A DNA stretch of 31,986 bases from Promethearchaeia archaeon. Lineage in GTDB: Archaea; Asgardarchaeota; Lokiarchaeia; Sigyniarchaeales; SOKP01. Position numbers and translations under genes: made by a program. The stretch is from positions 1-31,986 of the forward strand of contig JAHQWH010000114.1 in NCBI GenBank assembly GCA_029856105.1, written 5' to 3'. Positions 1-31,986 of the stretch are shown in pieces (position 1 is the first letter of the stretch; every line of letters starts with the position of its first letter). Below the pieces are notes generated by a model. The model ran no database searches. It was not told the DNA's origin and worked only from the letters and a program-made list of their open reading frames with translations.

Positions 1-288
1 CTACTTAAGGCTAAAAATCTTGATATTAATCAAATTCGAGAAGAAATTAAAGAATCGCCAAAAATCAAAACAACAACAAAAAAACCTAAAGCAACGACAA
101 AACCTAAAGCTACAACAAAACCTAAAAAACCAGATATTAAAAAAAAACCCGAACCTGATCGAAAAGATCAAACTCTAAGTGACGAGGATTTAAGGGCATT
201 ATACGAAAAAGACACTGGAAAAAACGCAGAGTGGCGAGGAAAGCTCACAAAAGGATATTTAGAATGGAAAAAAGAAAAATTAGGATAG
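1..288 (+). CDS. 3' end of a gene truncated by the window, by gene order probably RNA polymerase subunit Rpo1N (A'); Lys/Pro/Thr-rich tail plus short C-terminal module
   Basis: Frame 1 is open from base 1 to TAG at 286-288: LLKAKNLDINQIREEIKESPKIKTTTKKPKATTKPKATTKPKKPDIKKKPEPDRKDQTLSDEDLRALYEKDTGKNAEWRGKLTKGYLEWKKEKLG. Not in the ORF track. Identity rests only on its position directly before rpo1C. Confidence 0.6.
   Translation, partial: LLKAKNLDINQIREEIKESPKIKTTTKKPKATTKPKATTKPKKPDIKKKPEPDRKDQTLSDEDLRALYEKDTGKNAEWRGKLTKGYLEWKKEKLG
82..126 (+). repeat. In-frame 18-bp tandem repeat, 2.5 copies, encoding KPKATT
   Basis: AAACCTAAAGCAACGACA AAACCTAAAGCTACAACA AAACCTAAA. Confidence 0.85.
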
Positions 289-296
289 ATTTTTAA

Positions 297-1511
<1,215 letters not shown>

Positions 1512-1599
1512 GGGAACAAGCGAAAAAATTTTATATTATTATGAATTAATTTTATTACTTTATTATTGATAACTAAAACGAATACTATTTGTAAAGACG

Positions 1600-1977
1600 A
1601 TGGCAAGGAAAAGCAAAAAGATGATCGAATCACTTGATTTATCTCGAAAGAAAGAAAAGGTATTTGATGTTGATAACAATATTAAAGTTGCATATAAAAC
1701 AGGTAAATTGATATTTGGTAAATCCCAAGTTCTTAATCAACTAAGACAAAAACCCTTTAAGATGCTTATCATCGCTAACAACTGTCCGGCCGAATTAGAC
1801 GCTCAATTAAGTCATTATAACTCTCTTATGAACGACATTCTCTTCATTCACAGATATCATGGTTCTTCGTGGGAGTTAGGTATAGCAATGGGCAAACCTT
1901 ATATGATCTCTATTATTGGAATCAACGATTTTGGAGATTCAGACTTATTATCTTTAAAAACCAAAAGTAATCAATAA
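1600..1977 (+). CDS. rpl30e: 50S ribosomal protein L30e (eL30)
   Basis: KTGKLIFG, IIANNCP, GSSWELGIAMGKPY, GDSDLL; canonical position between rpo1C and nusA. Confidence 0.95.
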   Translation: MARKSKKMIESLDLSRKKEKVFDVDNNIKVAYKTGKLIFGKSQVLNQLRQKPFKMLIIANNCPAELDAQLSHYNSLMNDILFIHRYHGSSWELGIAMGKPYMISIIGINDFGDSDLLSLKTKSNQ

Positions 1978-1996
1978 ATACGTGGAATATTAAAAT

Positions 1997-2470
1997 ATGT
2001 TACACAAAAGAATCAAATTAGATCGTCAATCAATGGAATTAATGTCTCTGTTTAATAATATCTCTGGTGCTATTATTAAAGATTGTTTAATATTTGAATC
2101 TCCAGAAAATAATACTGAGATAATCATTTTCTTAGTTAAAAAAGAAGATGTAGGGAAAGCAATTGGTAAAGCTGGAGAACATGTGAAGGATCTCATGGCT
2201 AAACTTCAAAAGAAGATCGATGTAATCCCTTGGTCGGAAAATCTCGAGCAATTCATTCAATTTATTTTAAATACTACTAAGAATTCAATTCAAGTTCAAA
2301 ATATTGAAATTAAGGCAAGTAGAAACGAAAAGAAAACCGTGATTATTTCCGTGCGACCTCAAGATCGTGGAAAAGCAATAGGTAAAGAAGGTTCCATGAT
2401 ACGAAAAATAAAATTACTTGTCTTACGCCACTTTGAAGTTGACAATGTAATAGTCAACACAAAAAATTAA
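1997..2470 (+). CDS. nusA: Archaeal NusA-like KH-domain transcription factor
   Basis: Two KH motifs (GKAIGKAG, GKAIGKEG); canonical operon position. Confidence 0.95.
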   Translation: MLHKRIKLDRQSMELMSLFNNISGAIIKDCLIFESPENNTEIIIFLVKKEDVGKAIGKAGEHVKDLMAKLQKKIDVIPWSENLEQFIQFILNTTKNSIQVQNIEIKASRNEKKTVIISVRPQDRGKAIGKEGSMIRKIKLLVLRHFEVDNVIVNTKN

Positions 2471-2574
2471 ATACCTAATTCTCTAAATTCAAAAATTTTA
2501 AGTTTAAAGAGATATTTTAATCTTTAGATTAGAATAATTTCTAATATATAAAAAATAAAATATAAAAGATTCTT

Positions 2575-3009
2575 ATGTCAAAGCCAAAAGGATTATACGC
2601 TGCAAGAAAACTAAGGAATAACAGAAAAAAGCTGCGGTGGAGCAAAACAAAGTATAAAAGAAAGAAACTTAAATTAAAACAGAAAGTAGATCCCATGGAA
2701 GGGGCACCACAAGCTCTCGGTATCGTACTACAAAAAGTAGGACGAGAAAGCAAACAACCTAACTCTGCTATTCGAAAGTGCGTACGCGTTCAGTTGAAAA
2801 AGAATGGCAAAACTATAACTGCGTTTCTTCCTGGAGATGGGGCTCTGAACTTCATTGACGAACATGATAGGGTGATTGTGGAAGGGATTGGTGGTGCAAA
2901 GGGCCGTGCAGTAGGCGACCTCCCCGGAGTACGATGGCGGGTTGTGAAAGTAAACGGTGTATCACTACACGCTTTGATTGCCGGCAAAGTAGAAAAACCA
3001 ATGCGATAG
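2575..3009 (+). CDS. rps12: 30S ribosomal protein S12 (uS12)
   Basis: [23 protein letters not shown]. Confidence 0.98.
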
Positions 3010-3019
3010 GTGAATTAAC

Positions 3020-3637
3020 TTGAGTAAAACAAAAAAAGATATTAAATTATTTAATAAATGGTCGTTTAACAACATTGAAATTAAAGATTGGACACTTGAA
3101 CATTACATAAACTTAAGACCTGTTATCATTCCACACACTGCGGGAAAGCATGAACATAAGCGCTTTTGGAAAACTACTAAAATATCCATTGTTGAACGAT
3201 TTGTAAACAGATTACTAGCACCCGGATTTATTGGTAGTAAAATTAAAGGGCATAAGAGCTCGTATAGCTCAGGAAAAAAAAGTAAACTTTTAAGGAGTTT
3301 AGAAGATGCGTTTACTTTGATAGAGTTGAATACAGGCGTGAATCCTATCCAAATTTTAGTTGAAGCGATTTGCAATTCGGCTCCAAGAGAAGAAACGACA
3401 AAGATTGCTCGAGGTGGGATTTCTTATGCATCTGCTGTTGATATATCGCCACAGCGCCGAGTAGATTTAGCAATTAAATATTTAGTACAAGCTATTGGCG
3501 TTAGATCTCACTCAAACGAACGACAATTTGCAGCGAATTTGGCTCAAGAATTAATATTAGCTTCCAACGATAGTCAAGAATCAAGGGCAGTAAAAAGAAA
3601 AGAAGAAATTGAAAGGATAGCAGTATCAGCACGCTAA
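3020..3637 (+). CDS. rps7: 30S ribosomal protein S7 (uS7)
   Basis: NPIQILVEAI, APREETT, VDISPQRRVD, EEIERIAVSAR; TTG start with AGGTGA SD-like motif upstream. Confidence 0.97.
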   Translation: MSKTKKDIKLFNKWSFNNIEIKDWTLEHYINLRPVIIPHTAGKHEHKRFWKTTKISIVERFVNRLLAPGFIGSKIKGHKSSYSSGKKSKLLRSLEDAFTLIELNTGVNPIQILVEAICNSAPREETTKIARGGISYASAVDISPQRRVDLAIKYLVQAIGVRSHSNERQFAANLAQELILASNDSQESRAVKRKEEIERIAVSAR

Positions 3638-3921
3638 AAAACCTTCAATTTGAAAAATTATTTTGTACTCTTTTTATAAGTTATTTATTACATGCTTGAT
3701 TTCATCAAAATCACTTCTCTATATACTAAAATAATTATAAATCCTCTTTAAAGAATCAGAACAAGAAATTCTTTTGGAAAATTAAAAATTATATCGTATT
3801 TTATCACCTACATAATATCTATTCTCATTTTGGTCTGTAAAATTCCTAATTTTTATATACCTCTTAAGTATAATATTTAGTTAAGCAGAAATAATGATAT
3901 TCAAGATTTATTGAACTTAAA

Positions 3922-5919
3922 GTGGATTCCGACAAAAATATTGATGTTCTAGAGAAACAGCTAAAGATACTAGGTCAAAAAATAAGAATTGACATTTTGA
4001 AAAAATTACATGTCTGTCGTAATCCTTTATCTTATTCAATGCTTCAAAAAGAAGTTTTAGGTGCAAATCCAAACTCAGTTAATTTCTCTTTTCATTTAAA
4101 AGCGCTAAAAAATGGTAATTTAATATCAACTTCCGAGAGTGGTTATACTTTAAGCACGTTAGGGAAACAAATTTTAAAAAATATCGTATCGATGGAACAA
4201 ATCCTCCACGATCAAAACAAACAAATTATGATAAGGACTTCTAAATACTCGAAAGAGCCTTTTAATGCGACCAAAATCGAAGATTACTTGATTAAGGAAG
4301 GACAGTTAGAGAAATATTTAGCAATACAAATATCAAAGGAAGTAAAAGAGCGACTTTCTAAGGCTAATATTGGATACTTAACAACACCCTTAATGAGGGA
4401 ATATATTAACGCAATTCTATTAGAAAATGGGCTAGAAGAAATAAGGCATAAATTAACTCGATTAGGGACTCCTCCTTTTGAAGCCTTCAGTTTTTTTGAT
4501 AGAAACTTCAACCCCGAACAGTTTATATCTAAGTTAGGATCCGATGTGTCTGAACAATTTCTTTTATTAAATTTACTCCCTAAAAACTTAGCGGACTTGT
4601 ACTTATCAGGAGAGATAGCTTTGTTGAACTTAAATTATTGGAGTTTAAGACCCTTAGGGTTCTATCTTGATTCAAATTCAATCGTAGAGTATATCACCAA
4701 GCATTCTTCGATTAATCTTAATAAACTGGATAATAATGCAGACTTTATTAATTTAATAATGAATTTTTTCGATATTTTAACAAAATTCAAGCCTTATTTT
4801 TCTGAAGATCTCTTATTAGGCAATTTTAATAATTCCTTTTTATCTTATTTTAATTCTAACAAAAATACATCAAATAGTCTTAATATCATAATATCCCAAA
4901 TTTTAAAACTCAACAATAGGCAATACGACGAGAAGCCTCACCTTTCTTTAGAATTCTCTTTTTTGGATAATAATAAACAGAATAATGCAGAAAATTCGAA
5001 GACTCATTTTTACAACAACTTTTTAGAGAATTTAATCTCCCAAATCAACCAAAATAATAACCTTATATGTCCCTTAATGCTTTACGATTATTCCGACTTT
5101 CTTAGCTCTAAAAGCGAGTCTGAGAATTTAATAAAAGTTCTCGCTTCAAGTTATCGTAATAATGTTATTTTCTATAAGAACAATCGTTCAAATTTGCTCA
5201 ATTCAACGCTCACAAATGTTCACAAGCTAAATAAGAGCGGCGAAAAAAGAAATAAAATCGTTTTAGACAAAATTCTGATAAATTTACACATGATTGCTAA
5301 AAAATCTAAACAAAACGATGATATTTTTTTCGAAATTTTGCACGAAAAGCTAGATTCTGTGTTTGAATTCTTTGTTAGTAAAAAAAAATTAGTAGATAGA
5401 AAATTAAAATCTTCAAATCATTGGAAGAAAATAATTTCCGAATTTTTTGAGCCAAAAAATGGTGATTGGATTGACGAATCTTTAAAATCCATTAGTTTTT
5501 ATGGTTTAAATGAAGCTGTAAAAACGCATTGTGGTATTGAAATAGATAGAAACGTAAGTAGCGAGGTTTTTGCCCAAAAAGTATTAAATTTTATGATAGA
5601 TATTGTTGATGAAAAAAATCAACTAGAGCATGGAAACTATATTTTAACTCAACCTCATAATGTTAATTACTTATGTAACAAAGGATATAATAATAAACTT
5701 AGTTTAGGAGATGAAACTAAACGTTACAACATAGATTTGATTAGAGCTGATTCAAAATTATCACTTGAGAGAAAGATTGAACTTCATAAGAAATTCGAAA
5801 AAATTATAGACGGAGGGAGCATTTTTACATGCAAATCAAATAACTTACATTTGCTTGAACTTATTGAAGTTTTAATAAATTCTAAATTAAACGCGTTTTC
5901 AATTAGAGCTGAAATTTAA
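3922..5919 (+). CDS. ArsR-like winged HTH + ATP-cone + degenerate class III ribonucleotide reductase (NrdD)-like barrel; probably non-catalytic
   Basis: N-terminal LKILGQKIRIDILKKL...FSFHLKALK...GYTLSTLG (wHTH). IRTSKYSKEPFN...LTTPLMREYINAILLENGLEEIRHKLTRLG is an archaeal NrdD-type ATP cone. NrdD-like segments LSGEIALLNLNYWSLRP, INLHMIA, SISFYGLNEAV and KFEKIIDGG follow. No C-terminal Zn cysteines or glycyl-radical motif. Confidence 0.8.
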   Translation: MDSDKNIDVLEKQLKILGQKIRIDILKKLHVCRNPLSYSMLQKEVLGANPNSVNFSFHLKALKNGNLISTSESGYTLSTLGKQILKNIVSMEQILHDQNKQIMIRTSKYSKEPFNATKIEDYLIKEGQLEKYLAIQISKEVKERLSKANIGYLTTPLMREYINAILLENGLEEIRHKLTRLGTPPFEAFSFFDRNFNPEQFISKLGSDVSEQFLLLNLLPKNLADLYLSGEIALLNLNYWSLRPLGFYLDSNSIVEYITKHSSINLNKLDNNADFINLIMNFFDILTKFKPYFSEDLLLGNFNNSFLSYFNSNKNTSNSLNIIISQILKLNNRQYDEKPHLSLEFSFLDNNKQNNAENSKTHFYNNFLENLISQINQNNNLICPLMLYDYSDFLSSKSESENLIKVLASSYRNNVIFYKNNRSNLLNSTLTNVHKLNKSGEKRNKIVLDKILINLHMIAKKSKQNDDIFFEILHEKLDSVFEFFVSKKKLVDRKLKSSNHWKKIISEFFEPKNGDWIDESLKSISFYGLNEAVKTHCGIEIDRNVSSEVFAQKVLNFMIDIVDEKNQLEHGNYILTQPHNVNYLCNKGYNNKLSLGDETKRYNIDLIRADSKLSLERKIELHKKFEKIIDGGSIFTCKSNNLHLLELIEVLINSKLNAFSIRAEI

Positions 5920-5933
5920 TTGTTTACTACGAT

Positions 5934-6857
5934 TTAATCTGATAAAAGTTCTGCTAAAATCGCCTTTCTCATAGGAATTCCATAGTATGTTTGTTTGAAG
6001 TAAATCGCTTTTGGTGAATCATCAATATCAGGAGAAATTTCTGTGACTCTGGGTAGAGGATGCATAATTTTAAAATCGTCTTTAGTTTCCTTTAGATCTT
6101 TTTTTGTAAAGACATATATATTTTTAATTCTATCATATTCTTCAACGTCGGCAAACCTCTCTTTCTGAATTCTAGTAATGTAGAGAACGTCCAAAACATT
6201 TAAGATATCTCGATATTTTTCAATTTCTTTATATTTTGCTTGTCGTTGCTGTAAGAAATCCCTATCTCTTTTTCGCATCATTAACTCTTTAGGACTTATA
6301 AAATAGACATTTACATCATAATTTGAAAGCAATATCGACAGAGAATGAACTGTCCTTCCAAATTTTAGGTCGCCCATTATCCCAATATTTAAACCGTCTA
6401 GCTTACGACCCTCTTCGGTAATCGTTAATAAATCTAACAAAGCTTGAGTTGGGTGCTCACCGCTCCCTGATCCCGCGTTTATAATTGGTATCTTTGCAAA
6501 TTTTGAGGCAAGTCTTGCTGATCCTTCTAAATTATGTCTCATGACAATGCCATCGCAATAATTTTCTACGGTTCGAATGGTGTCTGCGATGCTTTCTCCT
6601 TTCTTTGTAGAAGAGACATCACCAGAATGGAAGCCAATTACGCTCCCACCTAACCGATGCATTGCTGATTCAAAACTTAAACGAGTCCTAGTTGAGGGTT
6701 CAAAAAATAAAGTCGCTAAAATTTTGCCCTTAAGGAGTTCTGAATTTTTCTTATTTTGAATCATTTCCTTGCCTTTTTTTAAAATATAATCGATATCTTC
6801 TCGCGATAAATCTTTTGCTGATATGATTCCTTCCCTAAATTTCTCTTTGAATGACAT
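5934..6857 (-). CDS. pyrB: Aspartate carbamoyltransferase catalytic subunit
   Basis: FFEPSTRTRLSF, EHPTQALLD, GDLKFGRTVHSL, MHPLPR; ATG at 6857 preferred over TTG at 6869. Confidence 0.98.
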   Translation of the reverse strand: MSFKEKFREGIISAKDLSREDIDYILKKGKEMIQNKKNSELLKGKILATLFFEPSTRTRLSFESAMHRLGGSVIGFHSGDVSSTKKGESIADTIRTVENYCDGIVMRHNLEGSARLASKFAKIPIINAGSGSGEHPTQALLDLLTITEEGRKLDGLNIGIMGDLKFGRTVHSLSILLSNYDVNVYFISPKELMMRKRDRDFLQQRQAKYKEIEKYRDILNVLDVLYITRIQKERFADVEEYDRIKNIYVFTKKDLKETKDDFKIMHPLPRVTEISPDIDDSPKAIYFKQTYYGIPMRKAILAELLSD

Positions 6858-7005
6858 AATTCTTAACAAAAGTTTTAATAAAATTAGGTTATTACTACTT
6901 AAATTATTTTTTATCTATAATATAAAAGAGTTATACAGAACTAATAAAATTTAAAATTTATAAATAATTAATTAGTTTAATTTAAAATTTGTAGTTGTTT
7001 GAAAA

Positions 7006-7287
7006 ATGAAATTTCCACGTACGGTAAATCGGTATTGCCCAAAATGTCGCTCTCATACAACGCATAATGTGTCACTATATAAAAAGGGGAAGGAAAGAGC
7101 GATGAACCATGGACGAAGACGCTTAGAAAGAAAGAAAAAAGGCTACGGCAGCTTTCCTAAAGAAATATTTCATAAAAACGCAAAAATAAATAAAAGATCT
7201 CTGCCAATATTAGAATGCTCTGAATGTGGTAAAAAGCAATATTCAAAATCATACCGCGTAAAAAAATTCGAATTACAAGAAGTATAA
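7006..7287 (+). CDS. rpl44e: 50S ribosomal protein L44e (eL42)
   Basis: RYCPKCRSHTTH...KKGK...GYG...LECSECGK zinc ribbon. Confidence 0.96.
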   Translation: MKFPRTVNRYCPKCRSHTTHNVSLYKKGKERAMNHGRRRLERKKKGYGSFPKEIFHKNAKINKRSLPILECSECGKKQYSKSYRVKKFELQEV

Positions 7288-7301
7288 AAATGTGAAAAAT
7301 T

Positions 7302-7508
7302 ATGCCAAAGAAAAAAAGACCAGATGATTTAATTCCCTATCCAAAAAGTAGGTTTTTGCGTGTAAAATGCTTAAATTGTGGCAATCAGCAAATAATTTTT
7401 GGGTGTTCTGCTACAGATGTGGAATGTTTAGTATGCGGAAAAATATTGCTTCAATCTACTGGTGGTAAAGCACGAATTCTAACGAAGATTTTAGAAGTGC
7501 TTTCCTAA
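7302..7508 (+). CDS. rps27e: 30S ribosomal protein S27e
   Basis: [20 protein letters not shown]...CLVCG...TGGKA. Confidence 0.97.
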
Positions 7509-7674
7509 GTAAGATAAATTCTATAATCCTAATACAATACTTTTGATGAAAGGATTGTTTCATCAGCAAGATAATCTCTTTTAATATTATATTAGTTTCT
7601 CTAAAAATATTCAATAGAAAATCTTTTATGTTAATTTCTATTTTTAACATCAATAATTATTAAGTTGTATTATA

Positions 7675-8628
7675 ATGATTAACATTTTTAATGAACAATT
7701 TGACGAGGATATCGAAATCGGTGAATTAGCTAATTTTATTTACAGAGTAAGAAAAGATAATAATTTCTTAGGAGATCAAACTATAGAATCAATAAAAGAA
7801 GAGTTAATTAAAACAAGGGATTCATATGATTTTCTCCTATTTTATGCCTATATTAATGCTAGGTTAGTAGGATTACTTCTCTTAAATATAAACACTCCTA
7901 GATTTGGATTTATTTGGGATTGGTATCCATATGTGATACCAGGACCTAAAGAAGATTTAGTAGCAATTGAATTAATAAAGAATTGTATCGATTATGCTGG
8001 TAGAGATATTGATCGATTCGAAGTCGCTTTTACAATTGAGACAGAACAAGATAAGACGCGATATATTCAATATTCTAAATGGTTTGAAGCATTAAATTTT
8101 TATCGAATAGCAGAAGAAGCGGCTATGGAATTAACTCTGGAAAATAAAGAATTTGAACCTCTTCCGTTTCCTGAAAATATTGATCTTAAATCAATTAAAG
8201 ATGCTGATTTGAACGATTTAGTCGATTGTGCCTATGAAGTATTTAACACAAGCCAAGATACAATATTTCTCGATCTTGATGAAGTACAGAAACAAGTTAT
8301 GGTAAATAAATATTTTGATAAATCTAAACCGATTTTTGAAGACGCTTCAGTAATCCTGATGAAAGGCGGAGACATTGTAGGATTTGTAGTAGTAAATCCT
8401 GATGGTAACGAAGCGGAAATAAGATCGTTCGGAATTAAACCCAAATATAGAAATAAGGGATTAGGAAAGAATCTATTGCTATTGAGTTTAAGCATTTTAA
8501 TGGAAAGTGGGTTTAAAGTGGCTTTCCTAGATGTTACAATAGAAAATAAACCTGCCCTTGCCCTTTATTCAAAAATGGGTTTTAAAATATCATCTACATC
8601 TAATTTATATGGATTAACCTGTGATTAA
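7675..8628 (+). CDS. GNAT family N-acetyltransferase, likely tandem GNAT domains
   Basis: C-terminal acetyl-CoA motif FGIKPKYRNKGLGKNLL and NKPALALYSKMGF; degenerate N-terminal domain. Confidence 0.88.
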   Translation: MINIFNEQFDEDIEIGELANFIYRVRKDNNFLGDQTIESIKEELIKTRDSYDFLLFYAYINARLVGLLLLNINTPRFGFIWDWYPYVIPGPKEDLVAIELIKNCIDYAGRDIDRFEVAFTIETEQDKTRYIQYSKWFEALNFYRIAEEAAMELTLENKEFEPLPFPENIDLKSIKDADLNDLVDCAYEVFNTSQDTIFLDLDEVQKQVMVNKYFDKSKPIFEDASVILMKGGDIVGFVVVNPDGNEAEIRSFGIKPKYRNKGLGKNLLLLSLSILMESGFKVAFLDVTIENKPALALYSKMGFKISSTSNLYGLTCD

Positions 8629-8668
8629 CATTAAAACAAAAGAAAAAAGAAAGGAAAATTGAACTTCA

Positions 8669-8702
8669 TTTTGTTCGTGAAACCACTCTTTCACGAATAA
8701 AA
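8669..8702. terminator. 14-bp-stem inverted repeat between convergent genes (putative terminator, RNA-stabilising hairpin or protein-binding site)
   Basis: TTTTGTTCGTGAAA-CCACTC-TTTCACGAATAAAA, with one G-T pair. Confidence 0.5.
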
Positions 8703-8705
8703 ATA

Positions 8706-9053
8706 TTAATATTCACGCCAAGTATATTTACACTTAACGCATCTAAAAAAAGAAGTACTTGGTTCGTCAGCACTTCGAGTTTGCTCTTGCCAAGCCTCGG
8801 CCTCTCTATGACCGCACTTTGGACAATCCTGTTTGACTTTTAGGTGGACAGTAATTTTATCTTCTTCTGAAACAATAATTAGATTATTTTCTAAAGCTTC
8901 TTTTTTTCTGTTAATCGTCTCATTAATTTCTTCTAGGTTTTGCTCTAATTCTTGTTGATAACCACACTTACAAACTAAAGTTGATTTTCCATCCAAAAAT
9001 TCTTTACGTAAAAGATTTGAACATTTCGGACAAAATTCGACCATTTTAATCAC
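8706..9053 (-). CDS. tfs: Transcription factor S (TFS; RpoM/TFIIS-like)
   Basis: FCPKC...CKCGY N-terminal ribbon; CPKCGH...QTRSADEPSTSFFRCVKCKYTWREY with intact acidic DE hairpin; real start may be the ATG three codons in. Confidence 0.95.
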   Translation of the reverse strand: MIKMVEFCPKCSNLLRKEFLDGKSTLVCKCGYQQELEQNLEEINETINRKKEALENNLIIVSEEDKITVHLKVKQDCPKCGHREAEAWQEQTRSADEPSTSFFRCVKCKYTWREY

Positions 9054-9220
9054 AGTTAAACTTATTATTGTTCCTTAACTTTTCTAATTAAGCATATCTA
9101 ATAAAATTTTTGCTTTTAAAAGATTAAATAATTTAAGAAATTAGAATTTAACTAATTCTAACAAGTTTACTATATTTATTATTGAAAATCAGAACCTATT
9201 TGGATAGTTTATAGTCAAAA

Positions 9221-9544
9221 TTAAACTAAATTTAACTCTTTTTTGATTTCGTACAGCTTTAGATAATATTCAAAGTTAAGATTACTCTTATCCTGTATAA
9301 TTTCTGCTTCTACTTCCTTTTCTCCTTCTAGCTTAAAGTTTAACTCACCAATAACATTAATTAGGTTATTTTTTTGAAAAGAATATTCAACTGCTTGTAT
9401 ATCGACTTTTATTTCTTCAGTTTTATCGTTCAAAATAATGTAGTCATTTTCAACGATATCCTTAACGTATCCCGTTATTTGAATTCGAATATCGGAGTTT
9501 TTTATATCTTTAATCGTCCTCTGAATTGCAGCGTCGCGAACCAT
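9221..9544 (-). CDS. Small OB-fold protein, replication protein A small-subunit (RPA14/RPA3)-like
   Basis: IQITGYV...ILNDKTEEIKV...INVIG...EAEIIQD...NFEYY pattern; divergent from PCNA. Confidence 0.65.
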   Translation of the reverse strand: MVRDAAIQRTIKDIKNSDIRIQITGYVKDIVENDYIILNDKTEEIKVDIQAVEYSFQKNNLINVIGELNFKLEGEKEVEAEIIQDKSNLNFEYYLKLYEIKKELNLV

Positions 9545-9717
9545 TTTATTAGGAATTTTTTTTTATTTATATAGATTTAAAAATTTATGGGGGCTATAAA
9601 TAATTAATTCAAAAATTACAAATAAGTATTATTAAAGGTCTAATACTGAATTTTATAAATATTGTCAATAAAACTATATTATTATAAATTAGCAATCAAT
9701 AAAAGTACAGATTAAAT

Positions 9718-10521
9718 ATGTCATTTACTCTTAAGTTAGATAATAGTAGGATATTGAAGGTAATAACAGAAACGCTTTCAAGTATTATTGATGAAACTGA
9801 ATTTAAAGTTACTCCTAAGGAATTTATTATTACAGCAATGGATCCAAGTAGAATCTGTCTGTTAAAATTGTCGATAAAAAAAGAAAGTTTTGACGATTAT
9901 AATTGTAGCAAGGAATCTAAAATTGGCCTAAACTTGGACGATTTGGATAAAATACTGAAAAGAAGTGCTTCTAACGACTCTCTTGAGATTGATTTTAAAG
10001 AAACTGACCAAAAAATCAAAATCAAAATGCAACGAGAAGGAAAAAATCGTTCACGAACTTTCAGTTTAGCTCTAATAGATCTTGATAGGGAAGATATTCC
10101 TATGGATAACTTGTTAAAAATCGAGTATGCAGCTAAATGGGTCATAGATACGGATTTTCTAATAGAAGCAATAAAAGACGCTGAAATTTATTCAGAAATA
10201 CTTAATATGAAAGCTATTAAAGATGAAGGATTACTTTTTAGCTCAACTGGTCAAATCGGAGAAATGGAGTATAGTATTAGCATAGACGATTTAATTCAGA
10301 GTGATATCGAGGAAACTTCTAGTGGAGCATATAGTCTTACATTCTTGAAAGCAATTTTAAAAATGGCTCCAATAACAGAAAAATTAGATGTATCCTTAAA
10401 AACTGATCACCCTTTAAAAATGATTTTTAGTCTTTTAGAGGGAGGCGAATTAAACTATTTCCTCGCGCCTCGTGTTGAAGAAGCTGACTTTGATGACGAC
10501 GACGATATGGACGAATTTTAG
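9718..10521 (+). CDS. pcn: DNA polymerase sliding clamp PCNA
   Basis: AMDPSRICLL, IGLNLDDLDKILKR, YSLTFLK, YFLAPRVEE. Confidence 0.97.
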   Translation: MSFTLKLDNSRILKVITETLSSIIDETEFKVTPKEFIITAMDPSRICLLKLSIKKESFDDYNCSKESKIGLNLDDLDKILKRSASNDSLEIDFKETDQKIKIKMQREGKNRSRTFSLALIDLDREDIPMDNLLKIEYAAKWVIDTDFLIEAIKDAEIYSEILNMKAIKDEGLLFSSTGQIGEMEYSISIDDLIQSDIEETSSGAYSLTFLKAILKMAPITEKLDVSLKTDHPLKMIFSLLEGGELNYFLAPRVEEADFDDDDDMDEF

Positions 10522-10629
10522 CTATCAAATTTTTATCATTAAACTTATTTACTCTTAATTTATATAGCTGTTTTAATCTTAATTTATTTTAATTTACGAA
10601 TATAAAGGTTAATAGGAGAATTATAAGCC

Positions 10630-11826
10630 TTGAGCATATCAACTGATTTATTAAAACACTATCCGTGGTTGCCTTCACTACAAATTTATTATTCCGATAT
10701 AGCATCAAAAGATCCAACCGCATTCATCGAAGAGGCGTTCTTAAAATACTCCGATGGAGAATTAGAACAAAGAATTTCAAAAATATTTAAAGCAGCTTTC
10801 AATAATTTAGAGGAGATAAAAGACTACAAAGCAGACGAATTAAATATTTATTTGTATTTAATTGTTAAAATACTCCTATATGTTTTGAATAATAAACCAA
10901 TTTCTAATAGAGTAGCCAACATATATTCTAAACAAACCTATAAAGTGCTTATAGAGGATAATGAAGACGCAAATCTCTACGATATTTGTAAAGATTTAAA
11001 ATTAAAGTTTGATTATCTGGACCCTCCTGTTGAATATGGGATAAATCTTAATAAGAGTCAACGAGAAATCCTCAAAACTAGTTTTAAAATTTACTTCACA
11101 GATTACTTGAAACTTGCTGCTAACTTACACGACGAATACAGAAAATTGGTTCATAACGCCTTATCAGAAGGATATATTTATGTTCAAAAAAAAGATTTAA
11201 TTCGATTATTGCAAGAATATGTTCGTAGAAAGTTAATTGTAGAAGAAGTTAAAAATGAGAATAATATAGAAAAATTTCGAAAAAACCTCTTAAAAATCCG
11301 AGAATTTAAGGAGTTATATGGGAACATATTGAATAATTGGGAACTTAAAAAAGAAGACTTTGAATATTCGTTTAAGATCAGTTTTAAAGAAGGAAGCGAC
11401 ATTTCAAATAACTTCCCTCCGTGCATACAAGATATACTTCGTAGAATTCAAGAAGGAATGAATATAGTACATACAGAAAGATTGTTTCTTGTTTTTTTTT
11501 TACACGCTTTGAATTATCCTATAGAAAACATTATTGATATCTTTTCGAATTTGCCTGATTTTGATAGGAAAAAAACTAAATACCAAGTAGAGTTCGCTAA
11601 AAAAAAAGAATATACACCTCACTCTTGTTCTACTCTTAAATCTTTAAATATATGTAAAGCAAACGAATCTAAAGATGAAATTTGCTTGGAAGGTTATTAT
11701 TCGAAGAAATTAGATACGAAAAAAAAGCTCTCGCATCCGTTATTTTATATTCAACTAAAACAATATCGGAATTCCAATAAAAACAAGGCAAATAAAACGA
11801 AGATTGAAAAAGAAGATGAGCGATAA
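10630..11826 (+). CDS. priL: DNA primase large subunit
   Basis: YPWLP, FPPCI, HTERLFLVFFL, PDFD, YTPHSCSTL...C...C (Fe-S cysteines). Confidence 0.93.
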   Translation: MSISTDLLKHYPWLPSLQIYYSDIASKDPTAFIEEAFLKYSDGELEQRISKIFKAAFNNLEEIKDYKADELNIYLYLIVKILLYVLNNKPISNRVANIYSKQTYKVLIEDNEDANLYDICKDLKLKFDYLDPPVEYGINLNKSQREILKTSFKIYFTDYLKLAANLHDEYRKLVHNALSEGYIYVQKKDLIRLLQEYVRRKLIVEEVKNENNIEKFRKNLLKIREFKELYGNILNNWELKKEDFEYSFKISFKEGSDISNNFPPCIQDILRRIQEGMNIVHTERLFLVFFLHALNYPIENIIDIFSNLPDFDRKKTKYQVEFAKKKEYTPHSCSTLKSLNICKANESKDEICLEGYYSKKLDTKKKLSHPLFYIQLKQYRNSNKNKANKTKIEKEDER

Positions 11827-13093
11827 TAAATTTTTAAAAAGGTTATTTCAAGCTTATTATCAAGAAAAGCAAAAACAAATCCCCGCTGTAAGTTCCCTCA
11901 AATTTCGAGAGTTTGGCTTTATTCCCTGGGAAAAACAGATTATGATCAGGCATATTGGATTTGATAGTCAAAAAAACTTACTGAATTATTTAATTGATAG
12001 AGGACCTAAACATGTGTATTCAAGTGGTTCACTATATTTGCAACCTGAAGTTCCAGACATGGAAAGTAAAAAGTATCAAGGTTGCGACTTAATTATCGAT
12101 ATTGACGTAGACCACTTCTATACGCCATGTAAAGACGAACACGATTTATGGTATTGTAATAATTGTGGAGTTAAAGGAACTGGCATGATAGAAAAGTGTC
12201 CTAAATGTGAAAAATCAAAGATTACTAAAGTAACTTGGATATGTGATAAATGTTTAGATGTTGCCAAAAATGAGATTAAAAAATTAATCTACGATTTTCT
12301 AATACCCGATTTCGGAACTGACGAAAAAGATATGAGAATTGCCTTTTCTGGACATAGAGGGTATCATTTAAAAGTTGAAAGCGAAGATTTAAGAACATTA
12401 AATAGCGACGAAAGACGAGAAATTGTAGATTACCTTACTGGAGACAATATTTCTTTTGAAACTTTAGGTTTGGGAGAAAAATCTCTTATGATTCACGGAT
12501 TATCAGAAGAAAACATTGGTTGGTCTCAAAAAATTATGAAAAAAATAATTGAAGTATTAAATCAGCCTAAAAATGTAATAGAAAATATGCTTTTAGATAA
12601 AAATATGTTTGGTTTCAATCCAAATTTGGTAAACAGCTTCTTAAACTATAAAAATGATTTCTTAGAGCTCATTTCTAAAGGGGAAAGAAATGTTTGGGCT
12701 ATTGAAGGCTTTGGTTTAACTAATTGGAAAAAACTCTTAAGAGGAATTGTCAAACTAATAGGCATTGAATTAGATGAGCCCGTATCGATAGATATACATA
12801 GACTCATACGATATCCTGGATCGTTACATGGAAAAACAGGATTTAAAGTTCAAGAAATTGAATTAAATGAACTTGACGGTTTTAACCCTTTAGATGAATC
12901 TAATGAGAAATTAGATCCAATCGTTTTTCATAGTAAAAAAATCACTCAAAAGCTCGAAATTGTGGAACATGCTTTACCAATCACTAAAATCAAGGGTGAA
13001 TCGTTTGGTCCCTATGTACAAGGAGAAAAAATTGAAGTCCCTCATCATGTCGCAGTATTTTTATTATGTAAAGAAGTTGCTAAAACTATTTAA
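11804..13093 (+). CDS. priS: DNA primase small (catalytic) subunit
   Basis: REFGF, DLIIDIDVD, FSGHRGYH, DEPVSIDIHRLIRYPGSLHGKTG; start may be ATG at 11816. Confidence 0.96.
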   Translation: MKKKMSDNKFLKRLFQAYYQEKQKQIPAVSSLKFREFGFIPWEKQIMIRHIGFDSQKNLLNYLIDRGPKHVYSSGSLYLQPEVPDMESKKYQGCDLIIDIDVDHFYTPCKDEHDLWYCNNCGVKGTGMIEKCPKCEKSKITKVTWICDKCLDVAKNEIKKLIYDFLIPDFGTDEKDMRIAFSGHRGYHLKVESEDLRTLNSDERREIVDYLTGDNISFETLGLGEKSLMIHGLSEENIGWSQKIMKKIIEVLNQPKNVIENMLLDKNMFGFNPNLVNSFLNYKNDFLELISKGERNVWAIEGFGLTNWKKLLRGIVKLIGIELDEPVSIDIHRLIRYPGSLHGKTGFKVQEIELNELDGFNPLDESNEKLDPIVFHSKKITQKLEIVEHALPITKIKGESFGPYVQGEKIEVPHHVAVFLLCKEVAKTI

Positions 13094-13144
13094 GTTAAAA
13101 TATTATTAGGTAATATCCTTCATTATATAATAGATTTAAAATTT

Positions 13145-13843
13145 TTGATATTTATGAATTTAAAAGCGGATTACAAGAGGCTTTATCAACATTGGCTTAA
13201 GGAGTTTGAGCAATCAGCCTTAACACGCTTAACCCAAGAGGACTTTAATTATTTTAGTAAAACTGTAAATTATATCAAGAAATTTGAGTTAGAAGATAAA
13301 CAAAAAGTTAAAATTCAATTATTAAATTCATACAAGGAGAATTTCAATTTTTTATTTACTGATTTCTTAAAAGTTCGAGAGTTAAAATTATTAAATGCGG
13401 CTTTAACACTTCAAGAGATTGATTTTAACGATGTTATAGAAGCAGAGAAACTATTCTATCAAAATTTAATTAGCTCCATAAAAGGGTTTAAAAAGCTTAA
13501 GAAAATCTCTTTATACGACGATAGCGAGTCACTAGAATTGGAGGAAATTTTTGAAAAAGAAAATGTCATAGTTGAGTCTACACCCATAGAAAAAGTCAAA
13601 GATGACGAAAAACCGACCGTTCCTATTGATGACATTTCTGAAAAATCAAAAACAATTCAAACTAAACAATTAGTTCAATATAAATACACTCTCATTCGAT
13701 TTACCAGCCCTTCCCCTCCCTTAGTTGGAATCGATGGATTTAATTATGGACCTTTTCAGGAAGATGATATCGCTAATTTACCACACAAAAACGCGAAAAT
13801 TCTTATTTTTGAGAAATTCGCAGAAAAAATAGATATAACTTAA
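13145..13843 (+). CDS. GINS complex subunit Gins15/Gins51
   Basis: WLKE...L, KVRELKLL in the A domain; C-terminal LIRF...LVGIDGFNYGPFQEDDIANLP B domain; directly follows priS. Confidence 0.88.
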   Translation: MIFMNLKADYKRLYQHWLKEFEQSALTRLTQEDFNYFSKTVNYIKKFELEDKQKVKIQLLNSYKENFNFLFTDFLKVRELKLLNAALTLQEIDFNDVIEAEKLFYQNLISSIKGFKKLKKISLYDDSESLELEEIFEKENVIVESTPIEKVKDDEKPTVPIDDISEKSKTIQTKQLVQYKYTLIRFTSPSPPLVGIDGFNYGPFQEDDIANLPHKNAKILIFEKFAEKIDIT

Positions 13844-14031
13844 CTTTGTTCAAACCTTTTCTTAAATTCCTCTTTAAAATATATAATGCGATATTTCCCA
13901 TACTTATCGATTAAAGAAAATTTTGGTGGTTTAGGGTTAATCAATTTTCCACCGCAATATCTACATTTAGATTCTAGATTAAGCAATCCATATCTACTGC
14001 ATTCGCTACATTTTTGGAGGTATTTTACCAT
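13840..14031 (-). CDS. nop10: H/ACA RNP protein Nop10
   Basis: KCSEC...CRYCGG...PPKFSLIDKYGKYR; downstream of aIF2-alpha. Confidence 0.93.
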   Translation of the reverse strand: MVKYLQKCSECSRYGLLNLESKCRYCGGKLINPKPPKFSLIDKYGKYRIIYFKEEFKKRFEQS

Positions 14032-14061
14032 CTTTATTACAAATCTCTGTTTATTTAAGTA

Positions 14062-14886
14062 TTAATCTCGTATAAACTCAAATTTTCCGTTATTTTGTGA
14101 TGTTATGTTCTCAAGAACCTCTAGTGTATTTGATAGGATATTTTCTGCGTCTAGGTAATCTTTAGAAACTATTTCTAATCTATAAAACGGTGCTCCGATA
14201 TAAGACAAAGTTAACTTTCTCGTCTCCATTGGAGCTTCAATTACGTTCATAACTTCATTCAAAGTATCTTTATTTTTGTCTATGCCATCTCCACTTGTGT
14301 TAACAAGTTTTAATTTTCCAATTATGCTTACAGTGGAGACCTCAACATTCTCATCAACAATTTTCAAGAATGCTCGTTTGATATCTTCGGGAATGTTTTC
14401 AAGATCATCCATAATCTCTTCACCCTCTTCTTTAAGAGCTTCAACAGCTTCTTGGTAAAAATCAAACTGTTCTTTTATAGGCCAGCCAATGAGCTTGTAC
14501 GCTTCGGTCATACTTATATCGATACCCTCTGTTTCCGTTAAAAACTGTAGTAAATTTTCGTATTTATTAGCGTATTTATGTTCTTTTACTATCAAAGCTT
14601 TTTGGGCGGAATTTACGCGTCTTAAAGATAAATCAATCTGTCCTTTATCAGGAACAACTTTTACAACTCTTAATACGATTCTTTGGTTTATTCTCACTAC
14701 GCTCCTAATGTTTTTAACCCATCTACTCGAAACTTCACTAATATGTATCATTCCTCTTGCGCATTCTTCTGAAGGTAAGCCATCGTAATCAGGTAAATCT
14801 ACGTAAATATACTGGTTTTGAAGGTCAACAACACGACCCATAATAAAAGCTCCTTCTCGAGGAAATGGATGTCTATTCTTTACCAT
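14062..14886 (-). CDS. eif2a: Translation initiation factor 2 alpha subunit
   Basis: S1 domain with GMIHISEVSSRWVKNIR and KGQIDLSLRRV; C-terminal YIGAPFYR. Confidence 0.96.
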   Translation of the reverse strand: MVKNRHPFPREGAFIMGRVVDLQNQYIYVDLPDYDGLPSEECARGMIHISEVSSRWVKNIRSVVRINQRIVLRVVKVVPDKGQIDLSLRRVNSAQKALIVKEHKYANKYENLLQFLTETEGIDISMTEAYKLIGWPIKEQFDFYQEAVEALKEEGEEIMDDLENIPEDIKRAFLKIVDENVEVSTVSIIGKLKLVNTSGDGIDKNKDTLNEVMNVIEAPMETRKLTLSYIGAPFYRLEIVSKDYLDAENILSNTLEVLENITSQNNGKFEFIRD

Positions 14887-15052
14887 AATATATATCAGAT
14901 TTTTTGAATATTATTTTGATTTATACTAGTTAATTAACAAATTATGACTTTTTACTTTTATTATCTTATTCGATAAAAAAGCTTTTTTTTTTCCTTATCT
15001 TTTCAAATATATCATAAATATAATATAAAACTGTTCCTTAAGTGATCTAAAA

Positions 15053-15529
15053 ATACCTAACTGGATCGTTCATAATAAGTGGGCAAAAATGGCCGGAATA
15101 GACGAATTAATCGCGAACGTCGTCGATAGGAACATCGACTACGGGACTACTTGGGCGTTTAATTCTAATAATAACGACCCTAGCAACGACGACGAAAGCG
15201 TTATCGTCAAACAACTAAAGTTCTTTCATCAAAAAGATTTAGAAAAGAAATATAGCGATAAGAATTTGTATGTAAAAGCTTTTTTCTTACATCACCTGTT
15301 AGATTATTTTAGAGAAACTCGCTTTGATATTTACAATATTGACTTAATTTTTAATAAATTCCTACAAGAAAAAGTTAAAACTTACATAGTAAATAACAAA
15401 GGGAAAAAAATCAATTTCCAAATCGAAATTCACCAAATTTTCGATCTTTTAAAAAAAAATAAAAGAGAATTATATTCCGATCTAAGAGGGGAATACCTAA
15501 CAAGGTTAGATAATAAAAAGGAGCACTGA
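15053..15529 (+). CDS. Hypothetical protein, possible metal-binding hydrolase (PxWxxH...HHxxD); proposed ATA start upstream of ATG 15089
   Basis: Frame open back to TAA at 15026. It reads (I)PNWIVHNKWAKMAGID... and later FFLHHLLDY. AAGTGAT SD-like motif precedes ATA at 15053. Confidence 0.6.
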   Translation: MPNWIVHNKWAKMAGIDELIANVVDRNIDYGTTWAFNSNNNDPSNDDESVIVKQLKFFHQKDLEKKYSDKNLYVKAFFLHHLLDYFRETRFDIYNIDLIFNKFLQEKVKTYIVNNKGKKINFQIEIHQIFDLLKKNKRELYSDLRGEYLTRLDNKKEH

Positions 15530-15689
15530 ATTTATGACATAGTACTTTAACCAAGTGCTTCCCTCAGAAATATAACTTTAATTTATAGTAAAAAATAAAT
15601 ATTCAATATCATTAAGGTAGTTATCATTTAATCTAAAAATGTATAATTCAAAATTAATTTTTAAAAAAACATTAGGAAATTGATTAAAA

Positions 15690-17000
15690 ATGCCTACAGA
15701 TAAAAAACATTTGAATTTAGTCATAATTGGGCACATAGATCACGGTAAATCGACTTTGATGGGCGCCATGCTCATTAAAAGCGGTGCCGTTTCAGATAGA
15801 GAGGCGCGGGAACTAGAGAAATTAGCAAAAGAATTCGATAGAGAATCTTGGTCTTACGCTTACGTGTTTGACCGATTGAAAGAGGAAAGACAACGCGGTA
15901 TTACCATTGATTTAGCGTTTCGAAAGTTTGAGACAAAAACAAAATATTTTACAATAATTGACGCACCTGGACACGCAGATTTCGTAAAAAACATGATTAC
16001 GGGCGCTTCACAGGCGGACGCCGCCATCTTAGTAGTTTCTGGAAAAAAAGGTGAAATGGAAGTTGGCATTGCCGCAAACGGCCAAACTCGAGAACACGCT
16101 TATTTAGCACAGACTTTAGGTGTTAAACAATTAGTCGTTGCTGTCAATAAAGCAGATGTCTACGATTATAGCGAAGCACGTTATAACGAAGTGAAAGACG
16201 CGACCTCTGAGCTTTTGAAGAGCATTGGTTTCCCCGTCAAAAAGATTCCATTCGTTCCAGTATCGGGTATAAAAGCCGAGAATTTAACGGAGAAAACCGA
16301 CAAGCTCTCTTGGTATGACGGTCCAACCTTACTTGAGGCCATAGACGGCTTTGAAATACCTGCTAAACCTACTAACAAACCCTTAAGAATTCCTATCCAG
16401 GACGCTTATTCAATTAAGGGTACAGGAGTCGTTCCTGTTGGAAGAGTAGAAACAGGGTTATTAAAGAAAAACGATAAAATTGTAATCATGCCAACGGGCT
16501 TTCAAGGCGAAATAAGAAGCATCGAAATGCATCACGAGGAAATTCCTCAAGCAGAACCTGGTGATAATATCGGATTTAGTATTAGAGGTATTACAATGGC
16601 AGATGTGGGGCGCGGTGATGTCATGGGTCATCCGAACGATGTTCCAACGGTAGTTACACCAAAAGGGAACTGGACGGGACAGATTATTGTTATTTGGCAT
16701 CCAACAGTAATTGCTCAAGGATATACACCCGTTATTCACGCTCATACAGCTCAAGTGGCTGCTAAGTTCTCCGAACTGATTAAAAAGTTAGATCAGAAGA
16801 CTGGTGCTGTGATCGAAGACAATCCGAAATTCCTCAAGAGAAATGAAGCCGCGATCGTCAAATTACAACCGCTTAAAAAGCTTTGTATTGAAAAATACGA
16901 AGAATTCCCTGAACTTGGAAGGTTTGCGGTAAGAGATATGGGCAGAACTGCTTGTGTTGGGATTGTAAAAGACCTAGTGCCAGGGGAAGCAGAGGACTAA
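15690..17000 (+). CDS. tuf: Elongation factor 1-alpha
   Basis: GHIDHGKST, ERQRGITID, DAPGHADFVKNMITGASQAD, NKAD, LGRFAVRDMG. Confidence 0.98.
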   Translation: MPTDKKHLNLVIIGHIDHGKSTLMGAMLIKSGAVSDREARELEKLAKEFDRESWSYAYVFDRLKEERQRGITIDLAFRKFETKTKYFTIIDAPGHADFVKNMITGASQADAAILVVSGKKGEMEVGIAANGQTREHAYLAQTLGVKQLVVAVNKADVYDYSEARYNEVKDATSELLKSIGFPVKKIPFVPVSGIKAENLTEKTDKLSWYDGPTLLEAIDGFEIPAKPTNKPLRIPIQDAYSIKGTGVVPVGRVETGLLKKNDKIVIMPTGFQGEIRSIEMHHEEIPQAEPGDNIGFSIRGITMADVGRGDVMGHPNDVPTVVTPKGNWTGQIIVIWHPTVIAQGYTPVIHAHTAQVAAKFSELIKKLDQKTGAVIEDNPKFLKRNEAAIVKLQPLKKLCIEKYEEFPELGRFAVRDMGRTACVGIVKDLVPGEAED

Positions 17001-17168
17001 AGATTTAACTTTTTTTGATTTTTTATTTATATCTAATTTCATTTATTTTTTCATTTTTTTCTAATTAAACTGATTATAAGATTTCATATTATGTGAATAT
17101 TATTTTCTTTTTTGAACAATAGCTTGCCTTTTCTAATTAAGGTAATTTTTGATTAGGAAGGGTTAATT

Positions 17169-17645
17169 TTGTTTTCTACAAAGAAAAAGATCTGTTTTAT
17201 TGGAAATGGAGGTGTAGGTAAAACCTCGTTACTATCCTTATTACAAGGACGTGATATCACCCATGAAAGAATTCCTACGGTGGGATTAGAAGTTGAAGAC
17301 TCCATTTTGAGCGGTAAAAAATGCTCAATATGGGATTTAGGCGGGCAAAAAAGATTTAAGTTCATGTGGCAGGATTTCTTGAAAGGTGCTGGTTTAGCAG
17401 TTATAGTATGCGATTCGACCGAGAAAAATGTGAACCAAACTAAGGAGATATATGATAGGTTTGAACGTACTTTAGGAACCAAAATTATTGCCATCGCTAA
17501 TAAACAAGACATACCGGGTAGATTAAGTGCTCAAGAAGTCCAGAAGAAGTTAGGGGGGCTAAAGACATATGGAATGTCTGCTATCAGACCTGAATTGCGC
17601 GAAAGGATGAAAGAGATTTTAGAATATGAGATAGCTACTTTTTAA
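17169..17645 (+). CDS. Arf/Ras-superfamily small GTPase (eukaryotic signature protein)
   Basis: G1 GNGGVGKT, G2 PTVG, G3 WDLGGQ, G4 NKQD, G5 SA. Confidence 0.92.
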   Translation: MFSTKKKICFIGNGGVGKTSLLSLLQGRDITHERIPTVGLEVEDSILSGKKCSIWDLGGQKRFKFMWQDFLKGAGLAVIVCDSTEKNVNQTKEIYDRFERTLGTKIIAIANKQDIPGRLSAQEVQKKLGGLKTYGMSAIRPELRERMKEILEYEIATF

Positions 17646-17665
17646 AATATATTCTTCTGAAAGCT

Positions 17666-18226
17666 TTATAATGTATTTCCTATTATGTGGGCTAGTCGAA
17701 CTGGCTCAGGTATTTTTGAATCGATACATATTTTTTTTAGCAAGGATTCTACCTCAGAAAATTGAATCCCTTTAGAATGAAAATAAATTTTGGAGCTTCC
17801 ACCTGCCGTTTCAACAGATGTTTCATATAAATTACCAGCATTAACTATGTCTTGAAGTTTTTCTTTATAGCAGTTAGGAAAATTCTTAACAATCGCTTTT
17901 TTGACAGCTTTAAGGTCGACTTTTTTTTCGGTTATAGCTACGATTGGTTTGTTTATTCGTTTGTAAATTTCTTCTAGATCAATGATGTTAAATCCGCCAA
18001 ATGTGATTGTATCAGTTAAAATGTATTGAATATGTTTTTCGTTTCGTTTAGCGAGTTCGATCAAAACTTCTGTAGCGTCGCTTCCATCAATTGTTATTTC
18101 TTTTTTAACCATATTTACCATCCTAACACCTTGACAGACGATCCCTATTAAATCGGTAGTTTTAGAATGTGATTTGAGGTTAAATCTTGCATCGTCAAAT
18201 CCAATTGTTATTGGAAAATCCTTCAT
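17666..18226 (-). CDS. DUF99/UPF0215 family endonuclease V-like protein
   Basis: IGFDD, IDGSDAT, TITFGGFNIID, KIPEPVRLAHII. Confidence 0.9.
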   Translation of the reverse strand: MKDFPITIGFDDARFNLKSHSKTTDLIGIVCQGVRMVNMVKKEITIDGSDATEVLIELAKRNEKHIQYILTDTITFGGFNIIDLEEIYKRINKPIVAITEKKVDLKAVKKAIVKNFPNCYKEKLQDIVNAGNLYETSVETAGGSSKIYFHSKGIQFSEVESLLKKICIDSKIPEPVRLAHIIGNTL

Positions 18227-18228
18227 GC

Positions 18229-18681
18229 TTAATTCTCAGGTAAGAATTTTTTAATGTGATTTAAGAGCTTTGTGAACGCAGTTCTGGCGCTTTCTATTTC
18301 GATATGCCTTATGTATAAATCTCCTGTAAGAGAATCGGATATTAAATCTATAATTTCCTTTATCGTCATTTTTTCACTAAACCAGATGTAAGCAATAATA
18401 GCTTCAACGGTGTCTGCGAGGTCATGAGCGTTTGCTCTGCTTTTCGAAAAACTTTTCATATTTGCGTCTTTTAAAGCTTCTGCCAAAATTGTTTTGCTTA
18501 CCTTCTTACCCGTTCGAATAATTTTATTATTTTTATTATTACGAGTTAAATATATGGATTTAGCAACCGAGTAAGTAAGATTAACAATACCATCTCCGAT
18601 TTTAGCTAACCCTTTATCAGTTCCTATGGATCTTTGGGTTAGATTAAGGTTTAAATCTTTTAATAAAAAATTATATGCCAT
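18229..18681 (-). CDS. Archaeal ribonuclease III-like family protein
   Basis: DKGLAKIGDGIVNLTYSVA...LAEAL...ADTVEAIIAYIW; conserved neighbour of rpoL and DUF99. Confidence 0.82.
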   Translation of the reverse strand: MAYNFLLKDLNLNLTQRSIGTDKGLAKIGDGIVNLTYSVAKSIYLTRNNKNNKIIRTGKKVSKTILAEALKDANMKSFSKSRANAHDLADTVEAIIAYIWFSEKMTIKEIIDLISDSLTGDLYIRHIEIESARTAFTKLLNHIKKFLPEN

Positions 18682-18740
18682 TAAGAATAGATGATCAGCA
18701 ATTTCTTATAAACTTTTCATAAAACTGAAAAAAAGATTCA

Positions 18741-19253
18741 TTACATAAGTTTTTTAAATAATTTCTGGGTTTCAGCAACTTCATTTCTCAAAGAGTCTAC
18801 TCCTTTGTAAAAGATTTCTTTTAATTTGTATCCGTCTTCGAGTCTAATAAAAATCTGAGGAGGGGCTATGGCTATTTCCGTAATTTTATAAGCTGCAGCT
18901 TTAACCCCTTCGACCATTAATAAATGTTTTACTAAGATATTACAAAAACCGTGTGATTGTCCTTCAAGGGTTAGAGTATAATCGTTGTCTACTGGACCAC
19001 TTATAAGATCTAATTTTAATATTTTGTATTCTGGTAATTCTGGGGCTTGTTCTACTTCTTCTTCCAATTCTTCTTCTGATTCAACATTTTCAGGCTGCTC
19101 AAATGTTTCTGCAGAAGGTGTCTTGCCCTTTTTCACAGAATCATCTGCTACATCGGGATAATGGCTATCTATATCTTCCTTGTCAAATACATCTTCTTCA
19201 ATGTCTTCAAGATCGCTATCTTCTTCCTTTGGTCCAACTTTTTTTTTTGCCAC
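18741..19253 (-). CDS. rpoL: RNA polymerase subunit Rpo11 (L) with long acidic N-terminal extension
   Basis: C-terminal LEGQSHGFCNILVKHLLMVEGVKAAAYKI; located in the csl4 cluster. Confidence 0.85.
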   Translation of the reverse strand: MAKKKVGPKEEDSDLEDIEEDVFDKEDIDSHYPDVADDSVKKGKTPSAETFEQPENVESEEELEEEVEQAPELPEYKILKLDLISGPVDNDYTLTLEGQSHGFCNILVKHLLMVEGVKAAAYKITEIAIAPPQIFIRLEDGYKLKEIFYKGVDSLRNEVAETQKLFKKLM

Positions 19254-19345
19254 GTATATTCTACCAAAATCTGTGAATCTAATTTCTCTAATATAGAATT
19301 AAATAAATGTTTTTTGGTTTTAAAACACTAAAAAGATAAGCAATT

Positions 19346-19567
19346 TTATAAATATCGCCTAGCTAACTCTTTTAATCTTTCAGTTGCTAAATATTGGAGA
19401 TCTTTAGGGCCAAACAAAGAGATTTTTATTGAATTTTCTTCAACTGTACAATTTAGAGTAAGATAATTTATTTTTTTTTGAACTTCTTCAAGAAATTTAA
19501 TAGTGTTATTTAAATCCCCATTTGAATTATAGAAGTGTATTACTTTTCTTCCACCACGGTTACCCAA
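19346..19567 (-). CDS. Small conserved hypothetical protein between csl4 and rpoL (DUF2067-like position)
   Basis: 73-aa ORF co-oriented with csl4 and rpoL; family assignment by synteny only. Confidence 0.55.
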   Translation of the reverse strand: MGNRGGRKVIHFYNSNGDLNNTIKFLEEVQKKINYLTLNCTVEENSIKISLFGPKDLQYLATERLKELARRYL

Positions 19568-19596
19568 GAATAAAACCTTTAAAAAATAGTTCTTTT

Positions 19597-20193
19597 TTAA
19601 TATCTTAAGTTTTCAGTCACATTTCCGTAATCGTCTGCTAATTTTCTGCTTTCAAGATTTCCACATCTAGGACATCTTAATCGATCTTGTCCTATCTTCT
19701 TAAGATGTGTTCCACATATTAAGCAATCAGCATGAATAACTCCAAAATTTCTTCCAGAGGTGCTTAATTTATATTCGTTATAATTCTGCTCAATTACTTT
19801 TGCTCGAATAATATCGGTAGTTTGAAAAGCATCTGAGATCCTCTCGATGTATTTTTTTGATATCTGGGAAACATGAATATTTCCAAAATATGAGCTATTA
19901 AAATGAATTTTTTCATTGATTGTATGAAAATTAAGACCCACAGAATACTGCCTTAAAAACAGTGCAGTCCCGATTACCCGATCCCCAATCTTTACTGTTT
20001 TTCGATTTTCTTCTTGATGATTCCTTACTTCTATTAATCTTTTGTTCGTATCAATATTGATTATTCCAGTTTTAGATGCAATGATTTGACCATCTTTTAC
20101 GTAAGTAGACTGTTTATCGGGTAGAAATTCTTCTACAACACCTAAATATTGACCCGTAAGAACGATTTCTTTATTTTTCGCTGACTCTTTCAT
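19597..20193 (-). CDS. csl4: Exosome complex RNA-binding protein Csl4
   Basis: VLTGQYLGVVEEFLP, S1 IHVSQIS...DIIRAKV, Zn ribbon CLICG...CPRCGNLESRKLA. Confidence 0.95.
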   Translation of the reverse strand: MKESAKNKEIVLTGQYLGVVEEFLPDKQSTYVKDGQIIASKTGIINIDTNKRLIEVRNHQEENRKTVKIGDRVIGTALFLRQYSVGLNFHTINEKIHFNSSYFGNIHVSQISKKYIERISDAFQTTDIIRAKVIEQNYNEYKLSTSGRNFGVIHADCLICGTHLKKIGQDRLRCPRCGNLESRKLADDYGNVTENLRY

Positions 20194-20302
20194 AATTTTA
20201 ACAAAATTCTTTTAATTTCCCTATTAAATTATAATTAATTAAAACAATTAAGTTTTTTCATAAATTTTAATTAATAAAATTATAGTATGGATATTTTAGG
20301 CG

Positions 20303-20947
20303 ATTGAGATTAATAAAAAAGATTTAATATCGTTAGTTCAACAAACACAAGTATTTTCTAATCCCAAAATCGAGTTAGAGCAATATTGCACTGATGCGAA
20401 TAGTGCGGTAGACATCATATATTTTGCGGGAATTGAATTTAACGACATTAAAAACCGCTTAATATTCGATCTTGGCGCAGGAACGGGCAGACTATCGATC
20501 TCTTGTGCGTACCTTCAAGCTAAGTATGTTTTAAGCATTGATATAGATTTTGACGCGATAAAGGATTTAAAAGGAAATGTTAAAGATTTGGACCTTGAAG
20601 CTGTAATTTTACCAATTTGTGCTGACATTAATAGGTTTGAAATCTCAGCGCAGTTATTTCCTAGAGAGTTAAATATTACGACAATTATGAACCCTCCTTT
20701 TGGAGTACAAAAAAAAACTGCAGATAGATTTTTTTTGCAAAAAGCCTTTGCTTTCTCGGATGTAGTTTATTCGATTCATTTAGCTAATGAAAAAGTTCAT
20801 AAATTTATATCTAAATTTGTAAGCTCACAAAACTGGAGCATCAATTACGTATTACCGTTTAATTTAGTTTTAGAAAGGACTTTTCCGTTCCATACAAAAA
20901 AGACAAAAAAAGTTGCTGTAAATGTTTATAGATTTATCAAAAATTAA
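20303..20947 (+). CDS. METTL5-like SAM-dependent rRNA adenine methyltransferase; true start well upstream of the listed ORF, probably ATT
   Basis: The frame of 20588 is open back to TAG at 20297. It adds FSNPKIELEQY and motif I DLGAGTGRL; catalytic NPPFG lies downstream. Confidence 0.88.
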   Translation: MEINKKDLISLVQQTQVFSNPKIELEQYCTDANSAVDIIYFAGIEFNDIKNRLIFDLGAGTGRLSISCAYLQAKYVLSIDIDFDAIKDLKGNVKDLDLEAVILPICADINRFEISAQLFPRELNITTIMNPPFGVQKKTADRFFLQKAFAFSDVVYSIHLANEKVHKFISKFVSSQNWSINYVLPFNLVLERTFPFHTKKTKKVAVNVYRFIKN

Positions 20948-20971
20948 AAAAAATTAAAAAAATAGACTTAA

Positions 20972-22276
20972 TTATTGAAATTTTTTCCAAGAATCTAAAT
21001 GTTTAGGATAATAAGCATTTGCTCCGAGGAATTCCTCAATTCTTAACAACTGGTTATATTTACAATTTCGATCAGATCTTGCTGTTGCGCCCGTTTTTAA
21101 TTGTCCTGTACAAAGTCCAACTGCTAAATCTGCTATGAAGGGATCTTCAGTTTCGCCCGAACGATGGGATACCATGACATTAAATCCATTTTTGAAAGCC
21201 ATTTTTGCCGCATTTATTGCCTCAGTTAGCGAACCAATTTGATTTACTTTTAATAACAACGCATTTCCCGCTTTTTCTTTGATTGCTTTTTCAAGTATTT
21301 TTATATTAGTAACTGTAAGGTCATCATCTACAATTTGTATTGATTTATCGACTTTTGCAGTTAAATTGGCAAAACCACTAAACGCTTTTTCGTCAAATGG
21401 ATCTTCTATTGACTTGAATGGATAGTCATTAATTAAGTCAAGATAATACTGCAACAATTCCCCTTCAGTTAACTTCTTACCGTCAATGTTGTATGTACCA
21501 TCCTCAAAAAATTCACTCGCAGCCGCATCCATTCCTAGGAAAAAATCAGTTCCCATTGAAAAGCCCGCTTCCTCAATTGCTTCTATGATAACCTCTACGG
21601 CATCTTTAGTTAAGGATAAGTTAGGAGCAAAGCCACCCTCATCACCCACATTAGTTGCTGAAGGCCCATATTTTTTAGCTAATAACTTCTTTAATGTTTG
21701 ATACACCTCTGAGACGTTTTGGATTGCTTGAGCGAAATTTGGTGCTCCTACGGGTAATATCATAAATTCTTGTATCGATAAATTGTTGCCCGCGTGTTCC
21801 CCCCCATTTAGAATATTGCAGCATGGCAAAGGTAATAAGAAATCTTTTCGAGTCTTATGATATGCTAATTCATGGAGATGAGCGAATAATGGTTTCTCAG
21901 ATAGAAGCGCGGCTAACTTTGCAACAGCTAAAGACACTGAAAGAATTGCATTGGCACCTAAGTTGCTTTTATTTTCCGTGCCATCAATTGCAATCATCTC
22001 CTCGTCAATATTGGTTTGTTCTCGAACATCAAATCCTTGTAGTTTTTTCCTTAAAATATCGTTAACATTTGATATTGCTTTAGTTACATGTTTACCTAAG
22101 AAAGCAGCTCCTCCATCCCTCAATTCAAGAGCCTCCAAAACGCCCGTTGACGCACCTGAAGGAACAGCAGCTCTTGCATAAATCTCACCTACATAAACAT
22201 CGGTTTCAACTGTTGGATTTCCACGCGAATCTAAAATCCAACGAGACTTAATATTTGTAATTTTAAAGTCTGTCAT
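20972..22276 (-). CDS. eno: Enolase (phosphopyruvate hydratase)
   Basis: DSRGNPTVE, PSGASTG, GDEGGFAP, SHRSGETED. Confidence 0.98.
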   Translation of the reverse strand: MTDFKITNIKSRWILDSRGNPTVETDVYVGEIYARAAVPSGASTGVLEALELRDGGAAFLGKHVTKAISNVNDILRKKLQGFDVREQTNIDEEMIAIDGTENKSNLGANAILSVSLAVAKLAALLSEKPLFAHLHELAYHKTRKDFLLPLPCCNILNGGEHAGNNLSIQEFMILPVGAPNFAQAIQNVSEVYQTLKKLLAKKYGPSATNVGDEGGFAPNLSLTKDAVEVIIEAIEEAGFSMGTDFFLGMDAAASEFFEDGTYNIDGKKLTEGELLQYYLDLINDYPFKSIEDPFDEKAFSGFANLTAKVDKSIQIVDDDLTVTNIKILEKAIKEKAGNALLLKVNQIGSLTEAINAAKMAFKNGFNVMVSHRSGETEDPFIADLAVGLCTGQLKTGATARSDRNCKYNQLLRIEEFLGANAYYPKHLDSWKKFQ

Positions 22277-22389
22277 TTTAAAATTTCCTACTCTATTTAT
22301 TAAAGTTCTGAAATAAAATAAAGAAACTTTAATTCTTAATAATATTTTTTTATATATTATTATAGCCTTTATTAGAATTTAGAGTTTAA

Positions 22390-23361
22390 ATGTCAACGGA
22401 TAACAAACCTTGGGTAGAAAAGTATAGACCTCGCTTTTTAGGTGATATCGTTAATCAAAAGGGAATTATAAAGCGTTTACAACAATTTATTAAAGATAAA
22501 TCGATGCCCCACCTCATATTTGCCGGTCCAGCAGGTACTGGGAAAACAACTTCTGCTCTAGCAATGGTTAGGGAGTTGTATGGTAGAAAAATGGCGATTA
22601 ATACTACTTTTTTGGAATTAAATGCAAGCGATGCAAGAGGTATTGATGTTATTAGAACTTACATTAAGGATTTTGCAAAAGCAAAACCTCCGTCTGACAT
22701 ACCGTTCAAAATTTTAATCTTAGACGAGGCGGACAATATGACGGCGCCTGCTCAGCAAGCACTAAGGAGAACAATGGAAAAATACACTAAAAATTGTAGG
22801 ATGGTTTTAATTTGTAACTATTCTAATAAAATTATCCCCCCAATCCAATCTAGATGCGTTGTTTTTAGATTCTCCTCTTTAAATAGAGAAGACATTAAAG
22901 AGAGAGTAAAATTTATCGCCAATCAAGAACAAATGAGCATAACCCCAGATGGGTTAATTGCTTTAGTAGATGTATCGAAGGGAGATTGTCGTAGAGCAAT
23001 AAATTACTTGCAATCCTGTGGTACAATTTCAAAAAAAATCGATCAAGATATAGTTTTTCGTGTTGCTGGCGAAGTACCATCAGATAAAATAAGAGAAATT
23101 TTAAAAACTGCAATTAAAGGGAAATTACAATTTTCCTTGAAATTGCTTAACGATATCATAAGAGAATACGGTTTGTCGGGTATTAATATTATTAAAAATA
23201 TACATCGAGAGATTTATGACTTACAAATTTCAGAAAACCTAAAAATTGAGCTTTCTAAACTATTAGCCGAATCTGAATACCGATTAAGCCAAGGAGGTAC
23301 AGAAGAGATTCAAATACAAGCGTTATTAGCCAATATTGTTATGTTGCATGAAATCAAATAA
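22390..23361 (+). CDS. rfcS: Replication factor C small subunit
   Basis: PWVEKYRP, GPAGTGKT, ELNASDARG, LDEAD, IQSRC; no intein. Confidence 0.97.
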   Translation: MSTDNKPWVEKYRPRFLGDIVNQKGIIKRLQQFIKDKSMPHLIFAGPAGTGKTTSALAMVRELYGRKMAINTTFLELNASDARGIDVIRTYIKDFAKAKPPSDIPFKILILDEADNMTAPAQQALRRTMEKYTKNCRMVLICNYSNKIIPPIQSRCVVFRFSSLNREDIKERVKFIANQEQMSITPDGLIALVDVSKGDCRRAINYLQSCGTISKKIDQDIVFRVAGEVPSDKIREILKTAIKGKLQFSLKLLNDIIREYGLSGINIIKNIHREIYDLQISENLKIELSKLLAESEYRLSQGGTEEIQIQALLANIVMLHEIK

Positions 23362-24186
23362 TTTTTTTTTTAAAGCGAATTTTTGCTCTTGTTCTCTAAA
23401 ATATTTATCCCTTCTCTCTTTTGATTTATTATCGGTTACGAAACTCACATTATTACCATAGTTGATATCCCACAAGATCAATCCAAAAGGATCAGCAGGT
23501 TGATAAGAGATATCTTTGGATGGGTCAAATAAATCTATAAATTCTTCATAACTGATTTTACCAAATCCTACTTCTAAAATCTTAGTTACCATTCGTCTTA
23601 TTTGTTGTCTTAGAAAAGCTCTGCTTTTAAAATCGAATATAATAAAATTCCCTTCTGTAATAATTGATGTCGAAATCATATCTCTAACATTTTTTACTTT
23701 TTCTTTTCCTGGTTTAGAAAAATTTTTAAAGTTATGTCGGCCCTCTAGAGCTTTACATACCTTTTCCATCGCCTTAAAATTAACTATGGAGTCGTCTTTA
23801 GGGATAGCTTTTGGATATGTCATAATATATTTGTAATGCCTAAAATATGCGTTATATCTTGAATAAAAGTCAGTTGGAACTTTGGAATAAGCCCAAACGC
23901 CAATATTTTTTGGCAAAGCAGAATTTATTTCCATCAATATGGGTATTTTTTCAGTAATAAAAGAAAATGTAGATCCCCGAGCTGAAACGAACTTATCGGT
24001 CCTACTTGCCACTTCAAAACCCGATTTCTTAGCTCCAGGTATATAGTTCTTTTCTTGTAATGCTGTTAGTAAGCATTCTTCAATGGTTAAATAATTGGGT
24101 TGTCGTTGAGAGCCGAAATATTCATCCGCTCCTATGTAATAAAATTTAAAGAGATATCTTGTTTTTTCCATTCCTAATAATTTCAT
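23326..24186 (-). CDS. truA: tRNA pseudouridine(38-40) synthase TruA
   Basis: GSQRQP, ASRTDKFVSA, GRHNFKNFS, FLRQQIRRMV. Confidence 0.94.
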   Translation of the reverse strand: MKLLGMEKTRYLFKFYYIGADEYFGSQRQPNYLTIEECLLTALQEKNYIPGAKKSGFEVASRTDKFVSARGSTFSFITEKIPILMEINSALPKNIGVWAYSKVPTDFYSRYNAYFRHYKYIMTYPKAIPKDDSIVNFKAMEKVCKALEGRHNFKNFSKPGKEKVKNVRDMISTSIITEGNFIIFDFKSRAFLRQQIRRMVTKILEVGFGKISYEEFIDLFDPSKDISYQPADPFGLILWDINYGNNVSFVTDNKSKERRDKYFREQEQKFALKKKLFDFMQHNNIG

Positions 24187-24335
24187 CTTTATAATTATAT
24201 TAATTTTATGTAAGAAATCGGAATTTTCGAATAAATTAAACTCATGTTATAATATTAAGATAGCCCATTATTTCTGTTCTCCTCCAAATATTTACGTTCG
24301 CTTATTTTTTTTGGTTTATAAAAAAAGGGTTAAAA

Positions 24336-24506
24336 TTAAAGTCTTCTCCTCGATTCTGGGAAGCTCTCCATTGAAATATCCAGTGCTATGTAGCTGGAAA
24401 GGGTAGGCTCTTTCCCCTCGTAGATCTTTTGCCAACATAGAGGACAAATGCCGTCTTTAGCGATTATTGTGGGTTCTGTACATAAAATGCAATTCGAAAA
24501 TCTCAC
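24336..24506 (-). CDS. Unannotated 56-aa zinc-finger microprotein (CxxC...CxxC)
   Basis: GTG start with GAGGT 9 nt upstream; MRFSNCILCTEPTIIAKDGICPLCWQKIYEGKEPTLSSYIALDISMESFPESRRRL. Confidence 0.65.
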   Translation of the reverse strand: MRFSNCILCTEPTIIAKDGICPLCWQKIYEGKEPTLSSYIALDISMESFPESRRRL

Positions 24507-24982
24507 TTTATTAATACCTCGATTTTTGGTTAATTTATGTTAATTATTTGTAATTTATATAAATTTGGGGGTATTTAATTTATTGAATCGTTGTTTTAGC
24601 AAAATCGTTTGGCTTTGAGGGTGGCTCTTGGTCGATTTTAGAGGCTTGTGGTATTTGCAGAGAAATAAGAGGAGGCTTTGTGAGAACTAAAGTTCTAACT
24701 TATCGGAAAAAAGCAAAAAAAAAAAATATGACTATTTAAAAACTGCAGGGATAAAAATTAGCAAGTTTGAATCTAAAAAATCAGAGATACTTTCTCTTTA
24801 GTATTTAGCAACCGTATACCGCTATTTATGGGCGAGAACGCGAAGCCCTTAGTCCCCACAGTTGAGGATCTTTATTTAATAAAATAGAGGTTGTTAACCT
24901 GTTAATTTACAAAACAATCGTTAAGAAAATTTCTGCTCAATGAAAAAATTAAAGAAAATAAAAAAAAGGTTTGAAAATTTGT

Positions 24983-25468
24983 TTAAAAGTTTTTAAAAAC
25001 GGATTCAAATTCGTCTAGAAAGTCTTCAAAACTTGTTTCGTCTGGCAAATCGTTTTTTAAAAAGCTATATTGGGTAAATAACATAGATCCTTCTTTTGGA
25101 TGTAAAAAACCAAACTTTCTGTAAACTTCTTGCGATAACGACTCCAAATCGTTGTGTTTAGAAAAAAAATCTTTTACGTGAAACCATAACGCTTTCTTGT
25201 CTTCAAAAACGTCGTAATAACTTAAGTAATTAGTGTTCGTTCTAAAATTGCCTTCTACCGCTTCTATTTGAAACACGTAATTATTATTGCGTTGAAGGAT
25301 TTCCATTTGAAAAAAACCTTTTGTTACCGATTGAGGATTATCTGGATAACACCGTTCGTAATGTCCAAAATTAAAAAAAAAGTTGGTTTTTAAATCTTTT
25401 ATAATTTTATTGAAAACGTCTCGCTTAACGGTCTTTAGAAAAACCTTTCTTACCTTACCAATTACCAC
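24983..25468 (-). CDS. Hypothetical protein
   Basis: 161-aa ORF; its GTG start overlaps the stop of the upstream 61-aa ORF; no family recognised. Confidence 0.7.
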   Translation of the reverse strand: MVIGKVRKVFLKTVKRDVFNKIIKDLKTNFFFNFGHYERCYPDNPQSVTKGFFQMEILQRNNNYVFQIEAVEGNFRTNTNYLSYYDVFEDKKALWFHVKDFFSKHNDLESLSQEVYRKFGFLHPKEGSMLFTQYSFLKNDLPDETSFEDFLDEFESVFKNF

Positions 25469-25647
25469 GATAATCTACCCTCTGTAATTAAAACGTTGAT
25501 AAATAAGGCTTTATCTTCGTTGGATGACTCTCTGAACTTCTGGGCGTTCTCTGGAGAAAGCTCTTTTTCGACTATGGGAAAACGCGATTCGTGGAAAAAG
25601 TATTCGTAAAGTTGGGTATCTGACTTTTCTTTAACCTTTTCATTCAT
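25462..25647 (-). CDS. Small hypothetical protein
   Basis: 61 aa, AAGGT SD-like motif upstream, overlaps the next ORF. Confidence 0.6.
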   Translation of the reverse strand: MNEKVKEKSDTQLYEYFFHESRFPIVEKELSPENAQKFRESSNEDKALFINVLITEGRLSW

Positions 25648-26157
25648 GCTATTTTTACCTTTATTAATTTATTTTTTGGTTTTTGGATATAAAAATATTG
25701 GGGAAATCATCGGTTAAATAACATTGGGGCGTTAAGGTTTACTGAATTACCAAACAAGGGTTTACACCAATTAAATGGGGGCATATCAATTATTTATGCG
25801 AAGCTATTGTTCTCTTTGGCTAATCCTTTTAAACAAAGTAGGAGAGAATGAAGGAATAAAAAGAAAGAAAAAAAAGGAAAATCAAATAATGTAACCAGAA
25901 AAATAGACACGATTCCATAATTATAGGGGATAGTTTAATTAGAAAAAAAATCGGTATCAAGCGAAAAAATAGATAAAAAATTCAATGGTTAGGGATCGGA
26001 AACTAAAAAATCGAATATTAATTTTTATCGGACTTTTTCGCGTGAGCCATAACTCCCATTAGTTAAGGATTAATAACAAAAGTCTGAAAATTTTCGATCG
26101 AGAAAACGATATAATATAAAAAGGAAAAATTCCGGCGATATAGTAAACCGGCTAATT

Positions 26158-26172
26158 GAAAAGATTTATATA
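26158..26172 (+). promoter_or_regulatory. Putative archaeal BRE-TATA promoter just upstream of the intron insertion site
   Basis: GAAAAGA followed by TTTATATA, about 30 nt before the intron 5' end. Confidence 0.5.
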
Positions 26173-26202
26173 CTCGCCAAATAATGTTATTTCAAAGAAA
26201 GA

Positions 26203-27053
26203 GTGCGACAAGAAGTTTTATGTTCGAATATAGGACTTGGAAACGAATGTTTTCAAAAACTGATATCGAGATGACCGATAATGGCTACCCGAACATGCAT
26301 CGTTAGTAATGATGGTGTGTGAAGCTTTGGGGACAATGTACTTTCAGCATTTAGCTATAGAGTGGTCTGAAGGGCTAGCCAAAGAACCTATGGGAAACTA
26401 AGGTGAAGGTGCGATAAACCTCGTTATGAAAAATCGGCGAAATGTAGCTGATACGCCGAGACCAAAATGGTGAGTTGTCAGGTAGAAATGGTTCTTTCTC
26501 ATTTCTTTGTTATCCATTGTACAACCGGGGGAAAGTGCCTCTCTAAGGGCTCTGTTGAAAGTCGGACATAAGGAACTTGGTAAACCCAATGAGCCCCATA
26601 CATATATATGGGATGGTATCTTGACCGTGAGGAAAGGGTAAGGCTTAGTGGGCAGAGGATGCTGGAAAAAGCGAATGCCATGTTGTAATGATATGGATAG
26701 GGCTGTGGTTTTGATTAAACTACAGAGATACCCAGCCTGAAAGGGTGCTGACTTCCTAAGCAGGTCTCAACGAAAGAAACATATTGAAAAATCTTAACTG
26801 GAGGTGAAGTTAGACGATGTGTGAAAGCATTGAACAGAACAAAGGGCGTGTAGTAGATTGGGATTGTATCCAATGGGATATTCCCAGACGACACGTAAGA
26901 CGGCTTCAAGAACGAATCTTTCGAGTAACCCGTTATAAGGACTGGGCGAAGGTTAAAAACCTTCAGAAACTCCTTGTTAGATCACATTCTGCGAGGCTCT
27001 TGGCTGTTAGAAGAATCACGCAGGAAAATAAAGGCAAGAATACGCCGGGAATT
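26203..27053 (+). mobile_element. 5' portion of a group II intron (IIB/chloroplast-like type): DI-DIII and start of DIV; DV/DVI not found
   Basis: Starts GTGCGACAAGAAG. Stem-loop AGAAATG-GTTCTTTCT-CATTTCT (26484-26506) presents EBS1 TCTTTCT, complementary to the 5' exon AGAAAGA (26196-26202). Several GNRA-capped hairpins, a DIII-like GCGAATGCC...GATAGGG segment and an RT ORF start are present. Confidence 0.88.
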
Positions 27054-27242
27054 ACAACGTCGACTGCGGCAAAACCTTTACTTTACCAAGTCTCTCGAAG
27101 CTATAATTTCGGAAAAATATTCGGGTTTCGAAGATTTTCTATCCGAGACTTGGGCAGAAGATTTGATAAAATCGACCATTTATTACAAAGTTCGCGTAGT
27201 TTTCGATCGGTTCGTTCCCGACACCACAGACGAGACCAATAG
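26817..27242 (+). pseudogene. Truncated group II intron reverse transcriptase/maturase (N-terminal RT0 region only; homology ends ~27053)
   Basis: WDCIQW...VRRLQERIFR...VKNLQKLLVRSHSARLLAVRRITQENKGKNTPGI, then unrelated sequence where DG is expected; GGAGGTGA SD upstream; no YADD. Confidence 0.88.
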
Positions 27243-30200
27243 CCTGGCTTTAGCTCAAGCGACCTCTTACGCAATTATGGACTATTTTAACCAGTATACA
27301 TACGCCGAGATCAGCGCCAACATGATTTCGGAGATTGCCTACACCGAGACTCTTACTTTCTGGTCCACTTTAATCAGCGCGCCCCTCGTGTATTTCGGTT
27401 CTTGGGCAGTAAAAGGTACGGAAGCTATGATGGCTCAAGCAAGCGTAGAGTCAGTAAAGGCATTATTACTCAATGGAGTTAAAAAAATGGCTCTAAGTCC
27501 CATTATGGAGGTATTCGATGAAATCATTAAAGACGGTTTTAGAGAAGCGTTAATAGAAAACGCGGTAAGCATCGCGGGAGGAACGGACGACTTAGGTTTC
27601 TGGTTGTCCTCTTTGAGCACCTCATACAGAGAGGTTAAAGGCGCGTTAGGGCAGCTATCGCTCGGACCATCCACCAACTTGAAAACTACGATATCGCTAA
27701 TACATGCCGTGTCCTCGGGAGACATCGATACTATTTTAGAAATTAAACAAAGAATCGATCAAGACTTAAAACTAAAGCAAGAAACAGAAAAAGCTAAGTT
27801 AGCTCAGATGAGTTTCTGGGACAAAATGCTCAAGACCGACTTCTTGAAAGGCCTTTTCATGGTAATTCCCTCGGTTCTTTTCGGCTCTTTTAGCTTCGTC
27901 GCGCTATCCGGCCTTACCAAGATGGTAACGAGCTCAATTAAGCTTTCTCCGGCGGCATACGCGAAACTCGAATCGTCGAAACACAATAGAAGAAAGAAGG
28001 CGGCTATAAAAGCGATCGGAGGTCAAGAAGCCAACTCAGTAAATAATGTATTTACCGATAGAGTTTTAGGGCAAACGAAAAAGCCCGCCGAGCTAGACTC
28101 AGCAAAAGCGGACATCGATGAGAAATATAAAGACCAACAAAATTCTGAAAAAGAAAATCCATCTTTAGTGGCGTTTCTTTCCAGTATTAATTACAATCCA
28201 AAAGTTGTTTTATCAAAACAAGAGCTTACTAAAAGATTTAACGAGATACAACTCTCCAATTGGATAATAACTGATCTTGCTGAAGATTATCGACTTAAAG
28301 ATAAAAAAGCAGAATTCGAAAAAATAAGAAAAAGCACGAGAAAAATCGATTTCAGGCAAAGAATAGATGAAATAACGAAAGTCATAAAGAACGTAATCAA
28401 AGAAAAATACCCGAGCAGTTTAAGGTTTGTCGATATTACCGGTATAGAATTGTACGACCCTAACTTTGTGTTAGTAGGGAGAATGGCAAGAAATAGGCAG
28501 AACTTCATAAAAGAATATCGCGGAACAGAATCCTACGTACCACGTGTATCCGAGAATATAATTAGCACGATGACGGCGGTCGAAGTGCTCGACTATTTAA
28601 ACGAGCAACACTACGGATTTGACCAGAGCGAGAGTCTTGTTATGATGATGATGGATGGTGCAACAATTCCCGACCACGTTATACTTGCCGATTGGTTGGA
28701 CGCTAAAGGTTATAACATTCGCGACGATGTAATAGTCTTGCCGGCTAACCTTGTTTCAGACGGTAAAGAAAGGTTTACTGAAGAAAATTGGGAAAAGGGA
28801 ACTCCTTCGCCCTATTATCCATTAATAGAAAGGCTATATAGCGAAGTGGGCTATCTTTTCGAAAGAGCAGGTTTAATCACCCAACCCAGTGGAAAATATC
28901 TATCTTACGACGATATAATATACGAATTATCCGATTTTATGTACGAAAATTCTATGGACATACCCGATCTTAGATTGAAAAACTATAAAAACGGTTATGA
29001 TTTTAAACCTAAATCTTATATTTATTTTAAAGATTTATTTGAATTCATTGGAAAATTGGAAAGCTCTTTACCAGAAGAAACGGCTAAGATTTATGTTTCA
29101 GAGCTTAAATCCATATTCGACGAGCGCGCGTTTTCCGTTTTTGGCGGAATAGCTAAGAACCCGTTTTACAACGACGCAAGATTTATCTCCTATAATACCT
29201 TGTATGTATTGCAAAAGTATAAGATTGTTACTTCGACTTCACTTGATAATCTTAAGGATGACTTCTTTTTAGATAATTATGAACTTAAAAATTTCTTTAA
29301 AAGTTTTGATAAGAATTTGGTAAAGGCTTATACGCCCGCCGATCATCCACGCAATAAAGATAAGAAATATGTTCCCGATACCCTTCGAGAAAGAATACGA
29401 GAAGCGTTAGATGCCAAGCAATTTGATTTGGAAGAAAACGAGCTAACTCGAGCCAGAAAAGACCTCATCTTGGGAGAGATCTTTTCTTTATTCGACGATC
29501 TCGATAAAAAGACCCAAAGCTATTGGAACTGGTATAAACTGTTCACGACAGGAGACAAAAGCGAGAATTATTTAAGAGAAAAAAGTATAAATACCAACTT
29601 CTTGCTGGAACTGGTGTTTTCTAACGATCTTTTACCGCAACTACAATATAAAAACGATTTAGCCAAATTATTTTTCGGGTCTACTGGAACTGCGCCAAAT
29701 TTTAACGAGAAGTTTATAATCAACGACAACCCAACATTATCTACTCTTTTGACTATGGAGTTTGTCGTATCTAGATGGAGCAAAAACGACTTCGAAGCAC
29801 TTTCTCAACAATCTGGCTGGAAAACAGAAGTAAAAGTCACCCCTCAAGACCTGAAGCAAGCAAAAGTAGCTATAATTAATAAAATCAACGAGTACATAAA
29901 ATCAAGGGGTTACATTGCGGACGAGTTCACACGCTACCGCATTGATTGTACCCAAAAAGATATTTTACCTGAATTTGATTTCGTTAAAGCGATGTTTGAT
30001 TTCGCCACCGAAATCGAATACATTGACCAGCTAGACGAGAAAATGATTAGTAAGATAGAATTATCTCAGAGCAGTAAAAATATCAGAAAACTTTTAGGAA
30101 TCGAAGGAGTCAATTTATTAGGGAATTTAAAGCAAGGGATCTTCTTTTCACCCAAAACTATGGAGTCAATAATAACACCTCTTCAATTAAAACTTCAAGG

Positions 30201-31185
30201 ATTAGCTTCTGACTGGTCTTTCATTAACCCCTATTTACAAAGCGATTTAGCGACCGATTACGAACGCAAACTTCTCGACTTGTACTCTAACTTTCTTTCT
30301 AAAGCGGGCGCTTACGCGAACCTGCGGGGCCTAAGCCTTTTCATGCCAAAAGCAGATGGAACTTTGAATCAATACGATCTTAAAAAGTGGAATGACGAAA
30401 GGGTTAAAGGGTACGGCGTAGTCTTCCACCTCTGCCAATTTTTGGGATTTGACCCGTTATTTTTTGAGCCTTTGGATAAAGAAATATTTAAGAGAGGTGC
30501 GTGGTTACGCCATCATTTCCGTGATTGGATCCTTAGAAAAACCTCCAGCAAAGTCAGCGATACTTTGCTTACCGATGAAAATAAGCACGCCGCTTACGAG
30601 CATTACAGCGAAGGGTTTATTGTTGCGCTTATGAATGGCATTATCGAGGCTATCCAGCAAATAAAGGATGAAATTACTCCAGTAGATCTGGAAAACTCGT
30701 TGAAGAAATACATGACAAAGTACCTAAGCGACCAAGGGGGGTCGACTCCGGAGGGGAACAGTGTCGGAGAGCTCGTAAAAAAGGTATTAGATGTATGGAA
30801 ACAAAAAGGGGATTATGTTTTTAAGAGACGATTGAAAATATTGAACGAGATAAGGACAAATTATATCGACGAAAAAGGAATATTTAGATATGATATTTTC
30901 TTAGAAAAGGAATACGACATGAACTCGGAGAGCAGATTCATAAAAAACGCTCGAGACTTCCACATTCTCTTGAGAAATGACCAGATTAGCGGGTCTGCCA
31001 GAGATTTATACGTCACCCAACACGATTTCGACTACATGCAGCGAATCTTCCCCGCATCTGGGAGCACACAGTCGCGCATCACGGATTGGATATATATTTT
31101 CAGCACCGTGTCTTCGAGGAGCTTCGAAATCGATTGGGTCAATAATTTAGATCTTTTATCGGAATACAATTCTTTTTATTTTTAA
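26974..31185 (+). CDS. Large hypothetical protein, probably the headless C-terminal part of a giant protein; hydrophobic helices near the N-terminus, His-His nuclease-like motif near the C-terminus
   Basis: 1403-codon uninterrupted frame whose first ~27 codons are out-of-frame intron sequence. Hydrophobic LTFWSTLISAPLVYFGSWAV and FLKGLFMVIPSVLFGSFSFVALSGL; C-terminal WLRHHFRD...DTLLTDENKH. Confidence 0.7.
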   Translation: MLDHILRGSWLLEESRRKIKARIRRELQRRLRQNLYFTKSLEAIISEKYSGFEDFLSETWAEDLIKSTIYYKVRVVFDRFVPDTTDETNSLALAQATSYAIMDYFNQYTYAEISANMISEIAYTETLTFWSTLISAPLVYFGSWAVKGTEAMMAQASVESVKALLLNGVKKMALSPIMEVFDEIIKDGFREALIENAVSIAGGTDDLGFWLSSLSTSYREVKGALGQLSLGPSTNLKTTISLIHAVSSGDIDTILEIKQRIDQDLKLKQETEKAKLAQMSFWDKMLKTDFLKGLFMVIPSVLFGSFSFVALSGLTKMVTSSIKLSPAAYAKLESSKHNRRKKAAIKAIGGQEANSVNNVFTDRVLGQTKKPAELDSAKADIDEKYKDQQNSEKENPSLVAFLSSINYNPKVVLSKQELTKRFNEIQLSNWIITDLAEDYRLKDKKAEFEKIRKSTRKIDFRQRIDEITKVIKNVIKEKYPSSLRFVDITGIELYDPNFVLVGRMARNRQNFIKEYRGTESYVPRVSENIISTMTAVEVLDYLNEQHYGFDQSESLVMMMMDGATIPDHVILADWLDAKGYNIRDDVIVLPANLVSDGKERFTEENWEKGTPSPYYPLIERLYSEVGYLFERAGLITQPSGKYLSYDDIIYELSDFMYENSMDIPDLRLKNYKNGYDFKPKSYIYFKDLFEFIGKLESSLPEETAKIYVSELKSIFDERAFSVFGGIAKNPFYNDARFISYNTLYVLQKYKIVTSTSLDNLKDDFFLDNYELKNFFKSFDKNLVKAYTPADHPRNKDKKYVPDTLRERIREALDAKQFDLEENELTRARKDLILGEIFSLFDDLDKKTQSYWNWYKLFTTGDKSENYLREKSINTNFLLELVFSNDLLPQLQYKNDLAKLFFGSTGTAPNFNEKFIINDNPTLSTLLTMEFVVSRWSKNDFEALSQQSGWKTEVKVTPQDLKQAKVAIINKINEYIKSRGYIADEFTRYRIDCTQKDILPEFDFVKAMFDFATEIEYIDQLDEKMISKIELSQSSKNIRKLLGIEGVNLLGNLKQGIFFSPKTMESIITPLQLKLQGLASDWSFINPYLQSDLATDYERKLLDLYSNFLSKAGAYANLRGLSLFMPKADGTLNQYDLKKWNDERVKGYGVVFHLCQFLGFDPLFFEPLDKEIFKRGAWLRHHFRDWILRKTSSKVSDTLLTDENKHAAYEHYSEGFIVALMNGIIEAIQQIKDEITPVDLENSLKKYMTKYLSDQGGSTPEGNSVGELVKKVLDVWKQKGDYVFKRRLKILNEIRTNYIDEKGIFRYDIFLEKEYDMNSESRFIKNARDFHILLRNDQISGSARDLYVTQHDFDYMQRIFPASGSTQSRITDWIYIFSTVSSRSFEIDWVNNLDLLSEYNSFYF

Positions 31186-31231
31186 AAAATTAGCGCGGGC
31201 GTTTGATTTAAATAGTTGATTTAACATTTAC

Positions 31232-31645
31232 ATGGTAAGCACAATGAAAAAAAAAAGAACGATTTCCGTCCAGCACCCTCAACTGGTAAAGTTTCGAAAC
31301 TTCCTGAGGGAAGCTATTTCTATTGCTGAAGATGTCGAAATAGGTAAGATATTAGACGAAGGAAGAGGTTTAAGGCCTATAGAAAGCGAAGCGGATGGGA
31401 AGCTTGTTAGGGAATTATCGGATAAGCGGAACAAGTTAGATGCCGCTATGGACAGATCAATTTGCGTGTGTTCCTTGTGTGGCTCCCGAACCAGCGACAT
31501 GACGTTCAATCCATATATGGAGGGATGGTTTTGCGTTAATTGTTACGAGAAATCCCGTAGGTTTTACAGAAGAAAGGCAAAAGAAGGGGAAATATGGAAC
31601 TCCGAGAATTACCTTCGTACGCCGTCTACTGAATGGTGGCCGTAG
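31232..31645 (+). CDS. Small zinc-finger protein (CSLC...CVNC)
   Basis: 137-aa ORF 46 nt after the large ORF; two CxxC pairs. Confidence 0.75.
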   Translation: MVSTMKKKRTISVQHPQLVKFRNFLREAISIAEDVEIGKILDEGRGLRPIESEADGKLVRELSDKRNKLDAAMDRSICVCSLCGSRTSDMTFNPYMEGWFCVNCYEKSRRFYRRKAKEGEIWNSENYLRTPSTEWWP

Positions 31646-31796
31646 TCTGAGTTAGTGGATGTGGATACAGTAGAAAGAATTATTTTAAAATATTTTAGAT
31701 TATTTTAAACCCTTTTTTTATTTTTTTTTAAAATTTAAAAGAATTATTTCAAAATATTTAATATTTACGAAAGAGTCTTTCGCCAAGAGAAACTTT

Positions 31797-31865
31797 TAAA
31801 GTATTTATTAATTTCAGTATTAAAGTATTAATTAATTTCAGTATTAAAGTATTAATTTCAGCAAT
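31797..31865. repeat. Three imperfect ~24-bp direct repeats
   Basis: TAAAGTATTTATTAATTTCAGTAT / TAAAGTATTAATTAATTTCAGTAT / TAAAGTATTAATTTCAGCAAT. Confidence 0.8.
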
Positions 31866-31877
31866 TAGAGAGAGAAT

Positions 31878-31986
31878 ATGTCCAAAATTTATTCATCATT
31901 AAAAAACTTACGAGATCGTACAAGAGCGAGTATTACAATAAAATCGTATAATATTTTATTTTTCACCTCATTGTTATTAGTTTTGA
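31878..31986 (+). CDS. 5' end of an ORF running off the window, possible signal peptide or N-terminal membrane anchor
   Basis: MSKIYSSLKNLRDRTRASITIKSYNILFFTSLLLVL...; purine-rich AGAGAGAG upstream. Confidence 0.45.
   Translation, partial: MSKIYSSLKNLRDRTRASITIKSYNILFFTSLLLVL

Follow-up and report, generated by a model that had tools for sequence, protein, structure and literature searches.

The stretch of DNA analysed here (the window) comprises 31,986 nucleotides of contig JAHQWH010000114.1 from a Promethearchaeia archaeon (assembly GCA_029856105.1) and carries on its forward strand, at positions 3922..5919, an open reading frame for a protein of 665 amino acids that begins with GTG and has no internal stops. 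It lies in a cluster composed of rpo1C, L30e, NusA, S12, S7, pyrB, TFS and PCNA. It is flanked by rps7 on the upstream side and by pyrB (aspartate carbamoyltransferase catalytic chain; 5934..6857, minus strand) on the downstream side; pyrB is a conserved neighbour that converges on the gene, the two stop codons being 14 bp apart. An earlier reading of the letters (the sequence-only reading) had reported that no nrdG is adjacent, which is the case, and that the gene sits among replication and pyrimidine genes, which is borne out by PCNA and pyrB at the locus and by primase and GINS, into which the orthologous locus L015 runs on.

The encoded protein is composed of three parts, as the same reading had recognized and as Pfam, an AlphaFold2 (AF2) model (pLDDT 89.1, pTM 0.79) and Foldseek now agree, with the reservation that the ATP-cone match is below cut-off in the 665-aa protein itself. 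The N-terminal part (aa 14-88; 3958..4185, plus strand) is a winged helix-turn-helix (wHTH) of the ArsR/SmtB type, matched here by Pfam DUF7347 with 42.1 bits (cut-off 27.6); 46 of 47 family members match it too, and HTH_20 is matched in 30 and HTH_5 in 16 of the 47. At its N-terminus the family profile matches the structures of ArsR, HlyU, NolR and CzrA (E 4e-5 to 1e-2), and the model has the topology a1-a2-a3-aR-b-b-a5 (helices 2-16, 20-31, 38-46 and 55-64; strands 68-77; helix 79-99), with His58 of the recognition helix and the wing conserved. The second part, an ATP-cone with linker (aa 102-185; 4225..4476, plus strand), is better conserved in the family than any other (VRTS..E.F..KI ... 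YLTxPLxRE ... RHKLTRLGxP). PF03477 reaches 17 bits at aa 102-173 (cut-off 25.8) in the 665-aa protein and is matched at E<=1e-3 by 38 of 47 diverse family members (best 8e-10); cone and linker are 27% identical to and collinear with those of the genome's own NrdD (E 2e-15). A PDB sequence search with the single cone sequence yielded spurious matches only (Ku70 SAP, designer PPR). The third part (4510..5847, plus strand) is an alpha/beta barrel like that of the class III ribonucleotide reductase (RNR) NrdD, matched by NRDD PF13597 at aa 197-642 with 54 bits (cut-off 26) over profile positions 8-480 of 562. Each of the top 36 matches listed by Foldseek for the model is a class III RNR, with E values as low as 3e-17, and the family profile matches NrdD structures (8P23 at E 6e-44).

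What the barrel lacks is the chemistry. In NrdD of P. copri, catalytic roles have been assigned to Cys171, Cys416 and Glu581 (PMC11226230). The column of the finger-loop thiyl-radical cysteine (Cys416; CCR in the genome's own NrdD, with which no cysteine of the 665-aa protein aligns, in line with the earlier reading) is empty in 124 of 124 aligned family members, of which 9 have scattered, unaligned cysteines near the finger loop; the family consensus has serine where 8P23 has the cysteine. The second cysteine, on beta-1 (Cys171), falls in an insertion missing from the family profile, and Glu581 is aligned with a non-acidic residue in the 665-aa protein (valine by our reading). The segment of the 'HxHDL' type, given before as ALLNLNY, reads IALLNLNY (aa 231-238). 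As also stated before, the protein terminates right after the last barrel strand, ahead of the Zn ribbon (two CxxC) and the glycyl-radical loop (RxxGY), which leaves NRDD positions 481-562, the last ~80 of 562, unmatched. About 58 of the 124 members keep the Zn ribbon and none has a canonical RxxGY in register, while 120 retain the Asn of the (I)NLPR motif. Every element of radical chemistry is thus lost in the 665-aa protein, which, judged from its sequence, cannot be a reductase: the gene product is a catalytically dead paralog of NrdD that has acquired an N-terminal ArsR-type winged helix.

The loss is not decay of one copy. Relatives were found in at least 587 archaeal species genomes (Asgard, Bathyarchaeia, Nitrososphaeria-labelled and Culexarchaeia) by a related-locus search with 14 family sequences, the family comprises 625 representative clusters, and more than 100 close orthologs are of constant length. 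The dN/dS ratio is ~0.2 for the whole gene and lowest in the ATP-cone (0.01-0.15), and the wHTH is also under purifying selection. Because the catalytic cysteine and the glycyl loop are missing family-wide under purifying selection, we regard the family as one of stable pseudoenzymes, in agreement with the dead scaffold proposed in the sequence-only reading. The C-terminal radical domain has been lost to differing degrees in different lineages, and this gradation provides a record of how the pseudoenzyme arose. In the literature on DUF7347, on HTH/ATP-cone/NrdD fusions and on archaeal RNR pseudoenzymes we found no description of the family.

Congeners hold a further dead NrdD paralog of ~600 aa with cone and barrel and without HTH. 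An apparent HTH on the true NrdD of Asgard family f7 was an artefact: translation had been continued past a stop codon into a thioredoxin-like gene upstream.

The genome has RNRs of its own. Contig C191 encodes an NrdD of 709 aa (468 bits) that is complete, including CCR, two CxxC and RVTGYY, and contig C63 an NrdG activase (158 bits), which settles the question whether a separate nrdD and nrdG exist; a class II RNR (nrdJ) is found on contig C19. The RNR-specific repressor NrdR, known from bacteria and some archaea (PMC9110341, PMC12176259), had no match (TIGR00244) anywhere in the genome, so that its role there appears vacant.

By footprinting the nrdD leader and then reading on into the coding sequence of the 665-aa protein, a 9-base element, CCGA(C/T)AAAA, was found that the three genes share. 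In the gene itself it is CCGACAAAA (3929..3937, plus strand), a candidate operator inside codons 3-5, which read NCC-GAC-AAA and are invariant in 61 of 61 orthologs, synonymous sites included, even though the residue at codon 3 varies among S, A, P and T and GAC and NCC are minority codons. The same CCGACAAAA is present in the nrdD leader of 13 of 14 orthologs, being the leader's only invariant block, and the variant CCGATAAAA in the nrdJ leader, where 6 of 22 loci retain the site, all of them from the closest genera. The nrdD leader lies around position 112454 of C191 and the nrdJ leader around 103595 of C19. Only 9 sense-oriented, 5'-proximal CCGAYAAAA sites occur in the genome, and three of these belong to the gene itself, nrdD and nrdJ; in all three the predicted transcription start precedes the element by ~40-50 bp. 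When the upstream regions of the three genes were compared only as far as the start codon, the exact k-mers that they shared were AT-rich noise. CCGAYAAAA was not found near the distant long-type family members, whose operators, if any, must then differ, nor near nrdD of three family-less Asgard genomes, which are GC-rich, so that the latter is weak evidence.

The promoter of the gene contains further conserved blocks. A probable BRE/TATA promoter, AAAATTCCTAATTTTTATATA (3839..3859, plus strand), is conserved in all aligned orthologs; its part AAAATTCCTAATT recurs 67 times in the genome at up to one mismatch and is therefore a general promoter element. A phylogenetic footprint, TATAATATTTAGTTAAGCAG (3868..3887, plus strand), surrounds the predicted transcription start, which was placed by its distance from the TATA box. 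About 35 bp upstream of BRE/TATA lies the box TATCACCTACATAATATC (3802..3819, plus strand), kept in 18 orthologous promoters, the proteins behind which share only ~56-92% identity; the box may serve as a second operator or belong to another factor. As a regulon marker the box (TATCACCYACATAWTATC / TATCACCTACATAATATC) was discarded: outside the gene's own promoter the genome has just one copy, on C64, which has a single mismatch and lies inside a coding region, and the box carries no regulon information.

We propose, and consider somewhat better than an even bet, that the 665-aa protein responds to nucleotides and regulates the RNR genes as well as its own gene in the manner of NrdR. Cone and barrel would have been kept as a nucleotide-sensing module, in which the cone would bind ATP or dATP and the barrel's former substrate and specificity sites may also have a role. 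The HTH, most likely as a dimer, would recognize CCGA(C/T)AAAA on DNA at its own gene, at nrdD (class III RNR) and at nrdJ (class II RNR), and RNR expression would be tuned to ATP/dATP or to the wider NTP/dNTP pool, as NrdR does in bacteria. An archaeal analogue of NrdR had already been suggested by the sequence-only reading; the element in codons 3-5 and in the nrdD and nrdJ leaders, together with the lack of NrdR in the genome, supports it at the level of sequence. The position of the element downstream of the start suggests that control is by repression. Palindromes are the usual sites of ArsR-type dimers. It speaks against the proposal that the element is a single 9-mer and that no convincing dyad symmetry is found around it or around the upstream box; the element's binder could be a factor other than the 665-aa protein. 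Further points against the proposal are that the nrdJ site is confined to the closest genera, that the ATP-cone match of the 665-aa protein stays below cut-off and that CCGAYAAAA was not found near the long-type members.

The proposal also leaves unexplained that the family's strongest conserved genomic association is with pyrB/pyrI and not with RNR genes. Of 80 Promethearchaeota loci, about 76 have pyrB right next to the gene. The gene and pyrB converge, with pyrI -> atpF following, in L105, L106 and L108, from three other Asgard genomes, and in L099, from Culexmicrobium; L107 has the mirror image of this arrangement, in L110 and L100 pyrB immediately precedes the gene in the same direction, with an overlap or a gap of 4 bp, and L020 has a convergent pyrB with purLFEM and pyrI nearby. 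In 6 of 12 Asgard genomes outside the Loki family, PyrI is encoded within 3.5 kb of the gene. The protein might thus sense the nucleotide pool in order to control pyrB/pyrI, transcriptionally or by convergent-transcription interference, instead of or besides the RNR genes. The pairing holds in distant lineages despite rearrangements, which speaks for this alternative. Against it, the divergent pyrB/L44e promoter has a conserved footprint with neither CCGAYAAAA nor the upstream box, and pyrB is mostly convergent and hence not co-transcribed with the gene; we consider it unlikely. Nor does the protein stand in for PyrI: PF01948 has no match in the source genome (92% complete), but is found in 14 of 16 congeners and in 171 of 201 genomes of the phylum, so that the reading 'replaces PyrI' was rejected and the absence is most likely due to incompleteness. 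A wider version, to which we give a similarly small chance, unites both targets: one RNR-derived master integrator of the nucleotide pool in Asgard and related archaea, whose cone and vestigial barrel sites would read several (d)NTPs and couple dNTP synthesis (nrdD, nrdJ and its own gene) to de novo pyrimidine synthesis (pyrB/pyrI), partly via convergent-transcription interference with pyrB.

Less probable still is that the protein acts at the protein level, as a nucleotide sensor or adaptor that forms heteromers with active NrdD, or acts on another protein, and uses its winged helix as a protein-interaction module. Heteromers are conceivable since the barrel is collinear with that of NrdD, the HTH-less dead paralog of the congeners indicates that dead NrdDs persist also without binding DNA, and L110 has a true nrdD next to the gene. 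However, two genomes, G019 (98% complete) and G030 (100% complete), keep the gene and no full-length true NrdD was found in them (P0121); with the Pfam profile NRDD only the dead copy was detected in G019, and pieces of NrdD in G030. This weakens the earlier suggestion that the protein is a partner of active NrdD, at least an obligate one. The HTH moreover resembles ArsR-family DNA binders, has His58 of the recognition helix and the wing conserved and is under purifying selection, and the shared DNA element favours recognition of a nucleic acid.

That the nucleic acid is RNA we think about equally improbable. It would fit such recognition that CCGAYAAAA is sense-oriented within the predicted transcript in all three genes, at a similar distance downstream of the predicted start, and in the gene itself overlaps the beginning of the coding region; the 665-aa protein or another factor might bind the three mRNAs at the leader or the initial codons and thereby govern how stable they are or how they are translated. 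Yet RNAalifold predicted 0 pairs for 11 nrdD leaders, and thus no consensus structure at the element, and no Rfam family was found in the nrdD locus. In genus g3 the element upstream of nrdJ is inverted and about 190 nt away, which fits recognition of DNA, and DNA binding is the norm for ArsR-type wHTH domains.

Finally, that the protein is still a reductase with a radical domain supplied in trans is refuted for practical purposes: split arrangements do exist in the phylum, as in Asgard family f27 with NrdD genes cut before the glycyl domain and separate ORFs of 81-97 aa for the latter, but a glycyl radical provided in trans would find no acceptor because the thiyl-radical cysteine, the beta-1 cysteine and the active-site glutamate are missing.

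We know of no account of how dNTP supply is controlled in most archaea, the Asgard relatives of eukaryotes included, the reason being that the bacterial NrdR is missing from most of them. The NrdR-like regulator proposed here is probably an undescribed archaeal nucleotide-sensing switch for the supply of DNA precursors. If so, the dead-NrdD family would fill this gap and would show clearly how a radical enzyme can become a ligand-sensing transcription factor, with a logic convergent with that of NrdR and built from different parts; the conserved 9-mer offers a directly testable candidate operator. There is also a consequence for annotation. In hundreds of genomes the family is labelled 'anaerobic ribonucleoside-triphosphate reductase'; lineages labelled Nitrososphaerales are one example in which a capacity for class III RNR is thereby falsely implied.

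The closest relatives of the 665-aa protein are the NrdDs (T4, 1H7A; T. maritima, 4COI; P. copri, 8P23; S. thermophilus, 9D3X; and the paralog on C191), which have the same ATP-cone, linker and 10-stranded barrel. With the NrdD of its own genome it is collinear over aa 100-634 at 25-27% identity. It differs from NrdD by the added N-terminal wHTH and by lacking the finger-loop cysteine, the beta-1 cysteine, the active-site glutamate, the Zn ribbon and the glycyl loop.

With NrdR the protein shares an ATP-cone joined to a nucleic-acid-binding domain, and candidate sites that include RNR genes as well as its own gene would be a further likeness. The DNA-binding parts, however, are non-homologous (Zn ribbon in NrdR, wHTH here), the 665-aa protein has about four times the size of NrdR and contains an entire dead RNR barrel, and its candidate site consists of one 9-mer past the transcription start, in contrast to the paired 16-bp NrdR boxes. 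The regulators of the ArsR/SmtB type (ArsR, 6J05; HlyU, 3JTH; NolR, 4OMY; CzrA) resemble it in the N-terminal ~95 residues, by profile and predicted topology, but the putative sensor is a fused ATP-cone plus dead enzyme rather than a metal site in the HTH, and no palindromic operator was found.

A precedent for the proposed design is NrtR, a Nudix-related winged-helix regulator of NAD metabolism in bacteria that has experimental support (PMC2330246). By analogy, the dead NrdD would be, like the Nudix part of NrtR, an enzyme fold deprived of catalysis that senses the ligand for a winged-helix regulator controlling the enzyme's own pathway; the folds of the two cases are not related, nor are the ligands, and the dead-NrdD family is archaeal and uncharacterised.

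The open reading frame at 3922-5919 (+) is intact, starts with GTG and encodes a protein of 665 amino acids, in which Pfam recognizes a DUF7347 winged helix-turn-helix (wHTH; aa 14-88, 42 bits), a weak ATP-cone (aa 102-173, 17 bits) and an NRDD domain (aa 197-642, 54 bits versus a cut-off of 26), in agreement with the sequence-only reading, which had named an ArsR-like wHTH, an ATP-cone and an NrdD barrel. The NRDD match spans profile positions 8-480 of 562 and therefore lacks the C-terminal part with the Zn ribbon and the glycyl radical. On the NCBIfam NrdD equivalog the protein scores 50 bits (cut-off 326). Upstream of the gene are found rpo1C, L30e, NusA, S12 and S7, and downstream pyrB (convergent), L44e, S27e, a GNAT, TFS and PCNA; pyrB and PCNA bear out the earlier placement among pyrimidine and replication genes.

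In an AlphaFold2 model computed from a 124-sequence alignment (mean pLDDT 89.1, pTM 0.79) the N-terminal domain has ArsR topology, four helices followed by a wing of two strands and a long fifth helix; the first ~90 positions of the family profile match ArsR, HlyU, NolR and CzrA. The top 36 PDB matches listed by Foldseek are all class III ribonucleotide reductases (RNRs) (P. copri, T. maritima, S. thermophilus, T4), with E values down to 3e-17, TM scores of 0.5-0.65 and identities of 12-14%, and the family profile matches NrdD structures with an E value of 6e-44. BLASTP aligns aa 100-257 with residues 22-189 of the genome's own NrdD (27% identity, E 2e-15) and aa 448-634 with residues 421-613. 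This collinearity from the cone onward indicates that the protein arose from an archaeal NrdD, the short N-terminus of which was swapped for the wHTH. On another contig of the genome (C225; locus L012, 1498-3213, running off the locus) a DUF7347 wHTH is fused to a large HdrA-like FAD/4Fe-4S protein, in an open frame of about 852 aa; fusions that join a wHTH to an enzyme-like body may recur in this genome.

The family is large and under selection. More than 100 orthologs share 58-92% identity at nearly constant length, 625 representative clusters match at 50% identity, and relatives are encoded in at least 587 species genomes, among whose source names are Promethearchaeota, Helarchaeota, Odinarchaeia, Jordarchaeia, Bathyarchaeota, Nitrososphaerales, Conexivisphaerales and Culexmicrobium. 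NRDD and DUF7347 were each detected in 46 of 47 diverse members and the ATP-cone in 38; cone and linker form the most conserved stretch. With the first 200 residues as query, and counting only matches that span HTH and cone, 37 of the 101 Asgard genomes with a completeness of 90% or more have a family member (7 of 21 families); in the genome's own family all 24 sampled genomes carry the gene. Measured against six close orthologs, dN/dS indicates purifying selection: it is ~0.2 overall, lowest in cone and linker (0.01-0.15) and higher in the barrel (0.15-0.43) and the HTH (0.24-0.43). Members are usually labelled 'anaerobic ribonucleoside-triphosphate reductase' in databases, and full-text searches retrieved no description of the family. 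In several Asgard lineages and Culexmicrobium a ~240-aa HTH_3 (XRE-type) protein recurrently adjoins long-type members (loci L098, 223-954; L099, 5204-5926; L107, 6302-7027; L108, 654-1382; L109, 5106-5834).

The 130 bp upstream of the gene are strongly footprinted: an 18-bp box, TATCACCYACATAWTATC (3802-3819), unique in the genome, precedes a probable BRE/TATA (3839-3859), and a further conserved block surrounds the predicted start site. Only one block of the nrdD (class III RNR) leader is invariant: CCGACAAAA, located 86 nt ahead of the ATG and shared by 13 of 14 orthologous leaders from the own family; the same 9-mer recurs at 3929-3937 (+), in codons 3-5 of the gene at 3922-5919. These codons read NCC-GAC-AAA in 61/61 orthologs, down to about 40% protein identity, with codon 3 encoding Ser, Ala, Pro or Thr, and outside these codons the genes use GAC for only 27% of Asp residues, while NCC accounts for just 11-17% within its codon families. 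Fixation despite amino-acid changes and codon bias indicates that codons 3-5 are constrained at the nucleotide level. Since the motif was defined from these two genes, nrdJ (class II RNR) is an independent test: CCGATAAAA stands in its leader, 48 nt ahead of the ATG, a match with a chance probability of roughly 0.003, assuming about 3,500 genes. This site is retained in the closest genera only (6/22 loci), and in genus g3 an inverted copy lies about 190 nt upstream of nrdJ. CCGAYAAAA occurs genome-wide at 104 sites (68 expected), 71 of them within long ORFs; only nine sense copies lie at -30 to +160 of an ORF start, three being those of the gene at 3922-5919, nrdD and nrdJ. All three are located about 40-50 bp downstream of the transcription start predicted from conserved TATA boxes.

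We propose that the protein is probably an NrdR-like, nucleotide-responsive regulator of nrdD, nrdJ and its own gene, with binding steps that we infer. The nucleotide pool would be sensed by the cone and perhaps also by what were once the specificity and substrate sites of the barrel. Recognition of the 9-mer, downstream of the start site, would fall to the wHTH, the protein acting most simply as a repressor.

The main rival, which we consider unlikely, is a role directed at pyrBI. It draws on the adjacency of pyrB, which lies next to the gene in convergent orientation in about 76 of 80 Promethearchaeota loci; in the window 14 bp separate the stop codon of pyrB from that of the gene. In Culexmicrobium and three other Asgard genomes the gene is followed by pyrB (convergent), pyrI and atpF, and locus L107 shows the mirror image of this order. 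L110 and L100 have pyrB in the same orientation immediately upstream of the gene, which it overlaps or from which it is separated by 4 bp; in L020, where pyrB is again convergent, purLFEM and pyrI are close by. In 6/12 Asgard genomes outside the Loki family, no more than 3.5 kb separates PyrI from the gene. We regard the adjacency as real, and it also supports a role in nucleotide metabolism; neither the 9-mer nor the 18-bp box was found at the pyrB promoter. The pyrB of the window (5934-6869, -) more likely starts at the conserved ATG 6857 (MSFKEK...) than at the TTG 6869 of the ORF finder. The 136-bp divergent pyrB/L44e promoter region (6870-7005) is almost invariant in genera whose proteins go down to ~80% identity, intergenic conservation being generally high in this core cluster. 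pyrI does not adjoin pyrB in the own family; the own assembly yielded no pyrI, although congeners have one.

Genuine RNRs are encoded on other contigs of the genome. Contig C191 encodes a 709-aa NrdD (468 bits) with CCR finger loop, two CxxC pairs and RVTGYY, contig C63 encodes NrdG (158 bits; no nrdG adjoins the gene at 3922-5919), and contig C19 a class II RNR with ATP-cone and intein (about 100790-103555, -). Intein content varies among the class II orthologs (open frames about 745 to 1666 aa). NrdR (TIGR00244) was not found in the assembly, which is 92% complete. That the protein serves as a protein-level adaptor of NrdD is very unlikely; the idea is weakened by two relatives, 98-100% complete, that keep the gene while P0121 finds no full-length true NrdD in them.

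Other NrdD variants were also seen. Congeners have a third paralog of about 600 aa with ATP-cone and barrel (232 bits), without HTH, Zn ribbon and Gly loop and with the finger loop deleted (L102, 651-2441, on contig C69 of G083; ~600-630-aa frames in G008, G099, G141, G121, G065, G049, G132 and G057); it is a second, more recent dead NrdD and was not found in the own genome (92% complete). In Asgard family f27 (G123, G203, G207) an NrdD of about 809-814 aa matches profile positions 1 to about 518-553 only, and separate ORFs of 81-97 aa correspond to the glycyl-radical domain (positions ~508-561), an arrangement suggestive of a split NrdD whose radical domains stand alone as 'spare parts'. In genus g6 (L128, L129; G144, G138) the best NrdD match (624-640 aa, profile 1-506 only) has no radical domain and its leader retains CCGACAAAA at -84/-87; this genus may have lost the class III enzyme and kept its regulatory site.

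Recognition of the element at the RNA level appears just as improbable as the adaptor role; RNAalifold found no consensus structure around the site, and no Rfam family was found in the nrdD locus.

Residual catalysis by the protein is hardly conceivable. Judged from the residue roles in P. copri NrdD (PMC11226230) and the family-profile alignment, the protein and its entire family are CATALYTICALLY dead. The position of Cys416, the thiyl radical in P. copri, has a non-Cys consensus residue, Cys171 sits in an insertion absent from the family, Glu581 is replaced by a non-acidic residue (Val, by our reading) and the domain of Gly711/Tyr712 is absent. When the own NrdD was added to the family alignment, its CCR columns were empty in 124/124 members, so that homologs do not retain the catalytic Cys; 120/124 retain the Asn of the (I)NLPR motif. 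The sequence-only reading had rightly noted the altered HxHDL-type segment (ALLNLNY, in the context IALLNLNY), the missing finger-loop Cys and an end before the CxxC pairs and the radical loop, which falls just past the last barrel strand. The C-terminus comes in four grades: Zn ribbon plus degenerate loop (700-800 aa; Jord-/Freyarchaeia, Bathyarchaeia), ribbon alone (about 650-700 aa; MAGs labelled Nitrososphaerales, Conexivisphaerales), relic loop without ribbon, and neither (Loki type, including the protein of the window).

The protein is homologous to NrdD, yet by no catalytic membership test does it count as one. As proposed, it works like NrdR but stands outside the NrdR family. The family would be an enzyme-derived, ATP-cone-based regulator of RNR genes.
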